Below, piece by piece: positions 1-64,000 of a stretch of DNA of 64,000 bases. Source of the DNA: a virus; the IMG/VR virus record IMGVR_UViG_3300044695_004134, positions 32,001 through 96,000 of that record; one strand, written 5' to 3'. The notes under the pieces are model-generated. The model had not been told where the DNA came from. It searched no databases and saw only the letters and a program-made list of their open reading frames with translations. The translations under genes and the position numbers were made by a program. The stretch's first letter is position 1. Every line of letters begins with the position of its first letter.

Positions 1-3000
1 TAGAATGATACTTGTATGAAAGCCCAGCTTCTGCGGCCGCCGAAAGATTACCATAAGCATTCAGTGCATTCAAATTAAACAACGGAGCATTCAACACACG
101 TTCTGGTGCAGTCATCGTTGTCAAACGTTTGTTTATCTTTGCATAATAATCTTCATTTGAAATATCGGTTACCGAAAACCCAGTGAAGTTGTCAACAAGA
201 ATACCATTTTTAAAACGGTTTAAACCGTTTGCATCAGGAACTTGCAAGTCAGATGCTTGCTTTTCTAATAAACTTAATGATGTATAGTATTCAATATTGT
301 TGACACGGGTTTGCAAGTCTGAAATGTCTTGCATTCTCCATCTCTTATGTTGAACTTTTTCAATAGAGATATTAGGTAAATAATTTGTGCTTTGACCCGG
401 TAGATACGCAGTATATGGATCAAGAGACAATTTAGCCAACAACAAACTACCTTCTGGTTGTGTTGGGAAAACTGGTCTATTTTCTGCTTTACCGCGGATA
501 AGTTTAAACTTGTTATCTGTCGTTAAAATCAATAAGTCTTTTCTACCCAAGTAGTGACTGTAATCAGTAATAAATGTACTTGAATCAACGGGTAATAATG
601 CACCACCAGTTGAGGTAACTGAAGTCGAATATCTGAATTCTAATGCTGCTTGTGCATTCACGGCGCTTAATCGATAATCTATACAATCTCTAAGGTTATA
701 AGTAATACCGGATGTTTTTGCGGTGTATGTACCTATTTCTGCATAATTTTCTGGATTAGATGACACACCACCATCACCTGCACCCAGATAAGAGTTAATG
801 CTGAAGTAACCGTCACCACCTGCGTGTTGATAGTAGTTTACCAACACAAGTAAATTTCCCTTAGGTGTTGGTGCACCTCTTTTCAAACTAATAGATGCGT
901 GCCCATAGTATGAATCTGTTTGCCCATTATCTAATATAAAATTCTGTGTTACATCATATGCCAAATTAGAAAGCATAGCATCTATTGCAACAATACTTGG
1001 CGCGCCAGTATCTATAATTTTAACAATGTTTTTAACGTCAGCTATGTATAGTGACTGTGATGATCCAGGTCGTACTTGATTTAGACTCGGAATATAAACT
1101 TGCCCGTGGGTCAAATCAACTTTAATGCCGCCAACATTTGTACCCGTAATGTTTACACCGGTTGTATTTGCTTGAATTAAATTCTTAATTTTTAATGCTA
1201 TAGCTGTTGTGCCAGCATCTGTAATTGCACTTCTAGCTAAGATTGTTCCAGTGAAAGTTGAACCTCCTGCTGTTAAGGTTGCAATTTTTTTCGACACATC
1301 TAATGCGATAGTATTGGTACTAGTAAAATTAATAATTTGCCCGTTATTGAACGAACTTGATCCTTTGTCCGTTACGATAACAACCCAATTATCTTTTGCC
1401 TCTGTCGAGGATTGAGTAGCACTCGCTGAACCTACAAACGTGGCATCAGTGCCAGATAATGAGAACGTTGCGACACCAGATGCAAACGACACACCACGTG
1501 ACATTTTCCAAGATTGATATGTTTCATCATTCAAGTTGTAAACGTATGGATACCCAATATTAAAAATTAACTCAGGTGATGTTGGATTTCCAATAACTGT
1601 TGGTAGTGTGCTAACACCAGAAACTATACCGTCAGTCTTACTTAATGGATCAACACCCGCAAATGTTGCCACTGAAATTCCTGATGATGGAGGTACTGTC
1701 AGCAAATTAAAATTGGCTACATCAAATCTCAAACTAAAATTAGATGAGCTTGTTGGTATGATAGTGAAAGGTGAATCTACTGTAGCAGTTTTTGTTGTGC
1801 CATTATATGAAATAATTTTTCTAACATCACCGGCGGATGTTCCAGAATCAATAGAAATTGTTGCATTTATATATGCATTATCAACTGCACTGAATTTACT
1901 ACCCGTATTATTAAATTCTATAGTAGTTGAAGTTCCCGAAACGGCCGCAGCAGTCAATGTGTTAGCTTTAATATCGGAAATATATGCTTTGTAAATATAT
2001 GTTCTAGTATTTGCATTGTCGGATGCAGATTCAAACTCTAAGCCTCTTAGATATGCTGAACCCGCTTTGGTGGAATTATATGTAGTTGCATTTGTTATAT
2101 CTATAGATGTATTTGTATTGGCTGCATGAAAATCAACTTGAATAACCTTAGTAACATCAAGTACACCAGTAACATCATTAACATACAAATAGTTACCATA
2201 GTCCAGTGTCATATTATTGTTATTAATAAGTTCAGTTTCTCTCGCTCTCGATGTTTCAAGTGTGCTGTCGAGAGAAGATTCGACACGATAGCCTTTTACA
2301 TATGCTACACCGGCACCGATATTAAGTTTATATGTGGTAGAATTCTCGGTGTTTGCAGTTGGTGTTATCTTAAAATCATTGACAATAAAATCACCATTTG
2401 TATCATAAGTTCTTTTTGCAAAGTAGTCGTTGATAACTCCGTAGACTGTGCCATCAACCAGACGTTGAATAACACCTCCAGTAATTCTTGTCAATTCAAT
2501 AAAATTACTATCAGCACCAGTAGTAATGTCTTTAGTATCTAACGTCAATGTGATTGTATAGCGGTCTGCTCCTGGTGCCTGGTAGTTTGTAGCACCTACA
2601 GCAGGATCTAAAAGATTTGGATCAGTTACGTAATCAGAAACAAACTCAGAGATAGATAACCCGATACGTTTAGTTGGTGTGTTACCAAACTTTTGTACAA
2701 TAATGGTTTGAGGTTGTACAGAAACAAAGTTACCAATTGAATAACGAGAATATGTTCCATCATCATTTTGAACATCAGAGAATGAATAACCATTCACGAT
2801 ATAAAAAACACCTTCTGAAATAGAAGCTGTTGTAGCCAAGCCAGTAAAGTTAGTTGCAACAATTTGTGCAATAGATGATGTGCTTGAAGAGTATACTAGA
2901 TCACCTGCCGAAAATTGATTGCCTGACAAATATGTAACAATCAATGTTGGTGCATCAACTGATGTAGCTTCTTCTGTAGCAATAACTTTAGCAAAAATGG

Positions 3001-3301
3001 TGCCCGTGGCGTCCACGATTACCTGATTTAAAAAATCTGATGCAACAATGTCGTTATCATTATATGTTGTATTAAGTTTCAAATAAATTGCGTTTGTATT
3101 AACAGTAACCTGCCCGCCAGTGACAGGTGTATTCTGTTTAAAAATATGGTCGGCGAATTTAGTGATCTGATCTTGTAGAATCGTTTGCGATTGCGTCAGT
3201 TCTCTAGCCTGCACTGCGCGACCAGGTCTAAACAAAATTCTATGATAGTTGTTATTTGGGTCGAAATCGTCAAAGTATGGATCGACATTGAAATTAAGCA
3301 T
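1..3301 (-). CDS. Large virion structural protein, DUF4815/VrlC-like (runs off window start)
   Basis: ATG at 3301 after AAGGAAAAAA; N-terminus MLNFNVDPYFDDFDPNNNYHRILFRPGRAVQARELTQSQTILQDQI is typical of this T4-like family; absent from the ORF track, consistent with no stop inside the window. Confidence 0.85.
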   Translation of the reverse strand, partial: MLNFNVDPYFDDFDPNNNYHRILFRPGRAVQARELTQSQTILQDQITKFADHIFKQNTPVTGGQVTVNTNAIYLKLNTTYNDNDIVASDFLNQVIVDATGTIFAKVIATEEATSVDAPTLIVTYLSGNQFSAGDLVYSSSTSSIAQIVATNFTGLATTASISEGVFYIVNGYSFSDVQNDDGTYSRYSIGNFVSVQPQTIIVQKFGNTPTKRIGLSISEFVSDYVTDPNLLDPAVGATNYQAPGADRYTITLTLDTKDITTGADSNFIELTRITGGVIQRLVDGTVYGVINDYFAKRTYDTNGDFIVNDFKITPTANTENSTTYKLNIGAGVAYVKGYRVESSLDSTLETSRARETELINNNNMTLDYGNYLYVNDVTGVLDVTKVIQVDFHAANTNTSIDITNATTYNSTKAGSAYLRGLEFESASDNANTRTYIYKAYISDIKANTLTAAAVSGTSTTIEFNNTGSKFSAVDNAYINATISIDSGTSAGDVRKIISYNGTTKTATVDSPFTIIPTSSSNFSLRFDVANFNLLTVPPSSGISVATFAGVDPLSKTDGIVSGVSTLPTVIGNPTSPELIFNIGYPYVYNLNDETYQSWKMSRGVSFASGVATFSLSGTDATFVGSASATQSSTEAKDNWVVIVTDKGSSSFNNGQIINFTSTNTIALDVSKKIATLTAGGSTFTGTILARSAITDAGTTAIALKIKNLIQANTTGVNITGTNVGGIKVDLTHGQVYIPSLNQVRPGSSQSLYIADVKNIVKIIDTGAPSIVAIDAMLSNLAYDVTQNFILDNGQTDSYYGHASISLKRGAPTPKGNLLVLVNYYQHAGGDGYFSINSYLGAGDGGVSSNPENYAEIGTYTAKTSGITYNLRDCIDYRLSAVNAQAALEFRYSTSVTSTGGALLPVDSSTFITDYSHYLGRKDLLILTTDNKFKLIRGKAENRPVFPTQPEGSLLLAKLSLDPYTAYLPGQSTNYLPNISIEKVQHKRWRMQDISDLQTRVNNIEYYTSLSLLEKQASDLQVPDANGLNRFKNGILVDNFTGFSVTDISNEDYYAKINKRLTTMTAPERVLNAPLFNLNALNAYGNLSAAAEAGLSYKYHS

Positions 3302-3310
3302 TTTTTTCCT

Positions 3311-4687
3311 TTAGTATCCTAGAACCAGTTTAAAAATTTCAGAACCATCTGCGTTTCTTTGCACAGGCTCTCTGTTTTCTAAGTAGGTTAAATATCCGGA
3401 GAATGTTATGAAATCTGGTGGTGTTTGTTGCAATACAACTCTCGATGTGCCTGATGTGACACCATATAAAACTGCACTATTGTTTGCATTCCCGAGTGTA
3501 TTTATTAACCTTACCGTATTGGTTGGAGAATTATAACTCAAAACTGTAGCAGTAAATGTTGCAGACGCTAACAAACCATTAGGTGATTGATACACCGTTT
3601 CATCTGGTGTGTACGCACCGAAACCTTGAGACACTCCGAAGTTGGTCGTTGCACTATATATGTCTGCACTAGCTCTTTGTATGGTTGTACCAACACGGGC
3701 CAGTGGATTCACAAGCAATCCGATCTGTCTAAAATCTATATCTGTTGGTAAATTTCCATTTTCATCTCTATTGAAACGAGCAGTCAACATAATATGCTTT
3801 GCTCCCAATTCAGTTGCAGGATTGTATCCGTGCCCGCCAATCGGTGACGTTGGAGCAATAGCAGTGGCGTTTGATCCGGTTGCAGATGTGATTGTTACAC
3901 TTGAATAAGAATAATTTGACCCTGTGTTTGCTACTACAATATCGTTGATTGAGCCGGCAACAACAACAGCATTTGCAGATGCGAATTGCCCATCACCAGT
4001 AATGGTCACTGTGATGGGTGAAGTTGCTGGATCATAACCGCTTCCGCCGTTTGTTACATTAATAACATCAATACTACCATAGCCAGAAAAAGTTGAAACA
4101 GGATTCGGCACAGTTGTTGATATGGGAATAGGCATCCATGCATCATCCATAAACTTCAGTTTACTGCCGGAAGTTATAGTGTACATATATTTCCACTTAT
4201 AATCGTCAGCGCCTTGAAATATTTGATTCGCATTAAAATTTCCAGGCTCAAAGAATGGTTCTGTGCTTACTACACCACCAGAATTGTTCCATAGGCACTT
4301 GAATACTTGATCGAAACGATTCTTGACATAAAATCTTCTTAATATTGTTCCGTTTGGTTCAAGTGCAAACATATCAATATCATCTCTATAGTAGTCATAC
4401 ACTTGGCCAGAAGCCCAATCAATTCTCTCTATCACAGGAGACATATCTGAGGAAGTAATTCTCTTAGCAACAAAAATATTCTTGAAAGTTTCTTTCAAAT
4501 TCTTTTGATCTTCCGTTGGTGCTGGCGGAATAGTATCGACTGGCCATGCCTTCACACGTGAGAGAAAACAATATAAGCTACCAAAAAGTTCCCCTGTCGT
4601 TGAAATTGTTGCAGTGGGTGAATAATAAACCGTCGAGGCTTGATAATAACCATTATTATTTGTTAGAATACCTGTGTTTGCTGACAT
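3311..4687 (-). CDS. Baseplate wedge subunit gp8-like
   Basis: RIDWASGQVYDYY, VFKCLWNN, DDYKWKYMYTI, DFRQIGLLVNP and YLENREPVQR motifs; follows gp7. Confidence 0.85.
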   Translation of the reverse strand: MSANTGILTNNNGYYQASTVYYSPTATISTTGELFGSLYCFLSRVKAWPVDTIPPAPTEDQKNLKETFKNIFVAKRITSSDMSPVIERIDWASGQVYDYYRDDIDMFALEPNGTILRRFYVKNRFDQVFKCLWNNSGGVVSTEPFFEPGNFNANQIFQGADDYKWKYMYTITSGSKLKFMDDAWMPIPISTTVPNPVSTFSGYGSIDVINVTNGGSGYDPATSPITVTITGDGQFASANAVVVAGSINDIVVANTGSNYSYSSVTITSATGSNATAIAPTSPIGGHGYNPATELGAKHIMLTARFNRDENGNLPTDIDFRQIGLLVNPLARVGTTIQRASADIYSATTNFGVSQGFGAYTPDETVYQSPNGLLASATFTATVLSYNSPTNTVRLINTLGNANNSAVLYGVTSGTSRVVLQQTPPDFITFSGYLTYLENREPVQRNADGSEIFKLVLGY

Positions 4688-4699
4688 TATATAATCCTA

Positions 4700-5977
4700 T
4701 TAAGTGCCCACAACCTGAACAAGAACGTTCGCAGTATCTGTTCCGAAACACATATACTTTGCAACGATTGTTGATGTTGATGGGTGTGCGAACGTAGTTG
4801 AGTTTGTTGTTGAGTTGAGTGCTGAACAACCGTGTGTGAAAGTTCTGTTTGACCCCGAAGTATTTGTCATCCAAAGTTCCACTTGTTTACCTGGAACAAA
4901 GTTTGAGAAAGACACTGCATAATCGGCTGCAACGTTGGCACGAAGAACGGCATTGTTTGCAAAGTCAATTGTGATTGCAGTTTGTGCGGCCTCAAAAAGA
5001 CGAGGTGCATAAACAAAACCTTTTTCGGGGTAAACATAACCGTCAAAGTGTACAGCATCACCATTAAAAGATGCAATTTCTTGAACTGTATTTGTACCAG
5101 TTCGAATGTTATAGAACTTAATCATTGAGCCACGTGCAGAGTCTGTATAGTTCTCTGTAGCAAGAATATCAATACGTGCAACACCAAGTGGTGCAAAACC
5201 TGTTGTACCCCATCCGTTACCGGCCATTCGCATCAACACATCATTGTTCTGTGTTGCTGTTGGTGAAGCTACTGTACCACGTCCAGAACGTCCAGCAACT
5301 AGGCTATAAGCTGAACCATCTGTACTAAATGAATCATATATGATGCGAGCAGGTGTATTTGGCCTACCAGTAACATGTATCATTGTTCCAGATTGAGAAA
5401 GTGGTTGTACAGTTGCTGTTGCTTTGATGGTGAGTGCCGCTTCTGTTGCACCAAACGTAGAGTTTGCCAATACGAATGTACCATTAACGAAGCCATCACC
5501 TGAGATGTAAAAATCACCAGTAGTTGCAACACCATTTGTATTTGCAAGTAGTGTAGCAACGTTAGCCGATATTCTTGTGTTGATCACAGAGTTGGCTGAT
5601 GTTGCATTGGATGTAATCTCACCACGTAAAGTAGCCACGTTAGCGGAGATGTTGGTATTGATAACCGAATTAGCACTTACTGCATTAGCAGTAATCTCAC
5701 CACGCAAGGTGGCTACGTTAGCAGAGATGTTGGTATTGATAACCGAGTTGGCTGATGCAGCATTAGCGGAAATTCTTGTATTGATCACAGAGTTAGCCGA
5801 TGCCGCATTAGCCGTTATTCTTGTATTGATATCTGAATAGATTCCATCCGTGAGTGTCGCGTATGTAAACTTACCAGTAACGTCTGTTGGAATATCAACA
5901 CCTACGAATATGGTATTTTCTGGGTCCACATCAAGCGTGTTAATTTCCGGTAATTCTGTGATTTTTACTGTTGACAT
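4700..5977 (-). CDS. Virion structural/fibre-like protein with internal coiled-coil repeats
   Basis: MSTVKITELP N-terminus, repeated INTxISAN units, beta-rich C-terminus, position in baseplate operon. Confidence 0.6.
   Translation of the reverse strand: MSTVKITELPEINTLDVDPENTIFVGVDIPTDVTGKFTYATLTDGIYSDINTRITANAASANSVINTRISANAASANSVINTNISANVATLRGEITANAVSANSVINTNISANVATLRGEITSNATSANSVINTRISANVATLLANTNGVATTGDFYISGDGFVNGTFVLANSTFGATEAALTIKATATVQPLSQSGTMIHVTGRPNTPARIIYDSFSTDGSAYSLVAGRSGRGTVASPTATQNNDVLMRMAGNGWGTTGFAPLGVARIDILATENYTDSARGSMIKFYNIRTGTNTVQEIASFNGDAVHFDGYVYPEKGFVYAPRLFEAAQTAITIDFANNAVLRANVAADYAVSFSNFVPGKQVELWMTNTSGSNRTFTHGCSALNSTTNSTTFAHPSTSTIVAKYMCFGTDTANVLVQVVGT
5560..5832 (-). repeat. 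Coding tandem repeats (INTRISANAASANSV / INTNISANVATLRGEITANAVSANSV)
   Basis: 15- and 26-aa imperfect units visible in protein and DNA; boundaries approximate. Confidence 0.8.
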
Positions 5978-5980
5978 TTT

Positions 5981-8947
5981 TTATCCTAAAATAAGTTCTC
6001 TGTTGTCTTGTGTTACAATGTTAAATCCATCTTGTGTTAACAATTGTGGATAAAAAACTGTACCTAATGAATTAAAGAACTGTACATTTGATGTTGCTAA
6101 AGTTCTTCCTATTGAAATATTGGCCGAGTTGGAACTAAATGGTATGGTTGTGTTAGCAAAAATAACATTGTTTGCATAACTAACAAAAGTTACCGTGCCA
6201 TGGAACGTGCTTGCACCATCCACAACTCTAATTCTATCTCCAATGAATACAATATCACGCATCTTGTTTGCTGTGTTACTGTATTGCCCATTGTTTATAA
6301 CATCATATTGATTTGTCACCGACAATATATTTATTCTATTGTTGGAAGTGAGTACGTTTGCTGTTGCAACGTTCGCAAATGATAAGTATACATTGTCACG
6401 AATGACTGCTGTATTACTTATATTATTTACAGATATAATTTCTGAGTATACGTTTGGACCATTGTTCTGTATCAAAGATATGATTGAACCGGGTAAAGCA
6501 ATATCTTCAATGTCAGCACCAACAAGAGAATCAAATTTAATAATGTTGTTGCTCGGTCTTTCAAAGTTGGAGTACATTGAAGCAGTTGAACCCGCATCAC
6601 CTGTATAAAAACCAAGTGTGTGTGTATTTGCTTGATGAGTTTCTCTGTGAACATTAATTTCTTCTTGAGATTTCAAAGCATTCGTTGTAACAACTTTTGT
6701 TCCAGATGGATGTAGAAGTTTAAACAATACTTCTTTGTATGCATCAAAAGATTTTTGTACAGTAAGATTATACGTAAAGTTATTGAAATCTTGGCTCTCT
6801 AAAACTTGGTTTGAACTTGCGAAGCCATCATCGTTTAGATATTGACCAGTACCGATAATGAGACCATTTAAAAATCTTGCCGTTGCTTGCGCTGCACCAT
6901 TACCATATGTCCTGATGCCGTTTCTAAAGATATCTTCGTCAGTTTCTGTATCTTTTACATTATAAGTTGTATCTAAATCCAAATATAAGTTAGCACCAAT
7001 AGCCCTATCTGTAGATTTCAATTGCAAATTAATTCCAGAAATTTTAGTATTAGATGTATAGTTATATACTCTCAATAAATATTTTGAATTTGCTGCAACG
7101 GCATCTGATTGTAACAATGTAACAGAGTCAACAAACGCTCTGAACACCGATGTGTTTACGTTTGCACCTTGATAAATTAAATCACCACTTCTAATAACAT
7201 CTGATGGTGAAACATTCGTTATCACTAAATCTCTAACCTTCAAAGAAATATTGGGTGCAGAAATATAATCTTCACCGAAATTTTCAATAACAAAAGATGT
7301 GATAGCACCAATACCACGTTCGTCTGCTATAGGAAGTAATTCTGCACCAGCACCTAGAACTGTGTTCACACGAAGTTGTGCGCCTGAACCACCTGAAGTC
7401 TGCACAGTAAGTGTCGGTAAATTTGTCTGTTTATAACCTAACCCATTTTGTGGATATGTTGTAACCTCATTTGCATTGTTCGAATAAGTATATTCTGTGG
7501 ATATAATCGAACCTGTCGCATTCACTTTTACATTTGCGGAAGCTCCAACACCACCTGCGGAGTTAGTGAATTGAATAATATCACCGTCAGCATATCCTAT
7601 TCCTGGTGTAACAATTTGAATTGGTCCCAACATACCCAAAGAAGGTAATATCCCTTTGATTTTCAAACTCTCTGTTGTCTGTGGGTCTGTTGTGTCATAT
7701 AAAGAAAGCGCAGAGACTGAGGGTAATGTACGATAACCACCGCCGCCATTATTTAAAATAACCGATGATATTGGATATGTGGAAAAACCAACAAAGGTAA
7801 AAGCATTAGCCAAAGAACAAACAGAATTTGCTGAATTGTTTGCTGGAAAAAATGGATAGGCGACTGCATCAATTCTTGTCGTAGAGAATAATGAAGTGCT
7901 CATGAAGTTTTGTGGTACAAATGCCACATTAATTTCACCGGCAGGGTCAACAGAACCTACGTTTGCAATTGCACCTGAGCCGCCGCCACCGGTGATACGT
8001 ATAAAAGTGTTTGGATCTGGCCTATATCCATATGACCCGTTTATAACAGTAATGTCACGTAATGAACCAGAAGTTGTTTCCAATACGAATGCACTTGCAC
8101 CAATACCATTCGCAGAATTTAAACCACCGTAGAAAATTACTGGGTCTCCGGAATATGTTGGTGTTCTTCCTTTGTACAGTTGACCTCTTCTCTGTGAGTT
8201 AACGTTAACAGCAGAAATAGAACCAAGAAGTTTAGCTCGCAGTGGTGTTGCACCCACAGTATTCGAAGAAACTACTTCAGAATCTTTAAAATATAGAATT
8301 TGATTATTATTATCTACTACGACAACATCTTCACCCGAAATGAAAAGTCTTTCAAGGTTTTCAATATAAACTTCTGTTCTATTTCCTACTGCAATACTTT
8401 TTTCAACTGTCGCAATTGATTTGGAAGTTTCACCAAAAACTCTATAATTACTTATTGATAACCACTGTTCATCATTCGTAGCAAGACGCAGGCTTTTGGT
8501 TACATACCATTTACCATCAGATGCTTTAAAGATTACATCACGTGTCAAGAAAATTTCAGCATCTGAATTATATAATGCACGAAATAAAAATTGATAAGAT
8601 GCTGGTGTACCTTTAGTAGAATATAATTCTTTGGCTATTCTAATCAATTTACTTTTGTCACTCAGCGCATCGGCTGGAAAATTAGGTAAAAACTGATTTA
8701 CATAGTAATCAATAAACTTGTTGAATGATTCGCCTTGTTCAACAAAATTTACATCTTGGTAGTTTTGTAGATTTTGTGTACCATAAATGACACCATCTTT
8801 TTGAGAACCAGAACCTTGTTGTTCCATCCATTCATAGTATGCTTGTATGAATGAAACGAAAGTTTTATAGTTATCATCAGACCTGATAAATTCAGGTAGC
8901 TGATACGGTACTTTTAATGAAGTTTTTTTGGCGAAATCCGTGGTCAT
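5981..8947 (-). CDS. Baseplate wedge initiator gp7-like
   Basis: QLPEFIR..FIQAYYEWME, LYSTKGTPASYQFLFRALY, ASDGKW, LLHPSGTK motifs; GxGY repeats. Confidence 0.8.
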   Translation of the reverse strand: MTTDFAKKTSLKVPYQLPEFIRSDDNYKTFVSFIQAYYEWMEQQGSGSQKDGVIYGTQNLQNYQDVNFVEQGESFNKFIDYYVNQFLPNFPADALSDKSKLIRIAKELYSTKGTPASYQFLFRALYNSDAEIFLTRDVIFKASDGKWYVTKSLRLATNDEQWLSISNYRVFGETSKSIATVEKSIAVGNRTEVYIENLERLFISGEDVVVVDNNNQILYFKDSEVVSSNTVGATPLRAKLLGSISAVNVNSQRRGQLYKGRTPTYSGDPVIFYGGLNSANGIGASAFVLETTSGSLRDITVINGSYGYRPDPNTFIRITGGGGSGAIANVGSVDPAGEINVAFVPQNFMSTSLFSTTRIDAVAYPFFPANNSANSVCSLANAFTFVGFSTYPISSVILNNGGGGYRTLPSVSALSLYDTTDPQTTESLKIKGILPSLGMLGPIQIVTPGIGYADGDIIQFTNSAGGVGASANVKVNATGSIISTEYTYSNNANEVTTYPQNGLGYKQTNLPTLTVQTSGGSGAQLRVNTVLGAGAELLPIADERGIGAITSFVIENFGEDYISAPNISLKVRDLVITNVSPSDVIRSGDLIYQGANVNTSVFRAFVDSVTLLQSDAVAANSKYLLRVYNYTSNTKISGINLQLKSTDRAIGANLYLDLDTTYNVKDTETDEDIFRNGIRTYGNGAAQATARFLNGLIIGTGQYLNDDGFASSNQVLESQDFNNFTYNLTVQKSFDAYKEVLFKLLHPSGTKVVTTNALKSQEEINVHRETHQANTHTLGFYTGDAGSTASMYSNFERPSNNIIKFDSLVGADIEDIALPGSIISLIQNNGPNVYSEIISVNNISNTAVIRDNVYLSFANVATANVLTSNNRINILSVTNQYDVINNGQYSNTANKMRDIVFIGDRIRVVDGASTFHGTVTFVSYANNVIFANTTIPFSSNSANISIGRTLATSNVQFFNSLGTVFYPQLLTQDGFNIVTQDNRELILG

Positions 8948-11016
8948 TGTTGTATGCTAACTGTTACTGTGATTGCTTCTGGATCAAATATATCTACTGC
9001 AATAATTTTATTATATGTGGAAGATATAATTGTCGAGTCTGGCACAACCGAAATGGTGAATCTACCAAGGTCATTATTTACTTGTAACGGTGCAAAATCT
9101 GTCAGTGTTACTAATCCCGTTAGATAATTAATTGTACCAGCATTTGGATTTAAAATTGTTTTCACATTATTTAGGTAATAATATGATCTAATTACGCCTT
9201 CAGAACCTTCTAAAACGGGAGTAGCAAATGCTAATGCACCGGAGTTATCACCCTCTTGCGGAGTAATAGTAACGATTGCTTCTGTATAATTAAAACCTGG
9301 GTTTGTAACCACTATGCTGTTGACACGCCCGGAAGCAAGAACCGCGAATGCTGATGCATCTTTACCGTCACCAGTAATAGTTACTCTTGGTACTTTTGTG
9401 TAACCAAAACCTGGATTGCTTACATTAATTGTTGCTATACCACCCGTAGTTGTTGGGACCTCTTCAAAGAATATTCCCGACCTTATAGAACTAATTGATG
9501 TTACATCTACTTGTGAGAAATCTGGAGAAGATGATAGCCCAGCGTTAAAGTAATTTCTTTTTAATTTTACACCAAAATCAAGCAAATATGTTGCTCTTGC
9601 ATTTAATGTGGGATAAAATTTCTTCTGTAATCTTACTGTAGATTCGTTTGTAATGATCGAAGGGTTTGCAGTTTGAACACTTGAAATTAAATCTGGTAGT
9701 TTGAACACCGAATTGAATGTGTTCAAAGAAGATGCAGTAAAGTTGTTGATAGCACCAACAACTGCGTTTTGTATTTGATTACCTGTCAGAGTTGTCTTTT
9801 TGTTATCATATAATACTTTTGTATCAATTTTCAAATAAGTATAATCAGGATCAACAATTGTTGGCGTCACAGTCAATACAGAAATTGGTTTGATAACTTC
9901 AGTGATTAATTTTTGTTTCTGCGCTGGTGTTAACGTGAAACCGCCTGCTGGTTTGACTGCACAGAAAATTTGCCCGTAAACTGGTGGATCATTTTCTTCT
10001 CCACCCCATACTGATACTGAATCTATAGGTAAATTTGTTGAATTATTTTGAATTAGATATATGTAATCTTCTTTTGTTACAGCGCGCCCTTGTGCTGCGT
10101 ATGCTTTAGGTGCAGTGTATTTAATAGAAGCAATAGATTCTTTCTCTGAACCTTGTGTTGCTGAAACAATAGAAGTGATTACTGTGTTTGAAAAACCGCC
10201 AATACTAGACATGGAAGTAAAAGAGTTGGCACCAAAAGCTAATGTGCCTGATGTAGTAATGTATGTTAGGTTGATAATGTTTCCATTGACAAGAGATTTT
10301 CCAATGATGCCATCACCGAAATATATGTTGTACTTACCGTTCATTCCTTCTTCTAAAAAGTATACTTTACTAGTTGGTTTTAGATCAATATAGTTTGTTG
10401 AAAGATTATAAGTTTCTGATGCAGAGTTTGAAGATGATTCTTGTACGTTAACGATAAGTGTAGATGTGTCGATATCAGAGTCTGGTATTTCAAATATTTG
10501 TTTTGGATTTGTTGCAGTGTTGTATGCAAAGTTATAAGATGCTGCTATACCCTGTGAGATAATAATGTCGTTAAATGTTGCAGTATTTGAAGTTACATTT
10601 ACTGTTGATGCGTCTGTCGTAAGGAATGTATAGTTTACTTCATCGATTGCTTCTGATATAAAGGGTGCAAATTTTGGAAGTGTGAGTGTAGATGTTGATA
10701 CGTTGTTTACTGTAATTCTTACTGTAGCTTTTGGTGCAACTGCTGATTTTGGAATATAGTTTAACAATTTAGCGTGAGATACCACAGAACTCCTTTGGAT
10801 TGCAGAGTCCAAGAACATCTCATTTGCTACCATGTTTAAATAGTATGCATTGTATTGTGTGTTGTATGCCAACAGGTCAACAAGCACAGAAAGTGCTGAA
10901 CCATCAAAGTTATAGTCTTTGAGTGTGTCTTGTTGTGATAAAAATGATTTTAAACTTGCTTTGATACCACCAAAGTCAAGGTCTGTGATTTGTAAGCCTG
11001 AATTAGCTGATGCCAA
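8944..11016 (-). CDS. Baseplate wedge subunit gp6
   Basis: LDFGGIKASLKSFL, DYNFDGSALSVLVDLLAYNTQYNAYYLNM, QGRAVTKEDY, VWGGEENDPP; TTG start with AAGGAG RBS. Confidence 0.93.
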   Translation of the reverse strand: MASANSGLQITDLDFGGIKASLKSFLSQQDTLKDYNFDGSALSVLVDLLAYNTQYNAYYLNMVANEMFLDSAIQRSSVVSHAKLLNYIPKSAVAPKATVRITVNNVSTSTLTLPKFAPFISEAIDEVNYTFLTTDASTVNVTSNTATFNDIIISQGIAASYNFAYNTATNPKQIFEIPDSDIDTSTLIVNVQESSSNSASETYNLSTNYIDLKPTSKVYFLEEGMNGKYNIYFGDGIIGKSLVNGNIINLTYITTSGTLAFGANSFTSMSSIGGFSNTVITSIVSATQGSEKESIASIKYTAPKAYAAQGRAVTKEDYIYLIQNNSTNLPIDSVSVWGGEENDPPVYGQIFCAVKPAGGFTLTPAQKQKLITEVIKPISVLTVTPTIVDPDYTYLKIDTKVLYDNKKTTLTGNQIQNAVVGAINNFTASSLNTFNSVFKLPDLISSVQTANPSIITNESTVRLQKKFYPTLNARATYLLDFGVKLKRNYFNAGLSSSPDFSQVDVTSISSIRSGIFFEEVPTTTGGIATINVSNPGFGYTKVPRVTITGDGKDASAFAVLASGRVNSIVVTNPGFNYTEAIVTITPQEGDNSGALAFATPVLEGSEGVIRSYYYLNNVKTILNPNAGTINYLTGLVTLTDFAPLQVNNDLGRFTISVVPDSTIISSTYNKIIAVDIFDPEAITVTVSIQQ

Positions 11017-11665
11017 AATTATTCTCCTTTAAGAAGTTACATGTCCATTGTTTATGATGTTTAGCTTTGCCGTGGGAAACAAGGGACATAGCTCCTTGAT
11101 TTAAATTATGAATTCTACAAAATTCCGAAAGGTTTTTTACATAATATACGACACCTGTAGGGTCGATGATTGAAAGTGAATTCATCCTTTGTAAATTTGA
11201 TTTCGACATGAATTTTTTGTTTTTATTCCATGCTACCTGATTTGTAGTTTTATTTTTATTCCATGGAGTGTGTCCGAGTTTGGCCAAACTCATTTTTGCT
11301 TTAGACTTATCGCTCATTTTTTGGCCAGAATTGCCTTTAGATTTTGAAACCACACTTAAAAGTTTTTTGGTTTTTTCTGTATGTTTGTATCCTGAAACTC
11401 CATCTCCACCATCCGTTTTATTCAACAAAATTCCAGCACTCTTATCTTTTCTACCATACCATGATATATATCTGCGCTCTAGTGCTAATGCTCCTACTTC
11501 ACTTAAATTTTTTTCTAAAAAAACTATTTTATTTCTATCCTTGGGAACTGAGATTCCACAATGTTTTTGTACACACCTTTTCCCTTGTCCTTTACCTATG
11601 TAATAAGGTAAGTTATTACTTTTTCGTAAATACGCATACACATAAAACTCGTCAGTGGATGGCAT
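11003..11665 (-). mobile_element. Free-standing GIY-YIG-type (Seg-like) homing endonuclease with NUMOD3-like repeats
   Basis: FYVYAYLR...PYYIGKG, LERRYISWYGRK, LLNKTDGGDG, HTEKTKKLLS / MSDKSKAKMS / PWNK; wedged between gp25 and gp6. Confidence 0.85.
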
Positions 11666-12060
11666 CAGCGTGTTCTCTCAAGAATTAAATTGATTGCTGT
11701 GGGTTGAACGTTATTTCCAATAAAAAACTCTATTCCAACACTGTAAGCATTGTTATCTACCTGTTCATCGATGGCGACCTGCACCAATCTAACCCTCGGT
11801 TCATGGTTATTCAAAGTAGTTTCTATTTCATTTTTTAAATCTTGTGCAGTTAAGAAATCAATTGATTCGAATAACAACTGTTCGATTCTACTACCAATAT
11901 TTGGCTGGAAGGGTCTCTCATAGTTCTTGGTTAACAAAAGATAACGCACGGAACGTATGACAGCCATTTCATCATAACTCAAGGCGATATCATTTCTACC
12001 AGGAGTTCTAGTAAAATTGAAATCTATATCTGAATATAATTTTTTAAGTGTTTGTACCAT
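11665..12060 (-). CDS. Baseplate wedge subunit gp25
   Basis: YSDIDFNF, LLLTKNYERPFQPNIGS, HEPRVRL, ILERTR motifs. Confidence 0.93.
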   Translation of the reverse strand: MVQTLKKLYSDIDFNFTRTPGRNDIALSYDEMAVIRSVRYLLLTKNYERPFQPNIGSRIEQLLFESIDFLTAQDLKNEIETTLNNHEPRVRLVQVAIDEQVDNNAYSVGIEFFIGNNVQPTAINLILERTR

Positions 12061-12149
12061 TTTATTATTTATCGTAGGAGTAAAATGACTTTTTCAAAAC
12101 CAAGAACTTGCGCTAAAAAATTCTAGGGCCGGAACGAAATTTTCGAATT

Positions 12150-13016
12150 TTAGGAAGTATTAGTGTTCGCAGTATTAGATGAAAGTTTTTGCTTGTATTC
12201 GTCTGTACCTATGAGATTGGTAACAAGATACAGTTGTGTATTTCCAACATTTTCCAAATTATCAACCTTATTAGAGTCTTCCAGTAATATTAAGCCTTGT
12301 TGATAAAAGTTCCAATCATGGAGTCTTCGTGTGCTTAACATTCCACTAGCAGTTTGTAAGTGGGAAATTATCGAATTGGCTTGTGTAGTGGTTATGTTTG
12401 ATGCCAAATTTCCAGTACCATCCAAATAAATTGAAGAATTTAGTGTTGGATAATCAGCAGTAATAATCACGGTATTTGCGGCAATATCATCTCCCATGAA
12501 TAAACTTGTCATACTTCCCAGCAACGGAGTCGAATCTTGAATACCATCAGTGTTATTCAATAACATCAACAAGTTTTGACCCACCTGCACAGCGGTATCA
12601 TAGTCCGGGTATTCGATCACAGGAGAACCGTCTTCTGGAACGGTAGATTCAGCTTTTGTCACACCAGCGACATTTGATGTGTGTTGATTGAATAGGGGGA
12701 TTTCTGATAAAAGTGTGTTTACTGATGATTGCAGACCTGCCCCATTAGCTGTATCATATGAAACAATCGTCAGCATTAGGTTGTATAGGTTCTGTGTACT
12801 CGATTGGAGTTCATTACACACATTCAAAACTGGATTCTTGTAGTAATTTGTTGCAATGATTGTGCCATTGGCCAAGTCATCTTTTTGCCATGTCTCAAGA
12901 GATATGGGTTGTGTGTTTAGAAAGTTTTTTGTATCTTGACTCAAGTAAATTGCATCACCAAATTTACCTGTATCAAAACTAAAACTCAATCTATTAAATA
13001 CGTTTGCTCCTGCCAT
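12150..13016 (-). CDS. Hypothetical protein, probably structural
   Basis: 288-aa ORF with GGAG RBS within baseplate operon. Confidence 0.6.
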   Translation of the reverse strand: MAGANVFNRLSFSFDTGKFGDAIYLSQDTKNFLNTQPISLETWQKDDLANGTIIATNYYKNPVLNVCNELQSSTQNLYNLMLTIVSYDTANGAGLQSSVNTLLSEIPLFNQHTSNVAGVTKAESTVPEDGSPVIEYPDYDTAVQVGQNLLMLLNNTDGIQDSTPLLGSMTSLFMGDDIAANTVIITADYPTLNSSIYLDGTGNLASNITTTQANSIISHLQTASGMLSTRRLHDWNFYQQGLILLEDSNKVDNLENVGNTQLYLVTNLIGTDEYKQKLSSNTANTNTS

Positions 13017-13034
13017 TCAAATCTCCATTATTAA

Positions 13035-13811
13035 TTATAACATTTTACGCAAAGGTGTGGAAGTTGGACCCTTTGGTGCTTTATGTATATGTGAATTGTA
13101 TTGCATTCGCATAGTCATCATTGTACCCAAAGTATCTCTCACCATAGCACCCTGTGTGAGTGGTGTCCAAAGACTTACTGCTCCAAATATTGGTCCAAGA
13201 GTATCGATACCAAGATTTGAACTTAATTTCATGCCGGCTGTTACATTTTCAACCGCTGAAACTGATTGTTTCGAAATGATTGAGCCTGAAACATTTAAAT
13301 CACTCTGTATATTGACAGCTTCAGCGGCTCTTAATGTGATTACACCCGTTGCGGTACCAGCAAAAAGTGAAATATCTCCACCTGATGTGATTTCAACCTT
13401 ATCTGTCGAATTTACTTTTGTTTTACCATTCACTTGTTGATATGAATCACCTTCGACTTTACTGTATGCGTCACCTAGTACATGTACAACAGAGTCTCCG
13501 TTTATCGTAATGTTGCAGATACCCTTAATGAGAACATTATTATCATTTGCTATGATTTCATACTTATCACCTAAAATCTTAACGATTTGTTGACCGTTTG
13601 CTTGTATTTCGGTGAATGTGCCAGTTCTATGTTGAATACGCACTCTTTCATATTCTGGTGTGTCATCAAGTTCGATAAAGTGCCCAGACTCCGTACCAAT
13701 TACTTTATTCAGTGGAGGAGAAGCATTCCAATCTGATGGAGGTTCATTCCATGAATAGTCATCAGGCTTTGTGTCCAGAATTTGTTGGTCTAGTTGTGCT
13801 TGTGTTGCCAT
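13035..13811 (-). CDS. Central spike, gp5 C-terminal-like beta-helix protein with HxH tip
   Basis: TESGHFIELDDTP..ERVRIQHRTGTFTEI, VxG repeats, C-terminal YNSHIH..GPTSTP. Confidence 0.85.
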   Translation of the reverse strand: MATQAQLDQQILDTKPDDYSWNEPPSDWNASPPLNKVIGTESGHFIELDDTPEYERVRIQHRTGTFTEIQANGQQIVKILGDKYEIIANDNNVLIKGICNITINGDSVVHVLGDAYSKVEGDSYQQVNGKTKVNSTDKVEITSGGDISLFAGTATGVITLRAAEAVNIQSDLNVSGSIISKQSVSAVENVTAGMKLSSNLGIDTLGPIFGAVSLWTPLTQGAMVRDTLGTMMTMRMQYNSHIHKAPKGPTSTPLRKML

Positions 13812-13813
13812 AA

Positions 13814-14845
13814 TTAAATTCTTCCTGAATAAGAGTTCGGATTCAAAGTTGTTTCTGCCGTAGATACTAAGGTGGAGGCACTGGCGATTGTTGTTGTTGT
13901 ATTAGCTATAGTTTTTGTAACATCCGAAATTAACCCAGTTCCCTCTGTTATAAGTTCTGAGAAAGCACTGGTTGTCGTATCTATGGCGGAAGTGAACACA
14001 CCAGCCAAAGCGGCATATAAACTAGCTAAACAATCGCTAAATTGTTGGAGTAATCTGGCGGGTAGGCTTAAAAACCAAGCAATCGTTCGTTGCACCTTTG
14101 CTATAAATTCTGCTATCACTTTTAAAACATTATTAATAAAGTCTAGTAATTCGTTAATTGTTCTTAAAATTCCACGTAAAACTTTAATAGCCGCTACTAT
14201 TCCCGTTGTTAATGGTGATGCGGCTGCACCAGCCGTGAGGGCTTCAATTCCATTTCGTATTGCTTGAAATATTGTGGAATTTTTTAACGCCTCAACTGCC
14301 GCCTGGTATTTTATTACACCTGGAATATCACAAACGTGTGCCCGTGAATTATCCGACTTTTCAATTCCTGTACCCTTATATGCATTCGATGGTGCAGGAG
14401 CGGTTGACTCTCCTACACGTACCGGTTTCATTGCAGGAGTGTCAGTATATACAACAGGTTTTATAGCATCAGTTTCTTTTACGTCTGAATTTGTAAATTT
14501 TGCTTTTGCATAGAAACCTTTCCCTGCAACAGCATCAACATCTTGTTGTGGTATAGCAGGAAATACACCCAGCATTGCTGGCGCTTGTGATGATAGGCCA
14601 TCCATAAAGAAGCCAAAAACATAATCACCTTCCATTGGTGTGGAAAATGTTCTTGAATCGTTAACTGGATATAGTGGTGTTGCCCAAGGTAATTCGGCTG
14701 TTGGAATTTCTTGTAAGTTATCTGTGTGTGAACCAAAAATTCTAACCTTACAACGACCAACATTTAATGGATCAACACGGTCTTCAACGACACCAATCCA
14801 CCAAACGAAATCATCGTGACCAATTCTATTTTTAAAATCTGACAT
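13814..14845 (-). CDS. Baseplate hub gp5 N-terminal OB-fold protein
   Basis: FVWWIGVVEDRVDPLNVGRCKVRIFGSHT..LPWA..VFGFFMDG..Q.P.MLG. Confidence 0.9.
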   Translation of the reverse strand: MSDFKNRIGHDDFVWWIGVVEDRVDPLNVGRCKVRIFGSHTDNLQEIPTAELPWATPLYPVNDSRTFSTPMEGDYVFGFFMDGLSSQAPAMLGVFPAIPQQDVDAVAGKGFYAKAKFTNSDVKETDAIKPVVYTDTPAMKPVRVGESTAPAPSNAYKGTGIEKSDNSRAHVCDIPGVIKYQAAVEALKNSTIFQAIRNGIEALTAGAAASPLTTGIVAAIKVLRGILRTINELLDFINNVLKVIAEFIAKVQRTIAWFLSLPARLLQQFSDCLASLYAALAGVFTSAIDTTTSAFSELITEGTGLISDVTKTIANTTTTIASASTLVSTAETTLNPNSYSGRI

Positions 14846-16272
14846 TATACATCACCCTTTATTGCTTTCTCCATGTCACCAGAATTTGTATAAGTGTTCA
14901 CTGATGCTCCGTAACTATCTTTTACAACTTCTAGTATAGATTCATATTTACCAAGATGGTCTATAATATGTCTAACAGCCGTAATCATGTATTTTCCAGA
15001 ATTTATCGGATCAATTTCTCCAACATAATTTCCAGATCCATCAGCACTTCTTTTGGATGGTAAAATTATTTGAATTATCATTCCAACAGTTAAATTTGGA
15101 TCGCCAGAAACGGATAATCTTATTCTCGAATAATGAGAAAGTGAAAGTTGTGCTGTTCGATTTGGCACATAATTTTCCACTCTTACATCATTTGCCACAT
15201 TCCAAGGTTCATCACTGATACCTATTGACTTCTTTTGATTGGCATTTGAAGTCAATACCTTTAAAACCGCATCATAATTTTCATTTGCGGTTTTGCCTAA
15301 CCTATTTTTAAGTTGTGGTATTATTGGACTATTATTTAAATTTTTAGATTTGTTAAAATACTTTAAGTAATCAAATACTGTGTCTCTATGGGTTCTTGTC
15401 AACGGATCGATAGTAATTACTCTATTAGCAAATGCACCGGTTACAGTACCATATAAACTATCAAATGTATCTAAGAAAACGTATGATTTAATACCAACGA
15501 TATCTCTGCCGAGTTCTCCTGTGTTTTGTAATTTGCCTAAATTTCTAGGAATATATGCATATCTTGTGTATGCATTTTGTGTAAATAAATTTTGCAATGA
15601 ATAAAAATTAAAACCTTCTGAATTTTCAAAGAATAGAAAATCTGCACCGTCTTTACCGACAGGTTTTGCATAACTTGCAAGCCAATTTATAGCCTCAATT
15701 GGTTTCTTATATGGTATTACAAAATCATATAGCCCATCAGTCTCCTGCATTCTAATATATTTTTTATCAATTTTCAATTTATTAGAAAGTATGTCATAAA
15801 TCATGTCTGAGATTTTTTTTCCAGAATATGATTTACTTATTTTAGTTTGTTCCGAAAGTAAAAGTTCTTCTGAACAAAAATGTAATGTGTATGTTTCTGT
15901 TGAATTATTGTTCAAGATTCTTTCAGACACTCTGTAAATTCTAAAATATTTTTCAGTCACAAATTGTTCTGATACTTTTGTGGACTTTTTAAATTTAAGT
16001 TTTAAATAATCGAATCCCGTCATTGCAAGTCTATCAATCATACTAATCGAATCTGTAATTAAAACATTACCACTCAATACACCTTTAAAAATATCTTCAT
16101 AAAAAGATACTTCTAGGAACATGTTTTTAAGATTTGTTTTACCGGATGATGTAATCAAATATATTTCATCAAGACTGAACTGGTCGGCTAAAACTAAACC
16201 AGCAGTTTGCACAGTTTCCTGTGGCTTAGAAGCAATAATAGACGATCCACCAGCAACTTCAATTTTATTCAT
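14845..16272 (-). CDS. Baseplate hub/tail protein (gp27-like position)
   Basis: FYEDIF, FLFFEN, GDPNLTVG, SGKYMITAVRH motifs; between gp53 and gp5. Confidence 0.7.
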   Translation of the reverse strand: MNKIEVAGGSSIIASKPQETVQTAGLVLADQFSLDEIYLITSSGKTNLKNMFLEVSFYEDIFKGVLSGNVLITDSISMIDRLAMTGFDYLKLKFKKSTKVSEQFVTEKYFRIYRVSERILNNNSTETYTLHFCSEELLLSEQTKISKSYSGKKISDMIYDILSNKLKIDKKYIRMQETDGLYDFVIPYKKPIEAINWLASYAKPVGKDGADFLFFENSEGFNFYSLQNLFTQNAYTRYAYIPRNLGKLQNTGELGRDIVGIKSYVFLDTFDSLYGTVTGAFANRVITIDPLTRTHRDTVFDYLKYFNKSKNLNNSPIIPQLKNRLGKTANENYDAVLKVLTSNANQKKSIGISDEPWNVANDVRVENYVPNRTAQLSLSHYSRIRLSVSGDPNLTVGMIIQIILPSKRSADGSGNYVGEIDPINSGKYMITAVRHIIDHLGKYESILEVVKDSYGASVNTYTNSGDMEKAIKGDV

Positions 16273-16922
16273 TATTCAACTCTCATTAGAAGTTTAAGTT
16301 GTTCTTCCATTTCACTAACGTAAAATTCATTCAACAATTTTATTTGTCTTTTAGATTCATTCAAATCTTCTTCATAATCATATATTGTTACAATATTTTT
16401 TGTTGTTGATACAATACATTGTGTTCCGTTTGCAACTGGAGGGTACGGTATATCATATGTTACTGTAGATTCTGAAAGTGTATTATAATCACTTTGTGTT
16501 ATTGAAACTTCTTTTATTGTTTCTGTTCCAGTGTAAATTTCAGTTGTTGTTATGATTTTTTTATATTCATAAACTGTTGTGTTCGTATATTCGAACGGAG
16601 TTTGGCCAGCATCGGCCGCTTCGGTAGCATATTTTAAATCTAAATATTTCAAGAAAGAAGCGTATGGCATTGGCCATTCCCAAATTGGATCTAAAATTTG
16701 ATTTGAGAATAAAACTATCCAATATTTAAATGGATCGCCATAATATTTGTCTGCAACGATTTCTGGTGTATCACCCTCCTGTATTGCATATTCATAAAAT
16801 TGCATTGGATTGTTTATCAATTCCTGAACCAGTGCGGCTCTAGCCAAAAGATTGGTCATCAATATTGGATAACCATTTTGGTCCGGAGTAACTATTTTAG
16901 GTAATATGTCGAAATAATACAT
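16272..16922 (-). CDS. Baseplate wedge subunit gp53
   Basis: EGDTPEIVADKYYGDP..WIVLFSNQILDP..WP; YDYEEDLNESKRQIKLL. Confidence 0.9.
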   Translation of the reverse strand: MYYFDILPKIVTPDQNGYPILMTNLLARAALVQELINNPMQFYEYAIQEGDTPEIVADKYYGDPFKYWIVLFSNQILDPIWEWPMPYASFLKYLDLKYATEAADAGQTPFEYTNTTVYEYKKIITTTEIYTGTETIKEVSITQSDYNTLSESTVTYDIPYPPVANGTQCIVSTTKNIVTIYDYEEDLNESKRQIKLLNEFYVSEMEEQLKLLMRVE

Positions 16923-17929
16923 TAGAAACCTTCCCCAATTCTATTTTTATCGACAATGACAGTTTCTGTGAATTGTAGAGTCATTCTTATTTGCACAGGT
17001 GAGCCGTCATTAAATGTTGCCCATCCGTTTGGCCCATAATCTACTGATATATTTTCTAAAACACTACGACCTATTTTGTGTACGTATGGGTTTGCTTTTC
17101 CTTTGTATAAGAACTCTATGTCGAAAGGATAAGGAACATCAACAAATAAAGATTCCGCAAAACCGAAAGAACCTCTTTTGATTTCAGGTGCGGCCGCAAA
17201 TTTAAATGTCTTGATGATTTTATTTACTGTTTCTGTTTCTTCTTTACTGTAAGGAGTAAACAAGAAGTCAAATTGAAAAGACCTGAAATTTACTTGTTGA
17301 AATAAAACTTGTAACTGCGGATTAAATGCTTGACCCAATGCTCTTAGCGCAAGCGGCTGTAAATTTCCCTCCAGACCAAATTTTTCACCTAAACGTCTTG
17401 CGGCCTCAGCCCTTAAATATGGATCGTTAGCTACATTATTTCCAAACTTCTCAACAGAATCCCCTCTATTCTTAACTAAATCTACCAATGATGTACCCGC
17501 TTGTGCAAGAAAAAATGGTCTACCCAACGTTGAAGTAAGTTGAGTTTCAGTGCTATAATTTGTCGAATATTGTACATTCACTGTATCCGGAATGTACAAT
17601 GAAATCGTTGCATGTTGTATCCTTTGAACATCGGACGCAACCAATTCATTAATTGCATCTTTTCCCTGTTGAAAAGCTCCCGTAAAATTGCCGTTTGCGG
17701 AAGACTGTAATATACCAACGGCTTTTGATGCTGTTGCTGGCGGAGCATTTGGATCCGGCTTCATGCTTCTAAATCTAATTACGTGACTTCTTGTTGGATC
17801 TGTGCCCAAATTTCTTGGATATCTATATGTTCCAAATTCATACTTATTTCCATACAGCAACTGAAGAGGACCGTTGATGATACCTGGTACTGAAATACCT
17901 GCTATTGAGGTTGGGATAGATATTGGCAT
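16922..17929 (-). CDS. Baseplate tail-tube cap gp48
   Basis: ISLYIPD, FNPQLQVLF..FRSFQFDFLFTP..E, LENISVDYGP, LQFTET. Confidence 0.85.
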   Translation of the reverse strand: MPISIPTSIAGISVPGIINGPLQLLYGNKYEFGTYRYPRNLGTDPTRSHVIRFRSMKPDPNAPPATASKAVGILQSSANGNFTGAFQQGKDAINELVASDVQRIQHATISLYIPDTVNVQYSTNYSTETQLTSTLGRPFFLAQAGTSLVDLVKNRGDSVEKFGNNVANDPYLRAEAARRLGEKFGLEGNLQPLALRALGQAFNPQLQVLFQQVNFRSFQFDFLFTPYSKEETETVNKIIKTFKFAAAPEIKRGSFGFAESLFVDVPYPFDIEFLYKGKANPYVHKIGRSVLENISVDYGPNGWATFNDGSPVQIRMTLQFTETVIVDKNRIGEGF

Positions 17930-17962
17930 GGTTTTTTTGTTATTTTAGAAAGGTAATATACA

Positions 17963-17970
17963 TATTTATA
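17963..17970 (-). promoter_or_regulatory. T4-type late promoter TATAAATA for gp48 operon
   Basis: Exact TATAAATA on minus strand 33 bp upstream of gp48. Confidence 0.7.
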
Positions 17971-18407
17971 TGGCATACAGTGGAAGATTTACACCTCGGA
18001 ACCCACAAAAGTATCGTGGAGACCCAAAAAATATCATTTATCGTTCGACATGGGAGTGCCGAGTGATGAACTGGCTCGACTCGAATGATACCATTATCGA
18101 ATGGGGTTCTGAGGAGTTCTCTATACCATATAAATCTCCGGTAGATAACCGTGTTCACCGTTATTTTCCTGATTTTTACGTGAAAGTTAAGCAAAAAGAT
18201 GATACAATCCGAGTGATGATTATCGAAGTAAAACCAGCAAAACAGACTAAACCGCCTGAGAAAAAGAAGAAAGTCACGAAACAATACATCCAAGAAGTGG
18301 TCACTTGGGGTATCAATGAAGCAAAATGGAAAGCCGCAACCGAGTTCTGTCTGGACCGTGGATGGGCTTTCAAAGTATTAACAGAGTATGATTTAGGATT
18401 AAAATGA
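17970..18407 (+). CDS. Head completion nuclease gp4
   Basis: YSGRFTPRNPQKYRGD, YRSTWE, WGSEE, HRYFPDFY, IEVKP, NEAKWKAA. Confidence 0.93.
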   Translation: MAYSGRFTPRNPQKYRGDPKNIIYRSTWECRVMNWLDSNDTIIEWGSEEFSIPYKSPVDNRVHRYFPDFYVKVKQKDDTIRVMIIEVKPAKQTKPPEKKKKVTKQYIQEVVTWGINEAKWKAATEFCLDRGWAFKVLTEYDLGLK

Positions 18408-20167
18408 TTAGATTACATGTGTTGTCGGTTCCACATACGGCATCGACAAAAGAGTATACGGTTTGTGCGTTTACTCAAAAAGTGATTAACTTTTGTAAAA
18501 TGTACAAAGACATGGGAATGCATGTCATTCATTATGGACGTGATGATTCCGATGTTATCTGTGATGAACATGTCACCGTCACAACACGTGCATTGAATGA
18601 GAAGGTTTACGGTATATATGACTGGAAGAATCAAGGCCTGAAATACAATCAAGAAGATGAAGTTTTCAAAACGTTTAATGACAATTGTATCGTAGAGATT
18701 GAGAAACGCAAACAGCCGCACGATATTATTCTATGTTTCTTTGGGCTGGCGCAGAAACCAGTTTGTGATGCACACTCAGATTTGATTTGTGTTGAACCTT
18801 CTATCGGTTATCCGTCCTCATTCGCACCATACAAAGTATACGAATCATATGCGGTGATGCATGGTCTCCAAGGTCCGGACAAAGTTGCAACCGCTGAATA
18901 TAAGTTCTATGATGTTGCAATTCCATCAGGCTTCGACTTGACTGAGTTTGAATTTACAGAAAAGAAAGAAGATTATTTCTTGATGTGTGGTCGCATGGTC
19001 TGGTCAAAAGGTGTTGACATTGCGGCTCAAGTGTGTGAACAACTTGGTGTAAAGTTGGTCTTGGCTGGCACCAGTTTTGGTCCGAATGACTGTAATCTTG
19101 GTGATACATGGCCTGCTCACGTTGAATATGTTGGTTATGCAGACGTAGAGAAACGTAAGAAACTTATGGCTGGCGCTAAAGGTCTATTCTGCCCAACAAT
19201 CTACAATGAGCCGTTTGGTTACGTAGCAATCGAGGCTATGCTTTCTGGAACACCTGTCATCACAGTCGATTGGGGTGCATTCACAGAAACAGTGCAACAC
19301 GGAGTTACAGGCTTCCGTTGCCGCACGTTTGAACAGTTTGTTTGGGCGGCAAAGAACATTGATACTATCTCACCACAAGCATGTCGTGAATGGGCTGAGA
19401 AGAACTATAATTTTAAAAAGATTGGTTCAATGTACAAAGAGTATTTCGAATCAATTATTAATTTGTCTAAGGGTAGTGGTTGGTATACAAAAAATGATGA
19501 ACGGAGAGAGTTGGAGTGGCTCACCAAGACGCAACCAACACAACCCAAGACGTTCAAAGAGATTCTAAATCAATACAATAGAATCAAAGATTGCAAAGTG
19601 CGTTTTCTACAGATTGGTGCCATGGACGGTGTGAAGCATGATGATTTGTATCCGTATGTAATGAGTTACGATTGGACTGGCGTTTTAGTTGAACCTCTAC
19701 CAGACATGTTTGAAAAGTTGGTTGAAAATTACACACTCAAAGATGGCTTAAAGTTTGAAAACTCCGCTATTGCTAACTCCGAAATCGTCACAATTCATAG
19801 AGTCCCGTCAGAATTGATTGGAACCGAAGATGTTCCTGATTGGGCTGAAGGCTGTTCAACGATGGTACCAAAGACACATATCCAAGATATTGTTTCCCAC
19901 ATGGTCGAACAGGAAGTCAGAGGTATCACCATCTCAAAACTGTATGAAAAATATGGCAGCCATTTTGACTTTATTCAGGTTGATACAGAAGGATATGACT
20001 ATGAGATATTCTTTCAGTTACTTGAGAATGGATTTACAGCAGAATTGCTAAAGATTGAGATTGCACACATCACTTATACAAAAGCAGTGTGGATGCGTTG
20101 GAAACTAGAACAGTCTGGTTATAAAACTTTCATTGACGGATATGACTTAATAGCCTACCAGTTCTAG
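18404..20167 (+). CDS. GT4-like glycosyltransferase fused to FkbM-family methyltransferase
   Basis: GRMVWSKG, EPFGYVAIEAMLSGTPVITVDWGAFTETV (GT-B); QIGAMDG, VEP, IQVDTEGYD (FkbM). Confidence 0.85.
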   Translation: MIRLHVLSVPHTASTKEYTVCAFTQKVINFCKMYKDMGMHVIHYGRDDSDVICDEHVTVTTRALNEKVYGIYDWKNQGLKYNQEDEVFKTFNDNCIVEIEKRKQPHDIILCFFGLAQKPVCDAHSDLICVEPSIGYPSSFAPYKVYESYAVMHGLQGPDKVATAEYKFYDVAIPSGFDLTEFEFTEKKEDYFLMCGRMVWSKGVDIAAQVCEQLGVKLVLAGTSFGPNDCNLGDTWPAHVEYVGYADVEKRKKLMAGAKGLFCPTIYNEPFGYVAIEAMLSGTPVITVDWGAFTETVQHGVTGFRCRTFEQFVWAAKNIDTISPQACREWAEKNYNFKKIGSMYKEYFESIINLSKGSGWYTKNDERRELEWLTKTQPTQPKTFKEILNQYNRIKDCKVRFLQIGAMDGVKHDDLYPYVMSYDWTGVLVEPLPDMFEKLVENYTLKDGLKFENSAIANSEIVTIHRVPSELIGTEDVPDWAEGCSTMVPKTHIQDIVSHMVEQEVRGITISKLYEKYGSHFDFIQVDTEGYDYEIFFQLLENGFTAELLKIEIAHITYTKAVWMRWKLEQSGYKTFIDGYDLIAYQF

Positions 20168-20175
20168 TATAAATA
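20168..20175 (+). promoter_or_regulatory. T4-type late promoter TATAAATA
   Basis: Exact match 4 bp before the gp2 ATG. Confidence 0.7.
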
Positions 20176-20179
20176 CTGG

Positions 20180-20782
20180 ATGGCTTCAACACTTACACAA
20201 CTTACACAACAAAGAACGGCTCTGGAACAAGAATTCTTGTCCAGAAAGTCTGTCACATGGTTACAAAACCAGATGAGGGACCTTAAATCTCCAATCAAAT
20301 TGGCAAAAGAAATAGCCAAAGAAAAGTCTAGACAGACTGGTCAATTTCAGATGGGTGGTCTTTACCACTTCTTCTACGACCCAATAACAAAGGGTGATTT
20401 ACCGTATTATGACATATTTCCTTTGGTGATACCACTTAAACGTGATGCTGAAGGATTCATAGGTCTGAACATGCATTATTTACCTCCAAGGTATCGTGCT
20501 GTGTTCATGGACAAACTCATGAATTTTGCTATTACAAATGAAAATGATGAACCTAAACGCCTTCGTATAACCTATGATATTCTAACTGCATCGAAGAATT
20601 TCAAAGAGTTTAGGCCGTGTTTGAAGCGTTATCTGAATAGTCAGATTAAATCTAAAATTCTGACGATTCAACCACCAGAGTGGGAGACTGCACTCTTTCT
20701 TCCCACTGCCGTTTTCAAAGGCGCACCGATTTCTAAAGTATATGCTGAATCGGTTGCCAAAGCACAAAGTAGGGTATACTAA
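20180..20782 (+). CDS. DNA end protector protein gp2
   Basis: FFYDP..K..LPYYDIFPLV, GFIGLNMHYLPP, PCLKRYL. Confidence 0.92.
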   Translation: MASTLTQLTQQRTALEQEFLSRKSVTWLQNQMRDLKSPIKLAKEIAKEKSRQTGQFQMGGLYHFFYDPITKGDLPYYDIFPLVIPLKRDAEGFIGLNMHYLPPRYRAVFMDKLMNFAITNENDEPKRLRITYDILTASKNFKEFRPCLKRYLNSQIKSKILTIQPPEWETALFLPTAVFKGAPISKVYAESVAKAQSRVY

Positions 20783-21450
20783 TGGCAGGCTCAATAGCAG
20801 ATTTTAAAGCAAGTTTTAATACAGACTTAGCAAGACCAAGTAGGTTTGACGTAAACATTCCAATCCCAATTGGTCTTCTACCATACAGAGAAATCGGAAG
20901 AACACTGAGTATGCGTTGTGAAAATGCAGAACTCCCTGGACGTTCAATCTCCACAACATCAATGAAAATTTACGGTGTTGAGGAGAAGTTTCCATATCAA
21001 ACAACATACAGTGATATCAGCTTGACCTTTATTGTTGGTGATGATATGGCGGAAAAGAAATTCTTTGATGCATGGTTAAACTGGATCAATCCAACAATCA
21101 ACTACAACCTAAAATACAAAGCAGACTATGCAGTTCCACTCACAGTGAATCAATATGATGTAAAGAATGAACTGTCATATTCTATTACAATGCTCGATAC
21201 ATTTCCAATTGCAGTGAATCAACTTGACTTAGATTGGTCGTCAGATGGACACCACAAACTTACTGTAACATTTGCATACACAAGCTGGAGAAATAATTCT
21301 CTTGAAGCACTTGGAATGGAATTGTTGGAAACTACTATTGCGAATTCATTATTTCCTTCGCAGATACAAACCGAGTCTTTACTAGGTAGAGACTTAGTTC
21401 AACAGCCGTTTGAAACACGACAACAATTTGAAGATAGACTTACACCTTAA
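20782..21450 (+). CDS. Tail tube initiator / tube-like protein (gp54/gp19 family)
   Basis: LARPSRFDV, CENAELPGRSI, FFDAW, FPIAVNQLDLDW, LTVTFAY. Confidence 0.85.
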   Translation: MAGSIADFKASFNTDLARPSRFDVNIPIPIGLLPYREIGRTLSMRCENAELPGRSISTTSMKIYGVEEKFPYQTTYSDISLTFIVGDDMAEKKFFDAWLNWINPTINYNLKYKADYAVPLTVNQYDVKNELSYSITMLDTFPIAVNQLDLDWSSDGHHKLTVTFAYTSWRNNSLEALGMELLETTIANSLFPSQIQTESLLGRDLVQQPFETRQQFEDRLTP

Positions 21451-21466
21451 AATGGAGATATAAATT

Positions 21467-22192
21467 ATGGCTTTACCAAAAATCGACACACCGATTTATG
21501 ACTTGGAGTTACCATTATCAAAAAAGAAGATTCGCTTTCGTCCTTTCCTTGTGAAAGAGCAAAAGAATCTTCTGATGGCAATGGAATCTGGAGAAAGAGA
21601 ATCAATTGAACAAAATGTAAAACAGGTTCTAAACAACTGTACAGTTACAGAGGGTATTGATATCGAGAAACTTCCTGTTATCGATATTGAATTTTACTTT
21701 TTGCAACTCCGTGCGAGGTCTGTCGGTGAAGTTGTCGAAAACAAATACCGTTGTGATAACACAGTTGATGAAAAAGTTTGCGGTAACATCATGGAAACTT
21801 CACTGAACTTACTGGACATTAAAGTCTCAGGTGTTGTAGAGGGTAATGATGTTATACAACTCAATGAAACAATTTCGATTAAACTAAAATATCCAGAGTT
21901 TTCTATATTGGGTAAATTATCCAATCTAACAAGCGTTTCTGATATCGCATTTGAAATGATTGCTGAGTCTGTTGAATACATCTATGATGGTGATCAGTTT
22001 TATTATGCAAAAGAAGTTGAAACAAAAGAAATTGTTGAATTCATTGAGTCTCTGAATCAACAGCAGTTCTCCAAGATTGAAGACTTCTTTGCAAATCTTC
22101 CGAAGATTGAAAAGAAAATTGAAATGAAGTGTTCACGTTGCGGCTTTGAACACACTCTTGACGTTGAAGGACTGGAAAGTTTTTTCGGCTAA
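21467..22192 (+). CDS. Baseplate hub assembly protein gp26
   Basis: MALPKI..PIY.LELP, FRPFLVKEQK, DIEFYFLQLRARSVGE, LKYP, C..C, EGLESFF. Confidence 0.9.
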   Translation: MALPKIDTPIYDLELPLSKKKIRFRPFLVKEQKNLLMAMESGERESIEQNVKQVLNNCTVTEGIDIEKLPVIDIEFYFLQLRARSVGEVVENKYRCDNTVDEKVCGNIMETSLNLLDIKVSGVVEGNDVIQLNETISIKLKYPEFSILGKLSNLTSVSDIAFEMIAESVEYIYDGDQFYYAKEVETKEIVEFIESLNQQQFSKIEDFFANLPKIEKKIEMKCSRCGFEHTLDVEGLESFFG

Positions 22193-22386
22193 CATTTGGT
22201 CATGATAACTTGAGAAATTACTATAAAACTAATTTCTCATTAATGCAACATCACAAATACAGTCTCACGGAACTTGAGAATATGATACCGTGGGAACGTG
22301 ATGTATATGTCGGTATGCTTATACAATATATTGAGGAAGAAAACCAGAAGATTAAACAGAAGATAAACGAGAGAAAGATTAGATGA
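22180..22386 (+). CDS. Baseplate hub assembly catalyst gp51-like reading frame (first ATG 22243; probably entered by -1 frameshift from gp26)
   Basis: Open frame reads FFRLTFGHDNLRNYYKTNFSLMQHHKYSLTELENMIPWERDVYVGMLIQYIEEENQKIKQKINERKIR*; not in ORF track. Confidence 0.85.
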   Translation, partial: FFRLTFGHDNLRNYYKTNFSLMQHHKYSLTELENMIPWERDVYVGMLIQYIEEENQKIKQKINERKIR

Positions 22387-24320
22387 ACTACTACGATGCC
22401 GCCAGAATAAGAAAAAAAGGCTTCGCAAATTTAATGACCGATAGACTGACCTCTGGTCAGGGTATTGTCTCATCTCTCCGTGGAACTATGTCAGATAGGT
22501 CAATGGCCAAATCCATGGCCATGAAAGAGAGATTCGATCCAATGAATATCGCCAAGTTCCTCACTGGCGGTAGTAATCTAGCACCTGCAATCGTTGGTCG
22601 CCTAATGGGTAGAAGTAAACAAGACATTCGATACTTCACCGGCAAGAAACAATATGAAACTGGAAGTCATCGCCCAAACTACTATGAGAAGTTCAATTCA
22701 GGTATGGGTGGTGGTCGATCTGGAAAGGCCACCGAAATATTAGAAAAAATTGTGTCCTTTATGCAAGATTCCAGGGAAAAGGACTTAGAGGAACAAGATA
22801 CATTCGATTCATATAATGAAATGAATGAATACATGAAAGAAGATAATCACAAAGAAGTGATGAATGTATTCAGGGATGCAATAAAAAAACAACGTAAAGC
22901 CATGAAAGACATGGCTAAAGAAGCCAAGAAACGACAGGCACAAGAGGGCACTGGAGTTCCAACGGCACCGGCACCAAGACCGGCTCCTGCACCTGCTCCA
23001 GCACCTGCTCCAGCACCAGCGCCTGCTCCAGCACCTGCTCCAGCACCAAGACCGGCTCCTGCACCCGCCAAAGATGCGGCCGATAAAGCAGCCAAAGATG
23101 CTACCGAAAAGGCAGCCAAAGATAGGTTAGCTAAAGATGCGGCCGATAAAGCAGCCAAAGATGCTACCGAAAAGGCAGCCAAAGATAGGTTAGCTAAAGA
23201 TGCGGCCGATAAAGCGGCCAAAGAAGCTGCCGATAAAGCGGCCAAAGATAGGTTAGCTAAAGATGCGGCCGATAAAGCGGCCAAAGAAGCTGCCGATAAA
23301 GCGGCCAAAGATAGGTTAGCTAAAGATGCGGCCGATAAAGCGGCCAAAGAAAGGTTAGCCAAAGAAGCTGCTGATGCTAAAAGAATTAAAGATGCGGCTG
23401 ATGCTAAAAAGGCCGCAGACACGGCAAAAAAACAAGAAGCTGCACCAGCAGCACCCACAGCTACTCCAGCGCCACCGGTTGTCACACCAAAGCCCCCTAT
23501 TGTTAAGCCTGCAATAACTGAAGCCGCTAAAACTGCGGCTAAAGCGGCCGCTATTATTGGTGCCGGTGGATTATTGATGCCTGGAGCAGAAGCAGCCACA
23601 GCAATTGATAAAGCATCTAGACAAGTTGGTGTTGATAAAGCAATCATGTATGCAATTGCAAAGCAAGAAAGTGCTTTTAATCCTGATGCGGCCGCCAAAA
23701 CGAGCAGCGCCAAAGGACTTTATCAGTTTATTAAGGGCACTTGGTCCGATATGGTCAAAAGATATGGAGGCAAATATCCAATACTAAAAGAACGTGGACC
23801 TGAAGATGCGGAAGCAAACGCTATAGCAGGTGCATTGTACATTAAAGAAAATTCTGATTTTTTAAAAAAAGCAAAAATACCAATAAATGCTACAACAATA
23901 TATTCAGCCCATTTTTTGGGTCCGGGTGGAGCAAGAACTCTTTTTTCTGCAAGTCCTGATACAGATGCAACAAAATTGATGCCTATAGCGGCCGCAGCGA
24001 ACGAATTTATCTTTTATAAAACAGAAGGTAGAAAAATTCTGAAGGATCAACCAAAAACTGTCTCACAAGTTATTGAAACACTTTTTCAGAAAGTTGGCCA
24101 ATATCAAGAGAAGTATTCACAGGTCTTAAATGCATCCAATATTGGAGCACAATTGGCCGAAACCTCTCAACAAAATGCAGACATGAAAAAGGGTGCTGCC
24201 AACCAATCGGGTGCTACAACATCACCAATTATTATACAAAACAACACTACAAATAAACAAAAAACTATACAACCACCTTCAGCACCATTGGGTGAATTAA
24301 ATCCGAGAATAGGAAACTAA
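22383..24320 (+). CDS. Tape-measure-like virion protein with lytic transglycosylase (SLT) domain
   Basis: AIAKQESAFNPDA..SSAKGLYQFIKGTW and YSAHFLGPGGA; Pro-Ala and AKDAADKA repeats; follows gp26/gp51. Confidence 0.75.
   Translation: MNYYDAARIRKKGFANLMTDRLTSGQGIVSSLRGTMSDRSMAKSMAMKERFDPMNIAKFLTGGSNLAPAIVGRLMGRSKQDIRYFTGKKQYETGSHRPNYYEKFNSGMGGGRSGKATEILEKIVSFMQDSREKDLEEQDTFDSYNEMNEYMKEDNHKEVMNVFRDAIKKQRKAMKDMAKEAKKRQAQEGTGVPTAPAPRPAPAPAPAPAPAPAPAPAPAPAPRPAPAPAKDAADKAAKDATEKAAKDRLAKDAADKAAKDATEKAAKDRLAKDAADKAAKEAADKAAKDRLAKDAADKAAKEAADKAAKDRLAKDAADKAAKERLAKEAADAKRIKDAADAKKAADTAKKQEAAPAAPTATPAPPVVTPKPPIVKPAITEAAKTAAKAAAIIGAGGLLMPGAEAATAIDKASRQVGVDKAIMYAIAKQESAFNPDAAAKTSSAKGLYQFIKGTWSDMVKRYGGKYPILKERGPEDAEANAIAGALYIKENSDFLKKAKIPINATTIYSAHFLGPGGARTLFSASPDTDATKLMPIAAAANEFIFYKTEGRKILKDQPKTVSQVIETLFQKVGQYQEKYSQVLNASNIGAQLAETSQQNADMKKGAANQSGATTSPIIIQNNTTNKQKTIQPPSAPLGELNPRIGN
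22964..23420 (+). repeat. Coding repeats: (PA)n tract followed by 63-bp AKDAADKAAKxAxxKAAKDRL units
   Basis: Near-perfect DNA repeats visible directly; boundaries approximate. Confidence 0.9.
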
Positions 24321-24321
24321 A

Positions 24322-25794
24322 ATGGATTACAGAGTAGCAAGCAACATTAGAAGTAAATCTCTTTCATCTATGATGACTGATAATATAACATCAGGTAAAG
24401 GCATTGGCTCCTCACTCTCTGGTGCAATATCATCAAAGTTCAAGGCAAGCGCAACTGGTATCAAAGAGAAATTTGATCCAATGAATATTGCAAAGTTTAT
24501 GACAGGTGGTAGTAGACTTGCACCTGCAATTCTCGGTAGACTTACAGGACGTAAACAGTCTGATATTAATTACTTTGCTGGTGATAAGAACAAGAGGTCT
24601 GGTTATACACAAATGCCATCATCAATGTCTACACCGGGTGGAGGGCTAGGCGGTTCTGCTGTTGAAGTATTGAACAGAATGTTAGCCTTTATGCAGAGTT
24701 CCCGTGAAGATGATATGAAAAGAAAAGATACCGCCAAACAATTTACCGAAGAACAAAAAGTTGAAGAACAACGCAGACACAATGAGTTCTTAAAAGTATT
24801 AAAAGAATATACTTCTTTGGGTAGTACAACAACATTGGTTAGCAAAAAAGAAGAAGAAGATGGTGGAGGTTTATTTGATTTATTTAAAAATTCAAAAAAA
24901 CTATTGTCTCTTGCGAGACTTTTAGTGCCGTTTTTAATTAATCCAATTACTCTTACTGTAGGTGCAGTTTTAGCCGCAGCATACGGATTACAAAAAGTAG
25001 CAGACTTTATTCCAAATGCTAGAATACTTACACCATTACAGGCTCAGGCAGCATTGGGTGGTTCTCAGCGTGACATTGATAAAGAAGGTGGATATGATTT
25101 TCTTGTTAAAAGAATAACAGAAGGTCCAGAAGAGGCACAAAAAGCATTAGATGATTTTGCAGAAGGTAAATTATCATACAAAGAATTACAAAACCTTGGC
25201 GGAGAAAGTAAACTTAAAGAAATTGCCTCACAAAAAGGTCTTAAAGTTCCACCACGAACAGAAACACAGTTACCTCCTGTTCCACCTAGACCCGACACAA
25301 CAGGAGGAAAAAATCAAGGCAGAGCTAGAAATTGGGATAGAGAGTTCGGTAAAACTCATAATCCAGATGGTACACCAAAAGTCACAACAACGGCTAAGCC
25401 TTTACTCTCTGGTGTAGAAGAATCTACCGCCGAAGCCGGCCGGGGCACTGCTGCTTTAGATGATTACAGAGCAAGGCAATTAGAACAGGAAACTGGAGGC
25501 AAAGCGGCTTTTGGTGTGAAACCTATGGGTATAAAGAGTATACCAATACCTGAAACTGTAACACCGGTTCCAGCAGCACCTGTTTCAAATAGAATGAATG
25601 AAGCGGTAGATGAAAATCAAAATTTGAATTTGCAAAGTTACGATTCTGGTTCATCTGGCTCTGCTGCACCAATTATTTCATCATCATCAAGTTCTGTTGA
25701 TTTGCCTGACAGGCCTATTCCTGCTACCGCAACAGTAAGAGATACGACACCGATACTTGCACATGTGATGCAGGGTTATATGTCGCCAGTATAA
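24322..25794 (+). CDS. Virion/tail protein, N-terminal paralog of the upstream SLT protein
   Basis: Shares KE(K/R)FDPMNIAKFxTGGSxLAPAIxGRLxGR and flanks with 22383..24320. Confidence 0.7.
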   Translation: MDYRVASNIRSKSLSSMMTDNITSGKGIGSSLSGAISSKFKASATGIKEKFDPMNIAKFMTGGSRLAPAILGRLTGRKQSDINYFAGDKNKRSGYTQMPSSMSTPGGGLGGSAVEVLNRMLAFMQSSREDDMKRKDTAKQFTEEQKVEEQRRHNEFLKVLKEYTSLGSTTTLVSKKEEEDGGGLFDLFKNSKKLLSLARLLVPFLINPITLTVGAVLAAAYGLQKVADFIPNARILTPLQAQAALGGSQRDIDKEGGYDFLVKRITEGPEEAQKALDDFAEGKLSYKELQNLGGESKLKEIASQKGLKVPPRTETQLPPVPPRPDTTGGKNQGRARNWDREFGKTHNPDGTPKVTTTAKPLLSGVEESTAEAGRGTAALDDYRARQLEQETGGKAAFGVKPMGIKSIPIPETVTPVPAAPVSNRMNEAVDENQNLNLQSYDSGSSGSAAPIISSSSSSVDLPDRPIPATATVRDTTPILAHVMQGYMSPV

Positions 25795-25818
25795 AAAAAG
25801 CCCGCACACGGCGGGCTT
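25793..25818 (-). terminator. Rho-independent terminator between convergent operons
   Basis: AAGCCCGC-acacg-GCGGGCTT hairpin followed by T-run on minus strand. Confidence 0.8.
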
Positions 25819-25841
25819 CAAACCTATCGAATTGGATAGGT

Positions 25842-26717
25842 TTATTCTTCGGCTAGCTTAGAGAAATAAGCCAAATCATCATCATCTTCGGCAATACCGG
25901 CATCCGCCATCACTGGCTTACGTGGCATTGCTTTAGCTTGTTCAACTGTAGTCTTAGCAACTACTGGTGAACCATCAAGGCCGAGAACCTTGTCTAGACG
26001 AGCCTTCAACTCATCATAAGACTTAAAGTTTTCTGGCAACAGAAACTCTTTGAGTGAGTATTCTTTCTTCCAGATAGCTTCTAGCTTTGCATCGTCATTC
26101 AACAATGCAGATGGTGACTCAAATTCAGACTTATCATAGTTCTGATAACCCTCAACTTTACGAATCTTGAGTTTGAAGTTTGCACCTTCCCACATATCAA
26201 ATGGGTTGAGTGGCTTCTCATCTTCGAAAGCAGGATTCATTGCTTCGTTAATCTTATCAAAGATTTTCTTACCAAACTTATAAAGAAACACTTTACCTTG
26301 ATTCTGAGGATTCTTAGAATCTTCAACAACGTAGATGTTTGCAATGTAAGACAGACGGCGCTTTTGTTTACGTGCAACTTCCTTGTTTGCTTCGATGCCA
26401 GAGTTCCACAACTGAGAGTTGTATTCAGAAACTGGATCTTTTTGATTCAAGGTTGTAAGAGAGTTTTCAATGTACCAGCCACCAGGACCCTGGAAACCGT
26501 GATTGAATACTTTTACCCACGGGAGTGCATCATCACCATCAACCGATGGCTGAGGCAAGAAACGAATAACTGCATAACCATTGCCGACTTTATCGACTTC
26601 TGGTTTCCAGAAATTGTCATCTTTGGTGGGAGTTTCGGCTGAATTGAGTTTTTCAATAGCCTTGGCGAGTTTGTCTAGGTTACTAGAACTGCTCTTGAGA
26701 TTTGCGAATGAAGACAT
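25842..26717 (-). CDS. Single-stranded DNA-binding protein gp32
   Basis: GNGYAVIRFLP, HGFQGPGGWYIENSLTTL, YKFGKKIFDKI, GANFKLKIRKVEGYQNYDKSEF, acidic tail. Confidence 0.96.
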   Translation of the reverse strand: MSSFANLKSSSSNLDKLAKAIEKLNSAETPTKDDNFWKPEVDKVGNGYAVIRFLPQPSVDGDDALPWVKVFNHGFQGPGGWYIENSLTTLNQKDPVSEYNSQLWNSGIEANKEVARKQKRRLSYIANIYVVEDSKNPQNQGKVFLYKFGKKIFDKINEAMNPAFEDEKPLNPFDMWEGANFKLKIRKVEGYQNYDKSEFESPSALLNDDAKLEAIWKKEYSLKEFLLPENFKSYDELKARLDKVLGLDGSPVVAKTTVEQAKAMPRKPVMADAGIAEDDDDLAYFSKLAEE

Positions 26718-26798
26718 ATTATTTTCCTTGTATAACGTTGTATTAAATGTATGTTGTTTTATCCACAGAATTCATAATGTATGAAGTATATAGGTAAA

Positions 26799-27281
26799 TC
26801 AAACGTACATCTTGAGAATTGCGATGGTAGATTTGGCATCTCTGTGATGAATACCAATACCACCGGCTTTGTTCCAATCATCGATAACAGATTTAGTGTC
26901 ATCAATGATTATGGAATTTGGTGTAGCATACTTGTACTTGTGTCTTTTACCCGGCACAAAGTTTTGTGTATATGCAATATTGTGTGTGTCTAACCACGTA
27001 GCTTTCTGTGGTGCAATCATAGCATGAAATTCTTCACGTGCAGTTGAGGACAGAATCTCTTTTGGAGTACCTAGCGTGTCCAAAAAGTTGAGCAATTCAC
27101 GTGCATCATCCATGAGATCCAATTTGGCGAAACAGTCTTCATGAATGAAGGTTTCAAAAAGACCATAGAATTCTTTTCGGTCACGTGTGTCCTCTGGATA
27201 TAGTTTGAATCGTGCTTTGTATGCTTTGTTGAAGTCGGCAATTACGCCATCCATATCAACATAAATTTTATCGATTGTCAT
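26799..27281 (-). CDS. HAD-family 5'(3')-deoxyribonucleotidase
   Basis: IYVDMDGVIADF, K..WL, IIIDD, W.KAGGIGIHH. Confidence 0.85.
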   Translation of the reverse strand: MTIDKIYVDMDGVIADFNKAYKARFKLYPEDTRDRKEFYGLFETFIHEDCFAKLDLMDDARELLNFLDTLGTPKEILSSTAREEFHAMIAPQKATWLDTHNIAYTQNFVPGKRHKYKYATPNSIIIDDTKSVIDDWNKAGGIGIHHRDAKSTIAILKMYV

Positions 27282-27889
27282 ACTGTTTTCATGATATTTA
27301 AGTTTTTCTTTAAGACTGTGAGCATCTTGGGTTTGTCAAAGTTTAGAAATGGTTTGTACTTCTCACAACTCTTTACGAATTCTGGAAAGATAATGTCATC
27401 TTCAATTTTTTTCACCCACATCGGCAAAAAGTTTAACAACTCATTTAAGATAATTAAAGTCTCTTTAGTGGTGTTTCCTTGCATATAAAGATTATACAAC
27501 AAGGGGTACTGCCCGTCAACCACTTTCAGTAATTCTTCCGGATTGTTTACCGAATCAAATAGTCTGTGGAGGTCCTGTTCAAACACATAGGAAAGGGACT
27601 GTTGAGTTTTTTGCCACACCTTGTACTCAGATTCGGCATCCTCAGACAGGAGATCACCCACCCATATCTTCGGATTCACTAGCATATTGGAGACAAAGAA
27701 ACCAAAGAGTTCATCCCGCTTGTATTTTCTGGATAGTTTGTAAAATTGAAACTTATCCTTACGGAGCATGAATTGTTCTTTGGTTACATTTGTCTTACCA
27801 GAATACTTCACATAATCATATTTTGAAGTGAAATGCAGTTTCAATGCATGAAACATTGCATACGCTTCAAACCCACCGGCTTCATTCAT
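27278..27889 (-). CDS. Helicase loader gp59
   Basis: ALKLHFTSKYDYVKYSGK, RKDKFQFYKLSRKY, ETLIIL, KYKPFL; synteny with gp32/gp33. Confidence 0.88.
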   Translation of the reverse strand: MNEAGGFEAYAMFHALKLHFTSKYDYVKYSGKTNVTKEQFMLRKDKFQFYKLSRKYKRDELFGFFVSNMLVNPKIWVGDLLSEDAESEYKVWQKTQQSLSYVFEQDLHRLFDSVNNPEELLKVVDGQYPLLYNLYMQGNTTKETLIILNELLNFLPMWVKKIEDDIIFPEFVKSCEKYKPFLNFDKPKMLTVLKKNLNIMKTV

Positions 27890-28107
27890 ATGAACAACTT
27901 ATTCACTTTCTTAATCATATTTGCGGCTTGTGCTTCATCAGAAATTTTAGATTTCAGCGGTGTAGTAAGGAGTGTTGCCGCAATCTCTACTTCAAATCCG
28001 GTCTCCTGGCAATGAAGAAGTACCGCATCCATATAGCCAATTCTCTTAACCTTTACGATTTCTTCGATGATGGCCGAGAAATTACGTTGCTCCTCTTTCG
28101 TTGGCAT
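27886..28107 (-). CDS. Late transcription coactivator gp33
   Basis: FSAIIEEIV..YMDAVL..C, LKSKISDEA..NM. Confidence 0.85.
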   Translation of the reverse strand: MPTKEEQRNFSAIIEEIVKVKRIGYMDAVLLHCQETGFEVEIAATLLTTPLKSKISDEAQAANMIKKVNKLFI

Positions 28108-28322
28108 TATTTTTTACCCATCGAATATGCAATGCAAACCGCATTTGTGTTTGTTTCATACGCACACTTCACCGAGATCGGATCAATTCCTTTTTGAATA
28201 GCCGATTCAATGTTCTTTGCCATGTTGTTTCGATCATTGATATTGTAAATTGTAAAAGCGGCAATAGAAGAACATATCGCTACTGTGATACAAATGATTA
28301 CTGTGATAACTTCTTTATTCAT
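28107..28322 (-). CDS. Hypothetical membrane-anchored protein
   Basis: Likely start MNKEV after GGAG RBS; N-terminal hydrophobic helix. Confidence 0.6.
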   Translation of the reverse strand: MNKEVITVIICITVAICSSIAAFTIYNINDRNNMAKNIESAIQKGIDPISVKCAYETNTNAVCIAYSMGKK

Positions 28323-28323
28323 C

Positions 28324-28878
28324 TTAGATGACTCCTTTGTTTCTGTCAATTTTGTCTTTGTTGCTTCTGTAAAAGATGTGTCTTCCAATTTGCTCTATCC
28401 TTTTTAAATTCCATTGAGGATTCACGTAGTCTGCATGGTAATATGTTGCACCATTTGTAACGTCTTCATAACGCTCAAAATTCACAACCATATTGACAGC
28501 TAACTGTTGAATCTCATTATACAATGAAGTGCTTCTAATTGTCAAGCGATTATTGGTATGTTTTCTTTCACAATACCAAGAGAACTGACAAACACTACCG
28601 GTTTTTTGATAAACTACTCCGCAAATGTCATCAGCATAGTTGCCAGACATGACTCTATTGAAGGTGACAAAAGCAACAGCTTTCTTACCTTTGAGAGGTT
28701 CATTTGCGGCTTCAAAATAGATATTATCAGCTAGGCAAGTTATTTGTTTCTGTGTCTCCTTATCTAAGGAATGGAAACTTGCCTTGAATGGTAAATTATA
28801 TAAATTTATATTTACCATCGACAGTGATATAATGACTGCGGAAAATATCATGCTTAAAAGTATTGGTTTACTTTTCAT
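28324..28878 (-). CDS. Cell wall hydrolase, SleB/Hydrolase_2 family
   Basis: CLADNIYFEA, AVAFVTFNRV, ICGVVYQ, CQFSW, GATYYHADYVNPQW, IGRHIFY. Confidence 0.92.
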   Translation of the reverse strand: MKSKPILLSMIFSAVIISLSMVNINLYNLPFKASFHSLDKETQKQITCLADNIYFEAANEPLKGKKAVAFVTFNRVMSGNYADDICGVVYQKTGSVCQFSWYCERKHTNNRLTIRSTSLYNEIQQLAVNMVVNFERYEDVTNGATYYHADYVNPQWNLKRIEQIGRHIFYRSNKDKIDRNKGVI

Positions 28879-28889
28879 GTTTTTTCCTT

Positions 28890-28897
28890 TATAAATA
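28890..28897 (+). promoter_or_regulatory. T4-type late promoter TATAAATA
   Basis: Exact match immediately upstream of the endonuclease leader. Confidence 0.7.
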
Positions 28898-28900
28898 GGT

Positions 28901-29419
28901 GTGGATCACGAGATTGCAGTCTCTATCCACTCTAACATGAAAGACCATGCCAGCATGAAAATTAACACATCTTTTTATGTTTACGCATATCTCCGAGACA
29001 ACGGAACTCCATATTACATAGGTAAAGGTTCTGGAAAAAGGATATACAGTAAACACAACATAAAATTACCAAAAGACGTATCTAAAATAATATTCGTAGA
29101 GAAGAATTTGACAGAAATTGGAGCTTTTGCCATCGAACGTAGTTTAATACGTTGGTATGGAAGAAAGGATAACAATACTGGCATATTAAGAAATCTAACG
29201 AACGGCGGAGAAGGTGGTTCAGGTGCAATACGAACTTCGGAACACCGAAAACTTATTAGTAATGCTATGCTTGGAAATTCCAGAGCAAAGGGTCATAAAA
29301 GACCAGGAACGAAACCTGAACTAAACAAACATAAAATTTATATGAGTTGTTTACATTGCAATAAACAATTTAACATTGGTAATTTTACCAAACATATAAA
29401 TTCACTAAAAGCCGGATGA
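28901..29419 (+). mobile_element. Second GIY-YIG-type homing endonuclease (true start may be ATG 28937 or 28955)
   Basis: FYVYAYLRDNGTPYYIGKG, ERSLIRWYGRKD, LRNLTNGGEG; opposite strand to neighbours; paralog of 11003..11665. Confidence 0.85.
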
Positions 29420-29441
29420 TTGGATAATAAGGACATCCGGC
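29407..29441 (-). terminator. 3' hairpin/terminator of tmRNA coding piece
   Basis: GCCGGATG...CATCCGGC stem followed by TTTT on minus strand. Confidence 0.6.
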
Positions 29442-29716
29442 AAAACCTCAGCTTAGCCTCAAGCGGCTAGGCGATATTCACTGTCGTTTGCAGTTACTTT
29501 GATTTAGTTTTTACACCTACTCTGGTGAGTTGTCCACTTCTGTACTTGTTGCCCTGTCGAATAGCTGAGTACACCCCCATCAAAAGCACTTCCCGATTTA
29601 CATTCCCCCGAATACATCATTTCTGGTTCGGCTAATACGCAAATGCTTTTGGTGGAGGTGGGGGGATTTGCACCCCCGTCCAGAACACTTTTCTAGTTGC
29701 TTCATACAACCATAGC
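29407..29716 (-). ncRNA. ssrA: Circularly permuted (two-piece) tmRNA
   Basis: Acceptor piece ends GGACGGGGGTGCAAATCCCCCCACCTCCACCA at 29650; intervening segment; coding piece starts GGGGGTGTA..TTCGAC at 29578; G3:U70 pair; tag frame 29491-29459 ANDSEYRLAA*. Confidence 0.93.
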
Positions 29717-29720
29717 CCCT

Positions 29721-29749
29721 ATTATAGAGGTTTTTTATTTAGGTGTCAA
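29721..29749 (-). promoter_or_regulatory. Consensus sigma70 promoter for tmRNA
   Basis: TTGACA-17 bp-TATAAT. Confidence 0.9.
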
Positions 29750-29766
29750 GCGTTTTTGTGGTAAAT

Positions 29767-30435
29767 TTACTGTGTAAGTGCTGTCATATACTGAAATTCT
29801 GTCAGTTGTATCAGATCACCTAGGCTACCTTCAGGCATCAAATTGAATGATAAACTTCGCCTTATTTTTCCAGGCTCACCTTTAGGCACAAAGTGTGGCA
29901 AGTGGGATGGAAATAAAACTAATCTACCTTTTTGAGCAGGAATTATAGCATGTTGTGCTGAAAATTCTGTGTTAATATCGACCCTTCGCTTTGGAATTAG
30001 TTGACATACAGCGTTCACACCTGGATGCTTTTCAAAAACTATAGATTGATCTTCATCATACACATCATCAAAATACAAAACACCAGAAATAAAACTGTTC
30101 GGATGTGTATGTGTTCTATGTTCTCTATCCGAAGGTTTTTGATTGATCCATGACAAAACATCAACCATTCCTTTGATATCGTAGCCCATGACTTGGTTGA
30201 CAAGCGTATTACTATTGACGAGAATCGTATTTCGAACGTTTTTCAACTCAGGCATTCTGAGCACCTGTTTATTGTCAGACAAATTCGACCACATCTCACT
30301 GTTGGATTCACCATTCAGAAATTTTTCAGTGAAGGCTGGTGTTACATGTGTGGAAATAAGTGCGGTCTGTTCTGTTGTGGTTAGACTTATATCTTGAACA
30401 AAAATTGCTGTTGGAAAAATAGGAATGACTTGCAT
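29767..30435 (-). CDS. 2OG-Fe(II) oxygenase, TIGR02466-like
   Basis: IFPTAI, SWIN, HTHPNSFISGVLY, LVLFPSHLPHFV, RRSLSFN. Confidence 0.85.
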   Translation of the reverse strand: MQVIPIFPTAIFVQDISLTTTEQTALISTHVTPAFTEKFLNGESNSEMWSNLSDNKQVLRMPELKNVRNTILVNSNTLVNQVMGYDIKGMVDVLSWINQKPSDREHRTHTHPNSFISGVLYFDDVYDEDQSIVFEKHPGVNAVCQLIPKRRVDINTEFSAQHAIIPAQKGRLVLFPSHLPHFVPKGEPGKIRRSLSFNLMPEGSLGDLIQLTEFQYMTALTQ

Positions 30436-31112
30436 TATATGGCGTCTCCATAATTAAAAAATGTTAATTCATTTTGAGAACCGACAGAGTATCTAGGAAC
30501 TACATTGAATGCTAACGAATATCTATTTGAGTTAGTTCTGTTCGTTTCTACCATGTGTTTCAGATAAGATGGAAATAATACCAACTCACCTTGTCTTATA
30601 TCCAATAAAATAGATTCCACAGCAAAAGTTGACTCCGATTTACTTTCTCTCGGTAAAGAAATCGTATTTTGTTTTGCCGCCACTACACCAGGATCACCAA
30701 AAATTATTGGACATTTTTCAACGTTCGCATCAAAGTAGAAAACACCGGAAATGAAGGAATTTGGATGTATGTGTGGAACGTGTTCTTCGCCTGGTGATTT
30801 GATTGATATCCAAGATAACACATCAATATATTCGGGTGCATTATAACCTAAGACCGTATTACCAACAATTTTACAATTGTCGAGTATAAACTTACGTAAA
30901 TCCGCACATTCGGGTTTACGTAACACTTTAACATCATCTGAATGTGAGCCATATAGTTTTTTTACAGGAGCAATTTGCCGAAGTGTTTTGGGGTCAGTAA
31001 AGTTTGATTTAATTGTTTGTGTTCTCAAGAAATTTTGCAGCTTAACATCATCTTTGTATTTGAAAACACAAACGGGTATAGGAAACAATGCATGTACAGT
31101 AAATTCACTCAT
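30435..31112 (-). CDS. 2OG-Fe(II) oxygenase, TIGR02466-like
   Basis: LFPIPV, HIHPNSFISGVFY, LVLFPSYLKHMV, RYSLAFN; likely start MSEFTV. Confidence 0.85.
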   Translation of the reverse strand: MSEFTVHALFPIPVCVFKYKDDVKLQNFLRTQTIKSNFTDPKTLRQIAPVKKLYGSHSDDVKVLRKPECADLRKFILDNCKIVGNTVLGYNAPEYIDVLSWISIKSPGEEHVPHIHPNSFISGVFYFDANVEKCPIIFGDPGVVAAKQNTISLPRESKSESTFAVESILLDIRQGELVLFPSYLKHMVETNRTNSNRYSLAFNVVPRYSVGSQNELTFFNYGDAI

Positions 31113-31113
31113 A

Positions 31114-31695
31114 TCAAAATGCCCATGAAACAAAAGACCAACGTTCACCCTCAGTTACGGTTGTGACTTCATGTGTATACATGAAGGTTGCTGGAAAAAT
31201 TAAAATATCACCAGCCCGAACTTGTATTTTCATATTATCAAACATAATAAATTCTCCTCCGGAATAGTTGTCATTCAAAACACCCACTATGCTAAGAGTC
31301 GGTCTACCAACACCTTTTTCAAAAAGTGATGAAATAGCATCATTGTGCTTAGCCATGTTTGAACCTGGTGTGTATCGATTTATTCTTGGATGGCTCATGT
31401 GTGCATACACGCCTCCCGTTACACCAATTTTATTGTGGTATGAAATTATAGCATTGTTTATAGCATCTATCAATATTTGAGCAGTTTCATCATCAACACC
31501 CTTTACCGACAATTCAGCTTCATCTCTACTATGTTGTTTTAATTTTCCAGTTTCCACATCTGTTGTGGTCCAACTGTGTTGTGACCAGGTATCATCCAGT
31601 TTCTGATTTTCGCTGATTATTTTCTGACAAATTTCGTCATCTAAAAATCCTCGGGCCACATAAATATAGTCAGTTAAATATGGTAAGTTCATCAA
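31114..31695 (-). CDS. 2OG-Fe(II) oxygenase, prolyl-hydroxylase-like
   Basis: RY.PG..M.KHND, LNDNYSGGEF, IFPATFMYTHEV..V..GERWSFVSW. Confidence 0.88.
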   Translation of the reverse strand: MMNLPYLTDYIYVARGFLDDEICQKIISENQKLDDTWSQHSWTTTDVETGKLKQHSRDEAELSVKGVDDETAQILIDAINNAIISYHNKIGVTGGVYAHMSHPRINRYTPGSNMAKHNDAISSLFEKGVGRPTLSIVGVLNDNYSGGEFIMFDNMKIQVRAGDILIFPATFMYTHEVTTVTEGERWSFVSWAF

Positions 31696-31719
31696 TTATC
31701 TCCTCTTCAAAATAAGAAT

Positions 31720-31727
31720 TATAAATA
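31720..31727 (+). promoter_or_regulatory. T4-type late promoter TATAAATA
   Basis: Exact match upstream of the S74-domain fibre gene. Confidence 0.7.
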
Positions 31728-31761
31728 CATAAATATATGTATAACAACATGGAAGTGCAAA

Positions 31762-32937
31762 ATGTCATCAATACTAAAAACGGATAAAGTTTCAGTAACC
31801 AACCCTCTATCATACACAAATGCACCATCGACTCCTGCGGTTTCAGGCACGATTGATATAGAGACTCAAAGTACGATGAGTGCGATTAACAAGAATCAAT
31901 TTTTCGGCAGCAGAATTAGGACTAGAATCTCCAGTGGAATAACTAGCAATGCGGCGCCAGCCGGCGCCAATTGGGCAAGAGGTACGGCAAATGGTGTTTC
32001 CGTTCTTGATTTTTATAGTTCGACTTCAGGTCCAGCTGTATCAACGGCATATGCACATTTATATACTACTACCAGTTCACCTGCGAGTACTGAAAATACA
32101 GATATATCAGCCCAAGTTGGCGCATACGACAATCCATCGTCCGGCCCAATTGGTCAACCTATGGTATACAGTAACCTTCCGACTATAGACTCAGGTTTAG
32201 CTGTGAATAATTTTGGTACGATTGTCAAAAATAGATTGGTAGTGGAAGGAAATGACAATGTTTCTACCGGTGTCAGTGCCATCGGACTTAAAATTGTCAA
32301 CAAAAGTCCTAACCCCGGTTCTGTCAACACGCCACTGGTATATCTACATCATAGAAGTCAATTTCCCACCACTGGTCCATCAGTTTATATGGCGTTTCAA
32401 AATGGACCTACAGAAACTGGTTCCATTTTTACTTCATCCACAACAACAAGTTATTCGACAAGTTCGGATTACAGACTAAAAGAAAATATCAATCCTGTTG
32501 AATCAGGACTCGACATTATTGCGGCACTTAGACCAAGATCGTGGACATGGAAAATAAATAATGAAGAAGATATGGGCTTTATTGCTCATGAAGTTCAAGA
32601 AGATGCGCCACAAATTGCAGGTTCAGTGAGTGGTAAAAAAGATGAAGTCATACGTTTTGGTAAACTAATTGATGCAAACGGTGATGCTAAACTTGCCATG
32701 GAAAGTGATGAGGAGTTACAAGTTCCAGAACCATCCGAAGAAGATGCCGCAAGATATGCCAGCGAAGGTTACACATGGACACACTTCAGAGATGAGCCTC
32801 TCTATCAAGGAATCGACACATCATTTATGGTTGCTCCGCTTGTGTCGGCAGTTAAAGAACTAAAAGCTATTGTTGACCAACAACAAGCGCAAATAACAAC
32901 ACTTGAACAGAGAATTACTGCTCTAGAGACTGCTTAA
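31762..32937 (+). CDS. Fibre/spike protein with C-terminal intramolecular chaperone (peptidase S74) domain
   Basis: TSSDYRLKENI, GFIAHEVQE, LVSAVKELK plus coiled-coil end. Confidence 0.85.
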   Translation: MSSILKTDKVSVTNPLSYTNAPSTPAVSGTIDIETQSTMSAINKNQFFGSRIRTRISSGITSNAAPAGANWARGTANGVSVLDFYSSTSGPAVSTAYAHLYTTTSSPASTENTDISAQVGAYDNPSSGPIGQPMVYSNLPTIDSGLAVNNFGTIVKNRLVVEGNDNVSTGVSAIGLKIVNKSPNPGSVNTPLVYLHHRSQFPTTGPSVYMAFQNGPTETGSIFTSSTTTSYSTSSDYRLKENINPVESGLDIIAALRPRSWTWKINNEEDMGFIAHEVQEDAPQIAGSVSGKKDEVIRFGKLIDANGDAKLAMESDEELQVPEPSEEDAARYASEGYTWTHFRDEPLYQGIDTSFMVAPLVSAVKELKAIVDQQQAQITTLEQRITALETA

Positions 32938-33650
32938 TAAGCCGAAACACTAAATTCATGGATTTCTTTGAATTTAGTGGCCTTCTTTGAAATCGAAACA
33001 TTGAATTCATCCACTCTGAACAATAGTTCGAGTGGATTAATCATTCCCTCACTCATAATTTTATTAAATAGCCTTTTTGCGACACGGCAATCTATGGCAT
33101 ATGCATGTACACCCGCCGCACAAACCCAATTATCATTATGTTGATGGTAAAACATATCTGATAACATGTTTATCGAATTAAATCTAGGGTGCATGAGATC
33201 ATGTCTGTCATGTAAAATTGAATCATGTTCCAGTATTATGACAGGTTTATTGGTCCTTATCGAATAATCCCATGCAGTCATATGATTGAAAATTCTACAC
33301 ACATCAGAATAACTTAAATGTTGTCCGAACAGTTTAACTTGATACGGCCAAGAATTTTCAACAAAACCTATAGGTATTTCTACACAACTAAATGATTCTG
33401 AGTAATAATCCTTTAATGAAATATTTGGAACAAATCTATCTGGATAATAAAAGGACGATACAATAACCGGCTTATAGCCCAAGTTTTCAACCGATTTTTT
33501 AGCTCTCTCCACGTAGGGTCCTGAAATTATCAACACAGTATCTATGACATCCTCAACGACCAAAGGTAAATTCAGTCCATTAACGGCTGTTCTAGTTTTG
33601 AGTATGGCACCACTCTGCACATCCCTCACAAGTGTGTTTATTTTATCCAT
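32934..33650 (-). CDS. Glycosyltransferase family 25-like
   Basis: NHMTAW..KPVIILEHD, GVHAYAID..AKRL. Confidence 0.7.
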   Translation of the reverse strand: MDKINTLVRDVQSGAILKTRTAVNGLNLPLVVEDVIDTVLIISGPYVERAKKSVENLGYKPVIVSSFYYPDRFVPNISLKDYYSESFSCVEIPIGFVENSWPYQVKLFGQHLSYSDVCRIFNHMTAWDYSIRTNKPVIILEHDSILHDRHDLMHPRFNSINMLSDMFYHQHNDNWVCAAGVHAYAIDCRVAKRLFNKIMSEGMINPLELLFRVDEFNVSISKKATKFKEIHEFSVSAY

Positions 33651-35098
33651 AATTTGTCTCCATTATCTTTATTCCATGCAGGTTCTTGCATTACATCACT
33701 ATTTTTAACGATTCGGCTTACACCAGGCACAAAACATGTGGGCTTTCGATGATCGAAATTTTCGATGTCATATCGTTTAAGTGTTTCTGGTCTAATTGTT
33801 GACTCATCAAATGCGTTGGTGTTCTGTGCGGCAAAGAAACCTGATGTAATTATTGCGATATCATTTATGTTGACGAGTGTGTCGTTGGGTTGAGTCAGGC
33901 CTTGATTTATAACTGTAGTCAATAGCTTCTTTGCCGCATATGGATCTATTGCATATGCATGTTGACCCAACTGATACAAGTAGTTTTCATTTGCAACATT
34001 TAAAAATGGAAAATCATTGAAGGTATGCAATTCATTTTCTTTTAAATATTCCTGAAGCATACTTATATTTTGTAATTTTAATTTCGCTATTGCTTCATTT
34101 GTCCAGTACATATGTCCTAGTGTATCGACACAACACAGACCTGGCATTTTTGTATATTTTTTCAGCATCAATGCATCATGTTCGAGAATCACGATTGGTT
34201 TATTAATGCTCACACAATGTGCCCATAAAGCAATGTGACTCATTGCACATGCAATTTCGGAAGGCGACAATAGATGATCCGCAACCTTGATCCACTTGAT
34301 CCATTGCTGATCCTTCAAGTGATCCGGCGTTTTGATAACTTTTCTGTCTGTTCCATCGAAACCTGGAAATAGTTCATACTTCATACCGACAGCATTTAGG
34401 GAATCGACACACCTTGCTGTGCATTTTTCTGAAGTTTCATTTCCCGGAAGAGTGATAACATATGCACAATCTACAATTGTGTCGTAATTATTATATACAC
34501 TCAAGTGAGTATCCGTATTTACCTCAACCAGGTGTTCAACGATTTTTGGTTTTTTGTATATCCAATTATTCTGATAAATGTCAACGTTATCAAGTAACTG
34601 CATAATTGCTTGATGCACTCCATCATGACCTTTTTGGAAAACATCATTACCACATAGATATCCACCTGGCTTAACTTTATCGAACCATGCCATAATGTCT
34701 CTACGCACACCCTCAAGTGTGTGGTCACCATCAATGAAAACGAAATCTAGTGAATCATCCGCATACATTCCTGCAATGTTTGAACTGTCGCCAACTATAG
34801 TGTTCACATATTTTTTTACAGGTTCAATATTGCTTAAATATTCCTGATATAGTGTATCATTTATAATACACGGTAGATTTTGATGTTCTGGTGATCCTTT
34901 AAATGTGTCAACAACGTCAAATTTAATTTTTTTGCCAGAATTTTTAATTTCGACGGCCATAAAGGAAGTTGATTTTCCTTTCCATGCGCCAATTTCAACA
35001 AAATGTGCTCCGTCTTTTGCTGATTTAACCATCTCAGCGTATATGTTTGATTGAGGTGCATCAAACCAACCTTCAATACCCCAATGAAAATATTCCAT
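33638..35098 (-). CDS. SAM methyltransferase (Methyltransf_24-like) fused to GT25-like glycosyltransferase
   Basis: VEIGAWKGKST, DFVFIDGDH, VKPGG; ACAMSHIALW..PIVILEHDA, HAYAIDP.AAKKL. Confidence 0.8.
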   Translation of the reverse strand: MEYFHWGIEGWFDAPQSNIYAEMVKSAKDGAHFVEIGAWKGKSTSFMAVEIKNSGKKIKFDVVDTFKGSPEHQNLPCIINDTLYQEYLSNIEPVKKYVNTIVGDSSNIAGMYADDSLDFVFIDGDHTLEGVRRDIMAWFDKVKPGGYLCGNDVFQKGHDGVHQAIMQLLDNVDIYQNNWIYKKPKIVEHLVEVNTDTHLSVYNNYDTIVDCAYVITLPGNETSEKCTARCVDSLNAVGMKYELFPGFDGTDRKVIKTPDHLKDQQWIKWIKVADHLLSPSEIACAMSHIALWAHCVSINKPIVILEHDALMLKKYTKMPGLCCVDTLGHMYWTNEAIAKLKLQNISMLQEYLKENELHTFNDFPFLNVANENYLYQLGQHAYAIDPYAAKKLLTTVINQGLTQPNDTLVNINDIAIITSGFFAAQNTNAFDESTIRPETLKRYDIENFDHRKPTCFVPGVSRIVKNSDVMQEPAWNKDNGDKLWIK

Positions 35099-35108
35099 AA
35101 TTATCCTA

Positions 35109-35777
35109 TCACTTATTTTTCAAATAAAATTCAATATGCTCTACTAATGTATGTATATGATCTTCGGTCCTCTCAATGAAGATAAGTGGACTTTCATTCT
35201 CAACAGCCATAACAATCACAATCTGGTTGATCGGAACACCAACATGTTCTTCATACATGCCAGAATATGCAGTACACTGTGCAAAATAGTCCTGTATGTC
35301 TTCCTTCTGTTTAATCTTCTTAGAAGTTTTGAAGTCAATTACAGAGAGTACACCGTCCCATTCAGCAATCAAGTCAACACGACCAGCCATACCAATACGT
35401 TCAGACCATAGAGCCTGTTCAATGTAGTGTATATTATTGATTCTTTGCACAGAAGGAATCAGTGTGCGGAACATCTCCACAGCATCCGGCATTTCACGCA
35501 CCCAATCAATCTTTTCGTTCTTTAGGTACCGTTCTGCGAGGTCATGCACACGATTACCACGACCAGTTGCAAGTTTGGAAATACGGTTGGCTTCTACTTC
35601 ACCAACCTTATTTCTCCACTCCATGATTGCTTGTTTCTTCATTGCACCAACAACAGTCGTGACCGATGGCAAGCGTTTACCGCTAGGTGAAGTGTAGTAG
35701 CGTTTGCCGTCAGAGTGTGTTTCCGATTTTAGGTCAGGAAGGACCATTGGTGGGCAATGTGTAAACATATTAATCAA
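35109..35777 (-). CDS. PD-(D/E)XK exonuclease of T4-like phages
   Basis: RYY..P.G..LPSVTTV, RGNRVH, AGRVDLIAE, IDFKTS, Q..AY. Confidence 0.88.
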   Translation of the reverse strand: MINMFTHCPPMVLPDLKSETHSDGKRYYTSPSGKRLPSVTTVVGAMKKQAIMEWRNKVGEVEANRISKLATGRGNRVHDLAERYLKNEKIDWVREMPDAVEMFRTLIPSVQRINNIHYIEQALWSERIGMAGRVDLIAEWDGVLSVIDFKTSKKIKQKEDIQDYFAQCTAYSGMYEEHVGVPINQIVIVMAVENESPLIFIERTEDHIHTLVEHIEFYLKNK

Positions 35778-36111
35778 ATAATTTTAGTGCATCTTCATAT
35801 GTAATATTCAGATTATAATTGGTGGAAAGATATTTGGCAAATACCTGTTTGCTTACGAATTTATTGTATTCGAATTCAAGTTGTTTTCTGAATGCTTCTA
35901 GTTCATACTGTAGCCGCTTTTCTTTTGAAAAAAGGTAAAACAAACCATTAATACCTAATGTTCTCCAAAACTGATTCACGTGAACCTTTTCATGTTCAAG
36001 GAGTGGAATGTTTCCTTTGACCGAAGGTCGTAAAAGTATGATGAAAGCCACAGTGTAACCTGCGAACCTTTTTGGCATCAAGTTCGTGTAGAACACTAGG
36101 TAATTTTTCAT
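35770..36111 (-). CDS. Hypothetical protein with HExxH motif (possible zincin-like)
   Basis: LLEHEKVHVNQ ... ELEAF. Confidence 0.55.
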   Translation of the reverse strand: MKNYLVFYTNLMPKRFAGYTVAFIILLRPSVKGNIPLLEHEKVHVNQFWRTLGINGLFYLFSKEKRLQYELEAFRKQLEFEYNKFVSKQVFAKYLSTNYNLNITYEDALKLFD

Positions 36112-36356
36112 TCTAATTCAACCTCAATTTGTTTGAAACGTTTCTCCTGAATCGTTTCTTCTTTCCAAACCTTCCGTGGATTACCACACATGATACAACC
36201 AGGACGACCACAATCTAATGCATGGTGTTTAGCCAGCTTATGCGGCTCTTTCACTTCAATGCCATGTGACTTCGCAATCTTTACCTGTTTCTTTATAGCC
36301 GTTTCATCAGCATGAATACGTTTGCTGTGTTTGATTTTGTCTCTTTCTGTACTCAT
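36108..36356 (-). CDS. Hypothetical basic protein with Cys cluster
   Basis: CGRPGCIMCGNPRK; overlapping stop/start with neighbours. Confidence 0.6.
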   Translation of the reverse strand: MSTERDKIKHSKRIHADETAIKKQVKIAKSHGIEVKEPHKLAKHHALDCGRPGCIMCGNPRKVWKEETIQEKRFKQIEVELE

Positions 36357-37123
36357 TCTGCATCCTCATATTTTAGTTTGGCGATAATGTAGTCCTTAAC
36401 AAGAGAACTACGGACAATATCATCAACAGTAAATTCAATCTTTGTAAATGCTTTCATGTGATATGCAACATCAAAGAATTTTAGAATACCTGAAACATCA
36501 TTCTTCTTCTTGTTCAAATCTGTTTGGCGGTAATCACCACACCAAATAATCTTTGAACGGTAACCAACACGTGTCATTACAGTGTCAATCTCCTCGAATG
36601 TCATGTTTTGCATTTCATCCACAATAATAATTGCATCATCAAATGACATACCACGAATGAAAGATGTTGAGATAAATTCTACAAAACCTTGTTCAGCCAA
36701 TCTTTGATAACCATCTTTTCTACCAAAAAGTGTATCACAAATTTGAACATATGGTTGTTGATAAATCTCCATCTTCTCCGTTACATCACCTGGTAAGTGA
36801 CCGATTTCTCGACCTTGTACGGCTGAACGTACAATAATAACTTTCTTAAATGGATTATTTTTATCCAGAACTTCTTCTAGTGCCTTGTACAATGCACAAA
36901 AAGTTTTACCTGTACCTGCTACACCATGTAGTGCTAAGAAATAGTCTCCTCTTTTGTATGCATCAAAGAACAATCTTTGATTCTCTGTCAATGGCTCAAA
37001 CGTTTTTAGATGGTCTAGTTTGATTTTTAGTGTATTGTTTATTGCGGGTTGATGTGTATGTGTATATTCATCCATACTAATAACATCATTCCTTTTTTGT
37101 ACCGGAGATTTTCTGCTGGCCAT
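36353..37123 (-). CDS. phoH: PhoH-family ATPase
   Basis: PLTENQ, GVAGTGKT, IGHLPG, SFIRGMSF, IVDEMQN, TRVG, GDYRQTDL, DIVRS. Confidence 0.95.
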   Translation of the reverse strand: MASRKSPVQKRNDVISMDEYTHTHQPAINNTLKIKLDHLKTFEPLTENQRLFFDAYKRGDYFLALHGVAGTGKTFCALYKALEEVLDKNNPFKKVIIVRSAVQGREIGHLPGDVTEKMEIYQQPYVQICDTLFGRKDGYQRLAEQGFVEFISTSFIRGMSFDDAIIIVDEMQNMTFEEIDTVMTRVGYRSKIIWCGDYRQTDLNKKKNDVSGILKFFDVAYHMKAFTKIEFTVDDIVRSSLVKDYIIAKLKYEDAE

Positions 37124-37146
37124 TAATACCTCTTGTTGTTAGTTTA

Positions 37147-37428
37147 TTACCATTCCCTGCCCATTTTCGTTTTGTGAGATTTTGCTAACGTGTTTCCTGG
37201 GACAGTATCCTTAATTCTCTGAATAACCCCTTTCTCGAACGCTGAATCGTAAGACTTGGTTCCTGGAACGCTCATACGAGCCGCATCCGAGAACCTAGGC
37301 AAATCTTCTGGAGCAAAGTACCGCTCCAGATGTGTGTTATCTTCTTTGAATTTATCGTATTCGGATAGTTTAAGAATATGTTCCTCAACTTCACCGGTGT
37401 TTGAGTTTTTGAATGTGTAAGTAGGCAT
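37147..37428 (-). CDS. Conserved T4-like hypothetical protein (MPTY.F family)
   Basis: MPTYTFKNSNTGEVEE N-terminus; adjacent to phoH. Confidence 0.65.
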   Translation of the reverse strand: MPTYTFKNSNTGEVEEHILKLSEYDKFKEDNTHLERYFAPEDLPRFSDAARMSVPGTKSYDSAFEKGVIQRIKDTVPGNTLAKSHKTKMGREW

Positions 37429-38006
37429 TATAAATTAAATACAATTGAAATACGTGGATCGGTTGATTGATTTGGTAACACTTCGTGATATAACCATGCA
37501 GGCCACATCAACAGTAAACCTGGATATGGTTTGTAATCAAAGTGTTTATATGCATACCAGTTTGTTGGATCTTTTACAAGAAACATGTAATCGAAAAAGT
37601 CCCTAAATGGTTGATTAGGTGAAAACCTAATGTCGGCGGAACCCGGTGGAGTTTGCAGATAGAAAATACCAGAAATAGAACACTGTGAGTGTACATGTTT
37701 TCCGTGTGCAGAACCTTCTTGGAAGTAATTCAAGAAAAAATAGGGATTGAAAATAACATTTGATTGATACCCTTGCAGTTCCAAGAATTCACGACCCCTA
37801 CCCATAATGAATTTACAGAATTCAGCATAGTCCGGATGCGTAGGTAAATCCAAATTCATGTTATGCGTAGTCTTACCGTTCGCATAAAAGTCTTGATTCG
37901 ATGGTTGTGTTTCAAAATAGTTCTTTACTTTGGGTAAAAGAACATCAACCCATTCTAGATGGTCTTCTCGACCAACTGTAGATGGGAAAAAATTATCAAG
38001 TATCAT
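37428..38006 (-). CDS. 2OG-Fe(II) oxygenase, TIGR02466-like
   Basis: FFPS, HVHSQCSISGIFY, LLMWPAWLYHEV, RISIVFN; likely start MILDN. Confidence 0.85.
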   Translation of the reverse strand: MILDNFFPSTVGREDHLEWVDVLLPKVKNYFETQPSNQDFYANGKTTHNMNLDLPTHPDYAEFCKFIMGRGREFLELQGYQSNVIFNPYFFLNYFQEGSAHGKHVHSQCSISGIFYLQTPPGSADIRFSPNQPFRDFFDYMFLVKDPTNWYAYKHFDYKPYPGLLLMWPAWLYHEVLPNQSTDPRISIVFNL

Positions 38007-38265
38007 ATGGTAAAAATACCTCAAGTTTTTTAAGTTTAGCCTCGATGGCGACATTTAAATCGTTCTCAGTGATATTTATGTCGGTTTCTTCCATCAGAAC
38101 TTTGATAATTGCTAAAACATCACCGATTTCGGTAATAAGAGACTGTCTATTTGTGATGCCTTGCCATTCACCATGCATTCCAAAACGATTAATTTTAGAT
38201 ACTGCTTGAATCACTTCTGCACATTCTTCTTGAAGTACGGCCATCACCGTTTGTGTATTTCTCAT
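37996..38265 (-). CDS. MazG-like nucleotide pyrophosphohydrolase
   Basis: LQEECAEVIQAVSK..RFG, EIGDVL. Confidence 0.75.
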   Translation of the reverse strand: MRNTQTVMAVLQEECAEVIQAVSKINRFGMHGEWQGITNRQSLITEIGDVLAIIKVLMEETDINITENDLNVAIEAKLKKLEVFLPYDT

Positions 38266-38807
38266 TGTTGATACCATGTAGGGGTTGGACGTGAATTGAT
38301 TTTGCCTTGCCATGTTGCAAAGCCACGTTTTGAAATATTGTAATAGTTGTGATAAGACGCCAATGAATTACCTGGAATTTTTATATCATTTGGCATTGCT
38401 GGTGTCGGTTCAGTGAAGTCACCGATTTTAATTTTGCTTGGAGGGAAACGGAGGGCATCTTTGAGCCTTGCACATGCATGAATCTTACCATAACGAAACG
38501 TGTATTCTTCTAGCAAGTGTAGCCACATGCGATAGAGCCAGTGATAGTTGGACAGATTCATACGGCACCAGATAGCGGAAGGATGATTGATGTGTGATGC
38601 CTTCATCAACTGTTGCTCACGTTCATCATCAAGACACCAACGTTTGATTTTACGACCAGATGATGCATCGATATATTCTTCACCGTCAATCACACGGTGT
38701 GCAGTTGACATGAGTTGGGCGTATTCGATAATCATTTTGACAACGTGTTTTGAGATATGCATCTCAGCACAAGTTTTTGGATGTGGGTCAAGATAGAAGA
38801 TGTTCAT
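38262..38807 (-). CDS. Pyrimidine-dimer DNA glycosylase (DenV-like) family protein
   Basis: MNIFYLD..P..CA..H..KHVVKMIIEYAQLMSTAH, HINHPSAIW, EYTFRYGKIH, AMP. Confidence 0.8.
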   Translation of the reverse strand: MNIFYLDPHPKTCAEMHISKHVVKMIIEYAQLMSTAHRVIDGEEYIDASSGRKIKRWCLDDEREQQLMKASHINHPSAIWCRMNLSNYHWLYRMWLHLLEEYTFRYGKIHACARLKDALRFPPSKIKIGDFTEPTPAMPNDIKIPGNSLASYHNYYNISKRGFATWQGKINSRPTPTWYQQ

Positions 38808-38811
38808 GTTT

Positions 38812-38994
38812 TCACCAATGGCGGATTACGCCTGCAATAATAAAAAAGTTTGTGATGATATACAATAATACAATAAGAGTGCGTATGATGGCAACCTTAT
38901 CGGCTTTGTGGTCATTTGGATGTGCTTTCTCACCCAATGCTTTAGCCCAGAGTGTCCACCAATATTTAAGGTATAATTTAAGTCTGTACCTCAT
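38812..38994 (-). CDS. Small membrane protein
   Basis: WAKALGEKA..ADKVAIIRT..TNFFIIAGVIRHW. Confidence 0.6.
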   Translation of the reverse strand: MRYRLKLYLKYWWTLWAKALGEKAHPNDHKADKVAIIRTLIVLLYIITNFFIIAGVIRHW

Positions 38995-39790
38995 CTACAA
39001 TGTATCCTTTTTCTTTTAGGTTTTCAATATCCATTTCAAAATATGGATACAATATTGTAGCAGGAACCACAGGCGTTGTCAATACCATTTCTTGAATATT
39101 TTCGGGCCATCTTCCTTCCATTTCCATGAATCTCCATTTGTATAGGAAATTAGCCCATGATAGGCCTCTGTATTTGTGTGAACGTGATTGTTCCTCATAA
39201 CGTTCAGTGTGCGGCTCTGGACGTTTTGCAAGATGAACGGATGGTTGCCATACACGACCATGTGCAAAATCATTGATTGAAGATTTTTCTGGTAAGTATT
39301 TTATTGCTCTGAGAAAATAATCACCTTCACCAAAACCATAGTGAAAACGTTCATCCCACATGCCAATCTTCTTTACTGCGTTTGGTTTATATGCACACAC
39401 CATATCACCGGCATCATCGGCATAGAAATCATACTGTTCCATTACTCTGAGCAATCGTGGAATCCAATCGTAGTTCCAAATCGTGTCATCTTGTGCAGTG
39501 ACAACGATATCAGCATCAGGTTCATTTAGATTTTTGAAACCATGAATGAGTGCCGTGTTCCACATACGTGCAAGCATAGCAGTTGCAAAGTCTGGAGTTC
39601 CAGTATTATGAATCACGTTCACATGGTATACATACCGTGGTTCTATTACAAAGTTTGTATGATTATTGATGATGTTAACGTGAATATCGACACCATCGGG
39701 TATATGATTAAAACCTTCAAATAACGTATGAAGATTAATATCCAGGGCTAATGGATCCTGCCACGTTACAATGAAGATTTTAATTTTCAT
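38978..39790 (-). CDS. GT-A fold (family 2-like) glycosyltransferase
   Basis: ARMWN, QDD, KKIGMWDERF..GEGDYFLR. Confidence 0.7.
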   Translation of the reverse strand: MKIKIFIVTWQDPLALDINLHTLFEGFNHIPDGVDIHVNIINNHTNFVIEPRYVYHVNVIHNTGTPDFATAMLARMWNTALIHGFKNLNEPDADIVVTAQDDTIWNYDWIPRLLRVMEQYDFYADDAGDMVCAYKPNAVKKIGMWDERFHYGFGEGDYFLRAIKYLPEKSSINDFAHGRVWQPSVHLAKRPEPHTERYEEQSRSHKYRGLSWANFLYKWRFMEMEGRWPENIQEMVLTTPVVPATILYPYFEMDIENLKEKGYIVDEVQT

Positions 39791-40074
39791 GCAAGCATCC
39801 TAATCAAACCAACAGAATCAATTGTTACAAGTAACATGTAGTTAGCCAACATGCCAAATGATTTCCGAGTAAAAGCAGCCCAAGCATAGAGACCACAGCC
39901 AACAATCCAGATAGGATATAGAACAAGTAGTGGAGGACTGGGTACAGTAAGAGCCATGGTAATCGAACAGCCGATACTAATAGCCCAAGCCAACAACTCA
40001 ATGCAAAAACGAAAACGATTAGAACGCCAATCATCTTTAATCCATCCAAAGATACCTAAGAGTAAATTGTTCAT
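39787..40074 (-). CDS. Small multi-pass membrane protein
   Basis: Three hydrophobic segments. Confidence 0.6.
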   Translation of the reverse strand: MNNLLLGIFGWIKDDWRSNRFRFCIELLAWAISIGCSITMALTVPSPPLLVLYPIWIVGCGLYAWAAFTRKSFGMLANYMLLVTIDSVGLIRMLA

Positions 40075-40079
40075 TTATT

Positions 40080-40388
40080 TTATAGTTTTGGAATATCAAA
40101 CTCAACACCTTTTCCATCTTCTTGCGCTTTGATGGAGTTCGTTTCTTTCTTTGCTTTAGGGAAACGTTTTGCAATGTCTTCGGCGGTTACCGTGGACATA
40201 GCAAACTGCACAAATGCGGAGTAATCATCAGATACCGTCATGGTACGTGGACCACCAGCCTCTATTGCAGAAAAATAGAGAACACAACCACCAGCAACGA
40301 GTGGTGCAATCTCAATGATATTATCTAGATTGATAATAAGTTTGCAGTTCTTAGGTGCAATAGAATTAACTTCAACGAATGTAGCCAT
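40080..40388 (-). CDS. Hypothetical protein
   Basis: GAGG RBS; operon context. Confidence 0.6.
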   Translation of the reverse strand: MATFVEVNSIAPKNCKLIINLDNIIEIAPLVAGGCVLYFSAIEAGGPRTMTVSDDYSAFVQFAMSTVTAEDIAKRFPKAKKETNSIKAQEDGKGVEFDIPKL

Positions 40389-40831
40389 AATAACCTCTTA
40401 ATAAAAAAAATAAAAACCAATCAACATCATAAAACAAAAAACGCCAAAAGTCAAGGCGTATACCTTTTTCTTTCGGCGTTCTTCGATTTCTTGATATATC
40501 TTTACCTGTTCCAGGAATAACTCAAAATTGTCCATAATAAAACCAGAATTGTTTCAGATAGTTTATTTAGCTGTCACGGTATCAATCTGATTTTTTAAAA
40601 TTTCAACTGTTGCGGCTAATTCTTCGTTAACACGAATGCCATCTAAATTCAGTTCTTGGATTCTATTTTCCAATTGCTTCATTTCGGCAATCATCTTATC
40701 AAATTCTTGTTCAATTACGTTTTGCATGTTAGTACATTCCTGTATTCTTTGGATTCTTACGAAATTCTATTAGAAATTCGCAAAACATTTCCAGTGCTTG
40801 TTTAATTAAAGACATGTTTGTCTCCAATTAT

Positions 40832-41050
40832 TTAGACGGCCTTAGCCGCTTTTTGCACTGCGTTTGTTGCTTCTTCTGAAACGTGTGTGGAAATATCAGT
40901 GAATGATTTGAAAATTTGTTTTGTGAATGCGGTTTGTGCATCAACAAATGCGTTGAGTGGCTTACGAATCTTTTCATCAGTAATGAAAGCGGATACGAAA
41001 TACTTTTTGGAACCTTGGACGGTATCGATGAATGTGTCTGTTGCGAACAT
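40832..41050 (-). CDS. Small amphipathic helical protein (possibly phasin-like)
   Basis: AGGAG RBS; FIDTVQ..KK.FV..FVDAQTAFTK pattern. Confidence 0.5.
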   Translation of the reverse strand: MFATDTFIDTVQGSKKYFVSAFITDEKIRKPLNAFVDAQTAFTKQIFKSFTDISTHVSEEATNAVQKAAKAV

Positions 41051-41167
41051 TGTTTTCTCCTAAATTTAGCGAGGGTTAATAAAAATAGTAATCTATATTA
41101 GCATTACTACTTAGATTATATAGGTTTCTATGATGCGGTGCAACATGGATTCCATAGAATGCCATGT

Positions 41168-41425
41168 CTAAAGTTTTTCAATGTAGTTGTATTGAAGGTG
41201 CCGTTTAGCCTCATGTACCGAATGGGTTTTGTGGCCATTGATATAGATGACCTTCGGTGAATACACCAAAATCTCACCCTCAATCATTTTCAGGCGATAA
41301 AAGGTTTTACCTTTTGAATCAACTTCTTTGGTCCGGATATCACGGAAATTCTCAGCGAGACCTGCCCACATAAGTGTTTCACGAATCTCATCCGAGATTA
41401 ACATACGAAAATAATTTGCGTTCAT
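41168..41425 (-). CDS. Hypothetical early protein (probably leaderless)
   Basis: ATG 5 nt after TATAAT. Confidence 0.6.
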   Translation of the reverse strand: MNANYFRMLISDEIRETLMWAGLAENFRDIRTKEVDSKGKTFYRLKMIEGEILVYSPKVIYINGHKTHSVHEAKRHLQYNYIEKL

Positions 41426-41430
41426 AATAT

Positions 41431-41492
41431 ATTATAACATAATCACATCAAAATGGCAAGTGTTATTTCACGTTTGTTGCAAAAAAACAACA
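41431..41492 (-). promoter_or_regulatory. Early promoter TTGCCA-17-TATAAT with upstream TGTTG-N8-CAACA box
   Basis: -10 41431-36, -35 41454-59, box 41475-92. Confidence 0.8.
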
Positions 41493-41529
41493 GAAAAAGA
41501 CGCACCAGGAACGTCCTGGAGCGCCTAGG

Positions 41530-41730
41530 TCACTTAATGCTAGCCAGAGTGTCGACCAGTCGATTCCATTCACCAGGGTTCAGGAAAAACTCAACCTTAG
41601 ACTGGATGGCATCAGGAAACTTAGCACCTTGATATTTAATCGAAAGTGTTACATGTTTTAGTTCACGAATATCTTCAACATCGAGAAAATATTGATATTG
41701 TTGATATTGGTCAGAAATTTCATACTTCAT
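41530..41730 (-). CDS. Hypothetical protein
   Basis: ATGA overlap with upstream ATPase. Confidence 0.55.
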   Translation of the reverse strand: MKYEISDQYQQYQYFLDVEDIRELKHVTLSIKYQGAKFPDAIQSKVEFFLNPGEWNRLVDTLASIK

Positions 41731-42953
41731 ACAAACCCCATTTTACGTTCAATTGTTTTCTTTGTGTTTGTGTTTTGTTCAAAAAACACATCGGCAATGG
41801 ACCATGATTCACGCTCACGGTTCAATTTAGTTCCAACTTTTGTTGCCAACTTTTCGGCTTGCACTTGAGTGAGTTCTTCAAAGTGTAGAATGTCATAGCA
41901 ACGACCTGGACGAATCAGTGCAGGATCAATATCACGAATAGATGGCAGGTTAGTGGAGAAGATTAGTTTCTTGTTTCGTGTAGTCACAAGACCGTCACCA
42001 ACGTTCAGAAACTTGTGCATCATTGTGTTACCTTCAGCACGTGCTTTCAGGAACATATCAGCATCTTCGAGAACGAGAACGTTCTTTTCACCTTCAATGA
42101 AGTTGGCGAACACATAATCTTTTTCCAACACATTTGAATCATAAGACACAATGGCAGATGCTTCAGAGTGTTGTAGTAGACCACGGATGAATGTAGTCTT
42201 ACCAGTACCTGGTGGTCCAATCAACAACAGAATAGATGCGGACGAATGCATGAAGTTATCGTAGAATTCGGCGAGTGTTTGACCATCAAGAAACGGGTAC
42301 ATTTCTTCAACGGGCATACGGTCATGGCGGAGTGGAATCTCAATAGAAGAACCATCAGCGGCATAAATCCATTCGATTTGGTTTGTTACAAACTCAAAAT
42401 CTTTTTCGAATTGTTTTTCATACTGTTTGACGAATTCATCATCACCAACCAGTTCAACAGATACATGTGTTGAATGAATGTTGAAAAACAAATAAGACAA
42501 AGAATCATCATTAAAGAAATATCCGGTTCCATTTTCATATTGAAAACGGCGGAGATCCTGAATTGTGTCGATGTAATCCAACCATTCTTTTTTGGTCGCA
42601 TACATGCTCAACCTAGTTTGAAAGGTTTCAAGTTGGCGTTCAGAACGCTCTTTTAAAATTTTGCTTATGAGCAGGTCCGCAATATCATTTGCACCTAAGA
42701 AAATTTCACCGTTATTATCATTCATTTGTATACCTTCATTTTTCCACCACAGTAATCTTTTTGGTGGTGTTTTGTGACCAATTCTTTTTGCTCTAAATTT
42801 AGACATATTGTTGATGCCAGCCCATATAACATGTTTTTTTCTAGTTTTCCTGGAACCACTCCGTGATTCACCTCTTCCAATTTCAGCAAGCCATCTGTCA
42901 ATCCTCTTGGATACAGCAGACCTGCTTTTAATGGTTCTAAACCTTCGGCGCAT
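41727..42953 (-). CDS. AAA+ ATPase (possible internal start at 42725)
   Basis: GPPGTGKT, LVLEDAD, FLNVGDG, FSTN, IDPALIRPGRC. Confidence 0.88.
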   Translation of the reverse strand: MRRRFRTIKSRSAVSKRIDRWLAEIGRGESRSGSRKTRKKHVIWAGINNMSKFRAKRIGHKTPPKRLLWWKNEGIQMNDNNGEIFLGANDIADLLISKILKERSERQLETFQTRLSMYATKKEWLDYIDTIQDLRRFQYENGTGYFFNDDSLSYLFFNIHSTHVSVELVGDDEFVKQYEKQFEKDFEFVTNQIEWIYAADGSSIEIPLRHDRMPVEEMYPFLDGQTLAEFYDNFMHSSASILLLIGPPGTGKTTFIRGLLQHSEASAIVSYDSNVLEKDYVFANFIEGEKNVLVLEDADMFLKARAEGNTMMHKFLNVGDGLVTTRNKKLIFSTNLPSIRDIDPALIRPGRCYDILHFEELTQVQAEKLATKVGTKLNRERESWSIADVFFEQNTNTKKTIERKMGFV

Positions 42954-43063
42954 CTACTTCTACCACCCATGTCGCCCAATCTTGACGCTTAATATTGTTT
43001 GTATCAATGTGATTGTCTGTACAAAATTTCCATGCATCAAGATAGAAGTGAAAAAATTCCATT

Positions 43064-43255
43064 TTAAATTCCTTTTGCTTTATATTCAAAGTTCCAATAC
43101 GGTCGACCATCTATAGTATACTCTATGTTACCACGCCTGTCAACAGTTTCAAGCCATCGACAGTCATTGTTTGCCACAGTAACTGGAAACCATGCGAACC
43201 AATCGTGCCATTGCATTTTACCTGAATAGTCTTTTAGTCCACATTTTAGTTTCAT
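43064..43255 (-). CDS. Hypothetical protein
   Basis: WHDWFAWFPV..WLETV motif common in phage small ORFs. Confidence 0.55.
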   Translation of the reverse strand: MKLKCGLKDYSGKMQWHDWFAWFPVTVANNDCRWLETVDRRGNIEYTIDGRPYWNFEYKAKGI

Positions 43256-43812
43256 GGAAATTTCCATCCTTTGGCTGTGTATTTTTCAACACGTTTATGT
43301 GAAAGTGCATAAGCATTCTCATGCTCATTCTTAATCAAATGTTTGTTGAGAATTGCATTGTATTGCTTCTTCGAAATGTAAAGTGTGTGGCTTGAAATTT
43401 TATACCACGGCATACAATGCACAAAATCAAATGTGCTTCGTGAATCAGCAGTAGCAAGTGTAATCACTTGGAGGCCATTTTTAAATGTGGTGGCATTTGC
43501 AGTCACCAATTTACCTTCAATCTGCACTTCAACATATTTTTCATCGGCATCTTGAATATAGTTTTTATCCATACCATGAATATATTGTTTGAAGTGCATT
43601 ATATCATTTGCATCATTTAAATACAAATCATAGTCTTTAGGTGTTTCATAATGCATGAGTGAAGAAATTGCACCGCCAGTTAAAATTGCTTTATCACGGA
43701 GAAAGTCGCTCAATTCCCGTGGAATTCCATCAAACATTATATTCAAGGTTGCAAACAAACGCTTTTTGACCTCATGTATTTGGTCAATTTGAATGTCTTT
43801 AAGTTCCGGCAT
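43252..43812 (-). CDS. Nucleotidyltransferase-like protein (PolyA polymerase/CCA-head type)
   Basis: LTGGAISSL....PKDYDLY, FDFVHC, RVEKYTAKGW. Confidence 0.65.
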   Translation of the reverse strand: MPELKDIQIDQIHEVKKRLFATLNIMFDGIPRELSDFLRDKAILTGGAISSLMHYETPKDYDLYLNDANDIMHFKQYIHGMDKNYIQDADEKYVEVQIEGKLVTANATTFKNGLQVITLATADSRSTFDFVHCMPWYKISSHTLYISKKQYNAILNKHLIKNEHENAYALSHKRVEKYTAKGWKFP

Positions 43813-44128
43813 AATGCATCCTCAATATTTTAACTTGGTCATGTGGTGCAAGGTAACAACGAGCCTTTACAATGGTATCAAATGTTATGTTATCACGCAT
43901 TTGTGTGAATTCAACAAGACCATTTGAAATCATGTATTCACCCATTTGTTGAGCCATTGATGACCTCAGATATTGTTTCAATTCGTGGTCGGAACGAACA
44001 TCTACCATTTTATGTTCAGGCACACGAATTGTACCTGTCACCAACTTACCGCCGATTGGAACATCTTTATATGTGAAATTGATATCGGTATATGGGTCAA
44101 TACCCCAATTAGGAGTATTGATTGCCAT
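43799..44128 (-). CDS. Hypothetical protein
   Basis: Operon-coupled ORF. Confidence 0.55.
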   Translation of the reverse strand: MAINTPNWGIDPYTDINFTYKDVPIGGKLVTGTIRVPEHKMVDVRSDHELKQYLRSSMAQQMGEYMISNGLVEFTQMRDNITFDTIVKARCYLAPHDQVKILRMHYAGT

Positions 44129-44484
44129 TATACAGTCTCTTGTGCAACATCGTTGGTTTCAGTAGGTTTTTGCTTTTCACGTTTGACTGGTGCCACAGGT
44201 GCAACAGGTTGAACGGGTTGAACCTTACCGATGTAACGACCTTCAGGAGAAAACTCTTGAAAGTTCACCAGTTGGTATGCAGTCACTTTCCGACCATCTT
44301 TGTAAACACGGACAATTCCACCATCTTTGCGGATGTTGTAAATGTTAGTGGAGAGGCGATAGAGAACACCTTCTTGGTCACTGCCCTTGAAGCAAGCCTC
44401 AATCTCTGCGGGAGAGACAGGCTTGCCAGAGAGCATAACACAAGCAATTTTTTCGTGACGGTTGATTTTAGTGGTAGTACGCAT
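44128..44484 (-). CDS. Putative winged helix-turn-helix DNA-binding protein
   Basis: Start MRTTTK after AAGGA; RLSTNIYNIRKDGG resembles the RLxxxIxxLRxxG HTH recognition helix. Confidence 0.55.
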   Translation of the reverse strand: MRTTTKINRHEKIACVMLSGKPVSPAEIEACFKGSDQEGVLYRLSTNIYNIRKDGGIVRVYKDGRKVTAYQLVNFQEFSPEGRYIGKVQPVQPVAPVAPVKREKQKPTETNDVAQETV

Positions 44485-44518
44485 AATATATCCTTTGAGA
44501 AAAAGTTTACCAGATTCA

Positions 44519-44571
44519 ATTGTAACAGAGTGGCAGTCTGGTGGCAACCACTCTGTTGTTAAAATACCACA
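44519..44571 (-). promoter_or_regulatory. Early promoter TTGCCA-17-TACAAT with TGTTG-N8-CCACA box
   Basis: -10 44519-24, -35 44542-47, box 44554-71. Confidence 0.75.
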
Positions 44572-44573
44572 GT

Positions 44574-45746
44574 TTAGAATGGTACTTCATCATCAGGTGA
44601 GGTCGGCATCACAGGTGCGGTGTTTGCCTCCGCCACTTTGATATCAACTTTCGAATACAGGTCAAGGAACGAATCCTTGGTTTCTTGGTCAAAACGATTC
44701 ACACAGAGTTGAATTGCCTTCGAACGGTCTTTGAAGATTGAATAAGTCTTTGCAATGTGGACCAAACGGCGAGTGGAGACAATCTCATCGACACCACCTT
44801 CGGCAAATGTCTTACGAATCACATCAGCCCACTTTACAAGATTTTCCGCAAACTCATCATCATTCAACAATGGTTTGAGAATCTTGAGTTCAACTTTGGA
44901 CTCTGGATATTCCTGTTCAACGGTGATGTTGAAACGCTCAAGGAACGCATCATCAAGAATCTGTGAGAGGTAACGACCTTCTTCAGAGCCACGGCCTTTG
45001 GTGTTTGCAGTAGCAACAACGTTGAAGCCACGTTTTGGATAGATGTATTCACCAGACTTTTTGTTGAAGTATGGCTTGCCTTCCAGAATACCTTGGAGGC
45101 ACATGAGTTTGTTAGAACCACGGTCAACTTCGTCAATCAAGAGAATTGCACCACGTTTCATGGCTGTCATCACAGGACCATCACGGTACACCACGTTACC
45201 GTCAATCAGTGTAGGACCACCAATCAGGTCAGATTCATCAGTCTCAACGGAGATGTTCACACGGATGCATTCACGTTTGAGTGTGGCACACACTTGTTCA
45301 ACCATCAGGGTTTTGCCATTGCCTGACATACCAGTAATGAACACGGGGAAGAATTCCTGTGATAGCACAATCGAGGTCAGGTCTTTGTAGAAACCAAAAG
45401 GAACATAGCCTTGGTATTTTTCAGGGATAGAAGTATCTGCATGGTCTTCAAGTTTCTTTTGACGGAGAACATGGACAGTGGCAGTTTGTGTCAATTCGAC
45501 AACGGCAGGTTCTTCCGTAACCATTGCAGTTACGGCATGACGCACAGCGTTTGGTGCATCAGGAAGAAGGTATTGACCACGACCGGAACGAAACTCTTGG
45601 CGAGTGACAAACCAGAAGGGATAAGGAACAGACCGTTCATCAACAACGTGTTGAATTTGGTCACGACTCAAAATTGCATTCTCACCGAAAATCTCAGTAG
45701 CGGCTTGGACGAATGCTTTTGCATTACGATTCATAAAGTTCTCCAT
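44574..45746 (-). CDS. CobS/MoxR-like AAA+ ATPase of T4-like phages
   Basis: FITGMSGNGKT, ETDESDLIGG, LLIDEVD, ATANTKGRGS, AFLERF, STRRLVHI. Confidence 0.9.
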   Translation of the reverse strand: MENFMNRNAKAFVQAATEIFGENAILSRDQIQHVVDERSVPYPFWFVTRQEFRSGRGQYLLPDAPNAVRHAVTAMVTEEPAVVELTQTATVHVLRQKKLEDHADTSIPEKYQGYVPFGFYKDLTSIVLSQEFFPVFITGMSGNGKTLMVEQVCATLKRECIRVNISVETDESDLIGGPTLIDGNVVYRDGPVMTAMKRGAILLIDEVDRGSNKLMCLQGILEGKPYFNKKSGEYIYPKRGFNVVATANTKGRGSEEGRYLSQILDDAFLERFNITVEQEYPESKVELKILKPLLNDDEFAENLVKWADVIRKTFAEGGVDEIVSTRRLVHIAKTYSIFKDRSKAIQLCVNRFDQETKDSFLDLYSKVDIKVAEANTAPVMPTSPDDEVPF

Positions 45747-45760
45747 AACAAGGTGTTTCT

Positions 45761-45824
45761 ATTATATCACAGTTTCTGCCACATGGCAACCATTTTTTGG
45801 TAGATATGTTGCATAGAAACAACA
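45761..45824 (-). promoter_or_regulatory. Early promoter TTGCCA-17-TATAAT with TGTTG-N8-CAACA box
   Basis: -10 45761-66, -35 45784-89, box 45807-24. Confidence 0.8.
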
Positions 45825-45897
45825 ATCATGTACCAGTTTATATCCATATTCACCTCTTTCCATTCTTGTTTGTTGCATAAGTAGGTATGTCCATCCT

Positions 45898-46149
45898 TCA
45901 GAGAAGGTTAACCTGTATATCCACCTTAGTGGCCACCATCTTTTCATCATAATAGGTGTATGTGGTACCAAAACCACTAACATTTTCTCTTGCACAGGTT
46001 GCCAATGCATTCCATACTGCAACCCTTTGTGTGGTAAACACAAACTTATCTTCAAGGTCTTTCACCTTCATAATGAAGCCAACACCGTTCACGATAGCAC
46101 GGAACTTCTGAGTGTTATTCAGACCCCAAATCAGTTGTTTTGTACGCAT
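45898..46149 (-). CDS. Hypothetical early protein
   Basis: Directly downstream of a promoter; AAAGG RBS. Confidence 0.6.
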   Translation of the reverse strand: MRTKQLIWGLNNTQKFRAIVNGVGFIMKVKDLEDKFVFTTQRVAVWNALATCARENVSGFGTTYTYYDEKMVATKVDIQVNLL

Positions 46150-46178
46150 TACATGCCTTTCACATTGAATAAGACTCT

Positions 46179-46241
46179 ATTATACCAGAAACCAAAAAAA
46201 AGGCAACCATAAAGATTGCCCTTTGTTGTTTTTTTACAACA
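46179..46241 (-). promoter_or_regulatory. Early promoter TTGCCT-16-TATAAT with TGTTG-N8-CAACA box
   Basis: -10 46179-84, -35 46201-06, box 46224-41. Confidence 0.75.
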
Positions 46242-46243
46242 CT

Positions 46244-46444
46244 TCACCAATAGCCATCGGAACAGCCAAGGACGTATTGGTAAACACTCAGCCGTCCTTC
46301 CGCACCAGTTTGGTACACCTCATTCGGTGTTTTACCATCAAATGCTTTATTCTCCGAATCCCACCATCCATCGACCAATTGTGTTGAACCTATCATGGCG
46401 TACAGATAACGATTGATATCAGATTTTACGATTGGCTCTTTCAT
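46244..46444 (-). CDS. Small protein resembling Xre/MbcA/ParS antitoxin C-terminal domain (DUF2384)
   Basis: WWDSENKAFDGKTPNEV...G...V..Y pattern. Confidence 0.55.
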   Translation of the reverse strand: MKEPIVKSDINRYLYAMIGSTQLVDGWWDSENKAFDGKTPNEVYQTGAEGRLSVYQYVLGCSDGYW

Positions 46445-46869
46445 TCTTCCTCGCCTTCAGGGTCATCAATTAAATCCAGTTCTTTGGTGTGTGCATCACA
46501 TGCAGTGTAAATCCATCCACGACCACGGCGTTTACCTGGAGCACCACATGTTTCACATGTAATGGTTGACATAGATTCAGCAAACCAAATGAAGTTGTGA
46601 ATTGTTTTATCACCACCATCACCATAGAATCGTAGAGAACCAAACTTTTCTTTTACTTGTGATGCAACAAATTGTTCAGTTCCTTCTTTTGCATTCTTAT
46701 CAATGTGCCATTGAATCTCACTACATAGCAAATTAATTAATGGGTACCAACCATCAGAACAATCGAAACCCCAACACATTGCAGTTGTGGTCATGTCACC
46801 ATTACGATTAGCAAAAATCTTTGGATAATCCTTGCATAGCTTTTTATCCAGTTCTTGTCTCATTACCAA
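46441..46869 (-). CDS. Conserved phage hypothetical with C-terminal Zn ribbon
   Basis: GF.C.DGW, QVKEKFGSLRFY, CETCGAPG, W..T.C..H. Confidence 0.7.
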   Translation of the reverse strand: MVMRQELDKKLCKDYPKIFANRNGDMTTTAMCWGFDCSDGWYPLINLLCSEIQWHIDKNAKEGTEQFVASQVKEKFGSLRFYGDGGDKTIHNFIWFAESMSTITCETCGAPGKRRGRGWIYTACDAHTKELDLIDDPEGEEE

Positions 46870-47066
46870 TCCTTCACATCAGTGATATCAATAGTTGTAT
46901 CTTTATTATCAAACAAATCAAACTTCACTCGAACATTTGCACCAATGCCAGATGAATGGTCAACTTCAACCTCAAAGTGTTTAATGTCTTTAAAGTGTTG
47001 TGCAATCTCATACAGCTTTTCAATCTGTTCGTGGTTTAAAATAATGTTCTTATTCTTAGCCATCAT
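46863..47066 (-). CDS. Hypothetical protein
   Basis: SSGIG..DITDV..W; operon-coupled. Confidence 0.55.
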   Translation of the reverse strand: MMAKNKNIILNHEQIEKLYEIAQHFKDIKHFEVEVDHSSGIGANVRVKFDLFDNKDTTIDITDVKDW

Positions 47067-47272
47067 TAACCACCATAATAATGAATAACAACATCAAGTG
47101 CTTCAAGCAATTGTGTATTGTACACCACATCTTCTGGATGCATCCATGCACCTTTCTTGTGTGCTTTCAATTCTTTTTTAACGTATTTTCTGTGGTCTTT
47201 GAGTGCCAACAAAGCAATACGGTCAGCCGTTTCATAATCAATTTCAAGTTTTTCTGTCATCATGTTCTCCAA
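47066..47272 (-). CDS. Hypothetical protein
   Basis: Operon-coupled ORF. Confidence 0.55.
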   Translation of the reverse strand: MENMMTEKLEIDYETADRIALLALKDHRKYVKKELKAHKKGAWMHPEDVVYNTQLLEALDVVIHYYGG

Positions 47273-47724
47273 ATTTCGTTAAAGCCTTCTTCTTCAGTTG
47301 GTTCTTGCCATTTTGCAATCATATCATCCAACACCTCCAATGGTATCACCTTTCCAGGTCGGCTGGCAAGCCTTTTCTGAAGTTCTTCGGGTTCTGGGAT
47401 CCGAAAAACCACAGCAATCGCATAATATTCCGGAAGCATTCGGAATTTCTTCGCCCTTGTGAAAATTGTAGTGGATGTTTGGTCCCAGATAATGTCCTTA
47501 CCTGCATCACGTGCGGCATTCACGGCACCTGCCATCCTTGCAACAGCAACGGGCATGTATTCTTCAAACACTTCGGTATAGGTTTTACCAACACTTTCAG
47601 CCCATTCTTCCACATACTTGTCGGTGGAAATGTATGCACAATCTTTCATCCAAAATTCTTGGTTCTTCACCCAAGTGGACTTTCCAGAACCTGGTACACC
47701 GACCAGCATGTATAGTTTAGGCAT
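47260..47724 (-). CDS. P-loop kinase (AAA_33 / polynucleotide-kinase-like)
   Basis: LVGVPGSGKSTW, ISTD, IIWDQT, R..R..K.IP, P..EEGF. Confidence 0.85.
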   Translation of the reverse strand: MPKLYMLVGVPGSGKSTWVKNQEFWMKDCAYISTDKYVEEWAESVGKTYTEVFEEYMPVAVARMAGAVNAARDAGKDIIWDQTSTTIFTRAKKFRMLPEYYAIAVVFRIPEPEELQKRLASRPGKVIPLEVLDDMIAKWQEPTEEEGFNEIWRT

Positions 47725-47840
47725 CGTTTAGTGTTTTCCTAATTTCAATCAATAAATCTCGCACAGCAAAATGATTAGCAAGTTCGGGATTAAATAGACC
47801 ACCCGAGAATAGGTAATCGGTGATTCTGTCTGACAATTCT

Positions 47841-48299
47841 TTAAACTGTTCGTTCATATGTGGACGGTCCAAGTTTGGCATCAACCATTTTATGGTTTGT
47901 AATACCTTCAAAGAAGTTTTCATTGGGACGCTTAATCACATATGCCAAGCGGCCGCCAAAATATACAGCAAACTGCGCCAAGAGGTCCGATTCAATCACA
48001 CAAACATATGCAGATGTAATGGCTTGACCACCAACGCCACCAAAACCTAATGCGGTGCTAGACCAAGTTTGTACAAACATAGAATATACGGTTAGGTCAT
48101 ACAATGAATGTTTGCGAGACTTTTCAACATAACAATCAGCAGGTGCAATTGCAGTTTTCATTTCTTCACGGGTTAGTGTAGACCGCCATGCATCATGCTT
48201 GGCCCAATTACGGTCCTGATACTTGTATTCAGGAAATGCCTCATATGCGGCATGTGCCATAGCACCAGCGAGTGTTTCAATAGGGTTAGTTGCGTTCAT
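47841..48299 (-). CDS. Hypothetical protein
   Basis: F.QTWSSTALGFGGVGGQAIT.AY, VYFGGRLAY. Confidence 0.65.
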   Translation of the reverse strand: MNATNPIETLAGAMAHAAYEAFPEYKYQDRNWAKHDAWRSTLTREEMKTAIAPADCYVEKSRKHSLYDLTVYSMFVQTWSSTALGFGGVGGQAITSAYVCVIESDLLAQFAVYFGGRLAYVIKRPNENFFEGITNHKMVDAKLGPSTYERTV

Positions 48300-48520
48300 T
48301 CTTTAACTCCAAAATGTTCATCATACTTGTCTAACATTCGTGCAAATGCAGAGAATGATAACTCTTGTCGGTTTAGTTCAATACATTCTTTCGCAATCAA
48401 CTCGGCAAATTTTTGGTCACGAATATCATGCCAATCTGGATGGTACTCTCCCGGCTGTTGAATTTTGTTATCTGTATATTCATCGGCTTGTTCAGCCAGT
48501 TCTTGAATTCTTTTGTTCAT
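48296..48520 (-). CDS. MNERI/KFAELI/HFGVE microprotein family, copy 1
   Basis: MNKRIQELAEQA...KFAELIAKEC...HFGVKE. Confidence 0.8.
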   Translation of the reverse strand: MNKRIQELAEQADEYTDNKIQQPGEYHPDWHDIRDQKFAELIAKECIELNRQELSFSAFARMLDKYDEHFGVKE

Positions 48521-48858
48521 CTTGATATACTCAGTTCAGCATCAGGATTATCCCAACATGCATTACGATACTTGTATACAAAATTCTGAAGACCATCATA
48601 TGAACCCCAACCATTCTCAGGGTTAAAGGTCATAAAGTGGTTTGGTTCAGATAACAGAATATTCCATCCTTCATCCAGAAGTTCAGAAATATCTTTCGCC
48701 AACACCAAACCGTGCTCATCAGGTCGCCACAATACATCATACAGTGACAGTCCATTTGAGAGTTTAACCTCTTTGGCCATTTTACCTAGATTGTGTGTGA
48801 TGTTATTGTAATAAACAGATACGGGTTGTGTAACCATCAACTCAACATCAAGGCTCAT
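48517..48858 (-). CDS. Conserved phage hypothetical protein
   Basis: NITHNLGKMA, LWRP, NPENGWGSY. Confidence 0.7.
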   Translation of the reverse strand: MSLDVELMVTQPVSVYYNNITHNLGKMAKEVKLSNGLSLYDVLWRPDEHGLVLAKDISELLDEGWNILLSEPNHFMTFNPENGWGSYDGLQNFVYKYRNACWDNPDAELSISR

Positions 48859-49292
48859 TTACTTTCTCTTTTCATATAGAAGTCACGAATCGCTCTTGCA
48901 TCATGAAGTGCATTATGTGGCACCATAGATTCATACTTAATGCTAAAGTCAAGTTCAAACTTAATATTCGTTGGCATTACAATTCGTTCACCTGGACCTG
49001 TAATCATTGCTTCACAGAAATATCGAATATCATCTGGCCAATCTGCAACGATTATAATTTCATCATATTCAATATTCAGGAGGTACCTTGAGAATGCGAG
49101 TTGAAACTCACTGTAACTCGCCGGTACTAGAAACATGTGTGGCGCAACGTTTACTTGAACCCATGTATCAAGTTGGTCTTTCACTTCAATTTCACAATAA
49201 AACTCTGGTGCGTTTAGATTCTCTGGCACCAAAGCCATTGACATTAGTTTACCACCGAATCCATTGAATTCGGTATCAAGAAAAAATCTCAT
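48855..49292 (-). CDS. DEDDh 3'-5' exonuclease (Rv2179c-like)
   Basis: FFLDTEF, ADWPDD, HNALHDARA. Confidence 0.8.
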   Translation of the reverse strand: MRFFLDTEFNGFGGKLMSMALVPENLNAPEFYCEIEVKDQLDTWVQVNVAPHMFLVPASYSEFQLAFSRYLLNIEYDEIIIVADWPDDIRYFCEAMITGPGERIVMPTNIKFELDFSIKYESMVPHNALHDARAIRDFYMKRESK

Positions 49293-49543
49293 TCTTCAAC
49301 TCCAAAATGTTTTTTAATATAATCCGCCGCAATGACAGGAGTGTGACCATAGTCAGTTTCAATTTCCACATACACATTAGGAAATAACCCAGCACATTTA
49401 CTGATAATCAACTCGGCGAACTTTTCCAACTCATAATCATATGAACATGACCAATCCACCACGGCATCAACTGGTGCGTGTTCCTCACCGTCCCACATTA
49501 GAAAACCGGCTTCATCGGCCAATTCTTTAATTAGTTTCTTCAT
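49289..49543 (-). CDS. MNERI/KFAELI/HFGVE microprotein family, copy 2
   Basis: LIKELADEAG...EKFAELIISKC...IKKHFGVEE. Confidence 0.8.
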   Translation of the reverse strand: MKKLIKELADEAGFLMWDGEEHAPVDAVVDWSCSYDYELEKFAELIISKCAGLFPNVYVEIETDYGHTPVIAADYIKKHFGVEE

Positions 49544-49770
49544 TTATAATCCTTACCAAAAATCTTCCTTTTGAATGCGGCAATTTCCATATCATCTTCA
49601 CGTTCAGCAATCACATTCATTTCAAACTCCGATGGATAATGACGGAGCAAAGACTTTGCATCCCTCCGAACGGATAGCGGCACACGTGGTGTTTTCTTTG
49701 GATCAAGTAGTGAGATAAGAAACTTTTCAGTTCGAATCACCGCATTGGTTCGTTCTATAGGTACAGTCAT
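49540..49770 (-). CDS. Conserved phage hypothetical protein
   Basis: MT.P.ERTNAV..FL..L.DPK.TPRVP..VR..A..LLRHYP. Confidence 0.7.
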   Translation of the reverse strand: MTVPIERTNAVIRTEKFLISLLDPKKTPRVPLSVRRDAKSLLRHYPSEFEMNVIAEREDDMEIAAFKRKIFGKDYK

Positions 49771-50198
49771 AGTTTTTCCACAATAATTTTATTTCCAAAA
49801 TCTTCACCAAATGAGATATTCTCATGGTAAACTTTCACTAGCCCTTTACGGGAGAGTCCTTCAATAGCAAGGAAACCACAGAATGAATTCATACGGAGTG
49901 TAATCCCATCAGCATCCTGTGATTGTTCGAGTCCTTCACCAGTGGCTAGCATCTCCGAAATCAATAGAATTTCCGAAAGGCGTGGGTTTTCCTCATTATC
50001 GGCAACCTTTAGTAGTGCGTCCACATCTGCATCAGTGAGGGACTTTAGAAAATCACCTGGTCGCATATAACCGGACTCAGAAAGGTCCATTGCCAGTGTA
50101 CGGGTAATGGGTAGAAAGTCCTTCTCCTTCATCACATTATCATATGAAATGACAATCGGACCGTCTTCAAAATCATTATCTTCAATTCGTTCGTTCAT
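49767..50198 (-). CDS. Hypothetical protein (begins with the MNERI block)
   Basis: Operon-coupled; starts ATGAACGAACGAAT. Confidence 0.6.
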   Translation of the reverse strand: MNERIEDNDFEDGPIVISYDNVMKEKDFLPITRTLAMDLSESGYMRPGDFLKSLTDADVDALLKVADNEENPRLSEILLISEMLATGEGLEQSQDADGITLRMNSFCGFLAIEGLSRKGLVKVYHENISFGEDFGNKIIVEKL

Positions 50199-50425
50199 AC
50201 AATTTTACCCAGAATTCCGTAAATTAATTCATCCAGTTCAGCCTGATAGTCTTTACCAATCCTACGCTTTTCATAGAGTGACTGGAGAATCATACGCATT
50301 TCATCACCATCAACAAAATTTAGATTATAGTCCTTACCCCGTTTTTCCAGTTCGGCAATAAGTGCATCATCGGAGAGTTCTTCAAGAATATCCTCAGAAT
50401 CAACATAGGTGTTTACGTACGGCAT
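50195..50425 (-). CDS. Hypothetical protein
   Basis: Operon-coupled ORF, AGGAG RBS. Confidence 0.6.
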   Translation of the reverse strand: MPYVNTYVDSEDILEELSDDALIAELEKRGKDYNLNFVDGDEMRMILQSLYEKRRIGKDYQAELDELIYGILGKIV

Positions 50426-50835
50426 TATGCATTCTCCTTTTCAGTGCAAAATTTAGTGAATTGAACCCATGGACCAGTAAACAGGTGCTCACGTCCCCAA
50501 CCAAAAACGGTGATACGGTCAGAGTAAATGTGATACTCATATTCTTGACCACAATCATCGGTTGAAATTGGGTAGAGATAGAAACCACCAGCACCAACTT
50601 TAAAATGTGCTACCAATTGGGCGGCTAAGCAACCCATGCCATTAGCCAGTTTCCGTGTATCACCAACAGGAATACCATTGGTGATGGCTTCAAACTGATT
50701 CAAGAATGCGGCAAGTTCGGAGCCATGACCAGTTGGGTAGCCGTCAAACTGTCGGTACATATTGATAATAGGCTCAGGACCAGTGGTAGAGCCATAATGG
50801 TCGGTGTAAACAAAAGTGAGTGAACGTGTACCCAT
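50425..50835 (-). CDS. Conserved phage hypothetical protein
   Basis: MGTRSLT, YRQFDGYP.GHG, NGMGCLAAQLVAHFK, EYEY. Confidence 0.7.
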   Translation of the reverse strand: MGTRSLTFVYTDHYGSTTGPEPIINMYRQFDGYPTGHGSELAAFLNQFEAITNGIPVGDTRKLANGMGCLAAQLVAHFKVGAGGFYLYPISTDDCGQEYEYHIYSDRITVFGWGREHLFTGPWVQFTKFCTEKENA

Positions 50836-50870
50836 GAGATTTCCTTTGGAGTTTGTTTGTGTATGTGTCT

Positions 50871-50899
50871 ATTGTACCAGAGTCCTTGGTACTTGGCAA
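50871..50899 (-). promoter_or_regulatory. Early promoter TTGCCA-17-TACAAT
   Basis: Direct match. Confidence 0.75.
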
Positions 50900-50914
50900 G
50901 TCAGCTAGAAGTAT

Positions 50915-51082
50915 TCACTTTTCGAATGATTCAATCCATGCAACCAGAACCTTCCTAGCTTCGGTGCGGGAAATACCGAATTCCGTTTCCAGATACGGTG
51001 CCGCACCCCACATATTGGTTTCACCAGAATCCCGTAGTGCAACGAGATAATCAAAATATTCTTTAGTTTGTTCGTCCATCAT
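50915..51082 (-). CDS. Small hypothetical protein (not in ORF track)
   Basis: MMDEQTKEYFDYLVALRDSGETNMWGAAPYLETEFGISRTEARKVLVAWIESFEK*. Confidence 0.65.
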   Translation of the reverse strand: MMDEQTKEYFDYLVALRDSGETNMWGAAPYLETEFGISRTEARKVLVAWIESFEK

Positions 51083-51297
51083 TCAACTCCAAAATGTTTC
51101 TTTACGTCTGCAATACACCTACGGACTTCCATGTCCTCACGGTTCAAATCACCCATGAATCGTTTTTGAAGGACGGAGATAGTTTCTTTAGCAATCAACT
51201 CGGCGAACTTTTCAGTAAATGTAGTTTGCCAAACTCCAGGTCCCCAGCCTTCGGCCAAAGCAGCCTCTCTAGCAAGTTTTTGAATTCGTTCGTTCAT
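51079..51297 (-). CDS. MNERI/KFAELI/HFGVE microprotein family, copy 3
   Basis: MNERIQKLAREA...EKFAELIAKE...KKHFGVE. Confidence 0.8.
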   Translation of the reverse strand: MNERIQKLAREAALAEGWGPGVWQTTFTEKFAELIAKETISVLQKRFMGDLNREDMEVRRCIADVKKHFGVE

Positions 51298-51509
51298 TCT
51301 TCAACTCCGAAATGTTGTTTAATTGATGTTTTGATGTTTTCTGCTTTGACAGACTGTCCCATATCATACTGGTCATATTCATCATCGTTGGATTCGTGCT
51401 CACATTGTTTTATACATTCACGCACAATCAACTCGGCGAACTTGTTAGAATCAAAACCACATTCAGTTTCTGATTGTTTCATTAGTTCTTTTAATAAAAT
51501 GTAGTTCAT
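51294..51509 (-). CDS. MNERI/KFAELI/HFGVE microprotein family, copy 4
   Basis: KFAELIVRECI...IKQHFGVEE. Confidence 0.8.
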   Translation of the reverse strand: MNYILLKELMKQSETECGFDSNKFAELIVRECIKQCEHESNDDEYDQYDMGQSVKAENIKTSIKQHFGVEE

Positions 51510-51778
51510 TCTTCAACTCCAAAATGTTTTTCAATCACGGCTATATTATCAACACATTGCATTGAGCAAATTTCATATTCCCCAGCCAACTGCCAATTGG
51601 CTTCTGTCGAATACAATTCAGAGAATCTTTCCGATTCGTTAAATAATACATCTCCACATTCGTGAATAATCGAGAGAGCGAATTTCTCTTTATCAAAAGT
51701 CACACGGTCAAAGCCATTATCCACACCATACTCAATGGTGGTAGCCTGTTCAATAAGTTCTTGTATTCGTTCGTTCAT
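51506..51778 (-). CDS. MNERI/KFAELI/HFGVE microprotein family, copy 5
   Basis: MNERIQELIEQA...EKFALSIIHEC...EKHFGVEE; GGAG RBS. Confidence 0.8.
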   Translation of the reverse strand: MNERIQELIEQATTIEYGVDNGFDRVTFDKEKFALSIIHECGDVLFNESERFSELYSTEANWQLAGEYEICSMQCVDNIAVIEKHFGVEE

Positions 51779-51789
51779 AATAATCTCCA

Positions 51790-52029
51790 TCAATATGGAT
51801 ATGCGGAGAAAGTTTTTGCATCTTCCAGAAGGCAGTATGATGCACGGTTCAAGAATGAATCATTCTTTCGATGGGAACGTGGACCACGGTAACGGATTTT
51901 GTATTTACCAGGGTAATACGACCGAAACTCATTCAGAAGATGAATTGGTATGTTAGTGAACACTGCGGCAGTATCTCTCCGTGACCAGAAACGGAAAACT
52001 TCATGCGCCATAATAATTCTCCATTTCAA
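51790..52029 (-). CDS. Hypothetical basic protein
   Basis: IRYRGPR motif; start probably MAHEV. Confidence 0.55.
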   Translation of the reverse strand: MKWRIIMAHEVFRFWSRRDTAAVFTNIPIHLLNEFRSYYPGKYKIRYRGPRSHRKNDSFLNRASYCLLEDAKTFSAYPY

Positions 52030-52143
52030 ATTTAGTAAAGTTTACATATTCTTGAGCATCAGAGAGAGTATAGAATGCTTCAAGAAAAGTACCAGAATAG
52101 AATACTTCATAGAAGATATCGAATTTTTTAGAGATATTAAACA

Positions 52144-52329
52144 TTATTCTTCCTCCTTCAGAGCAAACATTTTAGCACCTTCGTCCATAAAGACAGAAAA
52201 CGCTTCCATAGTCTTTTCAGAATAGACCATACGACCATGTTTCTGGATGTCCTGTAGGACTTCAAGAAAACCAATAGAGAGAAAATTCCGTTCCTTTTCG
52301 AGAATGGAGATAGCAGTAGTAATTTTCAT
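52144..52329 (-). CDS. Hypothetical early protein
   Basis: Start MKITTA after GAGG. Confidence 0.55.
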   Translation of the reverse strand: MKITTAISILEKERNFLSIGFLEVLQDIQKHGRMVYSEKTMEAFSVFMDEGAKMFALKEEE

Positions 52330-52530
52330 ATTAAACCTCATAAACAGTTTGTTCAAGACGGGGATAAACCGCTTGAAATGTCATTCCTTTAGTATTAGAA
52401 TAACGGAGTTTCAAGAATGCACGAACCTTAGAAACTGATTCAAAATAACCAGTAGCTTCAATGAATGAACCGTCAAAATAAACAGAGTATTGTTTCATAA
52501 AAAAGTCCTTGTTGCGAGTTGATATAGTGT

Positions 52531-52597
52531 ATTATACACGATCCGTAGAGAATGGCAACCTACTAGAAAAGTTCTCCATCCGTCCGGTCAAGTATTG
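52531..52597 (-). promoter_or_regulatory. Early promoter TTGCCA-16-TATAAT with AGTTCTCCATCC / CCGGTCAAGTATT boxes
   Basis: Direct match; boxes recur near 54.9-57.1 kb. Confidence 0.75.
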
Positions 52598-52724
52598 AGA
52601 AATAAGAATTTGAATAGATGGTAAAATATGGGAATTATAAAGATTGTCCACATGAATACAAAAAGAATAATGAAAATCCACTTGAACAGAGTGAGTATAA
52701 AGCCAAAAAAATCAAACATTTAAA

Positions 52725-52928
52725 TCACCTCTTATAGTGAACCGGACGCTCATAACGACCTTCAGAGTCTCGATAAACGGAGACATAATGACCGTGCTTT
52801 GAACCATCATCGAAAGTGTAAGAGAAGGTAGAATTATAGGAGAGTGGAGGGAAATTCAGTGCCCATGATTCCAATAATCCTTCAGATTCAAGAGCAGAAT
52901 TGAGGGTGGGAAAGAAGTTTTGTTTCAT
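52725..52928 (-). CDS. Hypothetical early protein
   Basis: F.TLN.ALESEGL, SVYRD..GRYERPVHY. Confidence 0.6.
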   Translation of the reverse strand: MKQNFFPTLNSALESEGLLESWALNFPPLSYNSTFSYTFDDGSKHGHYVSVYRDSEGRYERPVHYKR

Positions 52929-53164
52929 ACGAATAAATCTCCATAATATTCTTCATCAAAAGAATCAAAATCTTTTTGTATCCATTCAATAGTATAACCA
53001 GAAGAAGAATACTCAGAAGCCATTTTCTCCAACTCAGCAAGAGCCATAGAGGGAGAAAGTTTTCCAGAAGCCATCAGAGACAGGTTGGAGCAATGCATAA
53101 AGTTATTGGAATCTTTATGTGCGGAGACCTGAATGAATCGCTTGGGTGTGTTTGTGTGTGTCAT
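52925..53164 (-). CDS. Hypothetical early protein (probably leaderless, start MTHTNT)
   Basis: ATG 7 nt after TATAAT at 53172-77. Confidence 0.6.
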   Translation of the reverse strand: MTHTNTPKRFIQVSAHKDSNNFMHCSNLSLMASGKLSPSMALAELEKMASEYSSSGYTIEWIQKDFDSFDEEYYGDLFV

Positions 53165-53301
53165 GGATGGTATTATAGCGGTACTGGTAGGAATGGCAAT
53201 AGCATAGTTAACGGGTGTGACGAAAATACAACATGGAACATTGGAACGTGTTGGATGACCAATATGCAATATAGTGCATGTGGAGAAAGGTGTTGAGAAC
53301 C

Positions 53302-53321
53302 TGTGGATAAACTGTGGATAA
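53302..53321. promoter_or_regulatory. Two tandem consensus DnaA boxes (TGTGGATAA)
   Basis: Exact 9-mers at 53302-10 and 53313-21 in a non-coding region. Confidence 0.6.
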
Positions 53322-53658
53322 CTTTTGGGTGTCGCTGTATGTGTCGCAGGGTGTCGTGGGTGTTGGGTTGCTATTTAGTCTTAGTGTCTGGCTCTGAAAC
53401 GCCTGAAAATTTCACAGAGTGTCTCAGAGGTGACAGCACGTTTCCGCACGTTCCAGTGGGTTCCAGTGGGTTCCAGCACGGTTTGGAATGTTTTGCTCTG
53501 TGTGGGTGTCAGAATGTCTCAGAGTGGTGCTGGACGCCCATTGAAAAACCATCAGGCAGCCTCTACGTCCACCCCCAGTCTTGCTGTTCGAACCAATGGA
53601 TCCATTGTACTCTAAAAAAGACCACCTGGCAACCACCAGGTGTCTCATCTACGCAACA

Positions 53659-53886
53659 TCACTCCTCTTCGGAGAATCCTTCAATCAGCACTATCTGGTC
53701 CTCATAGTAGGACCTTTCCTCCTCCATGCACAGGTTACCCTCGACCTCGAACACCAGGTCCGTGGCCATCCTTTCGCCACAACCAGTGGAGGTCATCACG
53801 AATTTGATAATATCCTCGAATGCATCGCCATTGGTGATGCATGATTCAATATCGATAATCAAGTCTTTAAATTTGCTCATCATCAA
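53659..53886 (-). CDS. Hypothetical acidic early protein
   Basis: GAAAGG RBS; MSKFKDLIIDI. Confidence 0.55.
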   Translation of the reverse strand: MMMSKFKDLIIDIESCITNGDAFEDIIKFVMTSTGCGERMATDLVFEVEGNLCMEEERSYYEDQIVLIEGFSEEE

Positions 53887-54017
53887 CCTTTCAATTTAGT
53901 GTATACTGTACGGGCGGTGAATGTAATATCAGGAATGCGGTGCTCACGCCGTGCCAACCAATTCACCATATACTTCCAACCAAATGCTTGTGTGTTCGTC
54001 ATAATATCTCCTTTAAA

Positions 54018-54899
54018 TTAACCGCAGATGGTGTATTCTGCAAGGTCTTTCCACTTGGCACCAGCAGACTTGCGGATTTTAGTGGTCTGGATGAGTGTAC
54101 GGAGTGACAATTCTTTCACCTCATCTTGGAGGTTGTCAATCAGGTCCAGAGCATCGGACTTTTCAGTCTTTGAATACTCTGGCATAAACTCAGGAAGGGA
54201 CACCAGGTGGCGCATACGCTCCACTTTTTGCTCGGTTGTCATTGTCAGGTCAACAGCCATGGAACGGGTGATGATGGCTTGGTCCATCGAATCGGAGGAC
54301 AGGTTAGAGATAAACACCACCCGGCCCTTGAATTCAAAGGATTGTGGGAGTTCGTCATCCTTCATGTCTGCACGCCATGAAATCACACGGCGGGAGTAGG
54401 AGTCCAATGCACCTTTGAGCAGGTTCAAGGACACTGGATCCTTCAGCACGGAATCGCAGTCGTCAAAAACAACCACGCCGTCCTTGTTTTCATACAGTGT
54501 ACGGTACAGGCCTTTTGGAGTGGAGTAGCCCTTGATAACACGGTAGGACTTGGTGGTGTTGATTTTGCCACCGACCTCGAATTCATCCAGGAGGGTAACG
54601 TCCTTCATGCCGGCATCATTCAGTGCCTTGGTGACGGTGTGGGACTTGCCAAGGCCACCGGGACCAGATACAACCACCGAGGACTGGTCACCTTTCACCA
54701 ACATGGCGACCATGTCAGACACGAAACCGAACCGCTGGTTGATGGTGAAGCGGGACTCCTTCACATTGACAGGAGCACCACCGGTGGCACCTGTAGCCTT
54801 GCGGATCACATAGTCCATGTGTTCCTTTTTGGCACGCTTGACCACCTTGCCGTTGATGTTGGCCACGTATTTGCCACCTACGAACTTGACTTCAATCAT
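54018..54899 (-). CDS. P-loop ATPase (AAA-like)
   Basis: SGPGGLGKSH, LY..LYE, VVFDDCDSV, NLLKGALDS, FEFKGRVVFISN, SR. Confidence 0.8.
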   Translation of the reverse strand: MIEVKFVGGKYVANINGKVVKRAKKEHMDYVIRKATGATGGAPVNVKESRFTINQRFGFVSDMVAMLVKGDQSSVVVSGPGGLGKSHTVTKALNDAGMKDVTLLDEFEVGGKINTTKSYRVIKGYSTPKGLYRTLYENKDGVVVFDDCDSVLKDPVSLNLLKGALDSYSRRVISWRADMKDDELPQSFEFKGRVVFISNLSSDSMDQAIITRSMAVDLTMTTEQKVERMRHLVSLPEFMPEYSKTEKSDALDLIDNLQDEVKELSLRTLIQTTKIRKSAGAKWKDLAEYTICG

Positions 54900-54927
54900 A
54901 ATTTCCTTTTTTCTTTACAATGGTTGG

Positions 54928-54972
54928 ATTATACAGGTACCACTTAGAATGGCAACCAATACTTGACCGGAC
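54928..54972 (-). promoter_or_regulatory. Early promoter TTGCCA-16-TATAAT with AATACTTGACCGGA box
   Basis: Direct match. Confidence 0.75.
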
Positions 54973-54975
54973 AGG

Positions 54976-55263
54976 TCAACATTCAGGGTCAAAATCCGCC
55001 CACTCTTGGGCTTCGTCCGGCTGACCGTCATCCTCATCCTCGGACTCCATCTCATCCTCGGTGAGACCTTCCACGAAGGTGTCTTCCTCGGTCAAGGAAT
55101 CCACGTAGTCGTTAAAGGAGCACCGGTATGCCACCGGGTCGACCTCACGCAGGACCTCGGAAGCGGAATAGGTCATACCGCACAGTTCCACCGGACCTTC
55201 ACAGTCGTCCAGCATCTCATCAAACCATGCATAGGCGGTGCGCTCAGATATTAAACGGGACAT
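54976..55263 (-). CDS. Highly acidic early protein
   Basis: LREVDPVAYRC..DY.D; D/E-rich tail ending DGQPDEAQEWADFDPEC. Confidence 0.65.
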   Translation of the reverse strand: MSRLISERTAYAWFDEMLDDCEGPVELCGMTYSASEVLREVDPVAYRCSFNDYVDSLTEEDTFVEGLTEDEMESEDEDDGQPDEAQEWADFDPEC

Positions 55264-55295
55264 TTTCTTTCCTTTTCTTTCACAATATGGATTGG

Positions 55296-55348
55296 ATTAT
55301 ACAGGTTTCGGTAGGTTTGTCAACCAATACTTGACCGGATTGGTCAAG
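55296..55348 (-). promoter_or_regulatory. Early promoter TTGACA-16-TATAAT with AATACTTGACCGGATTGGTCAAG box
   Basis: Direct match. Confidence 0.78.
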
Positions 55349-55553
55349 AATCGAATTCGCAGGATTGAGTGTTGTACAGGTACAACGCCTCGCCCTCATT
55401 CAGGATGGCCGCCACTTCCATGGCTTCCTGTTCGGAATCAAATGATTCTATGGAGGTGCCCATGCGGACACCATTCACCAGTGGAGACCAGCGGACCACA
55501 CGGAAGTCCATGGTTTTGTCGTGGTATTCGGCGGTGTAGGTTTTGTTCATCAT
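55344..55553 (-). CDS. Hypothetical early protein (probably leaderless, start MMNKTY)
   Basis: ATG 7 nt after TAGAAT of a TTGCCA promoter (55561-88). Confidence 0.6.
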   Translation of the reverse strand: MMNKTYTAEYHDKTMDFRVVRWSPLVNGVRMGTSIESFDSEQEAMEVAAILNEGEALYLYNTQSCEFDS

Positions 55554-55677
55554 GTCGTGGATTCTACAGGTTCCAGCAGGTTTGGCAACCATGCTTGCAA
55601 TAGTCGACCAAAATGGTGGGTTATTAATATAACGCCCAGCCTCCGTGTCCACCCCAGTCCTGCTTTCGAATAGGTCC

Positions 55678-55780
55678 ATTATACCAGAACCAGCCGGTTT
55701 GGCAAGTAACCAAATAGTTCTCCATCCTTCCGGTGGGTCATTCCGAGGATGGTTGCCATTCTCGCTGGTTCTGGTATACT
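55678..55780. promoter_or_regulatory. Back-to-back divergent early promoters
   Basis: Minus: TTGCCA 55705-00, TATAAT 55683-78; plus: TTGCCA 55753-58, TATACT 55775-80. Confidence 0.78.
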
Positions 55781-55787
55781 CCGTTCC

Positions 55788-55988
55788 ATGATAAAATCAA
55801 TTCAACCAACCGACCGCAAGGTCCAAGCCCAATACCTGCTGGACGGTGTATTGGTTACAATTTGCAAGCCTGCCCGCCCCCGTAGGTCGGAACGGACTTG
55901 GTCGGCTGGTGCCAAGTATTCGGTTGCCAACCTTGGAGCCAAGGGTACCAACCTGCGGAATGCTGGCTTGAACCATGCCAAAGGTTGA
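55788..55988 (+). CDS. Hypothetical basic early protein (probably leaderless)
   Basis: ATG 7 nt after TATACT. Confidence 0.55.
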   Translation: MIKSIQPTDRKVQAQYLLDGVLVTICKPARPRRSERTWSAGAKYSVANLGAKGTNLRNAGLNHAKG

Positions 55989-56044
55989 CCAATCCGGTCA
56001 AGTATTCCAAGGATGGTTGCCATTCCCGCTGGTTCTGGTATAAT
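55985..56044 (+). promoter_or_regulatory. Early promoter TTGCCA-16-TATAAT with TTGACCAATCCGGTCAAGTATT box
   Basis: Direct match; box is the reverse complement of the one at 55326-47. Confidence 0.78.
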
Positions 56045-56074
56045 ACAGTCATACAATCAAGCAAAGGTCAAAAA

Positions 56075-56824
56075 ATGAATTTACTCTCCACTGGCAACCC
56101 TAAGGTCCTCAAAGGCATGGCTCAGGGTTACAATACCTACATCCTGCACCTCGCTCCAGCCGACCTGTCCGGTTATGAGACCTGCGCCAAGCGGACCAAA
56201 GGTTGCACGGTGGCATGCCTGAACCTCGCAGGACGTGGTGGCATGTTCAAAAAAGGTGAAACCACCAACGTTATCCAGCAGGCTCGAATCCGCAAAACCA
56301 AAATGTTTTTCCAAGACCGTGAGATATTCATGAGCCTTTTGGTCAAAGATATTGAATTGGCTATTAAACAATCCGCCAAAATCAATATGGTCCCAGTGAT
56401 TCGCCTTAATGGCACTTCGGACCTGGCCTTTGAAAAGTATGCCGCAGTCCGTAATGGTGTGGAATATAAAAACATTTTCATGGCATTCCCTGAATTACAA
56501 TTCTATGATTATACCAAGATTCTCGGCCGCAAAATCGCCGATTATCCAAACTATTCTCTGACATTCTCGGCAGCCGATGGTAATGATACGGACGTAGCCA
56601 AGGCAATTGCCCAAGGTTATAACGTGGCAGTGGTATTCGGTATTAAGAAAACCCTCCCAATGCCTGCCGATTATCTGAGTATGCCAGTTTTTAATGGCGA
56701 TGAGTCGGACCTCCGTTTTCTGGATCCAAAAGGCTCGATTATCGGCTTATATGCCAAAGGCAAAGCCAAAAAAGATACCACTGGTTTTGTAAAATACCCC
56801 GCCATTATGATGGCATCCGTTTAA
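56075..56824 (+). CDS. Gene product 88 (GP88)-like protein
   Basis: LHLAPA, C....GC...CL..AGRG, ARIRKT, IRLNGTSD, FP..QFYDYTK, NY.LTFS, GDESDLRFLD, GL.AKG.AKKD..GFV. Confidence 0.75.
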   Translation: MNLLSTGNPKVLKGMAQGYNTYILHLAPADLSGYETCAKRTKGCTVACLNLAGRGGMFKKGETTNVIQQARIRKTKMFFQDREIFMSLLVKDIELAIKQSAKINMVPVIRLNGTSDLAFEKYAAVRNGVEYKNIFMAFPELQFYDYTKILGRKIADYPNYSLTFSAADGNDTDVAKAIAQGYNVAVVFGIKKTLPMPADYLSMPVFNGDESDLRFLDPKGSIIGLYAKGKAKKDTTGFVKYPAIMMASV

Positions 56825-56840
56825 ACTGAAAGGAAACATT

Positions 56841-57062
56841 ATGTCCAAAATCAAGCTCCCATTTGAATGCATGGTTGGCACTGAAAATGAGGTTATAACC
56901 AATCCATTCTCAGGAGAATCCATTACATTATCTCCAGAGGCCGTGGCGGTATATGATACCATTATGGGTTGCCAAATGGTCGGTGATTATAAGAGAATGC
57001 AAAAAGGACTGGATTGGTTTCGCCGCCATTATGCCCGAGAATATATGGTCCTCCTGGATTGA
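56841..57062 (+). CDS. Hypothetical early protein
   Basis: GAAAGGA RBS; NPFSGES..L...AVAVYD.I.G, LDWFR. Confidence 0.65.
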   Translation: MSKIKLPFECMVGTENEVITNPFSGESITLSPEAVAVYDTIMGCQMVGDYKRMQKGLDWFRRHYAREYMVLLD

Positions 57063-57095
57063 TCCAGTACGTGGCTGGAGAACTAAGGTTCTAGG

Positions 57096-57124
57096 TTGCC
57101 ATTTTCACGCCCTTCCGCCATAAT
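57096..57124 (+). promoter_or_regulatory. Early promoter TTGCCA-17-CATAAT
   Basis: Direct match, upstream GGCTGGAGAACT box. Confidence 0.7.
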
Positions 57125-57155
57125 CCAATCCATGTTGAATTTGAAAGGAAACAAA

Positions 57156-57353
57156 ATGACAAATCAAGACTTGGCCAAGGCACTGGTGGCTGCCATTCAG
57201 GACCGCCAATTCGCCCGTGGCGAGGAACTCCACGCCGCCAACTCTTACACCGTTGGCTACCTTGAGGGTCTCATTGGTACACTCTGCCACCTCAGCCCCA
57301 AGGCTAAAAAAGAGGTTATGAGCACCTTGGTATACGTTTCGACCAACAAGTAA
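57156..57353 (+). CDS. Hypothetical early protein
   Basis: GAAAGGA RBS, start MTNQD. Confidence 0.6.
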   Translation: MTNQDLAKALVAAIQDRQFARGEELHAANSYTVGYLEGLIGTLCHLSPKAKKEVMSTLVYVSTNK

Positions 57354-57365
57354 GGAGTAATACTA

Positions 57366-57596
57366 ATGACTGATTTTGAGACCAAGTGCTACGGCATGAC
57401 CGAAGCCGATATCCGGAGCCAGTACATGGGCTCCATCACCGCTAAATTCTCCGGCTTGGAGATGGTGGTCATGTCCATCCTGTCCGATTGTCAGGAACTC
57501 GGTGCCATGGGTCGGAATGAGGCAGTCCGTAAACAGTTGAACGTGGCTAAATTCATCCTCTCGGAAATGATGGATGCCCGTGGCCATTCGGTATAA
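57366..57596 (+). CDS. Hypothetical early protein
   Basis: TAAGGAG RBS; MSILSDCQE..RKQLNVAK. Confidence 0.65.
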   Translation: MTDFETKCYGMTEADIRSQYMGSITAKFSGLEMVVMSILSDCQELGAMGRNEAVRKQLNVAKFILSEMMDARGHSV

Positions 57597-57610
57597 GGAA
57601 AGGAATCATT

Positions 57611-57712
57611 ATGTTTTCAGAAAATAAGTGGGAAGACCTTGCATTCAAGGTGGTGCTGGTGCTAGGTGTGGTGGTTGTGTTGCTGGACCTGGTGTACTGG
57701 AGACCAGGTTAA
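57611..57712 (+). CDS. 33-aa single-pass membrane peptide (not in ORF track)
   Basis: AAGGA RBS; MFSENKWEDLAFKVVLVLGVVVVLLDLVYWRPG*. Confidence 0.55.
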   Translation: MFSENKWEDLAFKVVLVLGVVVVLLDLVYWRPG

Positions 57713-57736
57713 AGGTTGGACACCAGTTGGTGGGGA

Positions 57737-57759
57737 GAGGCGCTTAGGCGCCTTTTTTT
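57737..57759 (+). terminator. Rho-independent terminator
   Basis: AGGCGC-ttag-GCGCCT followed by T-run. Confidence 0.8.
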
Positions 57760-57933
57760 GCGCTTAAAAATCTGGGGCACTGTACCTTAAAGGTAATACT
57801 ATGTAAGTAATTTTGTGCTATGGCCCAAACTCTTTTTTCCCTAAATTTATTTTCTGGGGCCCCTAGCACATTTTCGAATTTTTCACTTTCACATCCCTCT
57901 GGAATTTTCTCCGGACCCCCTACACGGTTTTCG

Positions 57934-57962
57934 AAAAAAAAGGAGTCACTCTCGGACTCCTT
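57934..57962 (-). terminator. Rho-independent terminator
   Basis: AGGAGTC/GACTCCT stem followed by T-run on minus strand. Confidence 0.75.
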
Positions 57963-57996
57963 CTATACCGTTCTACGGTTTCTCTACACTTCTCTA

Positions 57997-58182
57997 TTAC
58001 TCCGCTACATCTCCAGCTAAGTCTTCTAAACCGATCAATTCTTGCGTTTCTAAGATATTCGCTCTCTCCTGTGCGGCTTCTTCTGTTGTGAAGTATCCAG
58101 TCTGTACAAACAGTCCTTTTTCTTCGTCTGCGTAGTCTACAATGAAGTGTTCACCTTCTGCTCTTACTGTGGTCTTTGACAT
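57997..58182 (-). CDS. Hypothetical protein
   Basis: GGGAG RBS. Confidence 0.55.
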   Translation of the reverse strand: MSKTTVRAEGEHFIVDYADEEKGLFVQTGYFTTEEAAQERANILETQELIGLEDLAGDVAE

Positions 58183-58215
58183 GTCGTTATCTCCCTATGG
58201 TGTGTGTTGACACTT

Positions 58216-58416
58216 CTATTTATTTTCCCACGCCCAATGCACTACACACCAGTCTTCGATGCAACGCTCTTTTGAGATATCGGCTTCTAAACCATTCTGA
58301 ATCATCTTGGTTGACCAATACGTGTAGTAGGACTTCAGGATTTGTTCCTCTGTCCATGTCTCCACAACATCTTGTCCAAACTCTCCCGGGAAGGTGATAC
58401 TCCATCTTTTAGTCAT
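58216..58416 (-). CDS. Hypothetical protein
   Basis: CIEDWCVVHWAWE motif. Confidence 0.6.
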   Translation of the reverse strand: MTKRWSITFPGEFGQDVVETWTEEQILKSYYTYWSTKMIQNGLEADISKERCIEDWCVVHWAWENK

Positions 58417-58648
58417 AGCTTTTCAGTCTCTTTATTGTGTTTGGCTTTACTATGAGGATTGTATTCTTCGTCTTTGGAAACGGAAGGTCGAGATGCACTG
58501 ATACTCTTGGTCCTTCCTCCTTAGAGATTTCTGTGTCGTTCCCTACCGTTCCAATAAAGGGTATGCCCTCATGGCGTCCGGAAATTCGCTCACCCATCTC
58601 GAAAGTCGGTTTATACCTGTTCTCTTTGAAGTATTCAGCTAGGGTCAT
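58409..58648 (-). CDS. Hypothetical protein
   Basis: IPFIGTVGND..GPRVSVHLDLP. Confidence 0.6.
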   Translation of the reverse strand: MTLAEYFKENRYKPTFEMGERISGRHEGIPFIGTVGNDTEISKEEGPRVSVHLDLPFPKTKNTILIVKPNTIKRLKSYD

Positions 58649-58895
58649 TCAACAGGCCTTCAATCTCTTTTTTGACTTGGGACCTACAAAATTCGAGGTT
58701 GTCTTTATCGTAGGTCGTATATGTCTTATCCCTTAGGTCGGCTCTCTCCACGGCACTCACTGCTTCTTTCAACGTGAGTTCAATTACTTTCTGTGTATAG
58801 CCATACTTCATTTGTTCTGAAGTGTAGATCGTATTTTCTTTCGGATAATCACGATTAGCACTTTCAAATATCTCGATTGTTTTTGTTTTAATCAT
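58635..58895 (-). CDS. Hypothetical protein
   Basis: Operon-coupled ORF. Confidence 0.55.
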   Translation of the reverse strand: MIKTKTIEIFESANRDYPKENTIYTSEQMKYGYTQKVIELTLKEAVSAVERADLRDKTYTTYDKDNLEFCRSQVKKEIEGLLNDPS

Positions 58896-58896
58896 T

Positions 58897-59292
58897 TTAA
58901 TCTATCCATTCTAGAATTTCAAAATATTCTTCGGCACGTTCCTTAGCATGTTTAAAGGAGGTCGCAAGAATTTCTAATTCAAGTATATCATCTTCGAGGT
59001 GCATTGTAAATGGACAATCGTTTGCTTTTTTGGAAGAAATAACGTCACCAACGTCAATTCTACCTTTTACTTTGTAGAATCTTCCGTTTTTAATGCGATC
59101 AAGAAAATCATACGTTTCTTCGTGTACAGATACCACACCTTCAAACCAAACTTCGGCTTCTTCTTGGGTTTCAAACTCTGGTGAGAGTGCGGCTCCGGAA
59201 CCCGGATTAATCCAAAACCAGACTGCATTCTCCATGTTCGCTTGACGATACTTGATAAGTGCGGCTTTGAATTGCTTTTTCTGAACCGTCAT
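58897..59292 (-). CDS. Hypothetical protein
   Basis: Operon-coupled ORF. Confidence 0.55.
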   Translation of the reverse strand: MTVQKKQFKAALIKYRQANMENAVWFWINPGSGAALSPEFETQEEAEVWFEGVVSVHEETYDFLDRIKNGRFYKVKGRIDVGDVISSKKANDCPFTMHLEDDILELEILATSFKHAKERAEEYFEILEWID

Positions 59293-59843
59293 GGCTTCTT
59301 AGAGAAGAAAAGCTGGATCGAAATTCTAGGTGGCGCTGACGTTGCTGTTGGTGTCGTACAATGCCATTCTCTCTCTGTTGAGTAAATAGCAGTGTTATAC
59401 TGTGGACAATAGAACTGACCTTGTTTAGGATTGTAACCATATTCATCAACACCCTTATTCTCCTCTGTCCATGCGAACCAACCACCCCAATTCGAATCCC
59501 ATTCTTTGTTGAGATAAATTGACATAGCATCATAGTCTGCATAGTCGGGATGCCAGTTTACACAAGAGGTCTGAAATCCAACGTAAAAGATGGCCGCAGA
59601 AGAATGTGGAAGGTAATCCAACTTACCACGGTTGACTAACTCATAGTAAATTGGATTCTTCCATTCATCAGAGAGCGCACGTGAAAGAATCGTTCCGTTC
59701 GTAGCATACTTCAGAACATCAACCCATTTCATTTGGTTTGATGCCCAAACATCGCCAGCCTTTGTCTCCTCGTTCCATGCTAGGAGTTGTTGAATGAACT
59801 CCTGAGAAAGGACATCATCTAAAATTTTAATCATATTATGCAA
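59289..59843 (-). CDS. 2OG-Fe(II) oxygenase
   Basis: WHPD, IYLNKEWDSNWGG, WHCTTP, RISIQLF. Confidence 0.8.
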   Translation of the reverse strand: MHNMIKILDDVLSQEFIQQLLAWNEETKAGDVWASNQMKWVDVLKYATNGTILSRALSDEWKNPIYYELVNRGKLDYLPHSSAAIFYVGFQTSCVNWHPDYADYDAMSIYLNKEWDSNWGGWFAWTEENKGVDEYGYNPKQGQFYCPQYNTAIYSTEREWHCTTPTATSAPPRISIQLFFSKKP

Positions 59844-62037
59844 TCAAGTTAATGAAGCGGTTCAACACGATACGATTTGAGACACGGTTGCTTGTATACT
59901 TTGCGAAAGCAGAGACAAGACCACGGGTTGTCGTTGAAGTAACTTCGAATTCGTCATCTTCGTCAGTGTCCAGTTTATCTGAACGGATAAAGTAATATTC
60001 ATCGTATCCAACGTTATTTAGATACGTGAAGTTGTTCTTGCGGAACTCTGCCACACGGTGATCGATTTTACTTTCTTCCGACTTCGGTGAATACATTACA
60101 AGTGCATGACGAACATCACGTACTTTTGCAACATAGAAACCAACCACGTTTGCATCTGTACGTTGCTTGAGTAGTTGAAGGAGTGCAGTTGTTTGAGCCG
60201 CACCACGTGAACCATATCCAGAACACTCAGTCACTTCAACTGATGCTTTGGTAATCGGATCACGGAAGAAACTTCTCATTTTCCAATTAGAATCAACTGA
60301 AGACCAATCATACCGTTCACCTTCAACAGCATCGATACGACCATACAGCGTAGAGCCTTCACCATCAGTCAGAAACACACTGTTCACAATTTCAAGTTTG
60401 TTTTCTGTCTTGAACTTCGGAATAACTTTGAATGCGGCAATGACTGCCTCATTCAGTGGTGTTCCACCAAGTTGAAGAATCTCTGGTGGTTCCATGTTTG
60501 AACATGTACCACGGCGACCTGTACCATAATCAAGGAGATATGATGCCATCTTGGTGAATTCATTCGCACTCATTTTGTGTGAAAGAATGTTCAGGAGTGA
60601 AAATGGGTGGACAACCAAGTCACCGACTTTCAGTTTCTGTGATTTCAGTTTTTCTTGGCTCAGAAGTTGGCAAGTCGAGAATGCATATACATCAAAAGGA
60701 ATGTTTACCTTTTTGCAGAACATTACAAGGTTCAAAAGTTGCTTTACTGTGGGTGACATATGGTCACACATAGAACCAGACCAGTCGATAAACATCACCA
60801 GACCATGAGACTTACCGTTAGGCACTTTAGTGAGCCTAGCGAAAATGTCATCAGTGAATTTGTATTCGTGAATTTTTGAAAGATTCAGTTCACCAGTCTT
60901 GGAGACTTTTGCACGTGTTTGTTGTTCAGCATTTTTACGCATTTCGAATTCTTTCACAAGGTAAGAAACAACCTTGTTAGATTCGGTGCGGAACTTACTG
61001 AAGTTTGCCCGCATTTTATCTTCGTTGAACCATTCTTTACGGATTGGATCAGTATTGTGTTCCATAACTTCTTTAATCAGAGTTTTGTGGTCAACAACAA
61101 TATTCTCAATAAGAATCTCGGGAATGTTTGAATACATCACATCTTTACGGTTTTCACCGGAATACAATTGTTTTTCCTTTTCACGGAAAGCATTGTCTGT
61201 TTCAGATTCAATCTTTACATCATCTGAGCCGGCAGAACCAGTTCCACCAGTTTCTGGTGTTTCAGATTTATCTAAACCAATATCTTGTTCGGTTTCTTCG
61301 GCATTACCAGAAGGTTGTGTTTCAATATTTGCCTCTTTGGCTTCACCTTCTTTTGGTTCACTGACACCTTTTTCTTGGTCTTCACCTTCATTAAAATCAA
61401 AATCAGTAGGTCCTGTGTTCCCAATTTCTGGTGACATTTCTTCACCAGGTTCGACCTTTGGTGGTTTGGATTTTTGTTCTTTGGATTGTTCTTTCATAAA
61501 CTTTTGAATTTTCATGGCAATTGCCAGAGTTTCTTCAAACGTTTCAGCATCTTCAACTTCACGTACCAAAGAATATTCTTCGGAAGTAAAATCGATACCT
61601 TGAGCCGCACCACCTTTTGTGTAAAGGTTAATACGGTCAATGAAATTCATGGAATTCAGATTTCTACCTTCAGTGCCAAAGAAGTCCATCTCCATCAGTT
61701 CACGATAACCTTTTACAAAGGAAATACGAATACCAGGAAATCTACGTTTGATTTTCTTTTCGATACGTGCATCTTCGCACACATTAAGAATTGAACGATT
61801 GACTTTGAGGTCAACGACAGAATCGTGCCAGCCTTTTTCAGGCGTTTCTAGTGCATGTCCAACTTCGTGACCGAGTAAAAGGTCAATAACTTCGTTGGAT
61901 AGATTGCCGTTCAGAACAGGAACGGTGAGAACACGGTTTTTGATATCGAAAAATGCTGTCGGAACCTGACGTTGTTCGACAATCAGGTTTTCCGTAGCCA
62001 TGAGGCGTGCAAGATTTGATTTTGATTCAACTAGCAT
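59836..62037 (-). CDS. Metallopeptidase-like (HExxH) plus VWA domain protein, CobT-like partner of the CobS ATPase
   Basis: LARLMATENL, HEVGHAL.TP, NVCEDARIE, acidic linker, DWSGSM, GGTPLNEA, FLTDGE. Confidence 0.85.
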   Translation of the reverse strand: MLVESKSNLARLMATENLIVEQRQVPTAFFDIKNRVLTVPVLNGNLSNEVIDLLLGHEVGHALETPEKGWHDSVVDLKVNRSILNVCEDARIEKKIKRRFPGIRISFVKGYRELMEMDFFGTEGRNLNSMNFIDRINLYTKGGAAQGIDFTSEEYSLVREVEDAETFEETLAIAMKIQKFMKEQSKEQKSKPPKVEPGEEMSPEIGNTGPTDFDFNEGEDQEKGVSEPKEGEAKEANIETQPSGNAEETEQDIGLDKSETPETGGTGSAGSDDVKIESETDNAFREKEKQLYSGENRKDVMYSNIPEILIENIVVDHKTLIKEVMEHNTDPIRKEWFNEDKMRANFSKFRTESNKVVSYLVKEFEMRKNAEQQTRAKVSKTGELNLSKIHEYKFTDDIFARLTKVPNGKSHGLVMFIDWSGSMCDHMSPTVKQLLNLVMFCKKVNIPFDVYAFSTCQLLSQEKLKSQKLKVGDLVVHPFSLLNILSHKMSANEFTKMASYLLDYGTGRRGTCSNMEPPEILQLGGTPLNEAVIAAFKVIPKFKTENKLEIVNSVFLTDGEGSTLYGRIDAVEGERYDWSSVDSNWKMRSFFRDPITKASVEVTECSGYGSRGAAQTTALLQLLKQRTDANVVGFYVAKVRDVRHALVMYSPKSEESKIDHRVAEFRKNNFTYLNNVGYDEYYFIRSDKLDTDEDDEFEVTSTTTRGLVSAFAKYTSNRVSNRIVLNRFINLIA

Positions 62038-62064
62038 GTGTTTCCTTGTGAGTCTGTAGTATGT

Positions 62065-62116
62065 ATTATATCATACCGACAGGAAATGTCAAGTCATGTG
62101 TTGTTTTTTTGAGACA
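62065..62116 (-). promoter_or_regulatory. Early promoter TTGACA-16-TATAAT with degenerate TGTTG-N8-AGACA box
   Basis: -10 62065-70, -35 62087-92, box 62099-116. Confidence 0.78.
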
Positions 62117-62118
62117 AA

Positions 62119-62448
62119 TTACTCTTTTTTCGTAATAATTAATGTTCCGGCTTCGGAAACTTCGAGATTTAGTGTGTCTCCTTCTTTCCAGCCAGTCTCC
62201 GCAATTAATTCGGGTGGAAAAGTGAGAATTCCGTCTCCGGAACCGTCTCCGGCGTCTTCTATGAACATTGGACCATAAGTTTTAGGTTTCGGATTTACCC
62301 ATTGATGCACAACATCCGTTAATTCTTGCCAAGGTTGTCGTTTTTTGACTAATTCTTCGTCTAATGCAAAGTAAATGTCGTTTGCCAACTCAGGATCACT
62401 CTGAATAATCGCTTTTGCGAGTCTTTGTGTATCACTGGACATAATCAA
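62119..62448 (-). CDS. Protein with C-terminal AbrB/MazE-like domain
   Basis: DGILTFPPELIAETGWKEGDTLNLEV..GTLIITK. Confidence 0.65.
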   Translation of the reverse strand: MIMSSDTQRLAKAIIQSDPELANDIYFALDEELVKKRQPWQELTDVVHQWVNPKPKTYGPMFIEDAGDGSGDGILTFPPELIAETGWKEGDTLNLEVSEAGTLIITKKE

Positions 62449-62701
62449 ACTCGGAAAAAACGATTTTATTTTGTTTTTCTGCGACCAATAGATTCACATG
62501 CATTAAAGTTTCCATAATTTCTTCATAACTCATCTTTTCCAACTTTTCGGTGATTTCTTGCATTTCATTTTCAGTAAGCATAATTATCCTTTTGGCGGTG
62601 CTTAGGTTGACGGACGTACTTAACATCAATCCTGTGTTTTTGTGCAGGTTTGATAGGGGTACGACAAACTGGTTTTGGTATCTTAATTAAAATCTTCATT
62701 T

Positions 62702-63037
62702 TTATCTCCGCATCTTTGCCATGTCTTGTGCTTCTTCCACAGAAAAAACAGGAACAGCATTGGACTTGTGGAGAGTGCCAATACCTAAAATTTTGTCGCC
62801 GGTATAAACTTGTTTAGGTTTGAGAGTTCCGCCGTCCATCATCGAGGAATTCAATGATGGAATTTTTGGTGTTTCACGCACATTTTTACCTAAACTGTAA
62901 ACCCAAGGTTTGACAGCCGGAACAACCTTTTTGATTGTTGGAACCTGGTGCTTAGCCAACCAAACCTCATATTCTTCCCGTTCTTTTTTGGGTTTGAGTT
63001 TGGGTTTGGATTTTCCTTGTCTCACGTATATCATCAT
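62702..63037 (-). CDS. Conserved phage hypothetical protein
   Basis: YTG..ILGIGTLHKSNAVPVFS.EEA.D.AKMRR. Confidence 0.7.
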   Translation of the reverse strand: MMIYVRQGKSKPKLKPKKEREEYEVWLAKHQVPTIKKVVPAVKPWVYSLGKNVRETPKIPSLNSSMMDGGTLKPKQVYTGDKILGIGTLHKSNAVPVFSVEEAQDMAKMRR

Positions 63038-63063
63038 AATATATCTCCAAAACGAATAAGTGT

Positions 63064-63116
63064 ATTATACTCGTTCCATAGATAAAAGTCAAGTCATTTG
63101 TTGTTTTTTTACAACT
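63064..63116 (-). promoter_or_regulatory. Early promoter TTGACT-17-TATAAT with TGTTG-N8-CAACT box
   Basis: -10 63064-69, -35 63087-92, box 63099-116. Confidence 0.75.
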
Positions 63117-63294
63117 TACTGTAGCGTTTAGCTAGATGTCCATAATCTTCATCTTCATGTTGACGCTGGCGCATTCTCCGTAATTCTGCCGCTTCCTTCT
63201 TACGCTTTTTGTTTCTATTAAATTCCTTTGTTGAATTATATTCACTAGAATATTCTTCGTCAAAAGGACGAAACTTAGGAACAAATTTTCCCAC
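63109..63294 (-). CDS. Small charged hypothetical protein
   Basis: GTG start after GGAG. Confidence 0.5.
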   Translation of the reverse strand: MGKFVPKFRPFDEEYSSEYNSTKEFNRNKKRKKEAAELRRMRQRQHEDEDYGHLAKRYSKL

Positions 63295-63312
63295 TTCTTT
63301 TTACTCCGTAGT

Positions 63313-63735
63313 TTATAGTACATCAGGAATGTTATCATGGATAAACTTATAAGTCAATCCTTTAACACCCAAATCTTTCTTAAAAATTCCAATAACAACA
63401 TCCGCTTCACGGGGTTCGAGAGATTCTAACAAAACCATCAGAATTTCTTCCGCACGTTTTGTTGTCAATTTCTCGGCGGTTTCATTACCAACACGGAACA
63501 TGTAAAGTCGTTTAAGTTCAGTATCAAGTGAGGCATAAGAGATTCCAGGTTTTGTATCTGGTTTCTTATATCTTTCAGGATAATCTTTAAACTTCCATTC
63601 CATTTCAGGTCGATATGCCAATTGAAGCACCAATTTTAGTGTTGGTGTCCAATTATTAGCAAGTACATTAATCTTATCTTGTTTCGAATCTGCTTTTGCA
63701 AATTCATCAAACACTTCATAAACATTTTTTCTCAT
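63313..63735 (-). CDS. Conserved T4-like hypothetical protein downstream of rnh
   Basis: L..E.KRLY.F, R.E....LLESL.P.EA, K.L.VKGLT. Confidence 0.7.
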   Translation of the reverse strand: MRKNVYEVFDEFAKADSKQDKINVLANNWTPTLKLVLQLAYRPEMEWKFKDYPERYKKPDTKPGISYASLDTELKRLYMFRVGNETAEKLTTKRAEEILMVLLESLEPREADVVIGIFKKDLGVKGLTYKFIHDNIPDVL

Positions 63736-64000
63736 TAAAATTCCTCAATTACTTCCATTAGGTTTTTCAGCTTCTTGTCCATGAAGTAATTAATTAACTT
63801 GGAACGTGGAGCCGGCTTTGTGTTATTATATGTATCAATAATCGAATTTTTAATATCACCGGGAATCTGACGTAGGTCAATCAGTGTTTGATTTCTGGAG
63901 AAACCAATACGTGCATTTTCATCTTCCCAGTCGCCATAATTTTCATTCAATAATTTATCAAGTCGATTTTTATTGATGGGTGTTTGTCTTAAATCACGAA
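63735..64000 (-). CDS. rnh: T4-type RNase H / 5'-3' exonuclease, C-terminal part (start outside window)
   Basis: RQTPI, RNQTLIDL..IP..I, YF..KKLKNLM..I.EF. Confidence 0.85.
   Translation of the reverse strand, partial: RDLRQTPINKNRLDKLLNENYGDWEDENARIGFSRNQTLIDLRQIPGDIKNSIIDTYNNTKPAPRSKLINYFMDKKLKNLMEVIEEF

Follow-up and report, generated by a model that had tools for sequence, protein, structure and literature searches.

Exchange of protein segments and probable exchange of neighbouring genes at short conserved coding blocks in a family of small freshwater phage genes

The analysed window comprises 64,000 nucleotides (positions 32,001 to 96,000 of IMG/VR record IMGVR_UViG_3300044695_004134) of a T4-like freshwater phage, whose whole genome of 166 kb holds five copies of a small gene cassette and no more (Table 1). 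A preliminary description made from the letters had named five copies; all five were found on the minus strand, with lengths of 71-90 codons and three DNA blocks in common, a 5' block ATGAACGAACGAATT, a central block AAGTTCGCCGAGTTGATT and a 3' block CATTTYGGAGTTGAAGAATGA. Five matches to the 3' block were present at up to 2 mismatches, with 0.02 expected from shuffles, and four matches to the central block at up to 3 mismatches, with 0.03 expected; the centre of the fifth copy is degenerate. As described before, the 5' block is degenerate in two copies and the centre nearly identical in four. Pairwise identity among the copies is 36-44 % overall and is contributed by the blocks, and the segments between them, called unrelated in the preliminary description, fell into a different sequence cluster in each of the four copies that were classed. 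No conserved DNA block was found upstream of family genes preceded by non-family genes, thus the 5' block begins at the ATG. RNA pairing between the blocks was considered by eye and discarded: it amounted to 4-5 bp at most and was lacking even to that extent in the window copies. Two sigma-70-like promoter candidates, from which the cassettes may be expressed early, are consensus matches only, and promoter calls in the region were no commoner than in shuffles (27 vs 22.6).

Table 1 Cassette copies and associated features of the window
Feature	Position	Strand	Length	5' block	Centre	3' end	Overlap or remark
Cassette copy 5	51506-51778	-	90 aa, counted from ATG at 51778	exact	degenerate, KFALSI, 51668-51685	exact	ATGA overlap with copy 4
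Cassette copy 4	51294-51509	-	71 aa	degenerate, MNYIL	exact, 51426-51443	1 mismatch	ATGA overlap with copy 3
Cassette copy 3	51079-51297	-	72 aa	exact	exact, 51193-51210	terminus HFGVE-stop	ATGA overlap with 55-aa gene 50915-51082
Cassette copy 2	49289-49543	-	84 aa	degenerate, MKKLI	exact, 49406-49423	exact	ATGA overlap with RNase H-like gene 48855-49292
Cassette copy 1	48296-48520	-	74 aa	near, MNKRI	2 mismatches, 48395-48412	terminus HFGVKE-stop	ATGA overlap with 152-aa gene 47841-48299
Sigma-70-like promoter candidate	52531-52558	-					TTGCCA-16-TATAAT, 11/12, consensus match only; upstream of copies 5-4-3
Sigma-70-like promoter candidate	50871-50899	-					TTGCCA-17-TACAAT with TG, consensus match only; in the region's sole intergenic gap, ahead of the run with copies 2 and 1
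Footprint of a deleted cassette	50187-50198	-					ATGAACGAACGA (MNER) in frame with codon 2 of unrelated 143-aa ORF 49767-50198

In all five copies the stop codon TGA lies within an ATGA overlap with the following open reading frame, and the 3' block holds GGAG, followed after 7 nt by this overlapping start. ATGA-overlap ends were present in 163 of 232 family members. The downstream genes were very diverse (97 clusters among 105), and the junction word occurred 14 times outside the family, with four unrelated small ORFs bracketed by it; it also persists as non-coding remnants. The 3' block thus appears to be the portable coupling joint that had been proposed, and part of its conservation is due to its role as ribosome-binding site. 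The overlapping genes would be translationally coupled, as judged from their arrangement. Since the end block carries both a ribosome-binding site and a start, an incoming gene could be translated by coupling without signals of its own.

The cassettes belong to a very large family, not described before, of acidic phage microproteins about 75 aa long. A profile search yielded 9,956 clusters at 50 % identity (E<=1e-3) and a separate protein search more than 7,800 family proteins; the matches were hypothetical proteins of uncultured viruses throughout. In the set of 257 members across 81 viral sources up to 11 members were present per 8 kb, and complete genomes carried 3-17 copies each. No characterised protein in the databases searched matched the family by sequence or by fold. 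The five copies had no Pfam-A match below E=0.07 and no PHROGs v4 match at E<=0.01, the best profile match to PDB sequences had E=0.011, and the homolog P0065 gave a sub-threshold match to TscA (20 bits, cut-off 27). No match was obtained with blastn or tblastn in a collection of 50,697 isolate phage records, from which records close to the window genome may have been withheld. Foldseek against the PDB and VIA-align wide, run with both AlphaFold models, retrieved generic helical matches only (best Z 6.6 and 8.0), the BFVD only uncharacterised proteins of uncultured phages and the ESM Atlas only viral hypotheticals. The peptide motifs were absent from the full texts searched, and topical literature searches gave no account of the family. 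A search for longer proteins detected just 39 fused forms with assorted partners, hence no stable fusion that points to a function. The bacterial genome collection contained 12 matches, all on short MAG contigs of mixed taxa; these are probably binned phage DNA and therefore give no host assignment.

AlphaFold predicted a three-helix model for copy 3 (pLDDT 88.6) and a helix 3-11, a beta-hairpin 13-28 and helices 30-58 and 62-86 for copy 5 (pLDDT 94.4). In the models, a conserved three-helix base bears two variable projections: a loop or beta-hairpin that follows helix 1, and the distal end of the hairpin formed by helices 2 and 3. The earlier notion of a scaffold with two variable loops is roughly right on these predictions. 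The first 10 residues (pLDDT 91-93) are placed within the folded base, and I5 and L8 are conserved. A Cys/His metal site in the constant base was considered by eye and discarded, as C39 and H68 are far apart by helix geometry.

Recombination at the homology blocks, put forward in the preliminary description, is supported family-wide as well as at an orthologous locus: the variable segments reassort, with breakpoints in the central block. Among 314 distinct proteins, 191 N-segment types and 175 C-segment types were joined in 257 combinations; one N-module was present with 11 C-partners, one C-module with 31 N-partners, and 10 type pairs passed the four-gamete test. Around KFAELI it takes about 36 nt for the DNA identity to change between about 0.8 and the random level. 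In pairs with the same N- and different C-modules, identity was about 0.8 as far as nt +29, counted from the K codon of KFAELI, and 0.29-0.37 thereafter; in pairs with different N- and the same C-modules it was 0.23-0.35 as far as nt -7 and 0.64-0.85 thereafter. The variable parts are of unequal length and cannot be aligned. The downstream genes, for which reassortment had also been proposed, were seen to reassort, but the informative cases are few (2 of 7 gene clusters, 5 C-modules).

Related loci of close relatives (L098-L105), retrieved via the RNase H-like neighbour gene, were compared with the window. Cassettes differ in their presence or have been replaced at four sites. At the locus orthologous to copy 3, L098, L099 and L100 kept the C-module and the downstream gene and carried a different N-module; identity to copy 3 was 0.07-0.47 upstream of the central block. 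From this block onward it was mostly 0.87-1.00, single 15-nt windows falling to 0.53 at the lowest, and the high identity continued through the downstream gene in L099 and L100. The break of the N-module coincides exactly with the central block. The site of copy 2 has no cassette in L098-L100 and a different one in L101, L103 and L105, and the site of copy 1 is occupied by two unrelated ORFs in L098 and by nothing in L099. The 5' block was also said to start an unrelated ORF; the exact 15-nt block is indeed present at its start (Table 1), and within 732 kb of related DNA this is the block's one appearance outside the family. In L103 and L104 a whole cassette occupies exactly this position. L099-L101 lack it, and their ORF begins with MDDFDFED behind a Shine-Dalgarno sequence of its own. 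The MNERI start of the window ORF is the remnant of a deleted cassette.

The leader on this ORF also bears on another explanation. The internal proteins of phage T4 are encoded by polymorphic genes with a short conserved N-terminal leader in common, and the prohead protease cleaves after (L/I)-x-E. The family consensus MNERIKELAEQA includes IKE and LAE, and the constant N-terminus might thus be a capsid-targeting leader on polymorphic proteins that are packed into the head and injected with the DNA; the leader also occurs on an unrelated ORF. We regard this as very unlikely: cassette deletion explains the leader on the ORF, the models integrate the N-terminal 10 residues into the folded base and show no detachable appendage there, centre and C-terminus are equally conserved, and the genes are located among small ORFs behind sigma-70-like promoters and not in a head-gene block.

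The free variation of copy number and of presence or absence among close relatives, the footprints and non-coding junction remnants, and the distribution of the family across contigs of 4 to 374 kb would also be expected from selfish DNA that spreads and multiplies via the junction and central repeats, with proteins of little or no benefit to the phage. However, the variable modules are under purifying selection (pN/pS 0.21-0.22 for each module type, at a synonymous divergence above 0.5), frames are intact in more than 250 copies, the predicted folds are confident, and no nuclease, integrase or transposase signature accompanies the cassettes in the window genome; a purely selfish nature is therefore unlikely.

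The blocks are conserved beyond their amino acids. Synonymous sites in the blocks, which the preliminary description had proposed to examine, were not saturated, and the codons used are minor codons of the same genes. In blocks versus the background of the same genes the frequencies were 97 % vs 25 % for CGA, 99 % vs 32 % for GGA, 86 % vs 29 % for AAG, 77 % vs 22 % for GCC, 89 % vs 17 % for GAG and 92 % vs 27 % for TTG. At identical residues, codon identity was 0.74-0.82 in the blocks when the modules of a pair were unrelated, whereas homologous modules gave 0.60-0.63 and chance 0.46; the V-x-E-C codons adjoining the central block were saturated (pS 0.70). Over all pairs (Nei-Gojobori) the central block had a pS of 0.49, modestly below the 0.53 and 0.63 of homologous modules, so the DNA-level signal of this block rests mainly on the codon choice against the background. 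This closeness of the pS values would suit an ordinary paralogous family, with blocks kept for the protein core and the ribosome-binding site of the next gene, variable parts diverged by mutation, and no special role of the blocks in recombination; the coincidence of the blocks with the predicted packing core and the plausible ribosome-binding site formed by GGAG and ATG in the 3' block fit it, too. Such an origin is nevertheless highly improbable, because a given N-module is joined to as many as 11 unrelated C-modules and vice versa, with four-gamete cases, because DNA breakpoints are sharp at the block edges and the unalignable variable parts of unequal length indicate replacement instead of drift, and because selection at the protein level is unable to produce the minor codons. 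Members with reassorting modules and singletons did not differ in the consensus-likeness of their blocks (p=0.38 and 0.92), thus nothing in the analysis separates blocks selected as recombination signals from blocks homogenised as by-product of recombination.

We consider it likely that the cassettes are two-slot units in which the blocks serve at once as protein core, as crossover patches and as translation joint for the next gene, while the modules are swapped. Start (MNERI.EL), centre ((E)KFAELIV.EC) and end (I..HFGVEE) would pack together into the three-helix base, and their near-constant DNA would offer short patches of homology between co-infecting phages as well as between tandem copies. 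Crossovers in the central block would exchange N- against C-modules, crossovers at the end/start junction would add, delete or replace whole cassettes together with neighbouring genes, and the end block would supply ribosome-binding site and overlapping start to whichever gene follows. The recombination may proceed by a general homologous or a short-homology pathway, e.g., of the UvsX type; a RecA/UvsX-like gene is present in the window genome. As function we tentatively suggest, at somewhat less than even chances, a repertoire of small proteins that bind or inhibit variable proteins of the host, acting in host takeover or counter-defence. The basis of this putative function is the design: many diversified copies, a constant base, variable tips and an early-gene neighbourhood. 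A still more speculative and rather doubtful extension is that the blocks represent a maintained, shared recombination grammar, by which unrelated freshwater phages from T4-like to 370-kb jumbo types draw on one pool of N- and C-modules. The cassettes would then constitute an integrase-free combinatorial generator of binders against variable host targets, e.g., defence systems, and the junction would enable a plug-and-play translation of captured genes.

The family of about 10,000 sequence clusters is unnamed in databases and absent from the cultured phages of the searched collection. It offers a natural case for measuring the minimal homology for phage recombination and for asking whether evolvability signals persist at synonymous sites, as well as a ready-made library of small folded putative binders to mine. 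If host defences were the targets, the family would represent a large untapped set of counter-defence proteins.

That phages shuffle modules via short conserved linkers is a long-standing idea, with non-coding PeSLs and tail-fibre adhesins as documented cases. In the present family the principle acts inside and between tiny genes, with joints that would be protein core, crossover site and coupling signal at once. The promoter-early stem-loops (PeSLs) of T4-type phages (Arbiol et al. 2010, PMC2839356; Comeau et al. 2014, PMC4122927) are likewise short, conserved expression signals; they recur between small non-essential genes in the plastic parts of T4-like genomes, where recombination between repeats inserts, deletes and replaces genes. 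In the relatives compared here, too, repeats bound insertions, deletions and replacements (four sites and the footprint 50187-50198). However, PeSLs are intergenic, non-coding promoter and terminator units, whereas the cassette repeat is coding, made up of the terminal codons of a gene and the initial codons of its successor, carries a Shine-Dalgarno sequence and overlapping start in place of the promoter, and is accompanied by a third repeat inside the gene that shuffles protein halves. A promoter and stem-loop terminator between ORFs was not found at the junctions, which are ATGA overlaps without intergenic DNA; promoter-like sites in the region lie only at 50899 and 52558, and 48200-51900 contains no inverted repeats of at least 12 nt and no stem-loop.

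The gp38 tail-fibre adhesins of T2/T6-type phages have glycine-rich motifs that separate hypervariable segments (Trojet et al. 2011, PMC3157838). Cassettes share with them the design, but no homology: conserved motifs form a structural core, separate hypervariable segments and are the sites of exchange. In contrast to gp38, a single-copy virion protein with a receptor-binding role, cassettes are multi-copy helical microproteins of about 75 aa encoded outside the structural genes, and their end block also provides the translation start of the next gene. Glycine-rich motifs were not found; the blocks are helical (MNERI, KFAELI, HFGVEE) and without Pfam or PHROG match. Arrays of small, mostly unknown ORFs with a repeated junction and one-at-a-time gain and loss are also known from integrons, whose gene-cassette arrays have been reported in phages (PMC9892861). 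Integrons depend on the tyrosine recombinase IntI and palindromic attC sites, whereas the cassette junction is a coding ribosome-binding word of 15-32 nt; the 166-kb genome has no tyrosine recombinase (no PF00589 match) and the region no inverted repeats. Against a diversity-generating retroelement, which would comprise a reverse transcriptase and an equally long template/variable repeat pair with differences at adenines, speak the lack of an RVT_1 match in the genome and the unequal length of the unalignable variable segments. No toxin/immunity pair was evident among the cassettes. As in the modular theory of Botstein and Campbell with conserved linkers, and in polymorphic toxin cassettes with conserved pre-toxin motifs (PMC3482391), the replaceable module lies next to a constant segment and its exchange keeps the protein intact; the units exchanged there are whole genes or large C-terminal domains, in the present family two slots of one protein about 75 aa long.

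The preliminary description of five microprotein genes built from three constant DNA blocks was confirmed. The copies, the only five in the entire 166,193-bp virus record, aligned end to end with 36-44 % identity over the full ORF length, and this identity was concentrated almost wholly in three places: MNERI.EL at the start, KFAELI..EC in the middle and HFGVEE at the end; a variable N-module and a variable C-module lie in between. The block counts were far above chance, with five occurrences of the 3' DNA block versus 0.02 expected and four of the central block versus 0.03 expected. In all five copies the stop codon TGA formed the last three bases of an ATGA, the ATG of which is the start codon of the following ORF. 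Copy 5 is thus linked to copy 4, copy 4 to copy 3 and copy 3 to a 55-aa gene; copy 2 is followed in the same way by an RNase H-like gene (phrog_2259) and copy 1 by a 152-aa gene. The surroundings consist of small ORFs without known function and an AAA_33 kinase, and myovirus baseplate and tail genes are located elsewhere in the window. Four high-scoring sigma-70-like sites have an unusual -35 element, TTGCCA, and spacers of 16-17 nt in common and may represent one promoter class of this early-looking region.

Features of the window and of related loci (L-numbers)
Feature	Position	Strand	Basis or remark
Cassette copy 1	48296-48520	minus	end-to-end alignment
Cassette copy 2	49289-49543	minus	end-to-end alignment
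Cassette copy 3	51079-51297	minus	end-to-end alignment
Cassette copy 4	51294-51509	minus	end-to-end alignment
Cassette copy 5	51506-51778	minus	end-to-end alignment
Sigma-70-like site	50899	minus	TTGCCA-N16/17-TAtAAT, upstream of cassettes, consensus match only
Sigma-70-like site	52558	minus	TTGCCA-N16/17-TAtAAT, upstream of cassettes, consensus match only
Sigma-70-like site	53199	minus
Sigma-70-like site	53632	minus
tmRNA, betaproteobacterial type	29385-29763	minus	ARAGORN tag ANDSEYRLAA; Rfam beta_tmRNA RF01850, 104 bits, E=1.3e-30
'Porphyrin biosynthesis' auxiliary gene	44574-45746	minus	phrog_249, E=1.5e-108
Glycosyltransferase	18404-20167	plus	phrog_3408, E=4e-124
Junction-flanked mini-ORFs, 35-61 aa	L024:3383 region; L052:3989; L059:5812; L077:4353		GGAGTTGAAGAATGA on both sides, grafted ...GVEE or ...GVKE tail

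Searches of Pfam, PHROG, PDB sequences and isolate phages gave no match to the cassette family. A profile built from 94 members, compared to 1.84 billion representatives, retrieved 9,956 clusters (50 % identity) at E ≤ 1e-3 and 2,488 at E ≤ 1e-10, and a word-indexed protein search yielded at least 7,843 significant matches; where source names exist, the proteins are called 'hypothetical'. All neighbours in the ESM Atlas and BFVD were viral, and the IMG/VR contigs carrying the family ranged from 4 to 374 kb. In an HMM scan covering the window genome and 80 fetched loci, 257 members were identified, with as many as 11 in 8 kb; complete genomes had 3 to 17 copies. The proteins are acidic (median pI 4.9), and fused forms are uncommon, with assorted partners. 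Family members were also present on short contigs (L086-L097) in MAGs of unrelated lineages, among them Rhodoferax, Aquiluna, Burkholderiales, Bacteroidetes, Luteolibacter and an Erysipelotrichaceae MAG; these are probably mis-binned phage DNA.

The suggested recombination between short homology blocks was borne out by the combinations of modules. Already the first 120 homologs included proteins that combined the copy 5 N-segment with the C-segments of copies 2, 3, 4 and others, and the copy 1 N-segment with the copy 3 C-segment. Clustering of the N- and C-segments from 314 distinct proteins distinguished 191 N-types and 175 C-types, which were paired in 257 combinations. At least two C-partners were recorded for 31 N-types (maximum 11) and at least two N-partners for 19 C-types (maximum 31), and ten pairs of N-types had two C-types in common, so that all four combinations were present. 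DNA identity profiles were anchored at the lysine codon of KFAELI. When two genes shared the N-type but not the C-type, identity stayed at about 0.8 until nt +29 and then dropped to 0.37 and 0.29; when they shared only the C-type, it was random (0.23-0.35) until nt -7 and 0.64-0.85 thereafter. The exchange zone therefore comprises about 36 nt and spans (E)KFAELIV(R/K)EC.

The same switch was observed among close relatives, which had been proposed as a check. Eleven syntenic loci were fetched via the RNase H-like neighbour gene; in L098, L099 and L100 the flanking genes had mostly about 75-97 % protein identity to the window, a few lower. At Site A, before the 55-aa gene, all four phages carried the C-module of copy 3 (ETISVLQKRFMGDLNREDMEVRRC), each with a different N-module. 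DNA identity of the three relatives to copy 3 was 0.07-0.47 over the 75 nt leading up to the central block and mostly 0.87-1.00 from this block on, with single 15-nt windows as low as 0.53; in L099 and L100 the high identity extended across the downstream gene. The number of cassettes at Site A was 3 in the window and 2, 1, 2 and 0 elsewhere. At Site B, before the RNase H-like gene, copy 2 had no counterpart in L098-L100, another cassette was present in L101 and L105, and L103 had three. Site C, before the 152-aa gene, held two unrelated ORFs in place of copy 1 in L098 and was empty in L099. The cassette adjoining the copy-3 ortholog in L098 (674-997) has a broken 3' end, ...HFEVDILELKNERRTNERIF, reading through a junction word in another frame, and has the appearance of a third cassette in decay.

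These data are consistent with recombination of the general homologous or short-homology kind, both among co-infecting phages and among tandem copies, and a RecA/UvsX-like gene is present in the window genome. Neither a tyrosine integrase nor a reverse transcriptase was found in this genome, nor palindromic sites in the cassette region, which excludes integron-type and DGR-type mechanisms for the window genome. The closest described systems are PeSLs, non-coding promoter/terminator repeats at which ORFs are shuffled in hyperplastic regions of T4-type phages (PMC2839356, PMC4122927), and gp38 adhesins, in which exchanges occur at conserved glycine-rich motifs between hypervariable segments (PMC3157838). 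The cassettes differ from both in that their joints are coding, that one of these is internal to a gene of about 75 codons and that the end joint appears to be a translation-coupling signal.

A check for conservation at synonymous sites in the blocks, proposed in the preliminary description, came out positive, though the contrast is modest in the centre. Across 218 distinct members, codon choice in the blocks was strongly fixed and ran opposite to the general usage of these genes (block versus background): CGA for Arg (97 versus 25 %) and AAC for Asn (90 versus 39 %) in the 5' block; AAG for Lys (86 versus 29 %), TTC for Phe (76 versus 29 %), GCC for Ala (77 versus 22 %), GAG for Glu (89 versus 17 %) and TTG for Leu (92 versus 27 %) in the centre; GGA for Gly (99 versus 32 %) and GTT for Val (90 versus 41 %) in the 3' block. 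Pairs with unrelated modules had codon identities at identical residues of 0.82 (5'), 0.74 (centre) and 0.81 (3'), compared to 0.60-0.63 in demonstrably homologous variable modules and 0.46 by chance. Nei-Gojobori pS was 0.36 in the 5' block, 0.24 in the last seven codons and 0.49 in the central block versus 0.53 and 0.63 in homologous modules, a clear contrast at the ends. The adjoining V-x-E-C codons were saturated (pS 0.70) despite conserved amino acids, thus the nucleotide constraint is confined to an 18-nt word. The blocks may be selected as signals, or they may be homogenised as a result of recombination being limited to blocks that match. Members whose modules are promiscuous were no closer to the block consensus than singletons. 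The variable modules had a pN/pS of 0.21-0.22, from which it follows that selection acts on every module type as part of a protein. A rival and less likely reading takes the cassettes for selfish DNA.

The 3' block had been described as a portable joint that initiates whichever gene follows, and its occurrence agrees with this. The ATGA overlap was present in 163 of 232 members, followed by another member in 52 cases and by something else in 110; 105 non-family downstream genes fell into 97 clusters. Five C-module types had differing next genes, and two of seven recurrent downstream genes were preceded by different C-modules. The 15-nt word GGAGTTGAAGAATGA had 96 occurrences at the ends of family members and 14 in other places, versus about 0.001 expected for a random 15-mer. 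Four unrelated ORFs had the junction on both sides and had acquired a ...GVEE tail; one such bracketed mini-ORF has a zinc-ribbon-like pattern, CxxC...HKC. Three other sites have retained the word downstream of a stop codon, as a non-coding relic. Among 411 GGAG-N7-ATG sites of the fetched loci, 135 had exactly the spacer TTGAAGA, and in tandem arrays end block and start block run together as a single conserved word about 32 nt long. Translational coupling at this joint is suggested by the arrangement of ribosome-binding site and overlapping start.

The 5' block was also correctly reported to start an unrelated ORF (49767-50198), the sole non-family occurrence of its 14-nt word in 732 kb. Only about 14 of 70 homologs start with MNER or MNKR; most begin with MDDFDFED or similar, four residues shorter. 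L103 and L104 have an entire cassette between an upstream 76-aa gene and the ORF homolog; the upstream gene reads ...GGTAAAATTGT-ATGAACGAACGACTT... and the end of the cassette ...GGAGTTAAAGA-ATG-ATTGAAGAT... The window and L098 share the end of the upstream gene followed by ATGAACGAACGA, which in the window is fused directly to ATTGAAGAT; L098 reads ATGAACGAACGA-AACGAAGAT. L099-L101 have neither cassette nor footprint, and the ORF stands behind its own AAGGAG Shine-Dalgarno sequence. These three states identify the MNER start as the scar of an in-frame cassette deletion.

AlphaFold2 models with family alignments predicted three helices for copy 3 (3-16, 23-44, 53-69; pLDDT 88.6, pTM 0.73) and for copy 5 a helix (3-11), a beta-hairpin (13-28) and two long helices (30-58, 62-86; pLDDT 94.4). 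From this topology, the start of helix 2 (KFAELI) would adjoin the end of helix 3 (HFGV) in an antiparallel hairpin, with helix 1 (MNERI.EL) packed on both, thus the three constant blocks would form one base. Of the proposed scaffold with two variable loops, the models retain the constant base and two variable parts: the first is a predicted insert after helix 1, the second not a loop but the predicted distal tip of the hairpin, longer in longer members. Because both parts appear self-contained, any module combination could fold. Comparison of both models to solved structures revealed nothing beyond generic helical hairpins. A rival and less likely reading of the N-terminus would be a capsid-targeting leader as in T4 internal proteins. 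Host takeover or counter-defence is a role to which we give somewhat less than an even chance; the cassettes resemble phage genes of that kind in several features: numerous diversified copies, a base that is constant while the tips vary, small acidic proteins, the place among small genes behind sigma-70-like promoters and free gain and loss among close relatives. The type of the tmRNA in the window points to a betaproteobacterial host, and strong PHROG matches were obtained for a porphyrin biosynthesis gene and a glycosyltransferase.
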